From Caldisericaceae bacterium (GTDB lineage: Bacteria; Caldisericota; Caldisericia; Caldisericales; Caldisericaceae), in assembly GCA_049967855.1 (NCBI GenBank), contig JBMFRX010000009.1:1-57444 (forward strand): DNA of 57,444 bases. Direction: 5' to 3'. The notes under the pieces were generated by a model. That model was not told where the DNA came from and searched no databases. It saw only the letters and a list, made by a program, of their open reading frames with translations. Positions 1-57,444 of this stretch are shown piece after piece (positions within the stretch are counted from its first letter, which is position 1; every line of letters begins with the position of its first letter). A program made the position numbers and the translations under genes.

Positions 1-527
1 CCGAGCGCTGCCTGCATCGCGTGCCAGAAAGGAACCTGCACGGGATTTGCTAACCAATCAGGATTGAATGTAACCGTAACTGATTTCTCTGCGGCATTCC
101 AGACAACGTCTGCTCCAAGAGTGTCGCTTACAAACCTGATAGGAACAACCGTTCTTCCCGTTGCCTTAACAATCGTTGCTGGTGCATCGAGATACACAGT
201 GTAGCCATTTGCCTGAGCAGTTGGCTGATCAATAGTAAGTACGGCAGTGTTGCCAAGCAGTCCAATAGTTGCTTGCCTTGTCTTGTCATCCCACTTGACG
301 TCTGCTTTCATGTTCTCTGAGACGAATCTCAAAGGAACCATTGTCCTGTTGTTCATAATAACAGGTGGCTGGTCCAGTGTAACAGATGCTCCATTTACCA
401 AAGCATTTGTCTTCCCAATAAAGATTTTGATGGTTGTTGTTGCGTTGGCAGCATTAACAGGGCTTGCCACCAAAACACTCGAGGCAACCATCGCTACTAG
501 CACTAGCACTGAAACTAACTTCTTCAT
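1..527 (-). CDS. Secreted protein, 5' part only: signal peptide, copper amine oxidase-like N-terminal (stalk) domain and the start of a family-1 extracellular solute-binding domain
   Basis: Not in the ORF track because it runs off the window edge. Manual translation from ATG at 527 (SD GGAGG at 540-536) gives MKKLVSVLVLVAMVASSVLVASPVNAANA...PPVIMNNRTMVPLRFVSE...DVKWD...GRTVVPIRFVSDTLGADVVWN...VQVPFWHAMQAAL. The repeated RT(M/V)VP(L/I)RFVS motif marks the Cu-amine-oxidase N domain, and FWHAM marks the start of a solute-binding domain. Confidence 0.85.
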   Translation of the reverse strand, partial: MKKLVSVLVLVAMVASSVLVASPVNAANATTTIKIFIGKTNALVNGASVTLDQPPVIMNNRTMVPLRFVSENMKADVKWDDKTRQATIGLLGNTAVLTIDQPTAQANGYTVYLDAPATIVKATGRTVVPIRFVSDTLGADVVWNAAEKSVTVTFNPDWLANPVQVPFWHAMQAAL

Positions 528-658
528 AGCCTGATCCTCCTTATAAAATATGTTTCCAATAAAAATGGATAATCAACTATCAAAAACATCATTTACTGAT
601 TAACCAATTATTATTATATACTAATAAAGCAATTTTCAAAGCAAAAAAACCAATGCCT

Positions 659-1966
659 TTAAAATTCATACAAAATACCTTTGTCAAGAATTTTGGTTCT
701 TTCAAAAACCATAGAGAACCGTTCGGGAATCTGAGTGTGAATGGGAAGCAGAATATCAGGATTTATTTCTTTTACCATATTGAGGATTTCGACTTCTGAT
801 GCGTGCCCTGGGGAATGAATCCTAAAGAAAGGCATTTTAAAATAATTTATCCAGTTCTCTTGAATTTTGGCATTATGCGTGTCAACATTTGCAATAGGCT
901 CACCGCCAGATTGAATATATATTGCTCCACTACCAGGTTTTATATCAAGCAATTCTGGCATTGATTTGTAATTAAGCAGGAGAATGATTTTCTCTTGCCT
1001 TTCGTTTACAAATTCTGCTTTAACAAATTTATTTTTTATAGGCTCAGCCCAACCATCGATAGCGGCTTTAGAAGAGTAGACAAAGGTGCTCTCATCATTT
1101 AGAATAGCTGAGGCAAGAGCATTGCCTGCAATAGAAAGCTCCAATAGCGAAAAGGCATACGATTCAGTCATCACAAGTCTCCTTCCAAGGCTTTTTGCAG
1201 CATTGTAAAAAGTTGCAATACGTGCAATGTGCGGCTCATAAACGTTCCCTATGGCAAGTCCTTTGTATGTAGTTACGACAGCCCTTATTTCATCCTCAAG
1301 TTCTTCTTCGGATAAGTTGGTAACCCCTCCCCAGCCGATGCGAGTCCCTTCTGAAATAAGAATATACGGATTTAAACTCTTTGCATAATTTACAAAATTC
1401 TTCGTTTTCTCTTTTTCAATTCCAGCAAAATACAGGTCTCCTGTATAGATGACCACTCCTTTAGGTGTATCAATGATGTATGCAACTGCTCCTGGGATAT
1501 CGTGATCAACAAAAACGGGTTTAACTTTGAAACTGCCTATTTGCAATTCTTCCTCAATGACGTTCACGTTTTTAATATTGCCGTTGATTATGCCAAACTG
1601 TAAAAAATAATTAAGCATGCTCTTAGAGTACCTGCTCATATACTTAGGAACGGAGTCCTTAATGAAATTAATATTTCCGATATGGTCAAGATGAGCGTGA
1701 GAAAAAAAACTTCCTGCAATCTCGATGTCCAAAGGATTCTCTATTTCGTAACCAGAATTATAAAATCCTTTGAAGGGAGGCAGCTCTCCAAGAGCAGTAT
1801 AATCAGAAAAACCCTTCTCACTTCTTCCAACTATAGTGTCATTGAAAAAAGTGAAACTGGAAGCAAACCTCCTTCCAAAATCGAACTCAATACCTACTCC
1901 TTTATCCTCGATAAGAATAATATTTCCACCAATTTCTCTTACTCCACCAAAAAAACCTATTCTCAT
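659..1966 (-). CDS. MBL-fold metallo-hydrolase, RNase J/beta-CASP-like
   Basis: Motifs GGVREIGGN, DFG, SHAHLDH, VDHDIPGA, YTGD, SEGT, HSPGHA and PIHT; SD AAGGAG upstream. Confidence 0.85.
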   Translation of the reverse strand: MRIGFFGGVREIGGNIILIEDKGVGIEFDFGRRFASSFTFFNDTIVGRSEKGFSDYTALGELPPFKGFYNSGYEIENPLDIEIAGSFFSHAHLDHIGNINFIKDSVPKYMSRYSKSMLNYFLQFGIINGNIKNVNVIEEELQIGSFKVKPVFVDHDIPGAVAYIIDTPKGVVIYTGDLYFAGIEKEKTKNFVNYAKSLNPYILISEGTRIGWGGVTNLSEEELEDEIRAVVTTYKGLAIGNVYEPHIARIATFYNAAKSLGRRLVMTESYAFSLLELSIAGNALASAILNDESTFVYSSKAAIDGWAEPIKNKFVKAEFVNERQEKIILLLNYKSMPELLDIKPGSGAIYIQSGGEPIANVDTHNAKIQENWINYFKMPFFRIHSPGHASEVEILNMVKEINPDILLPIHTQIPERFSMVFERTKILDKGILYEF

Positions 1967-2001
1967 AAAAATCTCCTTTCAACGAAAAATTTAAGACACA
2001 T

Positions 2002-2030
2002 ATTTTATAAGTAATTTGAAAAAATTGCAA
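2002..2030 (-). promoter_or_regulatory. sigma70-type promoter of the MBL hydrolase gene
   Basis: TTGCAA (2030-2025), 17 nt spacer, TAAAAT (2007-2002). Confidence 0.6.
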
Positions 2031-2122
2031 GCATCTCAAAAAAATGTTTCAAACCCAAATTACAATATACTCAATCAGTTTGTTCACTTTTACTTCGATA
2101 AGTTTCGGAGTATAATAATTCG

Positions 2123-3061
2123 GTGAGCAAAATGCTAAAAGATAATTTGATTATACCAGAGCCTGAAAAGATCGTTCAAAGGACAACTGAATTCATAAAA
2201 GAAAACGTAAAGAACTTCGGAAGAGACGGAGCGATACTAGGAATAAGCGGCGGTATTGATTCAGCAGTTTCTGCTTATATCGCAGTTCGTGCGCTGGGAA
2301 AAGAAAACGTAATAGGGCTCTTTCTCGGAGAGAGGGATAGCGCAAAAGAAAGCGAGCAAGACGCATCAATGGTTGCAAATAAGCTTGGAATAAAGCTTAT
2401 CAAGAGAAGCATCACTAAAATGCTTAAAGATATAGGCGTTTATAGCCTTGAACCTTCTCCTTTCTTGATTCCCCGCAAATTACAGGAGCGCTATGTATTG
2501 GACAAATACAAGCGCCTGCAAAGAAATAACAAAACTACATTTCTTGAAAGCCTTGAAGGAGGAGGCGGTTCGGAAGAGCTTAAAAGAGGCAACGCCTACT
2601 TCAGAGCAAAGCACAGAGTAAGGATGGTTATGTGGTACTACTATGCAGAACTATACAATTATCTCGTAATAGGGTGCTGCAACAAGACTGAAAAACTTAC
2701 AGGTTATTTCATCAAGTATGGCGATAGTGCATCAGATATCGATGTAATAGCCGGGCTTTACAAAACACAAGTAAGGCAAATTGCAAATTATCTTGGGGTT
2801 CCTCAAAGAATTATTGCTAAGGCTCCTTCCCCTGACATAATGCCAGGAATGACCGATGAATTCGCTTTGCAGATGAGCTATGAAAAAATCGACCTCATTC
2901 TTTATGCGTTGGAACATCAGCTTGATGATAACGAAATCATAATAGAGGGAATTGCAAATAAAGATGAAATTGCATATGTGAAAGAGCTTGTTGAAGTTTC
3001 TCGCTATATGAGAAGCACTCCCCCAACTCCCATTATTGACGACTTGCTAAAGCACACCTGA
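2123..3061 (+). CDS. nadE: NH3-dependent NAD+ synthetase
   Basis: PP-loop SGGIDS plus NKTE, GYFIKYGD, LYKTQV and APSPD motifs. Start is GTG 2123 or ATG 2132. Confidence 0.92.
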   Translation: MSKMLKDNLIIPEPEKIVQRTTEFIKENVKNFGRDGAILGISGGIDSAVSAYIAVRALGKENVIGLFLGERDSAKESEQDASMVANKLGIKLIKRSITKMLKDIGVYSLEPSPFLIPRKLQERYVLDKYKRLQRNNKTTFLESLEGGGGSEELKRGNAYFRAKHRVRMVMWYYYAELYNYLVIGCCNKTEKLTGYFIKYGDSASDIDVIAGLYKTQVRQIANYLGVPQRIIAKAPSPDIMPGMTDEFALQMSYEKIDLILYALEHQLDDNEIIIEGIANKDEIAYVKELVEVSRYMRSTPPTPIIDDLLKHT

Positions 3062-3115
3062 TATAAATTTTCCATAATTAAGTATACTATGATATGAATT
3101 ACTTTAGAGGCGAAT

Positions 3116-4003
3116 GTGGATAAATCAGATGCCCTTCAAAAATTCACCGTTAACCTTGCTATGAAAGGCTATTCGCCAACAACCATTAGGAATTACACCT
3201 ACATAATAAAGGAATTTCTTAGAACTTACGACTATCCCGATTACGAAAATACAAAAAACTACTTTTCAAAAAAGCAGGGTATTACAAGAAACTCTCGTGC
3301 AACACAAACAAGAATCTTGAGAAGTTTTGCAAAATTCATACAAAAAGAATACAAGGCTAATTTTGATTTGCCTGACGTACCCAAGAGTTCCACAACATTG
3401 CCAGTGTTCCTCACAAAGGCAGAGGTTTCCAGGCTCCTTACTGCAGCATCTTCCAATATCAGAGATATCACAATACTCTCTTTTATAATTTTTACTGGGG
3501 TTAGAGTAAGTGAACTCGTCGATTTAACAATTGAAAACGTAAACCTCAAGGACAATTACGCAAGAGTAAGAGGAAAAGGAGACAAAGAGAGGATAATTCC
3601 GATTGCTCCAGATTTATCGAGAATGCTTAAAACCTATCTATCAACAAGAAACAACGATTCTGAGTATCTATTTACAAGCAAGTTCGACGATAGATTCACT
3701 CCACTTTCGATACAGCTAATGGTGAGGAAATATTCTCTGAAGGCAAAGCTTGGCAAACGGATAACGCCTCACAAACTGAGGCACACTTTTGCAACACTCG
3801 CCCTTGAAGCAGGAGTAAGCCCAATTACGATAAGTGAGCTGCTTGGCCATAGTTCGCTCAATACCACAATGAAGTATACTCACGTTACAAGCAAGCTTGC
3901 AGAAGATGCAGTCAAAAAGATTAGCAAGAGTGCAAGCCTTTCTGCATTCACGAAGAAAAACAAATTGCCCCAGAAGAAAAACCTGGGGCAAAGTGAAAAC
4001 TAA
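3116..4003 (+). CDS. XerC/XerD-family tyrosine recombinase
   Basis: Catalytic residues are intact: TGVRVSE (R), GKGDKER (K), HKLRH, LLGH and TTMKY. N-terminal YSPTTIRNY SAM-like domain. Confidence 0.9.
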   Translation: MDKSDALQKFTVNLAMKGYSPTTIRNYTYIIKEFLRTYDYPDYENTKNYFSKKQGITRNSRATQTRILRSFAKFIQKEYKANFDLPDVPKSSTTLPVFLTKAEVSRLLTAASSNIRDITILSFIIFTGVRVSELVDLTIENVNLKDNYARVRGKGDKERIIPIAPDLSRMLKTYLSTRNNDSEYLFTSKFDDRFTPLSIQLMVRKYSLKAKLGKRITPHKLRHTFATLALEAGVSPITISELLGHSSLNTTMKYTHVTSKLAEDAVKKISKSASLSAFTKKNKLPQKKNLGQSEN

Positions 4004-4012
4004 AATCTACTT

Positions 4013-4663
4013 CTATTTATCTTCAAATTTCTTGTGACAGAACCACCAGTCAAAACAATCGTATTTTTGTGGCCGTTCCTGAGCAGTTTTAACGTCGGCT
4101 GCAGGAGGTATAATCACATCGCTCTTAATCAACTCATTGTTAGGCCATCCAGCTGGCGTTGCAACGCCAAGTTTGTCTGTTGTCTGAAGAGCTTTAAGAA
4201 CACGCAAAATTTCATCAATGTTCCTTCCTACTTCCTGAGGATAGTAGAGCATCAGTCTTATGATACCCTTATCATCGATTATAAACACGGCTCTTACTGT
4301 GTTTGTCCCTTTCCCAGGGTGAATCATACCAAAAGCTTCGGCTACTTTTCCTGTGCCGTCTGCAATAATCGGGAATTGAATTTCAACTCCCAATTTCTCC
4401 TTAATCCAGTCAACCCACTTTATGTGCGATTGCACCTGGTCAATAGACAAACCAAGAAGCTCTGCATTCAACTTCTTGAATTCGTCAAAACGCTTCTGAA
4501 ACGCCACAAACTCTGTAGTGCAAACAGGAGTAAAATCTCCTGGATGGCTAAACAAAACAAGCCACTTACCCTTGTAATCACCAGGAATCATTTTCTTCCC
4601 AAATGTCGTCATAACCTCCATTTCTGGAGCCATTTCGCCAAGTAGCGGAATTCTTCCTTCCAT
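4013..4663 (-). CDS. Peroxiredoxin (Prx6/archaeal-type AhpC family)
   Basis: [15 protein letters not shown] peroxidatic motif, [10 protein letters not shown]-terminal CFDWWFC. Confidence 0.95.
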
Positions 4664-4697
4664 ATTTCACCTCCATATATATTTTACTACTAAAACA

Positions 4698-4744
4698 ATT
4701 TTATCACAATTTTTTTCCCTGTCAATACTTTATAATGATTTTAA
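4698..4744 (-). promoter_or_regulatory. Peroxiredoxin promoter with adjacent PerR/Fur-type 7-1-7 box
   Basis: On the minus strand: TTGACA (4725-4720), 16 nt spacer, TGA-TAAAAT (-10 at 4703-4698). TTATAATGATTTTAA at 4730-4744 is one mismatch from the PerR consensus TTATAATNATTATAA. Confidence 0.55.
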
Positions 4745-4802
4745 ATTACACAATTTTGGAAAATGCCGAATTAAGTTATAATAACTACGCAAAAGGTGAA
4801 AA

Positions 4803-6377
4803 ATGGCAAAGACAATACTTGAAATTGTTAAAGAAGTAGATTACCCTTATACGTGTGCTATCGTAAACAACCAGAGAATGGGGTTTCTTGACGAAGTTGA
4901 GGAACCGAATAGCGTTGAACTGCTCTCTGTTGAAGAAGGAGAGGGCAGAAGAACATATGAAAGAACCCTGGCATTTCTTACAATGGTTGCCTCAAGGAAA
5001 ATTGACCCACTGTCTCGTCCATATATTATGTATTCGATACGCGACGCACTTTACGGCGAGATTTCAAGCAAGAACGAGAACATAGTATCACTTATAAAGG
5101 AAGAAATCACGAAATTAATTGCAGAGGACAAACCAATAAAAAAGTATGAACTTACCAAGGAGAGTGCTATAAGAAGGCTTGAGAAAGAAGGCCGCTACGA
5201 TGTAAATGCAATAAGGTATCTGTCAAAGGACACGATAACACTTTATTCTCTTGACGATTCTTCCATCTATTTTGCAGGACCGCTTCTTCCAAGGACTGGA
5301 ATGGTAAAGCTCTTTGACTTCATACCATTTCCTCCAGGCTTTATAATACTGCTGCCCAAGAGAACAGATATAAAAGAACTCGGCCCCGTACCTAAGAGAC
5401 AAAAACTATTTGAAGCCTTTCTTGAAGCAAAAAAATGGGGAGAAGAGCTTGAAGTGCAATCCGTTGGAGACATAAACAAGAGCATCACCAACGGCAAAAT
5501 ATCAAATATAGTCAAAATCCAGGAAGCGCTTCACGAAAAGAAAATAAGTTACATTGCAGACAAAATAAGAGAGAGTGGCGCAAGGGTTGTTCTTATCTCA
5601 GGCCCGAGTTCTTCAGGCAAAACAACCTCGGCTAAAAAACTTGAAATTGCCTTGCGAGTTAACGGTATGAAGCCTTTCATTGTTTCTACAGATAATTACT
5701 TCGTTGATAGAGATAGGACTCCAATTGGCAAAGACGGCAGTCCCGACTATGATTGCATAGAAGCCACCGACTATAAACTGCTGCAACAGCACATAATCGC
5801 CCTGACAAATGGGGAAGAAGTTGAGATTCCAAGGTTCAATTTCGTAACAGGCAAGCAAGACAAGTGGAGGAAGATTCGCCTAAACCAAAACGGAATTCTA
5901 ATTATCGAAGGAATACACGCCCTAAATCCGCTTTTGACAGAGTCAATTCCCGCAAGACTGAAATTCAAACTCTATGTAAGCGCCCTAAGTCAGGTAAACA
6001 TCGACAACCTCAATCGAATTCCAACAAGAGATTCGAGGCTCATAAGGCGCATAGTGAGAGACAACCAGTTCAGGGCAATTTCCGCTCAGGAAACTCTGAG
6101 GCGCTGGAATGGAGTCATTGAGTCAGAAGAAAAATACATTTTTCCGTTTCAGGAAAATGCAGATGAAGTGTTCAATTCAACACTCATATATGAACTTGCC
6201 GTTTTGAGAAACTATGCAGAAGTGCCCCTAAGAGCAATCGATTACAAAGAGAAGGAATATGCCGAAGCACTGAGGCTTTTGAACTTTCTATCGCATTTCC
6301 TGCCGCTCATGCCCGACGAAGTACCTCCAACATCAATACTAAGGGAATTTATCGGCAAAAGCACTTTCAAATATTAG
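4803..6377 (+). CDS. Nucleoside (uridine) kinase/PRK-family protein with ThrRS-like N-terminal region
   Basis: Walker A GPSSSGKTT plus IEGIHALNP, RLIRRIVRD and SILREFIG. Confidence 0.85.
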   Translation: MAKTILEIVKEVDYPYTCAIVNNQRMGFLDEVEEPNSVELLSVEEGEGRRTYERTLAFLTMVASRKIDPLSRPYIMYSIRDALYGEISSKNENIVSLIKEEITKLIAEDKPIKKYELTKESAIRRLEKEGRYDVNAIRYLSKDTITLYSLDDSSIYFAGPLLPRTGMVKLFDFIPFPPGFIILLPKRTDIKELGPVPKRQKLFEAFLEAKKWGEELEVQSVGDINKSITNGKISNIVKIQEALHEKKISYIADKIRESGARVVLISGPSSSGKTTSAKKLEIALRVNGMKPFIVSTDNYFVDRDRTPIGKDGSPDYDCIEATDYKLLQQHIIALTNGEEVEIPRFNFVTGKQDKWRKIRLNQNGILIIEGIHALNPLLTESIPARLKFKLYVSALSQVNIDNLNRIPTRDSRLIRRIVRDNQFRAISAQETLRRWNGVIESEEKYIFPFQENADEVFNSTLIYELAVLRNYAEVPLRAIDYKEKEYAEALRLLNFLSHFLPLMPDEVPPTSILREFIGKSTFKY

Positions 6378-6397
6378 AAGTCTCTGCGAAGTTCGTG

Positions 6398-6952
6398 CTA
6401 TAGGCCAAGCTCAGAGGAAATCCCCTGCATAGCATTGAGCGCAAGCTCAAGGAAATCATCAAGAGGAATGCCAAGATCTTTTTCACAGGCTGCTATCTGA
6501 TCCCTGTTTGCACCTGCCGCAAAACTTTTCTCCTTAAACTTCTTTTTCATTGATTTTAGCTCGACAGAGGTAAGCTTTTTGTCAGGGCGGACAAGAGCAA
6601 CTGCAATTATAAATCCAGTAACAGGGTCAGCCACCCATAGAGCCTTGTCAAGCAAAGACTCCCGAACAACACCGTGCCTTTCGTTATGTGCAAGAACAGC
6701 GTGAACTAAATCTTCTGGCAAGCCCATTTCTTTGAGCCATTCGGCGCCAATCAAGCTATGTTTATCAGGGTCTTCTTTAGTAACTTCATAATCTATATCA
6801 TGAAGTAGACCTGTGATACCCCATTTTTCCTCGTCCTCACCAAATTTTACAGCAAGAGCACGCATGACAGCCTCAACAGAAAGCATATGTTTGATGAGAT
6901 TTTCGTCGTGCACTTTCTCAATCAGAGTATTGTATAGTGATTCTCTATCCAT
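6398..6952 (-). CDS. HDIG/HD-domain hydrolase
   Basis: KHMLSVEA, GLLHDIDY, AHN and KFKEKSFAAG motifs. Confidence 0.85.
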   Translation of the reverse strand: MDRESLYNTLIEKVHDENLIKHMLSVEAVMRALAVKFGEDEEKWGITGLLHDIDYEVTKEDPDKHSLIGAEWLKEMGLPEDLVHAVLAHNERHGVVRESLLDKALWVADPVTGFIIAVALVRPDKKLTSVELKSMKKKFKEKSFAAGANRDQIAACEKDLGIPLDDFLELALNAMQGISSELGL

Positions 6953-6955
6953 AAG

Positions 6956-8551
6956 CTAAACCTCCATATTTTTGAAGACAGTATAATCAATAAACCCAAA
7001 AATACTATCCCTTTGCTCAAGATAATCGAGAAAATCCTCATCGATTTTTTCGTTAAGCAAGTCCTCATAGAGCTTATTAAAAGCATTGATATGAAACTTC
7101 TCTTCTGAGGTTGCAAAATCAACTGCAGTGCCAACCGTTATCAGGAAGGCCCAATCACTGGAATCAGCAAGAAGCACCTCTTTCGCCATTTGATTCAACA
7201 CTCTTCTCTCTATCAAGTTTGAAGGTTTAAATGAGTTTGCAATAGATGTCATTCTCTTCCCCAGAACATTGAGATGAGCATATATCCAATCCGTTTTATC
7301 GTTTAACCAGACTTTGAAGTACCCGCCATCACCCCAGGTTGAAGAAGCAGGGGAAACAATCTGTTCAAATGGGTATTTGTCAAGATACCCGCTTAGGCTT
7401 ATAGTTTCGATGACTTGCGAGTCATAAAAGGCTTTTCTGAAGAAATCCTCGAGAAAGTCTGGGCCTTCGAACCACCAATGACCAAAGAGCTCGGTATCAA
7501 AAGGGGCAACCATTAATGGTTCTCTATCCATAATACTTTCGAGGTACTCTGCCTCTCTTTCCCGGTTAAAAAGAAAGTTGCCCGCATGCATTTGAGCTGT
7601 CTCTTCAGCCTTTTGCCTGTTGTATATCTGCTTTTCACCCAGAGGAACTTTACCTGTAATTTTATGGAGCTTTATGCCAGAATCAAACCTGAACCCAGCA
7701 GGATGAAGGTATTCCTTCACCTCGCTTTCAGTCAAGTCATAAGCAACGTCCCTGTAGAACTCCCTGTAATTGAAATCGCCAGGGTATCCTTCCTGAGCAC
7801 TCCAAACTTGTTTTGACGCTTCAGGGTCTCTTCCGAAGAAAGCAACGCCACTCTTCGAGATTACAGGAGCAGCTATCCCATAAACAGGTGCGGGTACCGC
7901 ATTGAGAAGGCCGTGAGTGTCAAGTATCGTAAACTTTATACCATTCTGTGAAAGTAGTTTGTCAACTCCTTCCGTATATGCACATTCACCCAGCCAGATT
8001 CCATCAGGCTGCTTTCCAAATGCTTGCTTGTATGATTGTACTCCCACTTTAACCTGTGCAGAGCGCACACTTTGGTTAGCTTCAAGTGGCAAAATTTCAT
8101 GAGTTGCAGTGCAGGTGATTACTTCAACAAGACCCTCTTCCTGGAGTTTCTTAAAACCCGAAACTATGTTTCCCCCCAGCACATTTTCAAAAGTATCAGA
8201 AACAATTCTGAGCCTTTCCTTATAAAAACTGAGCACGTCAAATACTTCCTGTGCGTTTTTCTTGCTCATAATTTCGTCAAGGAGAGCCATCCTGCTTGCA
8301 AGATAACTCTTGTACCTTGACATCAACAAATCGTCCTGCAACATATTTACAAGCGGAGGGGTAAAAGACATTGTAAGGTGAAATCGAACTCCTTCTCTTC
8401 TCAAACGCTCGAAAGAGATGTAGAGTGGAAGATAAGTTTCAGTTATTGCTTCGTAGAGCCAATTTTCTTCAAGAAAATAATCTTCTCCGGGCTGTTTTAT
8501 AAATGGGAGATGGCTGTGCAAAACAATAGCAACATAACCTTTTTTCTTCAT
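6956..8551 (-). CDS. GH57 1,4-alpha-glucan branching enzyme (DUF1957 type)
   Basis: HSHLP, ETYLPL, IWLGECAY (nucleophile Glu), PFDTELFGHWWFEG and SSDWAF. Confidence 0.92.
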   Translation of the reverse strand: MKKKGYVAIVLHSHLPFIKQPGEDYFLEENWLYEAITETYLPLYISFERLRREGVRFHLTMSFTPPLVNMLQDDLLMSRYKSYLASRMALLDEIMSKKNAQEVFDVLSFYKERLRIVSDTFENVLGGNIVSGFKKLQEEGLVEVITCTATHEILPLEANQSVRSAQVKVGVQSYKQAFGKQPDGIWLGECAYTEGVDKLLSQNGIKFTILDTHGLLNAVPAPVYGIAAPVISKSGVAFFGRDPEASKQVWSAQEGYPGDFNYREFYRDVAYDLTESEVKEYLHPAGFRFDSGIKLHKITGKVPLGEKQIYNRQKAEETAQMHAGNFLFNREREAEYLESIMDREPLMVAPFDTELFGHWWFEGPDFLEDFFRKAFYDSQVIETISLSGYLDKYPFEQIVSPASSTWGDGGYFKVWLNDKTDWIYAHLNVLGKRMTSIANSFKPSNLIERRVLNQMAKEVLLADSSDWAFLITVGTAVDFATSEEKFHINAFNKLYEDLLNEKIDEDFLDYLEQRDSIFGFIDYTVFKNMEV

Positions 8552-9171
8552 TTGCCCTCTTTCGGATATCTTATATACTTTATCTTTTTTGCTTCTTCGT
8601 TAATTTTCTCTTTCTCTTCCTCCATTTTCTTACTCACTGAAGCAACTTTAACCGACTTTTTCTCTGGCACTCCAACACGCCCAAATTCAATTTTGCCATC
8701 TTTGATAGGTTTGCTTCTTGGCACAGAAACTGGTTGCGAAGAAACAATCTCCCTGAATTTTCCTCTGTAAGCAGTTCCAACAACAGCAATAAAATTCTTG
8801 CCTTCATCAACCCGAACATACCCTTTCCCTGAAGGAAATTTGACAGGAAGCGAAACGAATTCCTTCTCTCCCTCCAGTATTTTGAGGACTCCTTCTTTGC
8901 TCTTTGAGTCCTTCTCAGAAATCTCCCAGCTTACAAAGACAGTGCCAGGTTCCTTGGGCAAAAATTCAAGATGGGTCTCTTCGTATCGTGCTGGAACTTC
9001 TCCCTTAAGTGCCTCCTCAGTCTCTTTTATCTTCTTGAGAGGCTTTTTGGAAGACTTAATGGCGAGAATAAGATCGGACTTTTTCAACTTGCCTGGATTC
9101 TTAATACCTTTCGTTCTTGCAATTTCCATCAATTCTTTTCTGGTCATTTCTTCATATTTCTTCTTCACCAC
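8548..9171 (-). CDS. Rho-N-like helical domain plus DUF4912-like protein
   Basis: N-terminal MTRKELMEIARTKGI...LKKSDLI (Rho_N-like), then VPARYEET...PKEPGTVFVSWEI. Typical neighbour of GH57 branching enzymes. GTG start with SD GGAGG. Confidence 0.7.
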   Translation of the reverse strand: MVKKKYEEMTRKELMEIARTKGIKNPGKLKKSDLILAIKSSKKPLKKIKETEEALKGEVPARYEETHLEFLPKEPGTVFVSWEISEKDSKSKEGVLKILEGEKEFVSLPVKFPSGKGYVRVDEGKNFIAVVGTAYRGKFREIVSSQPVSVPRSKPIKDGKIEFGRVGVPEKKSVKVASVSKKMEEEKEKINEEAKKIKYIRYPKEGK

Positions 9172-10417
9172 TGCCTCCTAATAAACTCTTTGGGAATTTA
9201 AATCCCTTTTCTATGACAACGATATTTGTTGGAGTAACATAGAAATATTTCTTGTCTGTTTCAACATCAAACCCTATGCTCACATTGTCGGGGATTTCAA
9301 CTTCTTTATCAATAATACACCGTTTGATTCTCACGTTGTTTCCAATTTTAACGCCCCCGAATATTATTGAATCCTCAATAGAACTGCCAGCCTTTATCTT
9401 CACGTTATAGAAAATTATAGAGTGTTTCACATGAACGCCACTAAGCAATGAACCCTCTCCTACAATTGAATCTTCTACGTAGCTTGCAATACTTTCGCCG
9501 TGCAATCTCCCTGAAGTGATTTTTGAAGGAGGATACTGCCTTGAGTGAGTGAAAACAGGCCAGTTCCTATCGTAAATATCAATTAGTGGAGCTTCTGTAA
9601 GTATGTCCATATTTGATTCATAAAAGGAGTCAAGTGTGCCAACATCTCGCCAGTAACTCTCCTTGCCTTCCTTATCAGTAAACCTGTAGGCAAAAGTTTT
9701 GTACTTATTGTGAATTGCGTAAGGAATTATATCCTTGCCAAAATCGTGAGAAGAGCTTGAGACTTCAGCATCATGGATGAGCAAATCTAATAAAACTCTG
9801 GTGTTAAAAACGTATACACCCATTGATGCAAGGATTTTTTCGGGATTATCAGGAATAACAGGAGGACTCTTTGGCTTTTCTTTGAAGTCTTCAACCCAAC
9901 CAGTGTTTCCAACCTTCAAAACCCCAAAAAAAGTGGACTTTTCCTTGCCAGCTATGATTGAGCCAATTGTTATATCAGCATTGTTAGCGATATGCTCCTC
10001 AATCATCTTTCTATAATCCATCTTGTAAATATGATCACCTGAAAGAACAACGACATACTTTGGATTCTCCTGTTCGATATAATAGAGGTTCTGATAAACA
10101 GCGTCGGCCGTTCCCAAATACCACCTTTCTCCATAGATTTGCTGAGGGGGGACATCCACAATATATTCCCCAAAACGGCTGCTTAAAAAGTCCCAGCCGA
10201 GTGCAAGGTGCCTGTGAAGAGATGAGGATTTATATTGAGTTATTACGGCAATTTTCCGAAACTGAGAGTTAACACAATTGCTGAGAGTGAAATCGATTAT
10301 TCTGAACTTCCCTCCGAACGGAACTGCTGGTTTTGCTCTCTTCTTGGTCAAAGGATAAAGCCGTTCGCCTTTACCGCCTGCAAGCAGAAACACAAAAACA
10401 TCTCTCGAGTAGTCCAT
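9152..10417 (-). CDS. glgC: Glucose-1-phosphate adenylyltransferase
   Basis: LAGGKGERLYPLT, RAKPAVPFGG, GDHIYKMDY, FKEKP, DFGKDII and YWRDVGT. Confidence 0.96.
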   Translation of the reverse strand: MDYSRDVFVFLLAGGKGERLYPLTKKRAKPAVPFGGKFRIIDFTLSNCVNSQFRKIAVITQYKSSSLHRHLALGWDFLSSRFGEYIVDVPPQQIYGERWYLGTADAVYQNLYYIEQENPKYVVVLSGDHIYKMDYRKMIEEHIANNADITIGSIIAGKEKSTFFGVLKVGNTGWVEDFKEKPKSPPVIPDNPEKILASMGVYVFNTRVLLDLLIHDAEVSSSSHDFGKDIIPYAIHNKYKTFAYRFTDKEGKESYWRDVGTLDSFYESNMDILTEAPLIDIYDRNWPVFTHSRQYPPSKITSGRLHGESIASYVEDSIVGEGSLLSGVHVKHSIIFYNVKIKAGSSIEDSIIFGGVKIGNNVRIKRCIIDKEVEIPDNVSIGFDVETDKKYFYVTPTNIVVIEKGFKFPKSLLGGSGEEEI

Positions 10418-10464
10418 GCAATTAGTCCTCCCTATCTTGCATAGATTATACTACATTTTTTTAA

Positions 10465-11460
10465 TTAGAAAAGCGACTCTTTTTCGTTGTAAGGTATGTT
10501 GAAATATTTCTTTGCTTTGTTTGTAGCTATTCTGCCTTTAGGAGTTCTTACGATGAAATTTATTTTAAGAAGATACGGTTCAATTATTTCCTCTATGGTG
10601 CCTTTGTCTTCCCCAATAGAATTAGAAATTGCATCAATCCCAACTGGGCCTCCCTTAAACTTTTCAATAAGAGAAAGCAGATATTTTCGGTCAAGATCAT
10701 TCAGTCCAAACTCATCAATGTGGAGGCTGCTAAAAGCCTCATTAACATCTTCTAAGTCTATAAGGGTTTTTTCTTTGATTGAGCTGTAATCTCTTACTCT
10801 TTTCAGCAATTGAATAGCTATTCGCGGAACGCCACGTGCTCTTTTACCGATGAGTTTGGCTGCATCATCAGTGATCTTAATATTAAAAACTTCGGAATCT
10901 CTCTCAACAATTTGCTTCAACTCGTCTGGAGTATAGGGTTCCAGGTGGTAAACAATGCCGAACCTGTCCCTCAATGGTGGCGAAAGCAAACCGAATCTTG
11001 TAGTAGCTCCTATTACAGTAAATGGATTCAGGTCAAGAACAATTGTGTGAGCACTTTTCTTCGATCCTGCAACGATGGGAAGTTTGAAATCCTCCATCGC
11101 AGAATAAAGAACTTCTTCAATCATTTTTGGGAGCCTGTGAATTTCATCAATGAAGAGAATATCGCCTTTAGACAGTCCAATCAAAATGGATGCAAGGTCA
11201 GCAACTTTTTCAAGTGAAGGGCCTGTGGTCTGTTTGAGCGTAACATTTAACTCCTCTGATATTATTTTGGCAAGAGTAGTTTTGCCAAGTCCAGGAGGAC
11301 CATAAAACAGAGTGTGGTCAAGCGGGTCACCACGTCCCTTAGACGATGCTATGAAAACAGCAAGGCTTTTCTTTATGGATTCCTGGCCGATGAAATCCTC
11401 AAGTTTTTTTGGACGGAGACGCTTGATATTGTTGTTTAAATCGCTTTTATCATTATTCAT
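10465..11460 (-). CDS. ruvB: Holliday junction helicase RuvB
   Basis: LRP, GPPGLGKTTLA, FIDEIHRL, PLRDRFG and RTPKGR. Confidence 0.97.
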   Translation of the reverse strand: MNNDKSDLNNNIKRLRPKKLEDFIGQESIKKSLAVFIASSKGRGDPLDHTLFYGPPGLGKTTLAKIISEELNVTLKQTTGPSLEKVADLASILIGLSKGDILFIDEIHRLPKMIEEVLYSAMEDFKLPIVAGSKKSAHTIVLDLNPFTVIGATTRFGLLSPPLRDRFGIVYHLEPYTPDELKQIVERDSEVFNIKITDDAAKLIGKRARGVPRIAIQLLKRVRDYSSIKEKTLIDLEDVNEAFSSLHIDEFGLNDLDRKYLLSLIEKFKGGPVGIDAISNSIGEDKGTIEEIIEPYLLKINFIVRTPKGRIATNKAKKYFNIPYNEKESLF

Positions 11461-12013
11461 TACTGAGTTTTCGTATGCACTCCCTGATTATCTCTTCTAC
11501 TCTCATATCTGAGCTAACGTCCTTGATTACTTTGTCTACCATATCTTCATCGTATTCCATTGAGAGAAGTGCATTCTTAGCAATTTGCTTGTTGTTTGAA
11601 AGAATCTCTTTGTCAAAATTATCTATGCCGCCACCAAGCTCAACTATTATTCTCTTTGCAGTTTTTTCACCAATACCTGGAATTGCCAGGAAATTCTTGA
11701 AATTACCCTCTCTTACGGATGTGATAATTTCTTTTACACTCATATATCTCAGCATAACCAGGGCTGTTTTTGCACCAATCCCGTTAACCTTTTTTATGAG
11801 AAGCTCAAACAACTCCTTTTCAGTTTTGTCGGCAAAACCAAAAAGAGTAGTTCCATCTTCTTTGGTTTGTTCAAATATGTAAAGCATAAGCTCTTCGCCT
11901 TTAGAAAATTGCTCTGGATGTGTAACAAACACTTCGTAGCCTATATTGTTGATAAATATAACTACGGAACTTTCGAGTATATCAAACACACTTCCTTTTA
12001 GGATTGCTATCAT
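11453..12013 (-). CDS. ruvA: Holliday junction branch migration protein RuvA
   Basis: MIAILKG start at 12013 overlapping the ruvC stop; IGYEV, LFGF, VNGIGAKTA and IPGIGEKTAKRI motifs. Confidence 0.93.
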   Translation of the reverse strand: MIAILKGSVFDILESSVVIFINNIGYEVFVTHPEQFSKGEELMLYIFEQTKEDGTTLFGFADKTEKELFELLIKKVNGIGAKTALVMLRYMSVKEIITSVREGNFKNFLAIPGIGEKTAKRIIVELGGGIDNFDKEILSNNKQIAKNALLSMEYDEDMVDKVIKDVSSDMRVEEIIRECIRKLSNE

Positions 12014-12507
12014 ACGCCCATCCCAATATAAGGAAGCGAGTAAATGTGACACAAAGCAATTGCTATAGCATCGGCAGCATCGTCTGGGGTGGGTGGTTCA
12101 TCAAGGCTAAATATATTCATAACAGCGGCCTGAATTTCTTTTTTAGATGCATTTCCCTGGCCAAAGATTGATTTTTTTGCTTCAAGGGGAGTATATTCAA
12201 AAACTTCCTTATTAAACTCGTTTGCCGTGTAAAGAATCACACCTCTTGCCTCGCTTACATTAATGACTGTCTTGAGATTTGTATTGAAGAAAAGCTTCTC
12301 AATTGCAATGTGGTCAATATTTACAGAATTGATTATCCCGTAAAGCTCTGAGTGCAGTACACCGAGCCTTATTGGCATAGATAAATTAGACTTAGTCCTT
12401 ATTGTTCCAAATTTGACAAGGCTCAACAAGGACTCACTTTTTTTTACGACTGCGTAACCAGTAATTGATATTCCTGGATCTATTCCAAGTACAAAAATAT
12501 CACTCAA
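12010..12507 (-). CDS. ruvC: Crossover junction endodeoxyribonuclease RuvC
   Basis: LGIDPG, AIEKLFF, EARGV, EYTP and DDAADAIAIA. Confidence 0.96.
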   Translation of the reverse strand: MSDIFVLGIDPGISITGYAVVKKSESLLSLVKFGTIRTKSNLSMPIRLGVLHSELYGIINSVNIDHIAIEKLFFNTNLKTVINVSEARGVILYTANEFNKEVFEYTPLEAKKSIFGQGNASKKEIQAAVMNIFSLDEPPTPDDAADAIAIALCHIYSLPYIGMGV

Positions 12508-12508
12508 T

Positions 12509-13273
12509 TTATGACCCTAATTTTTCAGCGATTTCTTTTAATTCTTCCTCATCAATGTCATAGTTGGTATAGTAATCCTGAACATCGTCATGGTTCTCAA
12601 GCTCATCTGAAAGTTTGACGACACGGACAGCTTCGTCTCCTGTAACCTTGACAAGGGTTTTTGGCACTTGAACTATGTCTGCCTCGCTTATCTTTAAACC
12701 ACTTGCCTCAAGTTTCTTTTTCACTTCCTCAAGCAACTGGGGTTCTGTATAAACGGTGAAAATTCCTTCCTCTTCTTTCAAATCTTCTCCGCCAGCATCT
12801 GCAACAACGATAAACAAGTCGTCATAGTTTAAACTCTCATCTTCCTCCAACTGAATTTGTCCCTTTGTCTCAAAGTTCCAAGAAACAGAACCATTCTCAG
12901 CGAGACTTCCGCCAAAGTTAGAGAAAATTCTTCTCAGCTCTGCTACTGTCCTGTTTTTGTTATCGGTTGAGATTTTTACGATAAAAGCAGTTCCCGCTGG
13001 ACCATAAGCTTCATATGTATACTCCTCATAAGTTACACCAGGAATTTCACCAGTGCCTCTCATTATAGCTTTTTTAATGTTATCAAGGGGCATACCTATC
13101 TTTTTTGCGTTATCAACAGCCGTCCTCAAAGAAGCATTTGTATCAGTATTTCCACCGCCTTGTTTAGCAGCAATTATTATAGCCTTTGTATACTTTGTAA
13201 AGAGCTTTCCTCTTTTTGCATCCTGTACTGATTTCCTGCCTTGAATATTATGCCATTTAGAATGACCTGACAT
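12509..13273 (-). CDS. yebC: YebC/PmpR family protein
   Basis: MSGHSKW, TDNKNRT and DDVQ; canonical position upstream of ruvC. Confidence 0.95.
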   Translation of the reverse strand: MSGHSKWHNIQGRKSVQDAKRGKLFTKYTKAIIIAAKQGGGNTDTNASLRTAVDNAKKIGMPLDNIKKAIMRGTGEIPGVTYEEYTYEAYGPAGTAFIVKISTDNKNRTVAELRRIFSNFGGSLAENGSVSWNFETKGQIQLEEDESLNYDDLFIVVADAGGEDLKEEEGIFTVYTEPQLLEEVKKKLEASGLKISEADIVQVPKTLVKVTGDEAVRVVKLSDELENHDDVQDYYTNYDIDEEELKEIAEKLGS

Positions 13274-13275
13274 AT

Positions 13276-13860
13276 TTACCTCCTAATTTGATTAAAACTA
13301 TTTATAATATCAACGAACAATTTATGAACCCTTAAATCACTTCCTAACTCAGGATGAAAAGCAGATGCCAATATATTGCCCTGTCTTAAGAAAACAATTC
13401 CCTCGGGTACTTTTGCAAGTACTTCCACATCCTGACCAACATCTTTTGCAATTGGCGCACGTATAAAAACTGCATGAAATGGACTATCAAAGCCTTTAAC
13501 ATCAAGGTCGACTTCTTTGCTTTCAATTTGTCTGCCAAATGCATTCCTCACAACAGTTATATCAAGAATCCCAAGCCTGTACTGGTCAGAACCTTCAATG
13601 TTTTTAGCAAGAAGAATCATTCCTGCACAAGTGCCGTAGACTGGCATCCCGCTGTTTATTCGCTCTTTAATAACCTGCTCGAGCTCGAACTTCTTGATGA
13701 GTCTCCCCATTGTTGTACTTTCGCCGCCTGGAATTACAAGGCCATCTATTTCTGAAATTTCTTGTTTAGTTTTTACGGCAGATGCATACACTCCAACTGC
13801 TCTTAAGGCATTGAGATGCTCAGAAACTGCACCTTGAAGCGTCAGAACACCTACCTTCAT
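13276..13860 (-). CDS. pdxT: Pyridoxal 5'-phosphate synthase glutaminase subunit
   Basis: LQGAVSEH, PGGESTT, GTCAG, RNAFGRQ and FHPEL. Confidence 0.96.
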   Translation of the reverse strand: MKVGVLTLQGAVSEHLNALRAVGVYASAVKTKQEISEIDGLVIPGGESTTMGRLIKKFELEQVIKERINSGMPVYGTCAGMILLAKNIEGSDQYRLGILDITVVRNAFGRQIESKEVDLDVKGFDSPFHAVFIRAPIAKDVGQDVEVLAKVPEGIVFLRQGNILASAFHPELGSDLRVHKLFVDIINSFNQIRR

Positions 13861-14747
13861 TACTTGCCCCTCACTTGCATCATATCTTTTTCAGTGAGGC
13901 TTTTCATATCAAGGCCTTCCATTTCTCCTCCGAGGTCTTCAGAAACTCGAGCTATGACCTTTGGATCATCAAAATAAGTTGTAGCCGCAACAATGGCTTC
14001 TGCTCTTTTCTTAGGGTTAGTGGACTTGAAGATTCCTGAGCCAACAAACACGCCATCTGCCCCCAACTGCATCATCAGCGCAGCATCAGCAGGAGTTGCA
14101 ATTCCTCCTGCAGCAAAATTAACAACAGGAAGCTTTCCAAGCGCTTTAATTTCTTTAACCAAATCAATAGATGCCTGAAGTTCTTTTGCCTCAACAAAAA
14201 GCTCTTCCTCGCTCATATTTTGAATTTTCCTTATTTCATCCATTACTACACGCATGTGTCTGACGGCTTCAACAATATTTCCTGTACCAGGCTCTCCCTT
14301 TGTCCTGATCATTGAAGCACCTTCCGAAATTCTTCTAATTGCTTCTCCCAAATCTCTTGCGCCGCAAACAAAAGGAACCTTAAAATCCCACTTGTTTATG
14401 TGATGAACTTCGTCGGCAGGAGTCAATACTTCGCTCTCGTCAACAAAATCAACTCCAATAGCTTCAAGCATTTGAGCTTCAACAAAGTGGCCTATACGCA
14501 CTTTAGCCATCACCGGAATAGAAACTGCTTCCATAATTGCCTTAATCAACTTCGGATCAGCAGTTCTTGCAACACCACCCTGTGCCCTTATATCTGCAGG
14601 GATTCTCTCAAGCGCCATTACAGAGACAGCTCCTGCTTCCTCTGCAATTTTAGCTTGTTCTACGGAAGTAACATCCATTATAACGCCGCCTTTAAGCATT
14701 TCCGCAAGGCCTCGTTTAACTTTAATACTTCCAAAAACTTCGTCCAT
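13860..14747 (-). CDS. pdxS: Pyridoxal 5'-phosphate synthase lyase subunit
   Basis: [23 protein letters not shown] and [18 protein letters not shown]. Confidence 0.98.
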
Positions 14748-14921
14748 TTCGTTATCCTCCTAACCAACATATTGTATATTTTTTAGCCAAAAAATCAACA
14801 ACTATTTGATGATTAATCTGATATGCCAATTTTGTCAAGCAGATTAAATTATACTTGTATGAGATAATTTTGCAAGGAGGGACGACATCCAATTTTCAAA
14901 TTAATGCATATAATACTCTGT

Positions 14922-15791
14922 ATGAAAAAACAAAGAAATATTTCAGTGATAACATTGATTCTTATGACCTTCATATGGGGCGGAACGTTCCCTATTATAA
15001 AAATTTTGCTCACCTCACTGAGACCAATGGAGCTGCTTGCATTCAGATTTCTATTTGCGGCAATCGCTGGGCTTCCTTTCTTCATAAAGGAAGCATACAG
15101 ATACAGAAAATCTATGATAAAACTTTTCATACTTGGAGCAGTACTCTGGATTGCCTATTATACGCAAACCGTAGGGCTTCAATATACTACTCCATCAAAA
15201 AGCGCTTTTATAACAGGCCTTTATGTGGTTTTTACACCAATCATTGCCCTTTCTTTAATTAGAGAAAGAATGTCGAAACATCTCATAGTTGCCCTTTTAG
15301 CTTCTCTTCTTGGCCTTCTTGTGCTATCGGGAGTAACAATCCATGAATTTTCATTCAACAGAGGAGACCTCATAACAATAGTATCTGCTATAGCTTTTGC
15401 AGTTCAAATTGTCCTCACAAACATATACGTTAAGGACATCGATATGAAACTGATTACCTCAGTCCAGATGATCACAATGTGCATTCTGAGTTTCGTTTTC
15501 TCTGGTGGTACAATTACGATATCTCACCCTGCATATATTTATGAACTCTTAGCCTTTTTAGGCGTTGTTGCAGGATTCATTGCCATTTTTATTGAAACAT
15601 ACAGTCTTAAATTCATAGACCCAGATAGAGCATCCATAATATTTACCCTTGAGCCAGTGTTTGCATACGCTTCCTCAACAATTTTCCTCCACGAACCGCT
15701 TACAGTAAGAGGAATAGTTGGCGCACTTTTGATAATCTCAAGTATGATAATTGCCACACTCAATGGGAAGAAAACACATTCTGACACATAA
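14922..15791 (+). CDS. DMT/EamA family transporter
   Basis: IWGGTF, RF, GLQYTTPSKSAFI and LEPVFA; about ten hydrophobic segments. Start placed at ATG 14922. Confidence 0.88.
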   Translation: MKKQRNISVITLILMTFIWGGTFPIIKILLTSLRPMELLAFRFLFAAIAGLPFFIKEAYRYRKSMIKLFILGAVLWIAYYTQTVGLQYTTPSKSAFITGLYVVFTPIIALSLIRERMSKHLIVALLASLLGLLVLSGVTIHEFSFNRGDLITIVSAIAFAVQIVLTNIYVKDIDMKLITSVQMITMCILSFVFSGGTITISHPAYIYELLAFLGVVAGFIAIFIETYSLKFIDPDRASIIFTLEPVFAYASSTIFLHEPLTVRGIVGALLIISSMIIATLNGKKTHSDT

Positions 15792-15792
15792 G

Positions 15793-15879
15793 TGGCGGAG
15801 GGGAAAGGATTCGAACCTTCGAGACTCGTCGCCTGCCGCATTTCAAGTGCGGTGCCATCAACCGCTCGGCCACCCCTCC
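15793..15879 (-). tRNA. tRNA-Ser (anticodon UGA)
   Basis: GGAGGGGTGGCCGAGCGGTTGATGGCACCGCACTTGAAATGCGGCAGGCGACGAGTCTCGAAGGTTCGAATCCTTTCCCCTCCGCCA: acceptor stem GGAGGGG/CCCCTCC, anticodon arm CCGCA-CTTGAAA-TGCGG, long variable arm, TTCGAAT loop, G discriminator and encoded CCA. Confidence 0.96.
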
Positions 15880-15889
15880 CCTACCAACT

Positions 15890-17161
15890 TTACTTTGCTA
15901 TTTTATCAGTTCCTAAGTATTTTTGCAATACCTCAGGGACCAAAACACTCCCGTCCTCTTGTTGATAGTTCTCAAGAATTGCCGCCATAGTCCTGCCCAC
16001 AGCAAGCCCAGAACCATTGAGCGTGTGAACAAATCGCAAATCACCGTCTTTTGTGCGATATCTTATATTTGCCCTGCGTGCCTGATAATCCTCAAAATTG
16101 CTCACGGAAGATATTTCTACATACTTATCCTGCGAAGGCATATAAACTTCTGGGTCGTACTTCAAGGCAGCAGTGAAACCAAGGTCACCTGTGCACATCT
16201 TCTTAATTTGATAAGGGAGTTGCAGCTCTCTTAGAACGTCTTCCGCATTATCAAGGAGCTCATTAAACTGTTCGTATGATTCCTCAGGTTTCACAAAACG
16301 CACCATTTCCACTTTGTTAAATTGGTGCACCCTTATCACGCCTCGCGTGTCTTTCCCTGCGGCACCAGCTTCTTTTCTGAAACAAGCAGTGAAAGCAACA
16401 TATTTGATTGGAAGCAAGTCTTCACTGAGAATTTCTCCACTGTGGTAATTGGTTACAGGAACTTCTGCAGTTGGGTCAAGATAAAGATCCTCTCCTTCGA
16501 TTTTGTACATATCCTCTTCAAACTTGGGCAACTGCCCTGTGCCGACCATTGAATTCCTGTTGACCAAGTAAGGAGGCATAAGCTCAATGTATCCGTGCTT
16601 TTGCGTGTGGAGGTCTATCATCCATGATATAAGAGCTCTTTCAAGTTTCGCCCCCATACCCTTGAGAATGTAAAAACGGCCACCGCTAATTTTAACTGCT
16701 CTCTTGAAATCAATAATGTCAAGGTCTTCTGCAATCTCCCAGTGTGATTTTGGAGTAAAGGCGTAATTCTTCTTGACGCCTTCCTGGCGCAGAACAACAT
16801 TTTCTGACTCATCATGTCCAAACGGAACACACTCACAGGGAATATTTGGAATACTCAGCAAAATATCATTAAACTTCTGATTGACGATGCTAAGTAACTC
16901 TTCCTTTTCGGAGATTTCGTTTCCAATGTCCCTGACTTGTGCTTTGATTTCAGAAACATCGGCTTTCTTTGCAATGAGCGAACCAATCTCGTCAGAAATA
17001 ACTTTTCTTTGATGTCGCAGGTCGTCAATAATCTTAATCAATTGCTTACGCTCGTTATCAACCTTCAAGAAATCGTCAACAAGGCTTACATCAGCGTTTT
17101 TCTTTCTAATTCCTTCTTTAACGTAATCTGGTTTTTCTCTTATCAAATTTGGGTCTAGCAT
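15890..17161 (-). CDS. serS: Serine--tRNA ligase
   Basis: MLD...IR, TGQLPKF, PTAEVP, FRKEAG, RVHQF, EISSVSN and [12 protein letters not shown]. Confidence 0.98.
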
Positions 17162-17172
17162 AAAAACCTCCT

Positions 17173-19596
17173 TTATGGGCTCTGCACTGTGACTTGCTTT
17201 TCAGCAGCCTCTATAACAGCGCCATTTGAATCAACAAGCTCTGCCTTTACTGTTACAGCTCCTGGTATAGTTGCAATGAAATTGTATGTATAGGTAGTTC
17301 CATACGAAGGCGATGCAAGTTTTGCAACGGGCATACCATAAACGTAGAAATTCATGTAATAGCCGCTCACGTCTGAAATTCCAGAAACACTTGCCGATAT
17401 GCCAATGCTATCGCCTGTCTTATACAAATCTTTATCGGTTGACAGCAATATCGATATTGATGGGTTTACCTGCCCAAAATTCCTCGGGTCATACTGAGTA
17501 GGTTCTGTGCCTTTTAGATATGTTCTCTGCTCTGTAAGATCCGCTGGGCACCCGACTGGGGCAAGTAAGCCTGAATCTTTGCAAACGGTAACGGTTACAA
17601 AACCAGACTCCAGGGTATCATAAGGAGGAACAAATTGCGGTAAAAAGCTATAGTTTACAACCTTAGTACCGTCAGATTTTTGGTCAGTCAAGTATCCAGT
17701 TGCATTAATGACATTCTTTGAAACAAGGCCGCTTGATGGTTTCTTGAAGTTATCTTTTGGGAAATACTTCATTGCTTCGAGCATAAAATTGTGCCATATC
17801 ATTGCAGGGAATCGTGAACCTGAGTTAAGAACATCAGGGAATGTTACTTCTTTTGAATCTGGGCCTAGCCAGACACTTACAGAAATGTTAGGGGTATACC
17901 CATCAAACCAAGCATCCGTCCAGGCATCGGTACTTCCTGTCTTCCCTGCTGCAGGCAACCCGGAGATCTTTGCATTCGATTTGTACAACATAACGTAACT
18001 GAACATATTGTTCATTATGTATGCAACAGTATCAGGTACTGCTCTATAAGAATCGTCCGAATGCTCATAAAGCACTTTGCCATCCGAAGATTCTATTCTT
18101 TGAATGATAAACGGAGGATGATAAATTCCTCCATTTCCAAGAGTTGCGTAAGCATCTGCCATCTCAAGCTGTTTGACCTCGAAACTTCCTATAGCAATGG
18201 AAGGGTACGGCATAAGTGGAGTAGTTATGCCAAGCTTCCTTGCGGTATAGATGACTCTATCCAATCCAACGCTTAGAGAAGTTTTCGTCGCTGCAACGTT
18301 CGATGAATTCATAAGAGCATCCCTTACGGACAACTCGCCAAAATAAGTGTTTTCCCACTCATGAGGAGTCCAATTGTTAACAGTGAAATTATCCGAAAGA
18401 ATAATAGATGAAGGCGTTATCGAACCATAGCTCATCGCTGCAGTATAGTCAAAAATCTTAAATGAAGAGCCAGGCTGTTTGAGTGCAAGAGATCTATTAA
18501 ATTTTGTGTTATCGTAATCCCTCCCTCCAACCATTGCTATTATTGCGCCAGTGTTTGCATCAACTGCTGTAAGAGAAGCTTGCGGTTGAATTACTCCTTT
18601 GGAGTCTTTCTTTCCTGTTGGGAAAATCTTGTCCTTCTCTGCCTTTGCTAAAACAGTGTCGATAGATTTCGTTGCAGCAAGCTGAAGTTGAGGCATAATT
18701 GTCGTATAGATTTTCAGCCCGCCTGCATAAAGCATATTATTGCCGAATTTATCTGCAACAAGCTCCTTAACATAGTCTATAACATAACCCATATTGTCCT
18801 TTACAGGCTGCGCGTTCACAAGCTTTATCTGAAACTTCAAAGCATCATCATACTGTTGCTGCGTTATAACATTCTGGGCAAGCATTTCGTCGAGGACTTC
18901 TTTTTGAGCAATCTTTGCAGAGGCCAAATCTGCATAAGGATTTATGTCAGACGGAGCCTTAATGATACCTGCAAGCATTGCAGCCTCAGGAAGAGTGATA
19001 TCTGATGCATGCTTCCCAAAGTAAGTCATAGCAGCCGACTCAACCCCATAAGCACCTGCACCAAAATAAACCTGATTCAAATACATTTCAAGGATTTCAT
19101 CTTTTGTGAACTTGGACTCAATTTTAAACGCAATCAGAGCTTCTTTAACCTTCCTATCAATTGTCCTTTCGTTGGTAAGAAACATACTCCTTGCAAGCTG
19201 TTGCTCAAGAGTGCTTGCGCCTTCAACCCTCCCGCCTAAACTCGTAACGGTCACAAATAGTGCTCTAACCATACCCCTGTAGTCCAGAGCTCCGTGTTCG
19301 TAGAAACGCTTGTCTTCCTGCGAAATAACTGCCTGTTGCAAAACCTTAGCAATTTTGTCGAGAGGCACATATATTCTGTTTTCAAAAGCATAAACATTGG
19401 TTATCAAATTTCCTTTGTAATCGAAAATCTGAGATGCCTGGTCAGGCGAGTAAGAAAGAAGTGTCAAGTCTGGCAAGTTGTTGCTCAAATTTTTTACATA
19501 GAGAGCAGCCATGAGGGCTCCTAATATGACTACTATAACAATTACTATTAGAGCAGTCTTTATAAATGCACCTATTAATGATCTTCTTTTTTTCAT
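17173..19596 (-). CDS. Class A penicillin-binding protein (PBP1A family) with C-terminal extension
   Basis: Transglycosylase motifs [17 protein letters not shown] and YLNQVYFG; transpeptidase motifs QPGSSFK, SSN and KTG. ATG 19596 follows SD GGTGA. Confidence 0.92.
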
Positions 19597-19641
19597 TTTA
19601 TCACCACCCACTTCTATATATTATACAAATAAATCAATAAT

Positions 19642-19803
19642 TCATTTGTTACTCTTGAAAATGATAATGAAAATTAGCCCAAGCAATCCCTCAAGCAGAA
19701 GCAAAAGCCTGAATAATTTTGGGAGGTTCTCTCCACGCATCAGAATATTGCTTAATAAACCACATAAGAGCCAAGCCGCTAATATCAAAACAACGTAAAG
19801 CAC
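19642..19803 (-). CDS. Small two-TM membrane protein (53 aa), hypothetical
   Basis: Below the ORF-track length cutoff. GTG directly follows the paaI TGA, with SD GAGGTG. Translation: MLYVVLILAAWLLCGLLSNILMRGENLPKLFRLLLLLEGLLGLIFIIIFKSNK. Confidence 0.6.
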   Translation of the reverse strand: MLYVVLILAAWLLCGLLSNILMRGENLPKLFRLLLLLEGLLGLIFIIIFKSNK

Positions 19804-20214
19804 TCACACCACCTCTTTTGGACCCAAACTTTTTACGAAATATTTTGCAGAAGCCTTTACTCTTATCTCGCCTGACAAATCAAGTATCTCTCCCTCAGTT
19901 TCTATGATTCTGTGAGAAAGAGAATTTAGTTTGCCCTTTGCAATGAGCTCTTCTCCAACCAAACATTTCTTGAGGTACTTAATGTTCAGCTCTATGGTGA
20001 ATGCAACGTAGCCTTTCCTGAATTCTATATTTCCCATCACATCATCAAGTATGGCCGCAATAATGCCTCCGTGCACCACACCAGGATAACCCTCATATTC
20101 CCTGCCAAGCCTGAACACGGCCTTTGCTTCTGTTTCTCCGTCGTATTCAATTTCGAGATGAATTCCTTTAGGATTAGTTTTGCTACAGACAAAACAGTAA
20201 TTCTCTTCTCTCAT
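19804..20214 (-). CDS. PaaI-family hotdog-fold thioesterase
   Basis: CFVC..NP.G and GYPGVVHGGIIAAILDDVMG. Confidence 0.88.
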   Translation of the reverse strand: MREENYCFVCSKTNPKGIHLEIEYDGETEAKAVFRLGREYEGYPGVVHGGIIAAILDDVMGNIEFRKGYVAFTIELNIKYLKKCLVGEELIAKGKLNSLSHRIIETEGEILDLSGEIRVKASAKYFVKSLGPKEVV

Positions 20215-22308
20215 TCATTTCACCTTTTCAAGAGGAGCATATCTCAAATCAAGCTTCTTCCGTCCTATTTTAAGGAAATCAACAACTGCATATGGTATCT
20301 CAGAATCAAAATGGACTTCTATAACACTGCCAAGACCCCATACACGATGCAATACTTTATCCCCATCACTTAAAGCAAAACTCGGCTTAACTGCTTCAGC
20401 TTGCACGGTCTCGGCAATATCAAGCTCGTCAATGAACCGTGACTTCCTCGTAGGCCCTATCAAACCAAACTTGTTTCTCCTTGCTGCATACGTAAGGAAT
20501 AGTTTCTCCTTAGCCCTTGTAATTCCAACATAACAGAGCCTGCGCTCCTCTTCTACATCGTTTGAAGACTCAAGCGCTCTAAAATGTGGAAGGGAACCTT
20601 CCTCTAAACCTGTGAGAAAAACAACAGGGAACTCAAGCCCTTTGGCTGAGTGCAATGTCATCATCAAAACCCTGCTTAAAGAATTGACCTCATCAATATC
20701 AGTTATAAGAGAAATCTGAGTAAGAAGAGCTTCCAAATTTGGGTTCTCTGTTTGGTGAGAAAACTCGGTCACCATATTAATAAACTCTCTAATGTTCTCA
20801 ACTTTATACTCGGCTTCGTCTCCATATTTATCAGAAAGGTATCCGTAATAATTAGTCTCAGAGATAATTTCCTCTATTAATCTGCTGAGAGCAACCTTTT
20901 CAGATTGCGACTGAAATTCTACAATCATATTGTAGAAATTCTCAAAAGGTTTCTTCCTGCTGTCATTGCTTTCTACAAGGCTCTCTATGGCTTCAAAATA
21001 AGAGCACCCTTTCTCTTCGCTTATCTGCTCAATGGTTGCAAAAGTCTGCTCTCCTATTTTCCTTGACGGGATGTTAATAATCCGTTTAAGACTGACATTA
21101 TCAAATCTATTGTTTGTCACATTGAGGTAGGCAATCATATCTTTAATCTCGACCCGACTATAGAACTTAAGCCCGCCTACTACCTGGTAAGGAATTCCTT
21201 CGTTGACAAAATATTCCTCAAATACACGAGATTGTGCATTGGTGCGATAAAAAATAGCAAAGTCAGAGTAAGAGTATTTTCCTCCTTCAACCATCTCGGT
21301 TATTTTCCTTGCAACAAACCGAGCCTCGTCATTTTCATCAAGAGCTTCGTACAAATTCACAGAATCAGGAATTTCCTTGTCACAGTAGAGCTTCTTGTTG
21401 CTTCTTGAGCGATTATGCTTAATAAGGCTGTTTGCAACATCAAGTACCCCTTGAGGAGACCTGTAATTCTTTTCAAGCTTTACAGTCTTGGTTTCTGGAA
21501 AGTCCTCAAGCATTGAATCTATAAAGCTTGCACTTGCACCTCTGAACGAATATATGCTCTGGTCATCGTCTCCCACAACCGTCAGTTTCCTGTTCTTGAG
21601 AGCTATCATCTTTATGAGCTCGTATTGAGTTTTATTGACATCCTGAAATTCGTCAACAAGGATATATTTGAACTTATCCATATAGTGAAACCTCACTGCT
21701 TCATTCTCGTTTAATAGCTTGACAGTTAGTGTAAGCAGGTCGTCAAAATCAAGAGAATTGCTGGCTTTTAGTCTTTCATCGTACTTTGCATAAATTGAGG
21801 CAACTGTCTTTTCAAAGTAAGCATAAGCAATCTTCTTGTATTCCGCGCTATCAACAAGGTCGATTTTGGCCTTTGATATGCTGTTCTTTACAGCCTTTGG
21901 GTCAAGGTACTTTGAGTCAATATTCAGACCTTTCATTATGTCGCGAATCACTCGAACAGAATCCTCTTCATCAAGAATCGAAAAATTGCTTTTATATCCA
22001 AGGTGATGTATTTCACTTCTGAGAATCCTTGCACACATTGAGTGAAAAGTTCCTATCCATAACCCATTTATATCACTTCCGATAAGTTTTTGCGTGCGTT
22101 CCTTCATTTCAAGCGCAGCCTTGTTGGTAAATGTTACTGCAAAGATTCTTGAAGGCAGCACCTGAACATCTCCAATAATATAGGCAATTTTGTATGTTAT
22201 CACTTTTGTCTTTCCTGAGCCTGCGCCTGCAAAAATAAGCAAAGGGCCATCGTTATAAAGGACGGCCTCCTTTTGCTGCTCATTTAAGTCATCAAGATAA
22301 CTGCTCAA
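20215..22308 (-). CDS. pcrA: ATP-dependent DNA helicase PcrA/UvrD
   Basis: AGAGSGKT, TFTNKAA, VDEFQD, VGDDDQSIYSFRGA, HSAKGLEF and EERRLCYVGITRA; C-terminal Tudor-like domain. Confidence 0.95.
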   Translation of the reverse strand: MSSYLDDLNEQQKEAVLYNDGPLLIFAGAGSGKTKVITYKIAYIIGDVQVLPSRIFAVTFTNKAALEMKERTQKLIGSDINGLWIGTFHSMCARILRSEIHHLGYKSNFSILDEEDSVRVIRDIMKGLNIDSKYLDPKAVKNSISKAKIDLVDSAEYKKIAYAYFEKTVASIYAKYDERLKASNSLDFDDLLTLTVKLLNENEAVRFHYMDKFKYILVDEFQDVNKTQYELIKMIALKNRKLTVVGDDDQSIYSFRGASASFIDSMLEDFPETKTVKLEKNYRSPQGVLDVANSLIKHNRSRSNKKLYCDKEIPDSVNLYEALDENDEARFVARKITEMVEGGKYSYSDFAIFYRTNAQSRVFEEYFVNEGIPYQVVGGLKFYSRVEIKDMIAYLNVTNNRFDNVSLKRIINIPSRKIGEQTFATIEQISEEKGCSYFEAIESLVESNDSRKKPFENFYNMIVEFQSQSEKVALSRLIEEIISETNYYGYLSDKYGDEAEYKVENIREFINMVTEFSHQTENPNLEALLTQISLITDIDEVNSLSRVLMMTLHSAKGLEFPVVFLTGLEEGSLPHFRALESSNDVEEERRLCYVGITRAKEKLFLTYAARRNKFGLIGPTRKSRFIDELDIAETVQAEAVKPSFALSDGDKVLHRVWGLGSVIEVHFDSEIPYAVVDFLKIGRKKLDLRYAPLEKVK

Positions 22309-22949
22309 ATCAGTCCCCTAATAAGAATTGCAACCAGGTTGAAGCTACTAACAAAGTAAACAATATACAAAAACCCAAGCATTGCTGCTATAATGGGCAA
22401 CGAAAAAATAAGCCACGCAATATTTGTTTTAATTTCATGGGTATTCTTGATAGCCATTACAAACAAATATATTTCCCACAAAATGAAAACAAGCGATACA
22501 ACAGCTGGCATTGAGGCCCTGAAAACAAGAGAGTAAATTAACGATATGAGCCTTTGCAAAAGAACAGGAGAAGAGGCAAAAGTCCACGATATAAAAAGAG
22601 TTAAACCATCAGATTTCCTGACTGCCAATTCAGCAAACAGGTTGTAAAAAGCCACAGTTACGAATGTGCTTACAAACGGGCTCAACAATGAAAAGACAAG
22701 CATAAATTCTGAACGAACATAAAATGAAATGAAGCTTCCCAATGAAGCATAAACACTTTGCAACTCTTGCGGAAGGTCACTTAAATTCTCTTTTGAAAGG
22801 GAAAGAAAAGAAGCATAAGTAAACAAATACAACACTACTCCAAAAAGAAGCAGATAGAGAATCGTTGCATACATTGGCTTCTGCTCCTTTATCCTCGTAA
22901 AAGCCTCCCCAGGTCTTGCAAGCATTTTTAAAATGAGTTCAATGGTCAT
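22305..22949 (-). CDS. Yip1-family membrane protein
   Basis: N-terminal L.RP.EAF..I and about five TM segments. Confidence 0.65.
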   Translation of the reverse strand: MTIELILKMLARPGEAFTRIKEQKPMYATILYLLLFGVVLYLFTYASFLSLSKENLSDLPQELQSVYASLGSFISFYVRSEFMLVFSLLSPFVSTFVTVAFYNLFAELAVRKSDGLTLFISWTFASSPVLLQRLISLIYSLVFRASMPAVVSLVFILWEIYLFVMAIKNTHEIKTNIAWLIFSLPIIAAMLGFLYIVYFVSSFNLVAILIRGLI

Positions 22950-22950
22950 A

Positions 22951-23904
22951 TTATTTCTCCCCCTCTTTTATCGAGTCAATTATTTCTCTAATTGCGCTTG
23001 CAAGAGGCATTCGTATGGTGCACCCTGCGGCAAGCACGTGGCCGCCTCCTCCAAACTTTTCGGCAATTCTCTTCACATCCACCTTTCCCTTTCCGCGAAG
23101 GCTCACTTTAATATCGTTGGGCCTTTCCTTGAAAAAAACAACAACATTTGATTCCCTAAGTTTTTGCATATAATCAACAATCCCTTCGGTGTCTTCCTCT
23201 AATGCCTTACATTGTACAAAGTCTTCAGCTGTAATATACGAATAAGCAATGCCTTGTTCCACATTAAGCCTTGTTAAAGCTAACCCAAGCAGCTTCAAAT
23301 GAGGGAGCGTTTCCTGCTCATAAATCATTCTTCCAATATAATCAGGCCTTGCACCATATTCTACAAGCTTCCTTCCAACTTCAAAAGCCTCTGCTGTTGC
23401 ATTGGAATAGTGAAAAGAACCGGTATCGGTCATAAGCCCTGTGAAGAATGCATCACTGATATCTGGGTCGATAGGGAAACCTTCCTGCTCAAAAAACCTC
23501 AGCAGTATAGAAGTGGTTGATGGGGCAGAGCCATCAACGTAATTGTAAGTTGCAAACCTTCCATTGCCAGGATGATGGTCAATATTCACAGTAATTTTGA
23601 ATGTTCTAAGACGCTCTTCAAGTCCTTCAACCCTGCTTGTCATCGCGGCATCAACCAGAACTCCAACTTCAGCTTCGCAAAGAAATCCAATATCGTTATT
23701 GATGAGCTCATAGTCCTTCAGGAAAACAAACTTCTCGGGAACTGGTTCGGGAACAACATAGAAAACGCGCTTTCCTATCTTTTTGAGAGACAAACCAAGA
23801 CCTAGAGAAGCTCCAATAGTATCCCCATCTGCATTTGCATGTGAGAAAATTGCAAAAGACTCATATTTTCTGAAAACTTCGCCTAATGTCTTGAAATCCG
23901 TCAT
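22951..23904 (-). CDS. nrnA: DHH-family oligoribonuclease/pAp phosphatase
   Basis: SHANADGD, NIDHH, TDTGSF and GGGGH; follows rbfA. Confidence 0.92.
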   Translation of the reverse strand: MTDFKTLGEVFRKYESFAIFSHANADGDTIGASLGLGLSLKKIGKRVFYVVPEPVPEKFVFLKDYELINNDIGFLCEAEVGVLVDAAMTSRVEGLEERLRTFKITVNIDHHPGNGRFATYNYVDGSAPSTTSILLRFFEQEGFPIDPDISDAFFTGLMTDTGSFHYSNATAEAFEVGRKLVEYGARPDYIGRMIYEQETLPHLKLLGLALTRLNVEQGIAYSYITAEDFVQCKALEEDTEGIVDYMQKLRESNVVVFFKERPNDIKVSLRGKGKVDVKRIAEKFGGGGHVLAAGCTIRMPLASAIREIIDSIKEGEK

Positions 23905-24263
23905 TCTCCTTTTTCCTTTAACTCTTTCTCAATCGAGTCAAGAATGCTAAGCACCTGATTTCCTTCCTGTAAAGACAAATCAAATTGAAAGGCAATAACA
24001 GGCACCTTCCTCATATCTTTGAGCCTGTAAGCAAGGTCGCGCTGTATTCTTCCAAGTGCTTTTGATAGCCTTAGCTTTGCGTCATCCTGCTCTGCTTCCT
24101 TTCCTATCAATGTATAGTAGATCTTGGCAAAGTGCAAATCTTTAGTGACTTCAACGTGTGTAATGGTTATGCTATTCAGGATTGGGTCATCAAGAGAATG
24201 CATATAAATTGAAATTTCTCTGAGGATCGCTGACTCAACCCTCGACCTTCTCAAATCACTCAT
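23901..24263 (-). CDS. rbfA: Ribosome-binding factor A
   Basis: R..RV...I.REIS, ITITHVEVTKDLHFAKIYY and RKVP.I.F..D.S. Confidence 0.9.
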   Translation of the reverse strand: MSDLRRSRVESAILREISIYMHSLDDPILNSITITHVEVTKDLHFAKIYYTLIGKEAEQDDAKLRLSKALGRIQRDLAYRLKDMRKVPVIAFQFDLSLQEGNQVLSILDSIEKELKEKGE

Positions 24264-25150
24264 TTTGTTATCCCTTCCTTATATACAATAAGCGCACCTA
24301 TCAAGTTGAACAAAATCGTCTCAAAAACAACTAAACTAAGACTTACTCCGTTTAGAAAAAGTACTTCAGACACGCTTATTAAAAATAAACTTATGCTTCC
24401 AAAAAGCTTTATCTTCTCACCTGCAAGAACTGCGTAGCAAAGAGACAACAGGATTATGCTAACAAGAGACCACGCATGTATGCCTGTCCTGAAAATATAG
24501 GTAAAACCAACACCTATTAATAACAATCCAGTAAATATTTCAATCTGATTAAAATATTTTCTAATGACTCTAAAGGCAACGAAAAACTTATTGATAGCTA
24601 TTGCGGTCAACACAAATGGAATCCCTAAGCCAAGTGAGTAGATGGCAAGCAGAGCCACACCTTTTCCCATTGTATCAAGGGTGCTTGCCTGAGTTAAAAT
24701 AGCTCCAAGTATAGGACCAACACAAGGCGTCCACCCAAAACTAAACGCAATCCCCAACAATAAGGCATTTAGAAAAGATGGCGTGCGACTTTTCACATTT
24801 GCCTTCTTTTCATAGTTAAGAAACTTAAATCTAACAAGCCCTGACGTGTGCAGCCCAAAAAGAGCAATAATGATACCTGCTATAAGGTCAAAAGTGCGCT
24901 TGTTCCTCGAAAGAATTCTTCCCACTGCTGAAGCGGAAGCGCCAAGTAATATAAAAACAATAGAGAAACCTATTACAAAAGCAACAGAATTTGCAAAAAT
25001 TTTAGATGTATTTGCGTCTCCTTCGTTTATATCCTGCAGAGAAACCCCAGAAATGTACGAAATGTATGCAGGGATAAGCGGTAAGACGCAAGGCGAAAGA
25101 AAAGACAATATACCTCCAAACAATGCTGTTAAAATCGAAACGCTACCCAT
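24260..25150 (-). CDS. ccdA: Cytochrome c biogenesis/thiol-disulfide transporter CcdA with C-terminal extension
   Basis: SFLSPCVLPLIPAY, FGWTPCVGPILG and YSLGLGIPF. ATG 25150 follows SD GGGAG. Confidence 0.9.
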   Translation of the reverse strand: MGSVSILTALFGGILSFLSPCVLPLIPAYISYISGVSLQDINEGDANTSKIFANSVAFVIGFSIVFILLGASASAVGRILSRNKRTFDLIAGIIIALFGLHTSGLVRFKFLNYEKKANVKSRTPSFLNALLLGIAFSFGWTPCVGPILGAILTQASTLDTMGKGVALLAIYSLGLGIPFVLTAIAINKFFVAFRVIRKYFNQIEIFTGLLLIGVGFTYIFRTGIHAWSLVSIILLSLCYAVLAGEKIKLFGSISLFLISVSEVLFLNGVSLSLVVFETILFNLIGALIVYKEGITK

Positions 25151-25166
25151 CTTACACTCCCTCAAC

Positions 25167-25874
25167 TCAGATCAGGAGGACAGAAAGAATCCCTGCGAGA
25201 AATATACCGTCAAAAGTCCCTGCACCACCAATGCTTGCCACTGGCGCACCAAGAGAAGAAATCTTATTCAAATTGCTAAGGTCGGCACCTATGAGCGTCC
25301 CTATCGTTCCACTTACGTAAGCAATTGCAGGATGCATGCTCTTTCCGAGGAGAAGTGTAGCCACTACCGTAATAATAGGAGGAATCAAAAATGGAATAGC
25401 TATTCCCACTCCTCTTATGGGCTTCGCAAAAAAGTGGGTAACCAAAGCAACAACAATAGTCGCTGCAACAAGGGAAAAGAGAGCTGCAAAATCAAGGCGA
25501 CTTATCCTTATAACTTCATAGATAGCGATAAAAATTGGAATTAACCCACCTCCGACATTCAAAGCAACTATGGTCTTTGTGTTTGACAACTGCGGCAGAA
25601 CATAAGTCACGCCAAATGCAGAGGTTTTTGGAACCTGCACAATTTGCTCTTCTGAATCTATCTCCTTTACGGGTATGTTAATCATACTTCCTATAAGGCT
25701 GAGAAAGAACAACAAAGCGCCTGTTGCTGGGCTAAAACCAAGTTTACCAAAAGCCTCCACGACACCATCTGCAAAGATGAGTATCATCAAGGGGAATATG
25801 AGTAAAAACACTGCCACCAAAAAAAGAACAAAATAAAAATTCCACGGTGAGTAAGCATAAAATTTTCTATTCAT
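25167..25874 (-). CDS. DUF1614-family membrane protein
   Basis: SLIGSMINIP, ALNVGGGLIP, GTLIGADL and SIGGAGTFDGIFLAGI. Confidence 0.85.
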   Translation of the reverse strand: MNRKFYAYSPWNFYFVLFLVAVFLLIFPLMILIFADGVVEAFGKLGFSPATGALLFFLSLIGSMINIPVKEIDSEEQIVQVPKTSAFGVTYVLPQLSNTKTIVALNVGGGLIPIFIAIYEVIRISRLDFAALFSLVAATIVVALVTHFFAKPIRGVGIAIPFLIPPIITVVATLLLGKSMHPAIAYVSGTIGTLIGADLSNLNKISSLGAPVASIGGAGTFDGIFLAGILSVLLI

Positions 25875-26018
25875 TATCAATTACCTCTCACTTATTATAA
25901 TAGAAACTCAAGAAATTTCACCTAACTGCAGAAAACTCGCTAAAATCAATCCGCCAGCCTCAGGTAGATAAAAACCAAAAGCGCTTTATTTTTTTTGATA
26001 AATTTTTATAATCTAAGT

Positions 26019-26798
26019 ATGAAAACTACAATTTCAAATTTTGGACTTCTTTTTTCACTGTTAAACTTTGCAATAGGAACAATCATCGGAAGTTTTCTGA
26101 ACGTAGTCATATATAGGCTGCCAAGAAACGAGTCACTTATAAGGCCTCCTTCACATTGCCCCAATTGCGGAAAAGAACTCAAGTGGTATGACCTTGTGCC
26201 TATTCTAAGCTTTGTTATCCTAAAGGGAAAATGCAGGTACTGCGGAGCGAAAATTTCACCGAGGTACCCACTAATTGAGGCTCTGACAGGACTAACGTTT
26301 GTGCTCATAGGACTCCATGCTGGATGGTCAGTTGACTTTGTCTTCTATGCAGTTTTCACATCGGTACTTATTGCCGTTGCATTCATTGATTTGTTCGACG
26401 GAGTAGTTCCAGACTTTCTTGTAATAATAGGCGGCATTGCAGGACTCTTGTTTAATCTTATTGCAGGAAAAATCCCATTCTATCACTCTTTGCTTGGTAT
26501 CGGCCTTGCACTGGTTTTCTTTGGCTTAATAATACTTCTTTCTAAAGGCGGGATGGGACAAGGCGATTTGACTTTAGCCCTTATGATAGGCGCGTTTTTA
26601 GGATGGCAATTTGCACTTGCTACATTCGTTTTGGCTTTCATTATTGGTGCGATTGGAGGCATCGTTGCTTTAGCTTTTCTTAAGAAGAACAGAAAGGATT
26701 CAATCCCTTTCGGCCCGTACTTATCTCTGTCAGCCTTCATTGTGTTGCTTTACGGTTATCAAATTATAAATTTGTACTTCAGGGTATTGCATTTTTGA
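26019..26798 (+). CDS. pilD: Prepilin peptidase/methyltransferase (A24)
   Basis: GSFLNVVIYRLP, CPNC, GKCRYC, FID, GMGQGD and IPFGPYL. Confidence 0.93.
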   Translation: MKTTISNFGLLFSLLNFAIGTIIGSFLNVVIYRLPRNESLIRPPSHCPNCGKELKWYDLVPILSFVILKGKCRYCGAKISPRYPLIEALTGLTFVLIGLHAGWSVDFVFYAVFTSVLIAVAFIDLFDGVVPDFLVIIGGIAGLLFNLIAGKIPFYHSLLGIGLALVFFGLIILLSKGGMGQGDLTLALMIGAFLGWQFALATFVLAFIIGAIGGIVALAFLKKNRKDSIPFGPYLSLSAFIVLLYGYQIINLYFRVLHF

Positions 26799-26856
26799 TT
26801 TTTTTTATTTTAAAGTAAAATGATTATAATCGTACATTCAGAAAGAGAGGTGAAAA

Positions 26857-28005
26857 ATGAGCGCATTATTTGGGGGAAATGGCAAGACACCTGTTATTGG
26901 ACTTGACTTGGGCTCAGGCTATATTAAGATGGCTCAGTTCAAGGATGAGCCAAATGGCCTTAAGCTTGTTAACTTTGGGGTTTTACCTGTGCCAGATGGT
27001 TCAATAGTTGAAGGACGCGTTGAGAAACCCAAGGAAATACAGGACATTATAAAGGAATTGGTGACCTTTCACTCATTTCTTGGGAACAGGGTAGTTGCAA
27101 ACGTCTCAGGACAACTTGTAGTTGTAAAAGAACTGCTAATGGAAGACCTTCCTGAGGATGAATTGTCGGAGGCAATAAAATGGGAAATGGAAAAATTCCT
27201 GCCTTTCCCGATAGAGAAAGCTACCTTCGACTTTCAGGTCTTGAACAGAGTCATCGAGGAAAAAGGAACTAAACTCGATGTACTCGTTACAGCAGCACCT
27301 CTTGATGTGGTGCAACTTACGGTGGATCTTCTTAAAATGGCAAACCTTGAGCCAGTTGCTATCGAGGTGGAACCCTTTGCGGCAATACGCCTCCTCAATT
27401 TTATGGAGGACTTTTCCTTTAGTGACGAGATACTCCTTGCAATTATAAACATTGGGCACAACTACACATCGATAAATATGATAGATAAAGGTATGGTTAG
27501 ATTTTCCCGCACCCTGCCCGTGGGAGGAAGAAGCCTTACTGAAGCAATTTCAAGCTACTTTGGCAAAAGCTATGAAGAGTCGGAGGAAATGAAAATCAAG
27601 GAGCTTGACCTATCAAAAACAGACTCGCAAATCTTTGCAGCCACAAAGCCCATATTTGACAATTTAGCCCTTGAAATCAAACGCTCAATCAGTTTCTACT
27701 TTAACAAATACAACGAAGGCAAGACTATGAATACTGCTATCCTATTGGAAGGTGGCACAGCTAATGTAAAAGGCCTTGAGCAGTTCTTCGAGAGCGCCAT
27801 AGGAGTATCAACTGTAATAAATCGCCTCTTCACAAGTGTCGGTACGTTCGATTCTAACCTTTTTACAAAAGAGTATCTTCACGAGATGGCTCCAATGTTT
27901 TCTGTTGCAACAGGCCTTGCATTGCGAGACCACCAGCTCAAACAAAAGGGAAAAAGAAAGAAAGAAAAAGGCGCAAAAAGTCCTTTAGCGTACAAAAAGG
28001 GGTGA
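26857..28005 (+). CDS. pilM: Type IV pilus assembly protein PilM (actin-like)
   Basis: IGLDLGS, FDFQ, INIGH, GG..LT, LEGGTA and VATGLALR. Confidence 0.92.
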   Translation: MSALFGGNGKTPVIGLDLGSGYIKMAQFKDEPNGLKLVNFGVLPVPDGSIVEGRVEKPKEIQDIIKELVTFHSFLGNRVVANVSGQLVVVKELLMEDLPEDELSEAIKWEMEKFLPFPIEKATFDFQVLNRVIEEKGTKLDVLVTAAPLDVVQLTVDLLKMANLEPVAIEVEPFAAIRLLNFMEDFSFSDEILLAIINIGHNYTSINMIDKGMVRFSRTLPVGGRSLTEAISSYFGKSYEESEEMKIKELDLSKTDSQIFAATKPIFDNLALEIKRSISFYFNKYNEGKTMNTAILLEGGTANVKGLEQFFESAIGVSTVINRLFTSVGTFDSNLFTKEYLHEMAPMFSVATGLALRDHQLKQKGKRKKEKGAKSPLAYKKG

Positions 28006-28008
28006 GGT

Positions 28009-28590
28009 ATGGAATATTCAATAGATATAAATCTGCTTCCAGGGAAACATAAACGAAGAAAGAGATTATCAAAAGAAACCAAACAAGTCATATCAATCGG
28101 GGTAATAATCTTCGTATTGCTTATGGTTGTCTACGGTGGGATGTGGTATCAGGTTTTCACAAAGACAAACTACCTTGCAGACCTGAACAATAAAATAGAT
28201 TCGCTTAAGAAAGTTGAGGATGCCCTTAACAAAAGGAGTTCGCTTGGTGATACGCTGAACTACTATGAAACTACTATCGAGAACCTCGCAAAATCTCAAA
28301 TTAACTGGAATAGCCTCGTTTCAGAAATTGCACAGGCTTTACCAAAAGATGCTGTTATTGAAACCCTTACGGCGGACACTGGAAAGAAGACTGTAACATT
28401 AACTGGCCATGTACCAACCCTCCAAAAACTTGCCTGGACAGTTAACTCACTTATAGCAGATGAAAACTTTTCCAACATAAGTGTTGATAACTATACACTT
28501 CCTCTTGGCTCACAGACACAGCAGGCAGCAAACAAAATTAATTATGCAACATTTACAATTTCTCTACAATGGAAGGGGATGGGAAAATGA
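28009..28590 (+). CDS. pilN: Type IV pilus assembly protein PilN
   Basis: N-terminal INLLP PilM-binding motif, one TM segment and a coiled coil. Confidence 0.85.
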   Translation: MEYSIDINLLPGKHKRRKRLSKETKQVISIGVIIFVLLMVVYGGMWYQVFTKTNYLADLNNKIDSLKKVEDALNKRSSLGDTLNYYETTIENLAKSQINWNSLVSEIAQALPKDAVIETLTADTGKKTVTLTGHVPTLQKLAWTVNSLIADENFSNISVDNYTLPLGSQTQQAANKINYATFTISLQWKGMGK

Positions 28591-29165
28591 AAGATATGAA
28601 CATTAACGTCTCAAAGGAAGCACTCAAAATAATAGGTTTTGTAATTTTGTTCCTCGTAATTGCGGCCGTATTTGTCTGGTATGTGATAATCCCCAAGTAC
28701 AATCAGATTCAACAGCTTAATACCGAAATTTCAAAACAGGAAGACAGGCTTAACTTGTTGTTACTTGCCCAGAGCAGAATAGCGACTATAAATAACGACA
28801 TTAATACCTTCACTATAAGGATTGCCAATTTACAGCAGGTGTTGCCCCCACTGAGAAATGAATTCCTATACGGAGAAGAGGTATTAGCTCTTGCAAAAAC
28901 ATGCGGTGTAAATGTCACCAGTATGCAATTCCCCAAACAGGCAGGAACAAATACTTCAGCCAACAATGTCGATTTTTCGCTCAACTTGGAGTCAAACAAC
29001 CTTGAGGCAATAACAAAATTTATCTCTGCAATAAAGAACTTTCCTCAAATTACAGAGCTAAACAACCTGAGCATATCAAAAGCTCAATCATCTGCAGGCG
29101 CAATCCAGACCCCTGCATATTCAGCAAATATGAAAGGCATTATTTACCTTTCTCAAAGGAAGTGA
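28587..29165 (+). CDS. pilO: Type IV pilus assembly protein PilO
   Basis: One TM segment, a coiled coil and a ferredoxin-like domain. ATGA overlap with the pilN stop. Confidence 0.8.
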   Translation: MKDMNINVSKEALKIIGFVILFLVIAAVFVWYVIIPKYNQIQQLNTEISKQEDRLNLLLLAQSRIATINNDINTFTIRIANLQQVLPPLRNEFLYGEEVLALAKTCGVNVTSMQFPKQAGTNTSANNVDFSLNLESNNLEAITKFISAIKNFPQITELNNLSISKAQSSAGAIQTPAYSANMKGIIYLSQRK

Positions 29166-29169
29166 TCAT

Positions 29170-29448
29170 ATGAAAGAAAAACAACCTTCTTTAAAGAAGA
29201 GAAATTTTAAAATTTCAACTGGCACTATTATTACAATTGTGGTTCTTATAGCGATATTTGCAATTATCAACTTTGTCGTATTTCCTATGGTTTTCAAGAC
29301 TGAAAGCCCTCAAAACGTTGTTCAACTTCCCATAATAAAGAGAGGCGACGTAGAATTCGTTGACCAGGAAGTTGCCAAAAGGACACTTGTCGTTCCGCCT
29401 CTGGTAGCGCCAGAAAATGCAATTGGAAAAACAAATCCATTTGAATAG
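29170..29448 (+). CDS. Small single-TM protein at the pilP position
   Basis: Hydrophobic N-terminal anchor, C-terminal GKTNPF; follows pilO. Confidence 0.6.
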   Translation: MKEKQPSLKKRNFKISTGTIITIVVLIAIFAIINFVVFPMVFKTESPQNVVQLPIIKRGDVEFVDQEVAKRTLVVPPLVAPENAIGKTNPFE

Positions 29449-29457
29449 GAGGTTTTT

Positions 29458-30516
29458 ATGGAAAGATTCGAAAAGCTTGGCAAGAAAATTCTTGAAAACA
29501 ATATAGATGCTTTTTTCTCAGCATCTGAATCGAATATCAGATATATTACCAACTTCTCAGGAGAAGAAGGCTATATGCTCGCTTTTCCCGATGAAATCAC
29601 CTTAATAGTTGACTCTCGCTTTACAGAGCAGGCAAAAGGCGAAGTGTTTAATAACGTCAAGGTTGTTGAGTACAGCGGAAGTTTATCAGATTTGATAGGC
29701 AGCTTGCTCAAACAGAAGAAAGTGCATTGGCTTGGTGTCGAAAAAGAACGCATAAGCTATAACCGCTTTGAGTCCCTTGAAGCAATACCATCTGTCAATA
29801 TTGTTCCCTTATCCAATTTTGTTGAAGAGTTTAGAATGATAAAAGACTCAAACGAGCTCGATTTCATTAGAAAAGCATGCGAAATCTCATCGAAGTCATT
29901 CAGCGAAATCTTGCCTCTAATTAAGGAAGGAGTGACTGAAAGAGAAATTGCTTCTGAGCTTGAGTATAGGTTCAGGAAAAACGGAGGTGAAAAACCATCG
30001 TTTGACACTATTGTTGCATCAGGGCCAAGAGGGGCTCTTCCTCACGGCGTAGCTTCAGATAAGCCAATTAAGGCACACGAGCCAATTGTTGTCGACTTTG
30101 GTGTATTCAGCAAAGGCTATGCCTCAGACACAACAAGAATGATTTCCATTGGTGAGCCTTCTCCAGAATTTAAAACCTGCTATGAAGCTGTGAAAGAGTC
30201 TCAGAAACTCGGGCGCGACTTTGCAAGAGCGGGAGTAAAAGCTTCTGACGTTGACAAAAAGGTTCGTGATTACCTTAAAGAGAAAAACCTTTCTTTTGGT
30301 CACGGACTAGGACACGGAGTAGGCCTTGAAATCCACGAGCTCCCATTTGTCAATTCAAGCTCACCTTTTACTCTCGAAGAAGGAATGGTAATAACTATAG
30401 AACCAGGTTTGTATTTCCCCGACAAATTCGGAATGCGTCTCGAAGACACGGTAATCGTAAGGCAAGATGGGGTCGAGCAGCTGATAAACTTACCTCACGA
30501 AGTAATTATCGTATAA
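29458..30516 (+). CDS. Xaa-Pro aminopeptidase (M24B)
   Basis: SFDTIVASG, PHG, DFG, SDTTR, HGLGHGVGLEIHE, TIEPG and RLED. Confidence 0.93.
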   Translation: MERFEKLGKKILENNIDAFFSASESNIRYITNFSGEEGYMLAFPDEITLIVDSRFTEQAKGEVFNNVKVVEYSGSLSDLIGSLLKQKKVHWLGVEKERISYNRFESLEAIPSVNIVPLSNFVEEFRMIKDSNELDFIRKACEISSKSFSEILPLIKEGVTEREIASELEYRFRKNGGEKPSFDTIVASGPRGALPHGVASDKPIKAHEPIVVDFGVFSKGYASDTTRMISIGEPSPEFKTCYEAVKESQKLGRDFARAGVKASDVDKKVRDYLKEKNLSFGHGLGHGVGLEIHELPFVNSSSPFTLEEGMVITIEPGLYFPDKFGMRLEDTVIVRQDGVEQLINLPHEVIIV

Positions 30517-30517
30517 T

Positions 30518-31279
30518 CTACGGAAGTTCGAATCTCAGTTCCTTGATGTTGTCAAGGAATTTGTAATTGGTTTGGTCAATAACAAGGGGAGTGATGGCAA
30601 TGTATCCTTCTTTGACTGCTCTGCTGTCAGTCCCCTCTTCAAATTCATCCAATAGTTTTCCGCCTATCCAATAGAATTCACTGCCAAAGGGGTCTTTTCC
30701 TATCATTACCCTATCCGTGTATCTCCGCTTTGAAAGCCGAGTGAACTTGTAACCTTTTACTTCCTCTCGAGGAATATTAGGAACATTTATATTTATGCAG
30801 AATTCTTTGCCGAGAGCTTTCTCTAAAACTAAGTTTGAGAAGAATGCCGTAAATTTAGCTGCATAAGAGAAGTCTGGATTTACAAAGCTATTAACAGACA
30901 CCGCAAATGAAGGTTTACCGTTAAGAAGCCCTTCCCTTGCACCTGCAACCGTGCCTGAATAGATAACATCGTCGCCAAGATTTGGACCAGTGTTTATCCC
31001 TGATATAACAATGTCTATCTGCTCTTTTATCAAGACATCCAGCGCAAGAACAACGCAATCCGCAGGAGACCCAGAAACTTTAAACGATTCCTTTTCGCCA
31101 AGGTTCAAAGGGTAATGATTCGCTCTCAGCGGTTTATGCAAAGTAGTAGAATGACTACCAGCGCTCTGTGGTCCCTCTGGAGCAACTACAAAAACTTCCC
31201 CAATGTGCACCATTTCTCTTACAAGGAATTTAAGTCCCTGCGCTTCGATACCATCGTCGTTTGTAATAAGTATCCTCAT
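30518..31279 (-). CDS. surE: 5'/3'-nucleotidase SurE
   Basis: MRILITNDDGI start at 31279 (SD GAGGTG); GSPADCV, SGIN.GPN and YSGTVAGA. Confidence 0.95.
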   Translation of the reverse strand: MRILITNDDGIEAQGLKFLVREMVHIGEVFVVAPEGPQSAGSHSTTLHKPLRANHYPLNLGEKESFKVSGSPADCVVLALDVLIKEQIDIVISGINTGPNLGDDVIYSGTVAGAREGLLNGKPSFAVSVNSFVNPDFSYAAKFTAFFSNLVLEKALGKEFCININVPNIPREEVKGYKFTRLSKRRYTDRVMIGKDPFGSEFYWIGGKLLDEFEEGTDSRAVKEGYIAITPLVIDQTNYKFLDNIKELRFELP

Positions 31280-31346
31280 TATCCACCTCTTTAAAATTAT
31301 CTTATTAATGATATACTTTTTATTAAAATTAAGCAAGGAGATAAAT

Positions 31347-32450
31347 ATGGAATTCAACAGGCCAATCTGGATTGAGATTGATCTTGCAAAGCTTAAAGAG
31401 AATTTTGAGTTAATTAGGAAAATCGTGAACAATAGGCGGATAATTGCTGTAGTAAAAGCCGATGCCTATGGCCATGGTGCCTGTGAAGTTTCCAAAATCC
31501 TCGAGAAGAGCGGAGCTTATGCCCTTGCAGTTGCCTCTATGGAGGAGGCTCTTATCCTGCGAGAAAACGCAATCAACATTCCTATTCTGGTGCTTGGATA
31601 CGTCGATCCAAAAACAATGGAAATCGCAGCCGAACTTGACATTTCTCTAACGATGTTTGACAAGAGCTTTGTAAAAAGGCTCAAAGAATTTAGAGGCAAA
31701 AAGAAAGTCAAAATACACCTTGACGTAGATACAGGAATGGGGAGATTGGGGATGTTTCCTCTCGAAATACTTCCAGTTGCAAGAGAAATATCTTTGCTTT
31801 CGAACGTTTCAGTTGAAGGTATATATACCCACTTTTCCTCGGCAGACTCCGATAAAGAATACACCGCAAGACAGTTGAACATTTTTAACAATGTGGTTGA
31901 GCAACTCAAAGAGGAAAATCTCTGCCCAGAAATAATACATACTTCCAATAGTGGAGCTGTTCTGAACGAGCCAGAAAGCTATTTCAATACCGTTAGGCCT
32001 GGAATACTTCTCTACGGTCTTACCCCTAACGCAAGTAAAAGCGAATTCCAACCAATTCTCTCTTTTAAATCAAGGGTAATCTCCGTAAGAAACATAAAAA
32101 AAGGTTCAAGCATAGGTTACGGCAGAACATTTACCACAAAAAAAGACTCTCTACTTGCAACAATTCCAATAGGATACGCCGATGGTTTGCCACGCAGCCT
32201 ATCAAACAAAGGAGAAGTTCTAATAAAAGGAAGAAGAGCTCCAATTGTTGGAACCATAAGTATGGACTTAACAGTGATAGATGTAACTGGATTTCCGTAT
32301 ATTCACCCAGGAAATGAAGTTGTTATAATAGGCTCGCAGGGCAATGAAACTATTACTGCCACCGACATAGCCAACCAAACTGGTACAATCAACTACGAAA
32401 TAGTTACAAGAATTGGCAAGCGGGTCAAAAGAATATTTAAGAACGCTTAA
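31347..32450 (+). CDS. alr: Alanine racemase
   Basis: AVVKADAYGHG, DTGMGRLG, RPGI.LYG and IGYADG. ATG 31347 follows SD AAGGAG. Confidence 0.96.
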   Translation: MEFNRPIWIEIDLAKLKENFELIRKIVNNRRIIAVVKADAYGHGACEVSKILEKSGAYALAVASMEEALILRENAINIPILVLGYVDPKTMEIAAELDISLTMFDKSFVKRLKEFRGKKKVKIHLDVDTGMGRLGMFPLEILPVAREISLLSNVSVEGIYTHFSSADSDKEYTARQLNIFNNVVEQLKEENLCPEIIHTSNSGAVLNEPESYFNTVRPGILLYGLTPNASKSEFQPILSFKSRVISVRNIKKGSSIGYGRTFTTKKDSLLATIPIGYADGLPRSLSNKGEVLIKGRRAPIVGTISMDLTVIDVTGFPYIHPGNEVVIIGSQGNETITATDIANQTGTINYEIVTRIGKRVKRIFKNA

Positions 32451-32459
32451 ATAGGCATT

Positions 32460-32487
32460 TTGTAAAAAACATAGAAAACAATATAAT
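32460..32487 (+). promoter_or_regulatory. Putative promoter of the hpf-secA-prfB operon
   Basis: TTGTAA, 16 nt spacer, TATAAT, followed by SD AAGGAGG. Confidence 0.5.
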
Positions 32488-32505
32488 AAACTAAGGAGGC
32501 ACGAA

Positions 32506-33027
32506 ATGGATATAGCAATTACTCTAAGAGGTATTGAAGAAATTCCAGATGTACTTGAAGAAGAGATCAAAGGAAAAATCGTTAAGTTAACAAAGTATTT
32601 TGAGAATATGCAAAAGGCAGTTGTAAGCATCAGCAAGCAGAGAGGCCAATTTTCAGTTGAAACAACCCTTTACGTTGCTGGCAGACTGATTAGATCAACA
32701 GGGAAGGGCAACATAATTGACAAAGCACTCAATGATAATATGGATAAACTTGGTGTTCAGGTCAAAAAATACAACGACAAACTTAAAGAGAAAAAATACA
32801 AAAATCCTATTAAAGAATCGTCAACTGAACTTGAAGCAAGCGAAGAACAATCAAAAGTGGTTAAAGTGAAAACTTTTCAGGTCAAACCAATGGACGTGGA
32901 AGAAGCAATTCTTCAGCTTGAGCTGCTTGACCACGATTTCTTTATTTTTAGAGACGAAGAGACAGAGGAAATTAACGTAATTTATAGAAGGCATGACGGA
33001 AATTACGGATTAATTAAACCTCAATAA
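32506..33027 (+). CDS. hpf: Ribosome hibernation promoting factor (long HPF/RaiA)
   Basis: N-terminal S30AE-like domain; C-terminal KPMDVEEAILQLELLDHDFFIF...YRRHDGNYGLI. Lies upstream of secA. Confidence 0.92.
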   Translation: MDIAITLRGIEEIPDVLEEEIKGKIVKLTKYFENMQKAVVSISKQRGQFSVETTLYVAGRLIRSTGKGNIIDKALNDNMDKLGVQVKKYNDKLKEKKYKNPIKESSTELEASEEQSKVVKVKTFQVKPMDVEEAILQLELLDHDFFIFRDEETEEINVIYRRHDGNYGLIKPQ

Positions 33028-33038
33028 GTTTTAAGAAA

Positions 33039-35486
33039 ATGCTACTAGATATTTTCGACCCAGTAAAGAGAAATTTAAAGCATTACTGGGAATTAGTTGG
33101 TTATATAAATTCTTTTGAACAGACCATTTCCAGTCTCTCAGATAGCGAGCTTGCTCATAAAACCATTGAATTTAAGGAAAGACTTGCAAATGGAGAGTCA
33201 GACCTGGCAATTCTTCCTGAGGCATTTGCCGTAGTTAGAGAGGCAGCAAAGAGAACGATCGGAATGAGGCATTTTGACGTTCAAATCCTTGGAGGAATGG
33301 TTCTATACAATGGCGGCATAGCAGAAATGAAGACAGGTGAAGGCAAAACACTTGTTGCAACTCTACCGCTTTACCTCAATGCAATACAGGGCCATGGTGG
33401 TCACCTTGTAACGGTCAACGATTATCTTGCAAAAAGAGATAGCGAGTGGATGGGTCCTGTGTATAAATTCTTAGGACTTTCAGTAGGGCTTATCCAGCAC
33501 GACTCGACTTATGAAGAGCGGAGAAGTGCATACAATGCCGATATCACATATGGAACAAACAACGAGTTCGGATTTGACTATCTTAGAGACCATATGGCCG
33601 TATCAAAGGAACAAATTGTACAGCGAGAACTTTATTATGCAATCGTTGACGAGGTTGACAGCATACTGATTGACGAGGCACGCACGCCATTAATAATCTC
33701 AGGACCTTCGGAAGAATCAACTGAAATGTACTACACAGCAAAAAAAGTTGCAGACAGATTAGAAGAAAACGTCGATTACGAAGGCGATGAGAAACTGAAG
33801 ACAGTAAACCTAACCCAAGATGGAGTGAAAAAGGTCGAAGGTATTCTGCGAATAGACAACCTCTTTGATGAGAGATTTGTTGACATAGTGAAACATATAA
33901 ACCAGGCAATCAAAGCAAAGAAATATTTCAAGAACGAAGTGGATTACATCGTAAAAGATGGCGAAGTAATAATAATTGACGAATTTACAGGAAGGCTTAT
34001 GTTTGGAAGGCGTTATAGCGACGGCCTTCATCAAGCAATTGAGGCAAAAGAAGGGCTTCGTGTTCAAAGTGAAAACCAAACGCTTGCAACCATAACATTC
34101 CAGAATTATTTCAGGCTCTACAAGAAACTGGCAGGAATGACAGGAACAGCACTCACAGAGGCAAAAGAATTTAAAGAAATTTACAACCTTGATGTTTATG
34201 TCATCCCGACAAACAAACCAGTAATAAGAATAGACCTCCCCGATGTAGTTTACAAAACCGAGGCAGCAAAATTCAATGCAATCGTCCAAAAAATAGAGGA
34301 GCTCTACAAGAAAGGACAGCCAGTCCTTGTAGGAACACGTTCCGTTGAAAAGTCCGAAAGGCTGTCATCAATGCTTAAAAAGAAGGGCATTCCACATAAT
34401 GTTTTGAATGCAAAATATCACGAAAAAGAAGCAGAAATAATAAAAGACGCTGGTGAATTCAAAATGGTCACCATTGCCACAAATATGGCAGGAAGAGGTG
34501 TTGATATAAAGCTCGGCAACGGTATAACAGATCTTGGTGGGCTCTTTATCCTTGGAACAGAAAGGCACGAGGCAAGAAGAATCGACAACCAACTGAGAGG
34601 CCGTTCTGGCAGGCAGGGAGACCCAGGAGCATCTCAATTCTACATTTCCCTGGAAGATGATTTGATGCGAATTTTTGGCGGTGACACAATAAAAAATATG
34701 CTGACCACACTAAAGGTCGATGAAGATGAACCTATTCAGCATCCAATACTTTCACGCACAATAGAGAGTGCACAGAAAAAAGTTGAATCATATAACTTTG
34801 GCATCAGAAAAAATCTTCTTGATTACGACAATGTCCTCGAGAAACAAAGAGAGGTTGTTTATGCAGAGAGAGACAAGATATTCAAACAGGATTCAATAAG
34901 AGAAGAAATCCTTGGAATGATATCTGAGGTTACTTCAAACATAATCGCGGCTCATTTTTCAGAGAATGCAATGATGGATAGCGAAAATGTCAAGGTGTTG
35001 CAGTCGGCATTATCTGCGCTTTTTAACAGGCCTATTTCCTTTGACCTGTCAAAGGTAGAAAACCTTAGCAAGGAAGCAGCAACAGAGGAAATCGTGAACC
35101 TTGCATTAAACCTTTATGCTGAAAAAGAGGCAGAATTCGGACCTGAGCTAGCTCGACAAATTGAAAAATATATACTCTTGAATTCAATCGACTCCAATTG
35201 GAAAGACCACCTTTACGCAATGGACGACCTCAAAGAAGGAATTGGATTGAGAGCTTATGGCCAACAGGACCCTTTAATTGCCTATCAGATTGAATCACAT
35301 GACCTTTTTGATGGAATGCTGGAAAGAGTAAAAGATGACACCGTGAGAACATTGTTCAGAGTAGTAATCAACAAAGAAGAAAAACCCAAAGAGGAAATTG
35401 AAAAGGAAAATACTTCGATATCTAAGGATGACAGGAAGAAAAGGCGTGTTGAAGAAAAGAAACTTAAGAAGAAGAGAAAGTTATGA
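33039..35486 (+). CDS. secA: Preprotein translocase subunit SecA
   Basis: MKTGEGKT, VTVNDYLA, DEVDSILIDEARTPLIISG and RRIDNQLRGRSGRQGDPG. Confidence 0.98.
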   Translation: MLLDIFDPVKRNLKHYWELVGYINSFEQTISSLSDSELAHKTIEFKERLANGESDLAILPEAFAVVREAAKRTIGMRHFDVQILGGMVLYNGGIAEMKTGEGKTLVATLPLYLNAIQGHGGHLVTVNDYLAKRDSEWMGPVYKFLGLSVGLIQHDSTYEERRSAYNADITYGTNNEFGFDYLRDHMAVSKEQIVQRELYYAIVDEVDSILIDEARTPLIISGPSEESTEMYYTAKKVADRLEENVDYEGDEKLKTVNLTQDGVKKVEGILRIDNLFDERFVDIVKHINQAIKAKKYFKNEVDYIVKDGEVIIIDEFTGRLMFGRRYSDGLHQAIEAKEGLRVQSENQTLATITFQNYFRLYKKLAGMTGTALTEAKEFKEIYNLDVYVIPTNKPVIRIDLPDVVYKTEAAKFNAIVQKIEELYKKGQPVLVGTRSVEKSERLSSMLKKKGIPHNVLNAKYHEKEAEIIKDAGEFKMVTIATNMAGRGVDIKLGNGITDLGGLFILGTERHEARRIDNQLRGRSGRQGDPGASQFYISLEDDLMRIFGGDTIKNMLTTLKVDEDEPIQHPILSRTIESAQKKVESYNFGIRKNLLDYDNVLEKQREVVYAERDKIFKQDSIREEILGMISEVTSNIIAAHFSENAMMDSENVKVLQSALSALFNRPISFDLSKVENLSKEAATEEIVNLALNLYAEKEAEFGPELARQIEKYILLNSIDSNWKDHLYAMDDLKEGIGLRAYGQQDPLIAYQIESHDLFDGMLERVKDDTVRTLFRVVINKEEKPKEEIEKENTSISKDDRKKRRVEEKKLKKKRKL

Positions 35487-36577
35487 TTAATGACGAACTC
35501 AAGCATGAAGCTCAATTATCAATAAATAAGATTGATAAGGCACTGGACGAACAATGGCTCATAGAAAAGACTTCAAAGATAAAAGAACTTGAGTCAATTT
35601 GTGCAAGTCCAGATTTCTGGAAACAGAAAGATTCCAAAGAAACCCTTAAGGCTCTGGCTCTTTTGAGAAAAGAAGTTGAAAAGTTCTCAACCATCAAGAA
35701 CCTGAAAGAGGAGCTTGAGACAATGCTTGTGCTCTACAACGAAACAGAAGAACCAATGGACAATGAGCTGAAACCAGTTCTTGAAGAAGCCAATGGGAGG
35801 CTTAAAGAATGGGAAACTGAGCGTTATCTTTCAGATGCCTACGATGACCTTAATGCCTTCGTTTCTTTTTCCTCAGGAGCAGGCGGCGTAGACGCAATGG
35901 ACTGGACAGAGATGCTCTTGAAAATGTACCTTCGCTGGGCAGAAAGAAAAGGCTTCGAAACAAAAATACTTGAGCAAACTTTTGGAGACGAGGCAGGAGT
36001 TAAAAGCGCCACAGTTTACTTTAAAGGAGACTTTGCCTATGGCCTCCTCAAATCTGAGTCTGGAGTTCACAGGCTTGTGAGAATCTCTCCGTTTGATGCA
36101 AACAAAAGAAGGCACACTTCATTTGCACTTGTTGAAGTTGTACCAGAACTTGAAGAAATCGAAGACATTGAAATTGACGAGAAAGACCTTAAAATAGAGA
36201 TTTCGCGTTCGAGCGGACACGGAGGCCAGAACGTCCAAAAAGTTGAAACAGCCGTAAGGATAGTGCACATACCGACAGGAATCACTGCAGAATGTCAGGA
36301 TGAACGCTCCCAGTTGCAGAACAAGAATATGGCTCTGAAGGTTTTGAAATCACGATTGATACTTCTCGAGAAAAAGAAACAAGAAAGCAAACTAAAAGAA
36401 ATAAAAGGCGACTTCAAATCAATTGAGTGGGGAAATGAAATTCGCTCCTATGTGTTGCAACCCTACAAGCTTGTGAAAGACCATAGAAACAACTTCGAAG
36501 TAGGTAATGTTGACAAAGTGCTCGAAGGAGATATAGATGAGTTCATCTGGGCTTATCTCAAAAGTCAAAAACAGTAA
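35483..36577 (+). CDS. prfB: Peptide chain release factor 2 (no internal frameshift)
   Basis: GVHRLVRISPFD (SPF), GGQ and WGNEIRSY in one continuous reading frame. Confidence 0.96.
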   Translation: MINDELKHEAQLSINKIDKALDEQWLIEKTSKIKELESICASPDFWKQKDSKETLKALALLRKEVEKFSTIKNLKEELETMLVLYNETEEPMDNELKPVLEEANGRLKEWETERYLSDAYDDLNAFVSFSSGAGGVDAMDWTEMLLKMYLRWAERKGFETKILEQTFGDEAGVKSATVYFKGDFAYGLLKSESGVHRLVRISPFDANKRRHTSFALVEVVPELEEIEDIEIDEKDLKIEISRSSGHGGQNVQKVETAVRIVHIPTGITAECQDERSQLQNKNMALKVLKSRLILLEKKKQESKLKEIKGDFKSIEWGNEIRSYVLQPYKLVKDHRNNFEVGNVDKVLEGDIDEFIWAYLKSQKQ

Positions 36578-37436
36578 AAGCACTCTAAAAACGCTTACAA
36601 TAAACTCACTGGGTATATTGTTGGGATCACTAATATACGCTCTCGGAGTGAACATTTTCATACAGCCTAACCATATAGCGCCAGGCGGTTTCATAGGAAT
36701 TGCCATAATCCTTAACCACTTCTCTCCTGTTTTCAGAATCGGCATGACAATAATAATTATGAATATCCCCTTATTCCTTATAGGCGGTAAAAGGCTTGGC
36801 AAACAATTCCTGTTGAGCTCCATAGTAGGAACGTTTCTTTCCTCAATTCTAATAGACATAACACTTCCCTTTGTTCCGGAACTTAAGACTGATCCAATTC
36901 TTGCTGCAATCTATGGAGGATTCCTGATGGGTGCTGGTATCGGTATAATATTCAGATTCTACGGCTCGACAGGTGGAACAGACCTTCTTGCTCAAATTGC
37001 CTATGACTTCACAGGACTTCCTTTTGGACAATCACTAATGCTTATTGATACCGCTATAATAATACTGTCGGGAATAGTTTTTAAAAGCGTCAACATACCT
37101 CTCTATTCAATTATTGCGGAGTTTGTAAGCAACTATGCCATTGACATCGCACAGGAAGGGTTCACCTTTTACAAGACACTAATGGTCATTACAATGAAAC
37201 CTGAAGAAATAAAGCAAGCTATCTTCAGTGAGTTAGAGAGAGGCATTACTGAAATGAACGCAACAGGAGCCTACACAGGCCAGAACAAAAAAGTGTTACT
37301 TGTAGCTATACCTCACACAGAGGTCTCAAAAGCAAAAAAAATAATTCTTGCAATTGACCCATCAAGCTTTGTAATTATAGGGACAGCTTCAGAAATCATT
37401 GGACAGGGTTTCAAGTCTCACGAGGAGAGAATATGA
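36537..37436 (+). CDS. YitT family membrane protein
   Basis: PGG..GIA, NIPLF, GSTGGTD, RGIT...GAYT and IDP.SF. SD AAGGAG lies inside prfB. Confidence 0.9.
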   Translation: MSSSGLISKVKNSKSTLKTLTINSLGILLGSLIYALGVNIFIQPNHIAPGGFIGIAIILNHFSPVFRIGMTIIIMNIPLFLIGGKRLGKQFLLSSIVGTFLSSILIDITLPFVPELKTDPILAAIYGGFLMGAGIGIIFRFYGSTGGTDLLAQIAYDFTGLPFGQSLMLIDTAIIILSGIVFKSVNIPLYSIIAEFVSNYAIDIAQEGFTFYKTLMVITMKPEEIKQAIFSELERGITEMNATGAYTGQNKKVLLVAIPHTEVSKAKKIILAIDPSSFVIIGTASEIIGQGFKSHEERI

Positions 37437-38089
37437 TCGAACTAAAGAACATAGAAAAGGTTTACCCCAACGGAACTACTGCACTCTCTAAGGTTAGCTT
37501 CAGCATACAGGACGGTGACTTCGTTATCTTAATGGGGGAATCTGGCGCTGGAAAAACTACACTGCTCAAGATAATCCACGGACAGGAAGAGCCAACATCT
37601 GGAAGCATTTTTCTTGACGGCAAAGATTTGAAGCTCATATCAAAGTCATTCCTGAGGCGAGAAATTGGTTTTGCTTTTCAAGATTTTATGTTAATTGAGG
37701 ACCGTACAGTTTTTGAGAATGTTTCGCTCCCCTTGCAAATCAGAGGAGAATCGTACGGAGCCCTTAACAATAAAGTTCACACATCACTTAAAGCAATGAA
37801 ACTGGATGAAAAGTCATATAAACTGGTGCGAGAGCTTTCTGGAGGCGAGAAACAACGCATATCAATTGCCAGGGCACTGATATCTAATCCGCATATTCTC
37901 ATACTGGATGAACCAACAGGGAACCTTGACTCAGATACTGCAAAAGAGGTAATATCCTACGTGGAGGCAATGAACGAAAACGGCACAACCGTAATAATGT
38001 CAACCCACCATATCGTTGAATGGAATGGAAGACCAAAAACGGTTATAAAACTCAAAAACGGGAGAATTTTGAAGAGGGACTATGCATAG
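37433..38089 (+). CDS. ftsE: Cell division ATP-binding protein FtsE
   Basis: GESGAGKTT, FQDF, LSGGEKQR and DEPTGNLD; followed by ftsX. Confidence 0.9.
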   Translation: MIELKNIEKVYPNGTTALSKVSFSIQDGDFVILMGESGAGKTTLLKIIHGQEEPTSGSIFLDGKDLKLISKSFLRREIGFAFQDFMLIEDRTVFENVSLPLQIRGESYGALNNKVHTSLKAMKLDEKSYKLVRELSGGEKQRISIARALISNPHILILDEPTGNLDSDTAKEVISYVEAMNENGTTVIMSTHHIVEWNGRPKTVIKLKNGRILKRDYA

Positions 38090-38951
38090 ACTAATTTACA
38101 TTTTAAGACAGACTTTGTTGCTTGTGAAGGAGAGCAAGAAAATTGCTCTTGCTTCAATTGTTTTCTTAATCATAGGCATGCTCACGTTGGGCTCGACATA
38201 CATAATCGGGCAGAAGCTATTTCAAACTTCCTTCAGCCTGAAACAGAAAATAAATATAACAGTATTTTTTAAGGTTGATGCTGTTCCGTCTGATATTCTA
38301 AACACCGTTGACGCTGTAAAACTGATCGATGGCGTGAAGAGCGTTGAACTGAAGACAAGCGAACAGGCTAAAGACGATTTTATATCCCTTTATCCTCAAT
38401 ACAAAGAATTCCTGAGTTCGCTTAAAAGGAATCCTATTCCCTATACGGCAACAATTTACCTTACGAATAACAGCAATGGCGATAAAATACAGTCGGTTAT
38501 CAAAACTTTCCCAACTGTTGACACGGTTATTTTCTCAGGCGATACAGCTCAAAAAATCAATAACCTGTCCGCACTAATTTGGAGCCTTTTTGTCGCAATA
38601 CTTGTAGTCGTAATAGCCGAATTTACTTTCACGATTCAAAGCTCTGTTTCATTTCTTGTCGATTTTAGAAAATCAGAAATAAAAATACTTCAGCTCATCG
38701 GAGCAGACAAATTGTTCATAGAAATTCCCTTTATATTGATAGCCTCCCTGCTTTCAACAATTGCCTGGGCAATTTCTTCTTATGTCCTTACAAAAGTCGA
38801 CATCTGGAGCAACTCCATTGTCCAGGGGCTACTGCCGTTCTCAACAGCTATTACAAGTGTAAACCTCAGATTGGTTTCTCTGGCTCTCTTAGCCCTTGGT
38901 TTGTTCATAAGTTTATTGGGAAGCCTCGGACCACTGAGAAGGCAATTTTAG
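38082..38951 (+). CDS. ftsX: Cell division permease FtsX
   Basis: TM1, a large extracytoplasmic loop (NPIP) and three more TMs; RKSEIKILQLIGA...I..PF. Confidence 0.85.
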   Translation: MHRLIYILRQTLLLVKESKKIALASIVFLIIGMLTLGSTYIIGQKLFQTSFSLKQKINITVFFKVDAVPSDILNTVDAVKLIDGVKSVELKTSEQAKDDFISLYPQYKEFLSSLKRNPIPYTATIYLTNNSNGDKIQSVIKTFPTVDTVIFSGDTAQKINNLSALIWSLFVAILVVVIAEFTFTIQSSVSFLVDFRKSEIKILQLIGADKLFIEIPFILIASLLSTIAWAISSYVLTKVDIWSNSIVQGLLPFSTAITSVNLRLVSLALLALGLFISLLGSLGPLRRQF

Positions 38952-38953
38952 AT

Positions 38954-40084
38954 ATGAAGAAAGTCATTTTGATATTTCTCGTTATTACAAGCATCTTTCT
39001 TACCTGTTTTATGCCAAGAGCTTTTTCTGGACTCACTGAAGAGCAAAAGAAACTTGATGACTACAAGAAACAACTTGACCAGGTTAAAAAGAACCTTGTG
39101 AGTATTGATTCGTCCTCCAAGGAAATCAAATCTCTTGTTGACAATCTGTCCTCCGAAATAACTGTGGTTAATAGCGACATAGCCCAGACAGAACAAAGCA
39201 TTGCTGCCCTCAAATTAGATATTACGGTTAAGGAATCTCTCATCAAATCAAAAGAGGCAGACATTGCACAGGAGGAATCAGAAATCGAAGATGTAATAAA
39301 CTTATCATACAAACTCTCCTCAACCACACCAATGGAAATACTTTTTGAAGGGAATGATCCAAACTCTGTGGCGCTAAAAATTTCTTATATTTCTTACATC
39401 TCGTCTTATACTAAAAACCTTATGGACAAGGCAATTATTGACAAGAATAATCTGGTTCAGCAGAAAGCAGCCCTTCAAAAGAACCAGGCAAGTCTTGAAG
39501 CATTTCTAAAAGAAAAAGAGCAAGAATCGCAGGTGCTTTCGGAAGAAGTTGATATGAAAAATAATCTGCTGAAAAGTCTTCAGGAGAAAAAAACCTACCT
39601 TCTTTATCAAAAAAGTGAAATTGAGAAAGAAATAGAGGCAGAAAACAAAAAGATAGCCCAGTTGATAGAGGAAGCTAAGAAAGGAAATGCTATTCTTACA
39701 ACAGGTTTGATATGGCCAGTGAAAGGCCCTATTACAGACGTATTTGGCTGGAGAATAAACCCTCTTTGGGGCGGAAGGGAATTCCATGAAGGCATTGACA
39801 TAGGAGTAGCAACTGGAACACCAGTTCATGCAGCTGCAAGTGGCGTAGTAACCTATGCAGGATGGATGACTGGCTATGGCAATATGGTGATGATATATCA
39901 CGGTTCAGATGTCACAACCCTCTACGCGCACCTAAAGAGTTTCGCAATCAAAAAAGGCGACTCTGTCAGTCAGGGACAAACTATTGCCTATTCTGACAAT
40001 ACTGGCTGGTCAACAGGTCCACACCTTCATTTTGGTGTTTATGTTGGGGATAAGGCAGTAGACCCGTTAAAGTATTTGCCATAA
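38954..40084 (+). CDS. Coiled-coil M23 (LytM) murein hydrolase, EnvC/CwlO-like FtsEX partner
   Basis: Signal peptide, long coiled coil, and intact HEGID and HLH zinc ligands. Confidence 0.9.
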   Translation: MKKVILIFLVITSIFLTCFMPRAFSGLTEEQKKLDDYKKQLDQVKKNLVSIDSSSKEIKSLVDNLSSEITVVNSDIAQTEQSIAALKLDITVKESLIKSKEADIAQEESEIEDVINLSYKLSSTTPMEILFEGNDPNSVALKISYISYISSYTKNLMDKAIIDKNNLVQQKAALQKNQASLEAFLKEKEQESQVLSEEVDMKNNLLKSLQEKKTYLLYQKSEIEKEIEAENKKIAQLIEEAKKGNAILTTGLIWPVKGPITDVFGWRINPLWGGREFHEGIDIGVATGTPVHAAASGVVTYAGWMTGYGNMVMIYHGSDVTTLYAHLKSFAIKKGDSVSQGQTIAYSDNTGWSTGPHLHFGVYVGDKAVDPLKYLP

Positions 40085-40088
40085 CAGC

Positions 40089-40116
40089 TTGACTATAATT
40101 GAAAAACAACTAAAAT
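40089..40116 (+). promoter_or_regulatory. Promoter of the rpoZ-coaBC-metK-priA operon
   Basis: TTGACT, 16 nt spacer, TAAAAT. Confidence 0.6.
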
Positions 40117-40138
40117 ATTTAATCTGAGAGGTGACAAA

Positions 40139-40327
40139 ATGGAAGATACAAAAATGTACGTGGAACTTTTGAATAAGGTTGAGAAAAACAAATACAAGCT
40201 CGTACAAAAGATTTTAAAGGAAGGATCAAGGCTTGCAAAAATCAACCCTGATTTTGATCCTTTTTACACTGGAGATTTCTTACAAAAGGTCGAAGAGAGC
40301 CTTATAGAGGAGGCAGAAGATAAATAG
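40139..40327 (+). CDS. Probable divergent RNA polymerase omega subunit
   Basis: 62 aa with SD GAGGTG. ELLNKVEKNKYKLV resembles the omega N-terminal motif, and the gene sits at the rpoZ position before coaBC-metK-priA. Confidence 0.6.
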   Translation: MEDTKMYVELLNKVEKNKYKLVQKILKEGSRLAKINPDFDPFYTGDFLQKVEESLIEEAEDK

Positions 40328-41516
40328 GAACATTCTGCTTACCGTTACAGGAAGCATTGCAGCATACAAGGCTTGCGAAATAGTACGTACTCTCAAGAAA
40401 AATGGCGATACAGTAAGAGTGATTCTTACAAGAGGAGGAGAACAGTTCATATCTCCTCTATCTTTTTCCGCTCTTGGTGCAGAAAAAGTCTATACAGACA
40501 AAGATGAGTTTGGCGTTGACGAAAACGGAATTTCAGTTCACATTTCTCTTTCACGTTGGGCAGACTGCATCCTGGTTGCGCCTGCAACAGCCGACTTTAT
40601 TGCAAAAATAAATGCAGGCATCGCAGACAGCCTACCACTTACGACTATACTTGCCTCAAAAAAACCCATTTTTGTTGCTCCTTGTATGAATGAAAATATG
40701 TACCTCAATGCCATAACTCAAAGAAACATTTCAGGCCTAAAAAAGATTGGAATGTTCGTAATTGAACCTGAAGAGGGGCCTCTTGCCGATTTTTCAGCAG
40801 GCAAAGGAAGATTGCCAGAAACCGAGTTTATCGTAGATACTGTAAACAACGTCCTCGAGCAAAATAAGTTTTTTGAAGGAAAAAGAATAACAGTCACTTG
40901 CGGCGCAACAAGAGAATTCATAGACCCAGTAAGATTCATAACCAATGGGTCAAGCGGGAAAATGGGAACAGAGATTGCCAGGGCAGCAAAAGCAATGGGG
41001 GCAAAAGTTCATCTCATTTATTCGGACATAAAAAGCGAAATTCCCCCTGTTGATAGTTGCTCAAAAGTCATAACGACGGAAGAAATGTACGAAGAGGTAA
41101 AAAGACACTTTGACGATACTGATATATTAATAATGGCAGCCGCTCCTGCTGACTTTAAACCAAAACAATTTGAGAAAAGTAAACTGCCCAAATCAAAAAA
41201 CCTTTCACTTGAACTTGAGGAAACAATCGACATTCTTAAAAACATTTCAAAAGAGAAGAAAAAACAAATAATAGTTGGTTTTGCTTTGCAAACAGAAGAT
41301 CTAAAAGAAAACGCAATGGCTAAACTCAAAGAAAAGAATATGGATGTTGTGGTTGCCAATTTGGAAACTAATATTGGCACAGATACTGGTTCGGTACTTC
41401 TCATATCAAAAAACGGCACCAACAAGAAAATTGACAATATGCAAAAATCGGATATAGCAAAAGAGTTGTTGCTTTTTGTTCACGAATACATCGATGAAGG
41501 AGGAAAAAATGGTTAG
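40320..41516 (+). CDS. coaBC: Bifunctional phosphopantothenoylcysteine decarboxylase/ligase
   Basis: The conserved [13 protein letters not shown] lies upstream of the ORF-track start (40419) in the same frame. An in-frame TAG precedes it, so the likely start is ATA at 40320, 6 nt after GAGGAGG. Further motifs: [25 protein letters not shown] and VGFALQT. Confidence 0.9.
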
Positions 41517-42699
41517 AAACGAAGAAAAAAGATTTGTAACAACTGAATCGGTGACTGAAGGACATCCAGACAAACTGGCAGACCAGATATCAGACAAGGT
41601 ACTTGACGAGATTCTGAAGGAAGACAAGAATTGCAGAGTGGCTTGCGAGACTTACGTAACTCACGGCCTAATAATTGTTGGCGGCGAAATCACAACAAGC
41701 GCCTGGGTTGATATTGCTGAAATTACTAGAAATGCAGTAAAAGAAGTGGGCTACACTTCTCCTAAATATGGGTTTGACTACCACACGTGTGCGGTTTTGA
41801 ACGCGGTAGGCAGGCAATCTCCAGACATTTCTCAAGGGGTTGACAGAGGAGGAGCTGGAGACCAGGGAATAATGTATGGATACGCAACTAACGAAACAGA
41901 AGAACTAATGCCTCTCCCAATCGTGCTTGCACACAGGTTGACACAACAACTTGCAAATGTAAGAAAATCTGGCGACTCTAATAGTATCGGCGCATTCCTC
42001 GGCCCTGATGGCAAGGCTCAAGTTACAATAAGATACGAAGGTAACAGAGCCGTTGAGGCAACAGACATCGTAATATCAACTCAACACACCGAAGACCTTC
42101 TTGATGTAAAAGACCCATCTCATATGTCAAATGAAGCAAGGCAATTGATTGTAGAGGAAATTGCAAAACCAGTCATACCTCAATACCTGATAAGCGATAA
42201 TACTCGTTTTCACATAAACCCGACAGGTAAATTTGTCGTAGGCGGTCCTCAATCTGACACTGGAATGACAGGAAGAAAGCTTGAAGTTGATACCTATGGA
42301 GGCCTTGCTCCACACGGTGGCGGAGCATTTTCAGGAAAAGACCCAACAAAAGTTGATAGGTCTGCTACGTATATGATGCGCTATTTGGCAAAAAATGTCG
42401 TTGCGGCGCACCTTGCAAAAGAGTGCCTCATACAAATTGCATACATTATTGGCGAAACGAAACCTGTTTCGTTTATGGTGGATACATTTGGAACAGGCAT
42501 TGTAGAAGATGAAAAGATTGAACAGGCTCTTCTTTCACTGACAGACTTGACTCCAGTTGGAATAATAGAACGTCTGGGGCTCAGGCGGCCTATCTATCAA
42601 AAAACAGCTACATACGGACATTTTGGAAGGAATGAGCCAGAATTCACATGGGAGAAAACTGATTTAATAAATGAAATATTAGAAAGAGTTGGAAAATAA
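41509..42699 (+). CDS. metK: S-adenosylmethionine synthetase
   Basis: [32 protein letters not shown] and YGHFGR. ATG 41509 follows SD AAGGAGG. Confidence 0.97.
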
Positions 42700-44977
42700 C
42701 AAATATGCTGGCGTTTTAATAATTGGCGCAAAGTCTCCATTTGACCTTCTGTATTACAAAATTCCTGATTCACTGAGGGATACGGTCAAAGTGGGGTCAA
42801 TAGTTGAACTTCCGTACGGAGAAAAGAATGAACCAAAGAGAGCCATTGCATTTGAACTGACGAGCCAAAAACCTCCATTCGAAGTCAAACCAATCTATAA
42901 AGTTAGTGAAGAGGAACCAGTTGACCCAAGAACAATCAATTTTCTTACTTTCATTTCGGACAGCTTTCTTATACCGCTGCACACTTTGGTGAACGAGCAT
43001 CTGGAGTCACTGGAGAAAACACCTCTTATAAAGTTTGTAGATTGCGTAAGCGAAGAAGAACTTGGAAAAATTGCATCAACTTCGACAGGCAAGAAACAAT
43101 CAATTGCAAACTATATACTGCACTTGAAGCATGCAAGACTCGACACCCTGAAGAAAAAATTTGGTGCAGTGTCAACGAAATACCTTGCAGAAATCAAAGA
43201 AACTGGAGCAATAGAAATTTCAGAGGTAAGCCTCCAGAAAAATACTAAATTCTACAGCTTAATTGTAGACGATACAGCAAAACTCCAAGAAGAAGTTCTT
43301 AAGCTTGAAAAAGGATTAAGAAACAGCGCCCTTAAAATAATAAGAACTTTTCTTGATTCTAATCTAAAAATAATAGATGAAGCAACGCTTTCATACAATG
43401 TGAGAAATAGCAAAAAAACTCTTGCAGCTCTTGCTGAGAGAAACATAATAATCCAGGCTATTCCTTCAGTTCAAGGTGCTTCATTGGAGAGAAAAACAAC
43501 AAGGCTTTTGATAACTGGAGGAAGCCTCCTTGAGAGAACAGACAGGATAATTGGAACGCTGCTAAAGAGAGAATCACCTTTGAGCACGCTTATAGTCTTT
43601 CCAGAAATTGCACTTATGGAAAAGGTTAAAGCAAAATATAAGGAAGCTTTCAAAGAAAGGTGCCTGATTTCAAATGAAAGAGACATTTCAAATTTCATAA
43701 ATAGAGCCTCATCAGGCGGCAAGATAATTCTTGCAACAGAGAAGGCACTTTTTTACAACATCAGAAGTTTAGAAACGATAATTCTCGAGGACTCATCAAG
43801 CAAATACTATAAAGCCAATCCCTTTTCACCATTTGACGCACGGTTAATCACATTAAGAAAATCAGAACTAGACAAACTTCAAGTCATTTTTTCGGCAAGT
43901 TGTCCAGACGAAGATCTATATTACCTGATGAGGAATAATTTCTTTGACAAAATTGAAACGCTCAATACCTCTGTAAAGGTAAAAGTGATAGATATGAGAA
44001 GTGAATTCAAAAACAGAAATCGCAATATGATTTCTTATTACCTCAAGAGAAGGATAAACGAAGCTCTGAAAAACGGAGATAATGTTGCCTTAATACTTAA
44101 CAGGAAGCCATATTCGACATTTGTTATGTGCAGAGAGTGTGGCTATGTTATGAAATGCAAGAATTGTGGTAATACTATGTACTTCGACAATGAAAGAAAA
44201 GTTCTTTATTGCCCTGTATGCGGTTATGAAGAAAAACCTCCTGATGTATGCCCGAGATGCAAGAGTCCCAACATTTCATACTTTGGTGGCGGTATTCAAA
44301 AACTGCTGCCTGAAATTGCTGCAACTTTTGACAATGCAAATGTTGTAAAAATGGTGAGCAATGAACACGGTTCGAGAATCATAACCAACTCGGCAGAATT
44401 CTCTTCAACAATATTTGTAGGAACAGAATTTCTCATGAGTCATTTGCAAACAGACAGAATCGCTCTATTTGGCTTTGTAAGTATTGATACTTTTGTGGAA
44501 GGGTATGGACATGAATCCTCAGTCAATGCATATAAGATATTTCAAGATGCAGCAAATGAAATTAAGAATAAGGAAATAATAATACAAACTTACATCCCCG
44601 AAAACTATGTTGTGAGCGCAATGCAAAATTTACAAACAAAAAAGTTTTTGGAACAAGAGCTCACTCTAAGAGAATTCCTGAACTATCCTCCATTTTTTAC
44701 TCTCATAGCGATCAACTGTGATGCTGCTCAAGAACAAAAAGTGAACGAAGCCAGCAAGCTAATTGCTCAAGCCCTTAACGACAAAGCAATTATACTTGGC
44801 CCTTCTAGAGGAAAGGACCCAGATACTTTCGAGATAACTATAAAAGTGCTAAAAGCAACTGCGGCTGAAATAAAAGAGGCGCTTAAAAGCGCCTCATCCA
44901 GGTCAAAAACTGACTTCAATATAAGAGTTTACCCAAAGTACACTGACTTCAACTCTGAGACCCAAGCACAGCAGTAA
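42689..44977 (+). CDS. priA: Primosomal protein N' (PriA) with degenerate helicase motifs
   Basis: N-terminal Y.IP...VG..V..P.G, PEIAL, LNR, the eight-Cys zinc module (CREC/CKNC/CPVC/CPRC), IIQTY.PE and YPPF. Follows metK. Confidence 0.85.
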
Positions 44978-46079
44978 CCTGTATTGGATTATTGCTGTTA
45001 GCTCTTAGAATAGTAAGGGTTATCTTGTCACCAACGTTGTGTCCCCTAATAATCGAGATGAGTTGGTCACTTGTCGTTACAGCTTTTCCATCAATAGCAG
45101 TGATAATGTCATTAACCTTTATTCCTGCCTTTGATGCAGCACTCCCTGCCTGAACACTCGATACCAAAACACCTTCAACATATTTGATGTTCTGCTGCTG
45201 AGCGAGGCTTTCACTCATTGTTGTTACTCCTACGCCTAAGAAAGGCCATTGCACTTTACCTTTTGCAAGTATATCGTTAATCACTTTTTCACACGTATTC
45301 GATGAAACAGCAAATCCTAATCCTTGAGAATTGTTGTAAATCATAGTATTAATACCAATAACATTGCCCTGAAGGTCCACAAGTGGCCCTCCACTGTTTC
45401 CTGGATTGATAGCAGTATCTGTCTGGATTACTCCATACATCGTAGTGCCATCTCCATTGTCTATGTTTCTTTCAACAGCGCTTATAACACCAAAAGTGAC
45501 AGTATGGTCAAGCCCGTAAGGGTTACCAATTGCAACAACGAATTCGCCAACTTTAATCTTTGAAGAATCCCCAAGAGTGGCATATGGAAGGTTTGTTGCA
45601 TTTATCTTTACAAGCGCTACGTCGCTTACAGGATCAGTTCCAAGAACTGTTCCAGAATAAGTTTTCCCGCTTGTGAGCGTAACTTCAATCTTGTTTGCAT
45701 CGGCAATTACGTGATTGTTTGTAAGTATCAAACCATCAGAACGTATGATAACCCCTGAACCAAGCCCCTGCTGCTGTGATGACTGCATAAAGAAGGGGTT
45801 AATAACTTGAGTAGTTGAAACAATTCGAACAACCTCAGGAGATATAGTATCTGCAACTTTCTCCACCGCAGTTTCAATAGGGACAATATCAGGATTAACA
45901 TTAATAGTACCCTGGGAATTTGTCTGTATTGTATTCAAATTAGCCCACGGAAAAAGAGAAGGATTCTTAAAAATGACAAACGTACCAAACATGCCTCCTA
46001 CAATACCTCCGATAATCAATCCAACGATAAGGAATACTACCCAACTTCTTTTTTCTCTAACAACTTTATTTTCTTCCAT
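44949..46079 (-). CDS. HtrA/DegP-like serine protease with one PDZ domain
   Basis: N-terminal TM, GSGVI, TNNHV (His), SDVA (Asp), GNSGGPL (Ser) and a C-terminal PDZ domain. Confidence 0.95.
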   Translation of the reverse strand: MEENKVVREKRSWVVFLIVGLIIGGIVGGMFGTFVIFKNPSLFPWANLNTIQTNSQGTINVNPDIVPIETAVEKVADTISPEVVRIVSTTQVINPFFMQSSQQQGLGSGVIIRSDGLILTNNHVIADANKIEVTLTSGKTYSGTVLGTDPVSDVALVKINATNLPYATLGDSSKIKVGEFVVAIGNPYGLDHTVTFGVISAVERNIDNGDGTTMYGVIQTDTAINPGNSGGPLVDLQGNVIGINTMIYNNSQGLGFAVSSNTCEKVINDILAKGKVQWPFLGVGVTTMSESLAQQQNIKYVEGVLVSSVQAGSAASKAGIKVNDIITAIDGKAVTTSDQLISIIRGHNVGDKITLTILRANSNNPIQVTAVLGSQS

Positions 46080-46092
46080 TTTGTACCTCCTA

Positions 46093-47544
46093 TTAAAATT
46101 CTATCTTATCTGAATCGTTAACAATTCTTACTTTATTTCCGAACTGAGCAGAATAAATCTCAGGATGCTCAGTGTGAACAGGGATTATTACTTCAGGGTC
46201 AATCTCATCAACAAGCTTAAACAAATCCTCTTTTCGTGCATGACCAGAAGCATGCACGTGGAATCTTGGATACAGATTGAATTTCGCCAGCCAATTATCC
46301 ATCCTCTTTTGGTCAATCTCCTGCTCCTCTGAATGAGCTTCAGAAGACGAATGAATATATGCACTTCCCTTTGAAGGCAAAATATCAATGAGTTCTTGAA
46401 GGTCGAAGAATCTAAGAGTTACAACAAAATTCCCCTGATTACTGTGAATATCTTCAGCCTTTATCAACTTGCTTTTTGGAACTCTCCCGAGAAGATCCTT
46501 CATCCATTTTCTGTTGTAGTCGCCTTCATCATAAGTGCCAGAAATGTGTTTCTCAAGATACAGATACACATCTGGGTCATTTAAGAGATCAGGTATTCCA
46601 TTCTCTAAGGCGTGAATGCTATCAAGCAAATAAGCATCCTTAAGAGAGATAACAAATTTCCGACCTGTAACCTTCGAAAGTGTTAGAAATGTAAGTAATC
46701 GGTCCGTGTCTCGTATCGAAAAATCAGCTATGATTAGTTCTTTGGTCTTTTTGAACACCTCGTAAGCTTCATCAAAAACCCTCTGTTCAGTCCAGAACTC
46801 TCTCTCATCATTTTTGTCTCTCAAATTCGTACCTTCAATGATAAGAAATTTAGGCTTACTCTTTCGAGCATTGGCAGCAAAATTGAGAGTCTCATCGGTT
46901 CTTTTTCCGTGTAACCTCAAATCTCCAGAATACACGATAGAGCCTTCGGGAGATTCAATAACATAACCGAGAGCCCCTCTTATAGAGTGATCCACAGGAT
47001 AAGCGCTGACAATAACATTTTCAAAAGGCACTTTTTCGGCAATTGTTTTAAAATTGTGCGAGCCTTTCTCGTCCCCACTCTTCATAGGACTTCTCCTTTT
47101 GAACTCAAACATTTTGTTTTCAAAAGTAGGGTTCCCACTTTCTTCCATTGCCTTAAGTATTGCAAGAGTAGTTGGAGAAGCATAAATTGGAAGCTCTTCT
47201 CGCAGCAACGCAACGTATGCAGAGTGGTCAAAGTGCGCATGGGTTAAGAAAACAGCATTGACAAATACTTGTTCGGAACCATCTCCTAAATCATTTGAAC
47301 CATTTCTATTGAGCAGCTGCACTAAATCAGTTCTGTACATCCCAGGCAAACGGGGGACAAGTCCAAGAAAGTACAAGTCGCCAATCCCATTTGCTACACG
47401 TGGATTGAGAAATTCCTCATAATACAGTCCGCGGTTTTTGTAATTTAATCCAAAATCAAAGAAAAATTTACTCTTTGCTACTTCTAAAAATAGCTTAGTC
47501 CCGCCAATTTCATTTGCACCATCAAAAATCTCAATCTTTCCCAT
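46093..47544 (-). CDS. MBL-fold metallo-hydrolase, RNase J/beta-CASP-like (second paralog)
   Basis: GANEIGG, DFG, THAHFDH, VDHSIRGA, YSGD, IEGT, HASGHA and PVHTE. Confidence 0.87.
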   Translation of the reverse strand: MGKIEIFDGANEIGGTKLFLEVAKSKFFFDFGLNYKNRGLYYEEFLNPRVANGIGDLYFLGLVPRLPGMYRTDLVQLLNRNGSNDLGDGSEQVFVNAVFLTHAHFDHSAYVALLREELPIYASPTTLAILKAMEESGNPTFENKMFEFKRRSPMKSGDEKGSHNFKTIAEKVPFENVIVSAYPVDHSIRGALGYVIESPEGSIVYSGDLRLHGKRTDETLNFAANARKSKPKFLIIEGTNLRDKNDEREFWTEQRVFDEAYEVFKKTKELIIADFSIRDTDRLLTFLTLSKVTGRKFVISLKDAYLLDSIHALENGIPDLLNDPDVYLYLEKHISGTYDEGDYNRKWMKDLLGRVPKSKLIKAEDIHSNQGNFVVTLRFFDLQELIDILPSKGSAYIHSSSEAHSEEQEIDQKRMDNWLAKFNLYPRFHVHASGHARKEDLFKLVDEIDPEVIIPVHTEHPEIYSAQFGNKVRIVNDSDKIEF

Positions 47545-47604
47545 ACTTCAAATTATATAGCGAAATATGAAAAAAATGTGAAGAAAAAAATAAAACGAGA
47601 GTTC

Positions 47605-47952
47605 TTACTCAAGCATTTTTTCTTTTATTTCTCTGATGCATTTATCAATTTTGATTCTTAGGTAGCCAAGGTTTACAGTTTTCAACGAAATAGTTGCAAG
47701 AAATCCGTTCCCAAGGGAAGAGAAAATTATGAAATCAGTCTCTGTTTCAATAAGAATATGCTTCACTTTACCTGCATTAAGAACCTTCGCGGTGGTAACT
47801 CCGTTTTTAAAACTGCTTGCGCACATTCCAGACACGGCATCTGGGTCGAGCTCGTCGGGCAAAACAGATGTTATTATGAGCCCTTCATTGCTTATAATAG
47901 CCACACCTCTTACTCCAGCAATCTGGCTCAAGATTTTCAGTATCTCTTCCAT
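47605..47952 (-). CDS. Roadblock/LC7 (MglB-like) protein
   Basis: 115 aa: L..L..IAGVRGVAIISNEGLII, ILIE and NLGYLR. Confidence 0.85.
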   Translation of the reverse strand: MEEILKILSQIAGVRGVAIISNEGLIITSVLPDELDPDAVSGMCASSFKNGVTTAKVLNAGKVKHILIETETDFIIFSSLGNGFLATISLKTVNLGYLRIKIDKCIREIKEKMLE

Positions 47953-47953
47953 A

Positions 47954-48436
47954 TCAATGTCCTCCCTTTCCTTGAATGATATCTATACAATGTTCAATTA
48001 TCTCACTCACAACAGATATAGAATCCACAGCACCTTTTGGGTTGCCTGGAAGATTAATTATCAGAGTATCTTTCCTCACACCGCTTATCCCTCTTGAAAG
48101 AACTGCAGATTTTGTAATCTCCTCAAAATTCTTAACCCTCATTATTTCTGATATGCCAGGCATTTCTTTGTCTATAACAAGCCTCGTTGCTTCTGGCGTA
48201 ACATCACGCTTTGACGGTCCTGTTCCTCCGCTAACAAGGATGAGGTCAACCCTTAAAACATCGGCATAATAAATCATCTTCTTGCTTAGCAAAAGAGCAT
48301 CATCTGGTACAATAGAACTGTCAACCAACTCCCACCCATTCGAACCTATGAAGCGAGAAAGTAATGGAATTGTTTCGTCCTTATTTGTGCCATTGCTTCT
48401 GGTATCACTTGCTATTATTATTGCGGCCTTAATCAT
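47954..48436 (-). CDS. MogA/MoaB molybdopterin adenylyltransferase family protein
   Basis: SD, IVPDD, GGTG...RDVTPEA, LSRG and INLPGNPKG. Confidence 0.92.
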   Translation of the reverse strand: MIKAAIIIASDTRSNGTNKDETIPLLSRFIGSNGWELVDSSIVPDDALLLSKKMIYYADVLRVDLILVSGGTGPSKRDVTPEATRLVIDKEMPGISEIMRVKNFEEITKSAVLSRGISGVRKDTLIINLPGNPKGAVDSISVVSEIIEHCIDIIQGKGGH

Positions 48437-48509
48437 ACTAATATCATATCAAAAAAAACTAAATTTAAAAATATCTTTGCAATACAAAAAAATAAACTAT
48501 ACTAAAAGT

Positions 48510-49196
48510 ATGGATTTTTTTACGACAGTAATTGAAATACATAAATGCGACTCAACAATGAATTTTGCACGTAAGGCAACAGAGTTTGTCAAAAAACCAT
48601 TCATTGTAAGAGCAGATATTCAAACCGAAGGTAAAGGCCAGTACGAGAGAAAGTGGAGCTCTAAAGCGGGTGGCTTATGGATGACGCAGGTTTTTGATAT
48701 CAAAAATCCTCTGGGATTATCAACGTTTATTGCAATTCCATTATTAAGAACATTGAAAAAGTATCATAAAAATGTGAACGTTAAATGGCCAAATGATATA
48801 CTTCTTGAAAACAAGAAAATTGCAGGAATCCTCACTGAAATAATGAACAAAACAGTGTTCGTTGGCATAGGGATTAACATTGCAAATGACATCCCTGTAG
48901 AATTGGAGAATATTGCAATAACACTGTCTACGGTCACAGAAGTTTCCCCTTCGGCTTTCTTGAGCGAGCTCTTGCGTATAGAAGAGCCATTGCTCAACAC
49001 GTTTATTGCAGATGGATTTGCTTCTTTTAGAAATGAATATGAGGACAATCTTGTATTCATTAACAGGCAGATAGTGGTTGAAAGCAAAGAAAGATATTCT
49101 GGGAAAGCTGTTGGAGTTTCAGATGCTGGAGAGCTGATTATTGAATCAAATGGCAGTATTGTAAGAATTGGCTCAGGCACAGTGAAAGAATTCTAA
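48510..49196 (+). CDS. birA: Biotin--protein ligase (monofunctional, no HTH)
   Basis: QTEGKGQ..R.W.S, KWPNDI, KKIAGIL and GIGIN. Start placed at ATG 48510 because the longer ORF overlaps mogA. Confidence 0.9.
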   Translation: MDFFTTVIEIHKCDSTMNFARKATEFVKKPFIVRADIQTEGKGQYERKWSSKAGGLWMTQVFDIKNPLGLSTFIAIPLLRTLKKYHKNVNVKWPNDILLENKKIAGILTEIMNKTVFVGIGINIANDIPVELENIAITLSTVTEVSPSAFLSELLRIEEPLLNTFIADGFASFRNEYEDNLVFINRQIVVESKERYSGKAVGVSDAGELIIESNGSIVRIGSGTVKEF

Positions 49197-49231
49197 ATTG
49201 CTAGGTTTTCTTACAAAATACCCAAAAACTA

Positions 49232-49260
49232 TTGACTACAAAATTACTTTATGCTAAAAT
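49232..49260 (+). promoter_or_regulatory. Promoter of the decarboxylase operon
   Basis: TTGACT, 17 nt spacer, TAAAAT, with a TGn extended -10. Confidence 0.65.
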
Positions 49261-49299
49261 TGAAATGTATTTTTTCAAAAATCTATGGGAGGTAGACTG

Positions 49300-50847
49300 A
49301 TGGAAAAAAATGAGTTAACCGAAATTTTGAATGAGAAGAAGAAAGCTATTCGCGGCACAGGCAACAAGGAAGCCGTCGAAAAGCAACACGCAAAAGGCAA
49401 GCTGACTGCAAGAGAGAGAATTGACCTTCTTTTGGATTCAGGTTCTTTTCAGGAATTCGATCTTTTTGTCAAAACACGCTCCACATACTTTGGGCTAGAC
49501 AAGAAAGACATTCCAGCAGACGGAGTTGTAACGGGTATTGGCACAGTCAACGGAAGAAGAGTAGCCCTTTACTCGCAGGATTTCAATGTTATCGGCGGTT
49601 CGTTAGGTGAGATGCATGCTTTGAAAATCACGAAGATGCAAGACCTTGCCACCAAACTTGGAATTCCTTTCATTGCAATGAATGATTCAGGTGGCGCAAG
49701 GATTCAGGAAGGAGTTGATTCTCTAAGAGGATATGGGGATATATTCGTGAGAAACGTAAAGGCCTCTGGAGTTATTCCTCAAATCTCACTCCAATTAGGA
49801 CCAACTGCAGGAGGCGCTGTTTATTCCCCTGCAATAATGGACTTTATTATTATGACTGAAAAAGCCACGATGTATATTACAGGACCAAATGTGGTTGAAG
49901 CAGTAACAGGAGAGAAAGTCACTCATGAAGAACTGGGAGGCGGTGTTATCCACAACGAAAAGAGCGGCGTTGCACATTTTCTCGCCAAAGACGACGCCGA
50001 AGCGATAGAAACCGTCAAAAAACTCCTTTCTTATCTTCCTGATAACTACTTGCAGGAACCAAGAGTGACTGAAAGTGACGATTCAACCGAAAGAGAAACT
50101 CCTGAGCTAAGAAACGCGGTCCCTCTTGACCCAAATAAAGCATACAACGTAAAGTCAATTATCAAAGCAGTGCTTGATGAAGGAGATTTTCTTGAAGTGC
50201 AGGAGACTTTTGCGCAGAACGCAGTTGTTGGTTTTGGGCGAATTGGCGGACGTAGTGTTGGTATCATTGCAAACCAGGCAATGTATCTTGCTGGAGTTCT
50301 TGATATCAACTCTGCCGATAAAATCGCACGATTTATCAGATTCTGTGACTCCTTCAATATCCCTGTCGTTACTTTTGTTGATACTCCTGGCTATATGCCA
50401 GGCACCGCCCAGGAACACGGTGGAGTTATCAGACACGGAGCAAAAATACTCTACGCATACTCTGAGGCTACAGTTCCAAAGATTACCATTATTCTGAGAA
50501 AAGCTTATGGAGGAGCTTATATTGCAATGTGTTCACGGCATCTTGGAGCAGATGCGGTATTTGCATACCCTAATGCTGAAATAGCAGTTATGGGAGCAGA
50601 CGGTGCGGCAAACATAATATTTGCAAAGGAAATCTCAAGCGCTCCGGACCCAGATGAAGCAAGAACACAGAAAATTAAGGAATATAGAGAACAATTCGCA
50701 AATCCGTATAAAGCAGCCGAACGGGGATACGTTGACGATGTTATTGACCCTGCTGACACAAGGAAAGTTGTTGCAAATATGCTTACCTTCCTCAGAAGCA
50801 AGAGCGAAGATGCTGTCCAAAAGAAGCACGGCAACATTCCACTGTAA
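49300..50847 (+). CDS. mmdA: Acyl-CoA carboxyltransferase (methylmalonyl-CoA decarboxylase alpha-like)
   Basis: GKLTARERI, DSGGARIQEG, VDTPG, RKAYGGAY and KKHGNIPL. Confidence 0.85.
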   Translation: MEKNELTEILNEKKKAIRGTGNKEAVEKQHAKGKLTARERIDLLLDSGSFQEFDLFVKTRSTYFGLDKKDIPADGVVTGIGTVNGRRVALYSQDFNVIGGSLGEMHALKITKMQDLATKLGIPFIAMNDSGGARIQEGVDSLRGYGDIFVRNVKASGVIPQISLQLGPTAGGAVYSPAIMDFIIMTEKATMYITGPNVVEAVTGEKVTHEELGGGVIHNEKSGVAHFLAKDDAEAIETVKKLLSYLPDNYLQEPRVTESDDSTERETPELRNAVPLDPNKAYNVKSIIKAVLDEGDFLEVQETFAQNAVVGFGRIGGRSVGIIANQAMYLAGVLDINSADKIARFIRFCDSFNIPVVTFVDTPGYMPGTAQEHGGVIRHGAKILYAYSEATVPKITIILRKAYGGAYIAMCSRHLGADAVFAYPNAEIAVMGADGAANIIFAKEISSAPDPDEARTQKIKEYREQFANPYKAAERGYVDDVIDPADTRKVVANMLTFLRSKSEDAVQKKHGNIPL

Positions 50848-50856
50848 GGTGATAAA

Positions 50857-51204
50857 ATGAACTCAAGCATAATAAATGAAGGGCTTTACATAGGTGTTGT
50901 TGGTATGACAATTACCTTTGCAGTGTTAGCCTTTCTTGGATTCATACTGTACTTATTCAAAGTGCTCATCTATAAGAATGGTAATGGCATAGCAGAACAA
51001 GTTCCTGAGGCGGCCGAAGATGTAGAGTATGCTCCAGAGAAGACCAAAAGCGAACTCTCAGACAAGAAAAAAATCGCAGCAATAGTTGCTGCAGTTGCAA
51101 CATTTTTCGGTTCACAGAAAAGAACAGAAGAAGAGGATTATAAGCACGCTGCAGAAAATAATGCAAACAAATCTTTAAAGAATAAGAGGTGGAGAAATGG
51201 GTAA
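50857..51204 (+). CDS. OadG/MmdD-like membrane anchor subunit
   Basis: GM.ITF.VL TM segment, IAAIVAAV and a C-terminal W. Confidence 0.82.
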   Translation: MNSSIINEGLYIGVVGMTITFAVLAFLGFILYLFKVLIYKNGNGIAEQVPEAAEDVEYAPEKTKSELSDKKKIAAIVAAVATFFGSQKRTEEEDYKHAAENNANKSLKNKRWRNG

Positions 51205-51643
51205 ATTACTAAAGGTAACTGTTGATGGAGAAACATTTTATGTTGAGATTGAAGAAATTCAAAAGAAACCAACCATTAAGCATATAGAAAAGTCTGAAAA
51301 AGTGTCTCAAGTAGAAACAAGCACCGAAACTCAGGTAGAACCTAAGCCAGAATCAAAGGAAACTGTTTCAAGTGTTCCAGTTGATTCCCCAGAGGAGGCA
51401 GAAAACAACCATTCAGTAAAGCATCCAGGAGACTATATACTTTCACCTCTTCCAGGAAAAGTTCTTTCAGTAAAAGTCAAAGAAGGTCAAAAAGTTAAAA
51501 AAGGTGACCTATTGCTAATGATTGAGGCAATGAAAATGGAGAACGAGGTACTTGCAGCTCACGATGCCGTTGTCACTAATGTCTATGTGAAGTCTGGTGA
51601 CTACGTAGAAACAAACGCAAAGCTTCTAAAAATAGAGAGGTAG
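51197..51643 (+). CDS. Biotin carboxyl carrier subunit (MmdC-like)
   Basis: VTVDG..F.VEIEE, a linker, SPLPG and the EAMKMENE biotinylation motif. Confidence 0.92.
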
Positions 51644-51645
51644 CT

Positions 51646-52767
51646 ATGAGCCTACTTATAAACCTTTTTTTCCAGAGCGGATTTGCTGCCATCACCTGGA
51701 AAGAACTTGTAATGATAGCCATAGGGCTAATCCTTGTTTACCTTGCAATATTCAAAGACGCAGAACCATTACTTCTTCTTCCAATAGGATTTGGAGCAAT
51801 ACTGGCCAATTTGCCTCTCTCAGGCATAACAAGCCCGCCAAACGGATTCTTCTATATTATATACCAGTCAGGTGTCGCAAATGAGTTGTTTCCAATAATA
51901 ATTTTTATGGGTATCGGCGCAATGACTGATTTTGGACCTCTCATTGCAAACCCCTGGACTATACTTATGGGTGCCGCCGCACAGCTCGGGATTTTCATGG
52001 CACTTCTTGTAGCGCTCCTGCTTGGGTTCAGTCTAAAAGAAGCTGCGTCAATAGGAATTATCGGAGGAGCAGATGGGCCAACGGCAATATACACGACGAT
52101 GAAACTTGCACCACAATTGCTTGGACCAATAGCTGTGGCTGCTTACACATATATGTCTCTTGTTCCAATTATACAACCGCCAATTATGCTCGCACTAACC
52201 ACAAAAAAGGAAAGAAGCGTTGTTATGGGTCAATTAAGGCCTGTTTCTAAGATAGAAAAGATTCTATTTCCAATAGTTGTTACAGCACTTATAGCTCTGC
52301 TTTTCCCTGTTGTGGCACCACTTATAGGAATGCTTATGATGGGCAACTTGTTCAGGGAGTCTGGAGTCGTTGACAGACTGTCAAATACGGCAGCAAATGA
52401 ACTTATAAATATTGCAACTATTTTCCTTGCAACAACCGTTGGTACGACAATGAGAGGCGATACATTCCTCACAGTAAAAACTATTGAAATCATCGTCCTC
52501 GGAGTAATTGCATTTGGAGGAGGAACGGCAGGAGGAGTTCTAGTAGGAAAGGTTTTCTACTGGCTAACTGGTGGAAAGGTTAATCCACTCATTGGCTCAG
52601 CAGGGGTTTCTGCTGTTCCAATGGCAGCAAGAGTTTCTCAAAAAGTTGGACAGGAAGAAAACCCAGGCAATTTCTTGCTTATGCATGCGATGGGTCCAAA
52701 CGTTGCTGGAGTTATTGGCACTGCGGTTGTCGCTGGTGTAATGATAACAATTCTACTTGGAAGATAA
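51646..52767 (+). CDS. Na+-translocating decarboxylase beta subunit (OadB/MmdB)
   Basis: [38 protein letters not shown] and HAMGPNVAG. Confidence 0.95.
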
Positions 52768-52791
52768 GCTTATATAACACTTTAACTTTAA

Positions 52792-52826
52792 AGCGGGGTT
52801 ATTCCTATACCCCGCTAATTTTTTTG
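52792..52826 (+). terminator. Intrinsic terminator between the convergent decarboxylase operon and dinB
   Basis: AGCGGGGT, 9 nt loop, ACCCCGCT, followed by AATTTTTTT. Overlaps the dinB stop. Confidence 0.7.
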
Positions 52827-54013
52827 TCAGTTAATACGAAAGATTTGTGCAAAAAATTCTCATTACCATATTCAGTTATCTTAAAACCAAAAAGCTTTCT
52901 TGACGAGTCCATTGCTTCAAGGAGTTTAGTTTCCTTGGACAAATGCTCTTCATCAAAGAGACCATTTCCATTTTTACTATGAGTAAGCTTACTCGCACTT
53001 ACACCAAGGAGCCTAACTTTAGATCCGTTATACACATCATTGAAAAGGTTTATTGACTCTTGATAGATATCCCTGTCAGTGTTAGTACGAAACAAAACTT
53101 TTCTATGAGTTATCGTGTAAAAATCTTCGTATCTTATCGTAATCGTTAAAACTTCGCACACAAAATTAGATTCCCTTAGACGAAGTGCCACATGCGATGA
53201 AAGCATCCTCAATATAGCCTTTATATATACTATATTATCTGTATCGTAATCAAATGTCACAGAGTTGCCAACTGATTTTGCATCCTCCCTGTCAAGAGCA
53301 GTAACCACAGGAGAATCATCAATACCTCTCGAGGCATTGTATAAAAAGTTGCCGTAAGAATGAAAAACTCTAACAAGATCTTTCATTGGAATCTTTTGCA
53401 GGTCAGAAACCTTTTCAACACCAAATTCATTTTTAAGAACCAGTTCCGTTCTTTTGCCTATGCCTGTAATCTTACCAACTGGCAAATCCTTTAATACGTT
53501 ATCAGTCTCATCTCCCCTAATCACAATAATTCCGTCAGGCTTTACAAGCTTAGCTGCAATTTTAGACATAAGTTTGTTTACACTTATACCAATAGTACAC
53601 GTTATTCCAAAATTCTCTTTCACGGTCTCCTTTATTTTGTGTCCTATCTTATATGCTTCTTCGAAGGATTTTACTAAATAACTAAAGTCCATAAACACTT
53701 CATCAATTGAAAAACGTTCTACTGCAGGGGCAAATCCAAGAAACACATTATAAAGTTCATTAGAAATTCTATCATATTCAGCTATGTTCCCTTTTAACAC
53801 AATCAAGTTGGGATATAAATGCCTGGCTTTGCCTAAGGGCATCCCTGATTTAATGCCGTACACGCGTGCTTCATACGATGCTGTTGCAATTACGGAGCGC
53901 CCATTAGGATTTCCAGAAACAGCAATAGGTTTACCTCTAAGCCAGGGCTTTTGTGCCTGCTCTATCGAAGCAAAGAACGCATCCATATCTACGTGCATTA
54001 TTATCCTGTCCAT
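52805..54013 (-). CDS. dinB: DNA polymerase IV (Y family)
   Basis: HVDMDAFFAS, ASYEAR, SIDE, KIAAK..KPDG and VRLLGV. Confidence 0.95.
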   Translation of the reverse strand: MDRIIMHVDMDAFFASIEQAQKPWLRGKPIAVSGNPNGRSVIATASYEARVYGIKSGMPLGKARHLYPNLIVLKGNIAEYDRISNELYNVFLGFAPAVERFSIDEVFMDFSYLVKSFEEAYKIGHKIKETVKENFGITCTIGISVNKLMSKIAAKLVKPDGIIVIRGDETDNVLKDLPVGKITGIGKRTELVLKNEFGVEKVSDLQKIPMKDLVRVFHSYGNFLYNASRGIDDSPVVTALDREDAKSVGNSVTFDYDTDNIVYIKAILRMLSSHVALRLRESNFVCEVLTITIRYEDFYTITHRKVLFRTNTDRDIYQESINLFNDVYNGSKVRLLGVSASKLTHSKNGNGLFDEEHLSKETKLLEAMDSSRKLFGFKITEYGNENFLHKSFVLTDKKISGV

Positions 54014-54019
54014 ACATTA

Positions 54020-54048
54020 ATTATACAAACAAATGTTCGCTTTGTCAA
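54020..54048 (-). promoter_or_regulatory. dinB promoter containing a Gram-positive-type LexA (SOS) box
   Basis: Perfect TTGACA (54048-54043), 17 nt spacer, TATAAT (54025-54020). The spacer contains CGAACATTTGTTTG (54039-54026), one mismatch from CGAAC-N4-GTTCG. The ATG is 6 nt after the -10. Confidence 0.8.
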
Positions 54049-54157
54049 GAAAAAAATAAAATGCTTTTAAATCGCATTAATACAATTTTAGCTGAATCAA
54101 CATTAAATATAAAGACATTAAAAAGTCTTCTGTAGAAACTACCTTAAGAAACTTTTT

Positions 54158-54424
54158 TTAATCCTTTAAGACAAGAGCAATAATTCCTATTGCAATGAAA
54201 ATTACACCAGAAATAATCTTCAGCGTCTTTGCAGGGATTACCTTGCTTAAGAATTCTCCAAATAATACTGCAATAAGCGAAGTTAGAGAAAGCGCAAGAA
54301 CAGCCCCTAAAAGAACCATCCACTTATTTTTGGCATTGGCTGTAAAAGAAAATATTGCGAGCTGCGTTTTATCTGCAAGCTCGGCAAGAAAAACTGCTCC
54401 AAAAACTGTCAAAAATTCTTTCAT
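54158..54424 (-). CDS. Half-size UPF0016 (TMEM165/GDT1) putative Mn2+/Ca2+ transporter
   Basis: 88 aa, three TM segments and the FLAELADKTQLA motif. ATG 54424 follows SD GGAGG. Confidence 0.88.
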   Translation of the reverse strand: MKEFLTVFGAVFLAELADKTQLAIFSFTANAKNKWMVLLGAVLALSLTSLIAVLFGEFLSKVIPAKTLKIISGVIFIAIGIIALVLKD

Positions 54425-54490
54425 ATAATGCCTCCAAAAAATATTTGAGCTATCACACAAGATACTTTATTTTATACAAGACTTGCTCAC

Positions 54491-54628
54491 AAAACGCACC
54501 CTAAAAAAGTGAGGGTTCCCTCTTGCGAGGGAACCACAGTGGCAGCAAAAGCCGCCAACGGGCTTATAGTCCCGAAGGACTGCCCAAAAGTGCCTCGTAC
54601 GGGATAGCTTACGCTTCCCAAAGAAGGC
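54491..54628 (-). ncRNA. Candidate structured RNA (cis-regulatory leader or sRNA), class unknown
   Basis: GC-rich island with four hairpins closed by GUAA, C(UUCG)G, UUUU and GCAA loops. G-U wobble pairs form only on the minus strand. It begins 7 nt after a TATAAT box. Confidence 0.65.
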
Positions 54629-54635
54629 AAAAATG

Positions 54636-54663
54636 ATTATAATTAAAAAGCCAAAATTTGCAA
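54636..54663 (-). promoter_or_regulatory. Promoter of the candidate structured RNA/UPF0016 gene
   Basis: TTGCAA (54663-54658), 16 nt spacer, TATAAT (54641-54636). Confidence 0.6.
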
Positions 54664-54715
54664 TATTTTATTCAAGTTAAAACATATTTTAGCAAAATTA
54701 ACACAGGAGGTTTTT

Positions 54716-55693
54716 ATGAACGAAGTATTTGAAGTAATGCTTTTATTAGGTTTGCCAGCTTCTGGAAAGTCAGAAATAAGGCGTTTCCTGGCTAATCTTG
54801 ACGATGAGACACTAACAAAAGAATTTCACATTGGCGACACAATTCACCTTGATGACTTTCCCTACGTTTACCTTATGAGGAAAGTTGATTCGATTCTTGA
54901 AAAAAATGGCTATGCAAGGATTTTTGCAGATGCAGAAGAGCTTCCTTTTAAGGACCCCCGTGATTGGGGTACGCTCACACAACTCCTAAATGAAGATTAT
55001 TTTGACCTCTTGAGTCGAAAACAGATTAATGTTCCTTCATATACCAAAGAACTTTTTGAGAGAATAGACAATGCAGGCAATAAGGTGGGAATACCTGGGA
55101 GACTCTCAAAAATTGACTTCTCTGTTTACACTATTGTTGAAAGAGAATTGGAAGAGGAAGCAAGCAAACTCTTTACAGATAAGGTCAAATCATATCCTGA
55201 TACGCTTCAAGGAAAAACCGTCATCATCGAATTTGCAAGAGGCGGAGCCCAAGGCTCAACCCTTCCATTAAATCCTCCATTTGGCTATCAATACTCTCTT
55301 ATGCAGGTTGCAAATGAAATCCTTGAAAAGTCGGTTATACTGTACAATTGGGTGACTCCTGAAGAATCAAGAAGGAAAAATATGGACCGCGCTGATCCGA
55401 ATAATCCAGGTTCTATTCTTCACCATGGCGTTCCAATGGAAGTAATGCTAAAGGAGTACGGGGTTGATGACATTCAATGGCTCGTAGATCATTCTCCCGT
55501 GAAAGATACAATTACCATCAAAAAGGATTCTCGAACATTACACGTACCTGTGGCATTCTTTGACAACAGGAATGATAAGACAACATTCCTGAGACAGGAC
55601 ACAAGCCTCTGGGATAAAGAGCGCGTAGAGGAGATAACCAAAGCATTGAAATCCGCTTTCAATAAACTTTATATGCTTTCAAAAAAGGATTGA
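54716..55693 (+). CDS. Uncharacterised P-loop protein, NMP/nucleoside kinase-like fold
   Basis: N-terminal hydrophobic strand followed by GLPASGKS; IIEFARGG; lid-like EESRRKN..R; strong SD AGGAGG. Confidence 0.75.
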   Translation: MNEVFEVMLLLGLPASGKSEIRRFLANLDDETLTKEFHIGDTIHLDDFPYVYLMRKVDSILEKNGYARIFADAEELPFKDPRDWGTLTQLLNEDYFDLLSRKQINVPSYTKELFERIDNAGNKVGIPGRLSKIDFSVYTIVERELEEEASKLFTDKVKSYPDTLQGKTVIIEFARGGAQGSTLPLNPPFGYQYSLMQVANEILEKSVILYNWVTPEESRRKNMDRADPNNPGSILHHGVPMEVMLKEYGVDDIQWLVDHSPVKDTITIKKDSRTLHVPVAFFDNRNDKTTFLRQDTSLWDKERVEEITKALKSAFNKLYMLSKKD

Positions 55694-55899
55694 AATATTA
55701 AAACGGGTTAGAAGCATTTGCAAAACTGGTAAATACAGCCTCCGTGTTGCCTCACATAATTTCTTAATGTTATTTAACCTGCAATTTTTTTAGTAGGTTT
55801 TATTAAATATTATCTGGTTGCCTCATCTAAATTTTAATCTTTTGTAATCGCTAATCTTTTTCAAGCGATTCTATACGAAATTATTCTGAGTCAAAGGAA

Positions 55900-56161
55900 T
55901 GTACGCGTCACACGCATTTGAGACTCTCGATAATATTGAATTTGATTATAGAAAGCACTCATACAAAGAAGTAAACACATAATAAATTGGTGCCATAGTC
56001 CTCTCTAATCCGCTTTGAGATATTGTGGATTAGAGAATATCAAATCTACACTCATTTTAAGCAGATTTATTATTAAGACTTTTATGTGGTCTTTCGGTAT
56101 TGTACTATATGAGGTAATCGATAAGTCTTTTGTTAAATTCATTGATGTCGTACGAAAGAAG
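55900..56161 (-). pseudogene. Decayed IS481/IS3-like (integrase-core) transposase 3' fragment with a possible terminal repeat
   Basis: 56161-56057 translates to LLSYDINEFNKRLIDYLI*YNTERPHKSLNNKSA*, containing the YN..RPH.SL motif, with TAG probably derived from TGG. An out-of-frame ESQMRVTRT ends at a TGT-starting end at 55900. Confidence 0.6.
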
Positions 56162-56265
56162 TTTGAGCTTTAAGCCAAAGATCGCTTACTTAAAGTTCTA
56201 ATTTTGTTCTTAGAATTCAAAGCCAAAGTCTGTCTAAATTACTTTATGTCTCTACTAAAACCTGA

Positions 56266-56297
56266 ATTAAAAGGCTGCCCTTAAATGGGGGCAGCCT
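56266..56297 (-). terminator. Intrinsic terminator downstream of the solute-binding protein gene
   Basis: AGGCTGCCC/GGGCAGCCT stem (56297-56272), followed on the minus strand by TTTAATT. Confidence 0.75.
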
Positions 56298-56319
56298 GAA
56301 CCGTTTTTAAAAAAACAAA

Positions 56320-57444
56320 TTAATGAATATATGACCTTAACTTCGTCCCAAGTTCCTTAAAACCATCCTCAGGAGAAATCTTCTGAAGGAAAATCTTCTG
56401 CAATTCTGACCCTATATCAACATAAGCCTGTGTCCATTCTCTTGTGATTGGCTCAATTAAGGCATTTGGTAATTCATCAAATCCAGCCCTTCTTTCAGGA
56501 TGCTGTTGAATGAATTCTTTCATCAAAGGTAGATCAAGCGCACTCTTTCTTACAGGCAGGTATGCAGTATCAATTGACCATCTTGCCGTTTGATACGTAG
56601 AAGTAAACCATTTTACAAATTCCCACGAACCTTTTGCAGTTTCTGAATCATATTTATTTCCGAAAATAACGACATTTGCACCCGAAAGCGTCGTGTACTG
56701 ACCTTTCGGACCCTGGGGAATTGGAGCCTGTGCCCATCTAAACCTACCACCTACTGCTTGACCTATATAGGTGTAACCGACAATGCTTCCAAAGACAAAA
56801 GCACATTTCTTGTTTCCAAAATCTGATTGATAGTCATATCCATTAGTAAAATGAATATCTCCGTTTTTGTACAATTCGTCAAGGAATTTTACAGGGGCAA
56901 GAGCATTCGGATCTTTATCAAAGAGAACACTTCTGGAGTCATCTGAGAGAACTCTTCCACCCCATTCATAGACCATTGCATACCATATATCGGCGATTGC
57001 ATCTGAAGAACTCATTCCAAGAGATGCACCCCATTGTGAGCCATCAGACTTTGTAAGAGCCTGGCACATTGTCGCAAATTCATCCCATGTTTTTGGAGGA
57101 TGATCAAATCCTGCTTCTTTAAGCATATCCACGTTGTAATACATTACCTCAACGCTCTTGTTAAAAGGCATTGTCCATATCTTACCATCTGGCATATAGC
57201 CATCTTTCCACATGATTGGGAAGAAATCATTGATATCCGACTGTGATAGACCCATTGAAGGATCTTTTACAAACTTTTCAACTGGAATAAGAAGGTTACC
57301 GAGCATGTAATTTCCAACCCAGCTTTCCCTTGCCTGTGCAATAACCGGATAAGTATTAGACATTATCGCTGCCGTTGTCTTTTGTTGAAGTAATGTGTAG
57401 TTTGCAACTGCAGTCTCAACAATTTTATACCTTGGGTGAGTTGC
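56320..57444 (-). CDS. ABC transporter family-1 extracellular solute-binding protein (UgpB-like), 5' end outside the window
   Basis: The frame is open to the window edge (ATHPRYKIVETAVANY...). Motifs: MPFNKS..MYYN.DML, PPKTWDE, GSWEFVKW and TAYLPVRKSA. Confidence 0.9.
   Translation of the reverse strand, partial: ATHPRYKIVETAVANYTLLQQKTTAAIMSNTYPVIAQARESWVGNYMLGNLLIPVEKFVKDPSMGLSQSDINDFFPIMWKDGYMPDGKIWTMPFNKSVEVMYYNVDMLKEAGFDHPPKTWDEFATMCQALTKSDGSQWGASLGMSSSDAIADIWYAMVYEWGGRVLSDDSRSVLFDKDPNALAPVKFLDELYKNGDIHFTNGYDYQSDFGNKKCAFVFGSIVGYTYIGQAVGGRFRWAQAPIPQGPKGQYTTLSGANVVIFGNKYDSETAKGSWEFVKWFTSTYQTARWSIDTAYLPVRKSALDLPLMKEFIQQHPERRAGFDELPNALIEPITREWTQAYVDIGSELQKIFLQKISPEDGFKELGTKLRSYIH

Follow-up and report, generated by a model that had tools for sequence, protein, structure and literature searches.

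The question raised by this locus is what four closely spaced hairpins are doing upstream of a cation transporter gene in a Caldisericaceae bacterium. The window (the whole stretch of DNA analysed, 57,444 nt) includes, at 54158..54424 on the minus strand, a gene for a single-domain GDT1/UPF0016 protein of 88 aa (PF01169, E 2.1e-21), as a first-pass annotation had proposed. The same annotation offered two readings of the hairpins: a new metal-responsive attenuator, or a free-standing RNA of about 125-140 nt. The second, with a length of about 125 nt and no Rfam family, fits the evidence below as a candidate.

The element, also on the minus strand, is predicted to fold into four hairpins in series. 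H1 (54628-54592) is long and irregular, with a GUAA loop, a bulged A, and a 3x3 internal loop; H2 (54585-54560) has a cUUCGg loop and a 4-nt AUAA bulge; H3 (54557-54540) is a 7-bp hairpin with one G-U pair and a UUUU loop; and H4 (54535-54514) is a perfect 9-bp hairpin with a GCAA loop and a terminator-like stem. A CUCAC spacer and a U6 tract follow (54503..54513, with U6 at 54508-54503), a predicted leaky intrinsic terminator. Inspection of sequence and fold placed the hairpins, loops, G-U pairs, promoter-like site, and U-tract where they had originally been reported. There is one dominant fold, with helices closed by tetraloops, linkers of at most 6 nt, and no competitive alternatives; H1 pair probabilities are 0.90-1.00 (149-nt fold), and the structure is predicted to hold at 70 C.

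This fold is not chance. Its minimum free energy (MFE) is -67.7 kcal/mol for 156 nt (z -5.46), a stability matched by none of 200 dinucleotide shuffles. A genome-wide scan took in 5,299 intergenic segments of 126 nt, of which only the 1,672 with GC of at least 40% were folded; among these 1,672, in a genome of 1.30 Mb, the element is the most stable (-61.9; the next, a tRNA cluster, is at -55.2), outranking tRNA clusters and rRNA. The minus strand folds at -61.9 vs. -53.4 for the plus strand. A search for hairpin clusters (at least three adjacent GNRA-, UNCG-, or UUUU-closed hairpins, MFE < -45) found the architecture only at this place in the 1.30 Mb genome and nowhere in 504 kb from two relatives. 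Two other intergenic segments with stable folds, both on the minus strand of contig C32 (46-171 and 2881-3006; -46.6 kcal/mol each), do not appear by eye to be tRNA or rRNA.

The tetraloops and strand-specific G-U pairs had been taken as a sign of selection on RNA structure. Both are present, but UUCG and GNRA loops are not in themselves proof of such selection, since the genome's Ssn-type DNA repeats, discussed below, share a C-TTCG-G loop. As for coding capacity, no ribosome site was found for a 47-codon open frame running through the element, and no small antisense ORF with a ribosome site was seen there.

The element matches no family in Rfam. Over the window, models at their gathering scores gave a single match, a tRNA, and none at the element; at E <= 10 over 501 nt there were nine sub-threshold matches, the best with 18.4 bits against a cut-off of 39. 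Identity as a tRNA, tmRNA, SRP, 6S, or RNase P RNA is ruled out, each of these models matching elsewhere in the genome (45 tRNAs, and the tmRNA, SRP, 6S, and RNase P RNA). Visual likenesses to the PyrR loop, T-box, and c-di-GMP RNAs were set aside, as Rfam gave no match and the gene context is wrong.

Searches for homologues were also blank. The element has a single copy in its own genome, by blastn, by a covariance model of its own, and by a 9-mismatch scan for H4; the many dispersed copies expected of a repeat element, a possibility raised at first pass, were thus not seen. BLAST of 261 nt against 60 relatives gave three matches of 21-31 nt, all within the AT-rich promoter part. A calibrated covariance model built from the element's single sequence (R1) matched none of 25 family genomes, none of five close genomes at E <= 10, and nothing in 504 kb of relatives (11 of ~210 contigs of G001 and 400 kb of the 1.56 Mb of G008); in the phylum, it matched 3 of 92 other genomes at 14-18 bits, aligned to H4 or to H3-H4 only. 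As a control for sensitivity, a single-sequence model of the genome's 6S RNA, of equal length and pair number, matched 19 of 25 family genomes and 38 of 92 overall, reaching 132 bits in a same-genus genome. Since the 6S control recovers relatives, the R1 blank carries weight for an RNA passed on vertically, allowing for assemblies that are incomplete.

Further afield, blastn against phage and plasmid collections found no match. Exact-pattern scans found no homologue among the 9 loci matched in GTDB, no loci in metagenomes, and no homologue in eight scans of viral sequences, which gave 0, at least 120, 10, 2, 8, 21, 10, and 0 loci. From the scan with at least 120 (covering 44 of 64 parts), 100 of the 120 listed were scored with R1, the best at 18.9 bits; no match exceeded 15 bits in later scoring rounds. 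Such scans need exact words, and a covarying family would escape them. A loose H2 pattern had matches in 20 of 26 family genomes, with the element's fold seen only in the element itself. A literature search on noncoding RNA in this taxon gave nothing related; large tables of candidate RNAs outside Rfam could hold a relative. No homologue was found, and thus neither covariation nor a donor, which counts against the small-RNA reading preferred below. The element is a real, odd, uncatalogued, and unusually stable singleton; it does not yet define a testable class, and its present value is as a seed for wider searches.

A sigma-70-type promoter-like site, P1 (TTGCAA-16-TATAAT, 54636..54663, minus strand; 10 of 12 positions matched), would start transcription at G54628, 7 nt beyond its TATAAT. 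By this promoter match, the predicted start is the first base of H1 and the first paired base of the fold. Only 0.43% of 213,540 intergenic positions have a P1-like site 5-9 nt upstream, and among 128 promoter-like sites preceding genes in this genome there is a purine peak at the seventh to eighth base after TATAAT, where G54628 falls. Promoter-like sites are not enriched in the surrounding 1.2 kb (5 found vs. 3.3 expected). The P1 -10 is part of a palindrome, ATTATAAT, shared with a promoter-like site on the plus strand (TTCCCA-17-TATAAT, 54615..54643), which overlaps it and faces a divergent gene for a 325-aa protein; the palindrome could therefore serve that gene alone. Downstream, H4 plus U6 passes the terminator scan (1 found vs. 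0.8 expected), but its stem and the U-tract are 5 nt apart. A 2-bp extension of H4 over a 3-nt bulge would close this gap at a cost of +1.1 kcal/mol. Because of the gap, termination at U6 would probably be leaky.

Stand-alone bacterial small RNAs with their own sigma-70 promoter and intrinsic terminator include the protein sponges RsmY and RsmZ, Spot 42, and the ColE1 RNAI. The element resembles these in its length (~120 nt), three to four stem-loops, promoter-like site directly upstream, and terminal hairpin with U-tract. Unlike them, it has no loop GGA and no long unpaired seed, its loops are tetraloops and not kissing loops, and no relatives of it were found.

The reading preferred here, tentatively and at somewhat less than an even chance, is that the element is a recent acquisition, a small-RNA unit whose product is a rigid RNA of about 120-126 nt. 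This RNA would work, if at all, via a protein, with incidental read-through into GDT1. P1 would transcribe it from G54628, and most transcripts would end at the U-tract, termination there being leaky. Recognition by a protein seems likelier than pairing with an mRNA since there is no long unpaired seed; the bulges (the A in H1 and AUAA in H2) and the GNRA loops would be the features recognized.

The proposed read-through follows from the state of the GDT1 promoter. Alignment with three relatives shows that the ancestral TATAAT of GDT1 is TGTGAT here; what remains (54452..54474, minus strand) is this TGTGAT and a TAAAAT without a -35, the alternative -10 having at most 2 of 6 matches at that position. 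GDT1 has no convincing promoter of its own, and its ancestral -10 looks decayed; its transcription may therefore begin at P1 and run on through the element. Read-through would likely supply it at a low constitutive level, as a by-product of the landing site and not through metal sensing. If the element has taken over GDT1 transcription, this would be a clear instance in which an imported RNA unit stands in for a promoter that has decayed; if it is a small-RNA gene, it is uncatalogued, with a fold whose stability exceeds that of every other intergenic segment folded here.

The genomic setting fits an imported unit. The order GDT1-dinP is kept in three relatives (G001, G002, and G009), and DNA similarity to G001 ends at 54444. 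On the other side, the 325-aa hypothetical protein (54716..55693, plus strand; a P-loop-like motif by eye, no match to a Pfam or NCBIfam family) belongs to a widespread unnamed family, with 3,568 relatives at E <= 0.001, which is patchy within the host's family: with this query its gene was not found in G001, G002, G009, or G016, and in G008 and G015 it lies inside another operon. Among its Atlas neighbours, AAA_18/AAA_33 is found on 15-26% of members. Four homologues (P0002, P0003, P0004, and P0013) share 69-96% identity with it; P0013, a partial protein with 96%, carries the Caldisericaceae label by which alone the analysis placed the genome. The protein was considered as a partner of the RNA and rejected, since no similar RNA occurs beside 15 homologues (13 metagenomic and two from the family). 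Beyond this gene are a degenerate IS transposase remnant (integrase core; 55700..56260, minus strand; PF13683, E 4.6e-5), ~1 kb from the element and with three more copies, likewise decayed, elsewhere in the genome (contigs C17, C3, and C1), and a solute-binding protein gene (56320-57444, minus strand) that is 90% identical to that of G008, from another genus, vs. 63% to that of G001, from the same genus, and was likely transferred horizontally in recent times. Both lie within 2 kb of the element. GDT1 and the 325-aa gene are each preceded by different genes in relatives, which makes both flanks of the element rearrangement breakpoints, in a region of recent traffic. If the element is a small-RNA gene, the absence of so stable a fold from all the relatives searched points to a mobile donor family that has yet to be sampled.

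The main rival to a small-RNA gene derives the element from repeated or mobile DNA, either as a reworked doublet of Ssn-type (GTCAT...ATGAC) palindromic repeats or as an IS end; its hairpins would then have arisen, or act, at the DNA level and have no RNA function of their own. This is unlikely, though it deserves the most serious attention of the alternatives. Ssn nucleases and their palindromic repeats have been described (PMC11893778), and the genome's GTCAT...ATGAC clusters and short GIY-YIG gene match that description; there are at least 24 Ssn-type units in the genome, together with the Ssn-like gene. Clusters of them are found on contigs C2, C7, C16, C22, C41, and C42, as well as at L049:1920-2171, and the GIY-YIG gene lies downstream of a broken TnpB-family gene.

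The element and the Ssn-related motifs, NTS, and dRS3 described in PMC11893778 are alike in being GC-rich intergenic hairpins with TTCG- or GCAA-type loops and short motifs in common. In particular, GGGC, TAAGCCCG, TGCCAC, and TCCCTCGCAA occur in the same order in the element and in repeat doublets, and GCGTAAGC together with an 11/12 match is shared with the C2 cluster; H4 has the N8 spacing of dRS3, ATTCCC-N8-GGGAAT as given in that source; of the weak model matches in relatives, the two best are palindromes of repeat-like form that match H4 and carry two compensatory changes; and the IS remnant is 1 kb away. However, the defining GTCAT and ATGAC ends are missing: compared with the genome's repeats and with the NTS consensus as given in PMC11893778, the element has no CGTCAT- or TGTCAT-tagged palindrome ending in ATC or ATGAC. 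The shared landmarks were chosen after being seen, and similarity to the repeats is not above that of shuffles: the alignment to repeat clusters was reached by 311 and 357 of 400, and by 24 and 41 of 200, structure-preserving shuffles. Shared 7-mers have P of 0.01-0.02 when loops are shuffled but 0.07-0.13 when they are kept, and shared 8- to 10-mers are not significant. Finally, and unlike these repeats, the element is a single copy behind a promoter-like site, with the start of its fold at the predicted transcription start.

The terminal TCAC of the element brought up the possibility of an IS200/IS605 end or a TnpB omega-RNA, which was rejected: there is no tnpA or tnpB nearby, no further copy of the end, and no Rfam match. 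The only TnpB-family match in the genome is the broken gene on C22, the 3′ end of which is unrelated. Like an IS200/IS605 right end or omega-RNA, the element has several hairpins, the last followed by TCAC; in the element, though, this is 1 nt after the hairpin and not about 10, and the guide/cleavage pairing rule of these elements is not obeyed by the four nucleotides at the foot of the hairpin.

As a second alternative, and as a counterpoint to a small-RNA gene, the hairpins may be mainly a 5′ leader of GDT1. Such a leader would contain no metal aptamer but would alternate between a form with H1 closed, leaving the ribosome site freer, and one in which the 5′ end pairs with the Shine-Dalgarno (SD) sequence, the trigger being temperature, a protein, or folding kinetics. 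The change of the ancestral GDT1 TATAAT to TGTGAT, with only a TAAAAT without a -35 to replace it, favours this, as does the SD itself (GGAGGC, 54430..54435, minus strand), which is complementary to the 5′ end of H1: in a 204-nt leader, GCCUUC:GGAGGC pairing has a probability of 0.40 vs. 0.57 for the base of H1, the two folds of the full leader being within 2 kcal/mol. Against it, 13% of 300 spacer shuffles give equal pairing of the 5′ end with the SD, which makes that pairing only a lead, and 39% give equal SD sequestration; H2-H4 take no part in the switch; and the element is not kept upstream of any GDT1 orthologue. On balance a function mainly as a leader seems improbable.

A more elaborate combination would place the element in an uncatalogued family of small RNAs, compact and mobile, of which it is the sole representative sampled; it would have been co-opted as promoter and leader of the cation exporter gene and gating it through the 5′ anti-SD sequence, possibly in response to metal. 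This is a long shot; if true, it would be a regulatory RNA caught at birth, in a lineage without the yybP-ykoY riboswitch.

The attenuator proposed at first pass, a new metal-sensing riboswitch for GDT1, is very doubtful. Its attraction is the setting: according to a review, UPF0016 genes are under yybP-ykoY control in 328 of 333 strains screened (PMC7380456), and the element, which may also provide the promoter on which GDT1 depends, lies upstream of just such a gene. Moreover, yybP-ykoY was found in none of 26 family genomes (RF00080, which did match 4 of 14 controls), and the model has no match at the element or elsewhere in the window or genome; its absence here had first been judged from missing hallmarks. 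Structurally, aptamers of that class are described as having a 3- or 4-way junction and two legs, with loops L1 and L3 docked across the junction (PMC12934788). The element shares with yybP-ykoY a place upstream of a UPF0016/GDT1 gene and four helices; its own, however, are in series, without a 3- or 4-way junction (probability of a closing helix < 0.01) or large internal loops comparable to L1 and L3 that could dock on Mn2+.

Nor does the element have a switchable terminator. Complementarity exists for both of the alternative pairings originally suggested, but neither is competitive, each making up less than 1% of the ensemble: the four-way junction has a probability of 0.004-0.009 at a cost of 5.2 kcal/mol, and the 5′ antiterminator a probability of 0.000 at 12.7 kcal/mol. 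The best fold of the 126-nt transcript without H4 costs 9.6 kcal/mol, so no terminator/antiterminator pair of similar stability was found (+12.7 for the one proposed, +9.6 for the best without H4). Conservation likewise argues against metal sensing. GDT1 orthologues occur in 7 of 60 relatives, and the element was seen upstream of none of the seven, one of which (G001) has only 57 nt before its contig ends; a divergent gene starts within ~100 nt in five, and in another a same-strand gene ends at the start codon. Ligand-binding RNAs normally keep their sequence at least within a family, whereas the element occurs in one genome. On these pairings and this distribution, the metal-responsive attenuator is not supported.

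The weakest alternative, a fragment or mimic of an RNA-phage hairpin acting as a coat-protein decoy, is extremely improbable: 22 nt of H1 match two small viral contigs, L135 and L232, which by eye resemble ssRNA phages (a coat-like gene, then the start of a second gene), with one loop change that keeps the GNRA, but within the viral collection only these two near-identical contigs carry the match, the model score is 14.5-15 bits, the remainder does not align, and the match was drawn from a loose scan with ~180 chance-level matches. The likeness is probably due to chance.

Two features of the region beyond GDT1 may be recorded here. The dinP gene (DNA polymerase IV) has a perfect TTGACA-17-TATAAT promoter (54020-54048, minus strand). 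Its spacer includes a GAAC-N4-GTTT sequence at 54027-54038, which resembles a Firmicute LexA/DinR box; the window shows no enrichment of sites of this kind (6 vs. 3.85 expected). Converging on dinP is a single operon (49285-52767, plus strand) that encodes the beta subunit of a Na+-transporting decarboxylase (PF03977) and, by eye, a carboxyltransferase, a small membrane subunit, and a biotin carrier.
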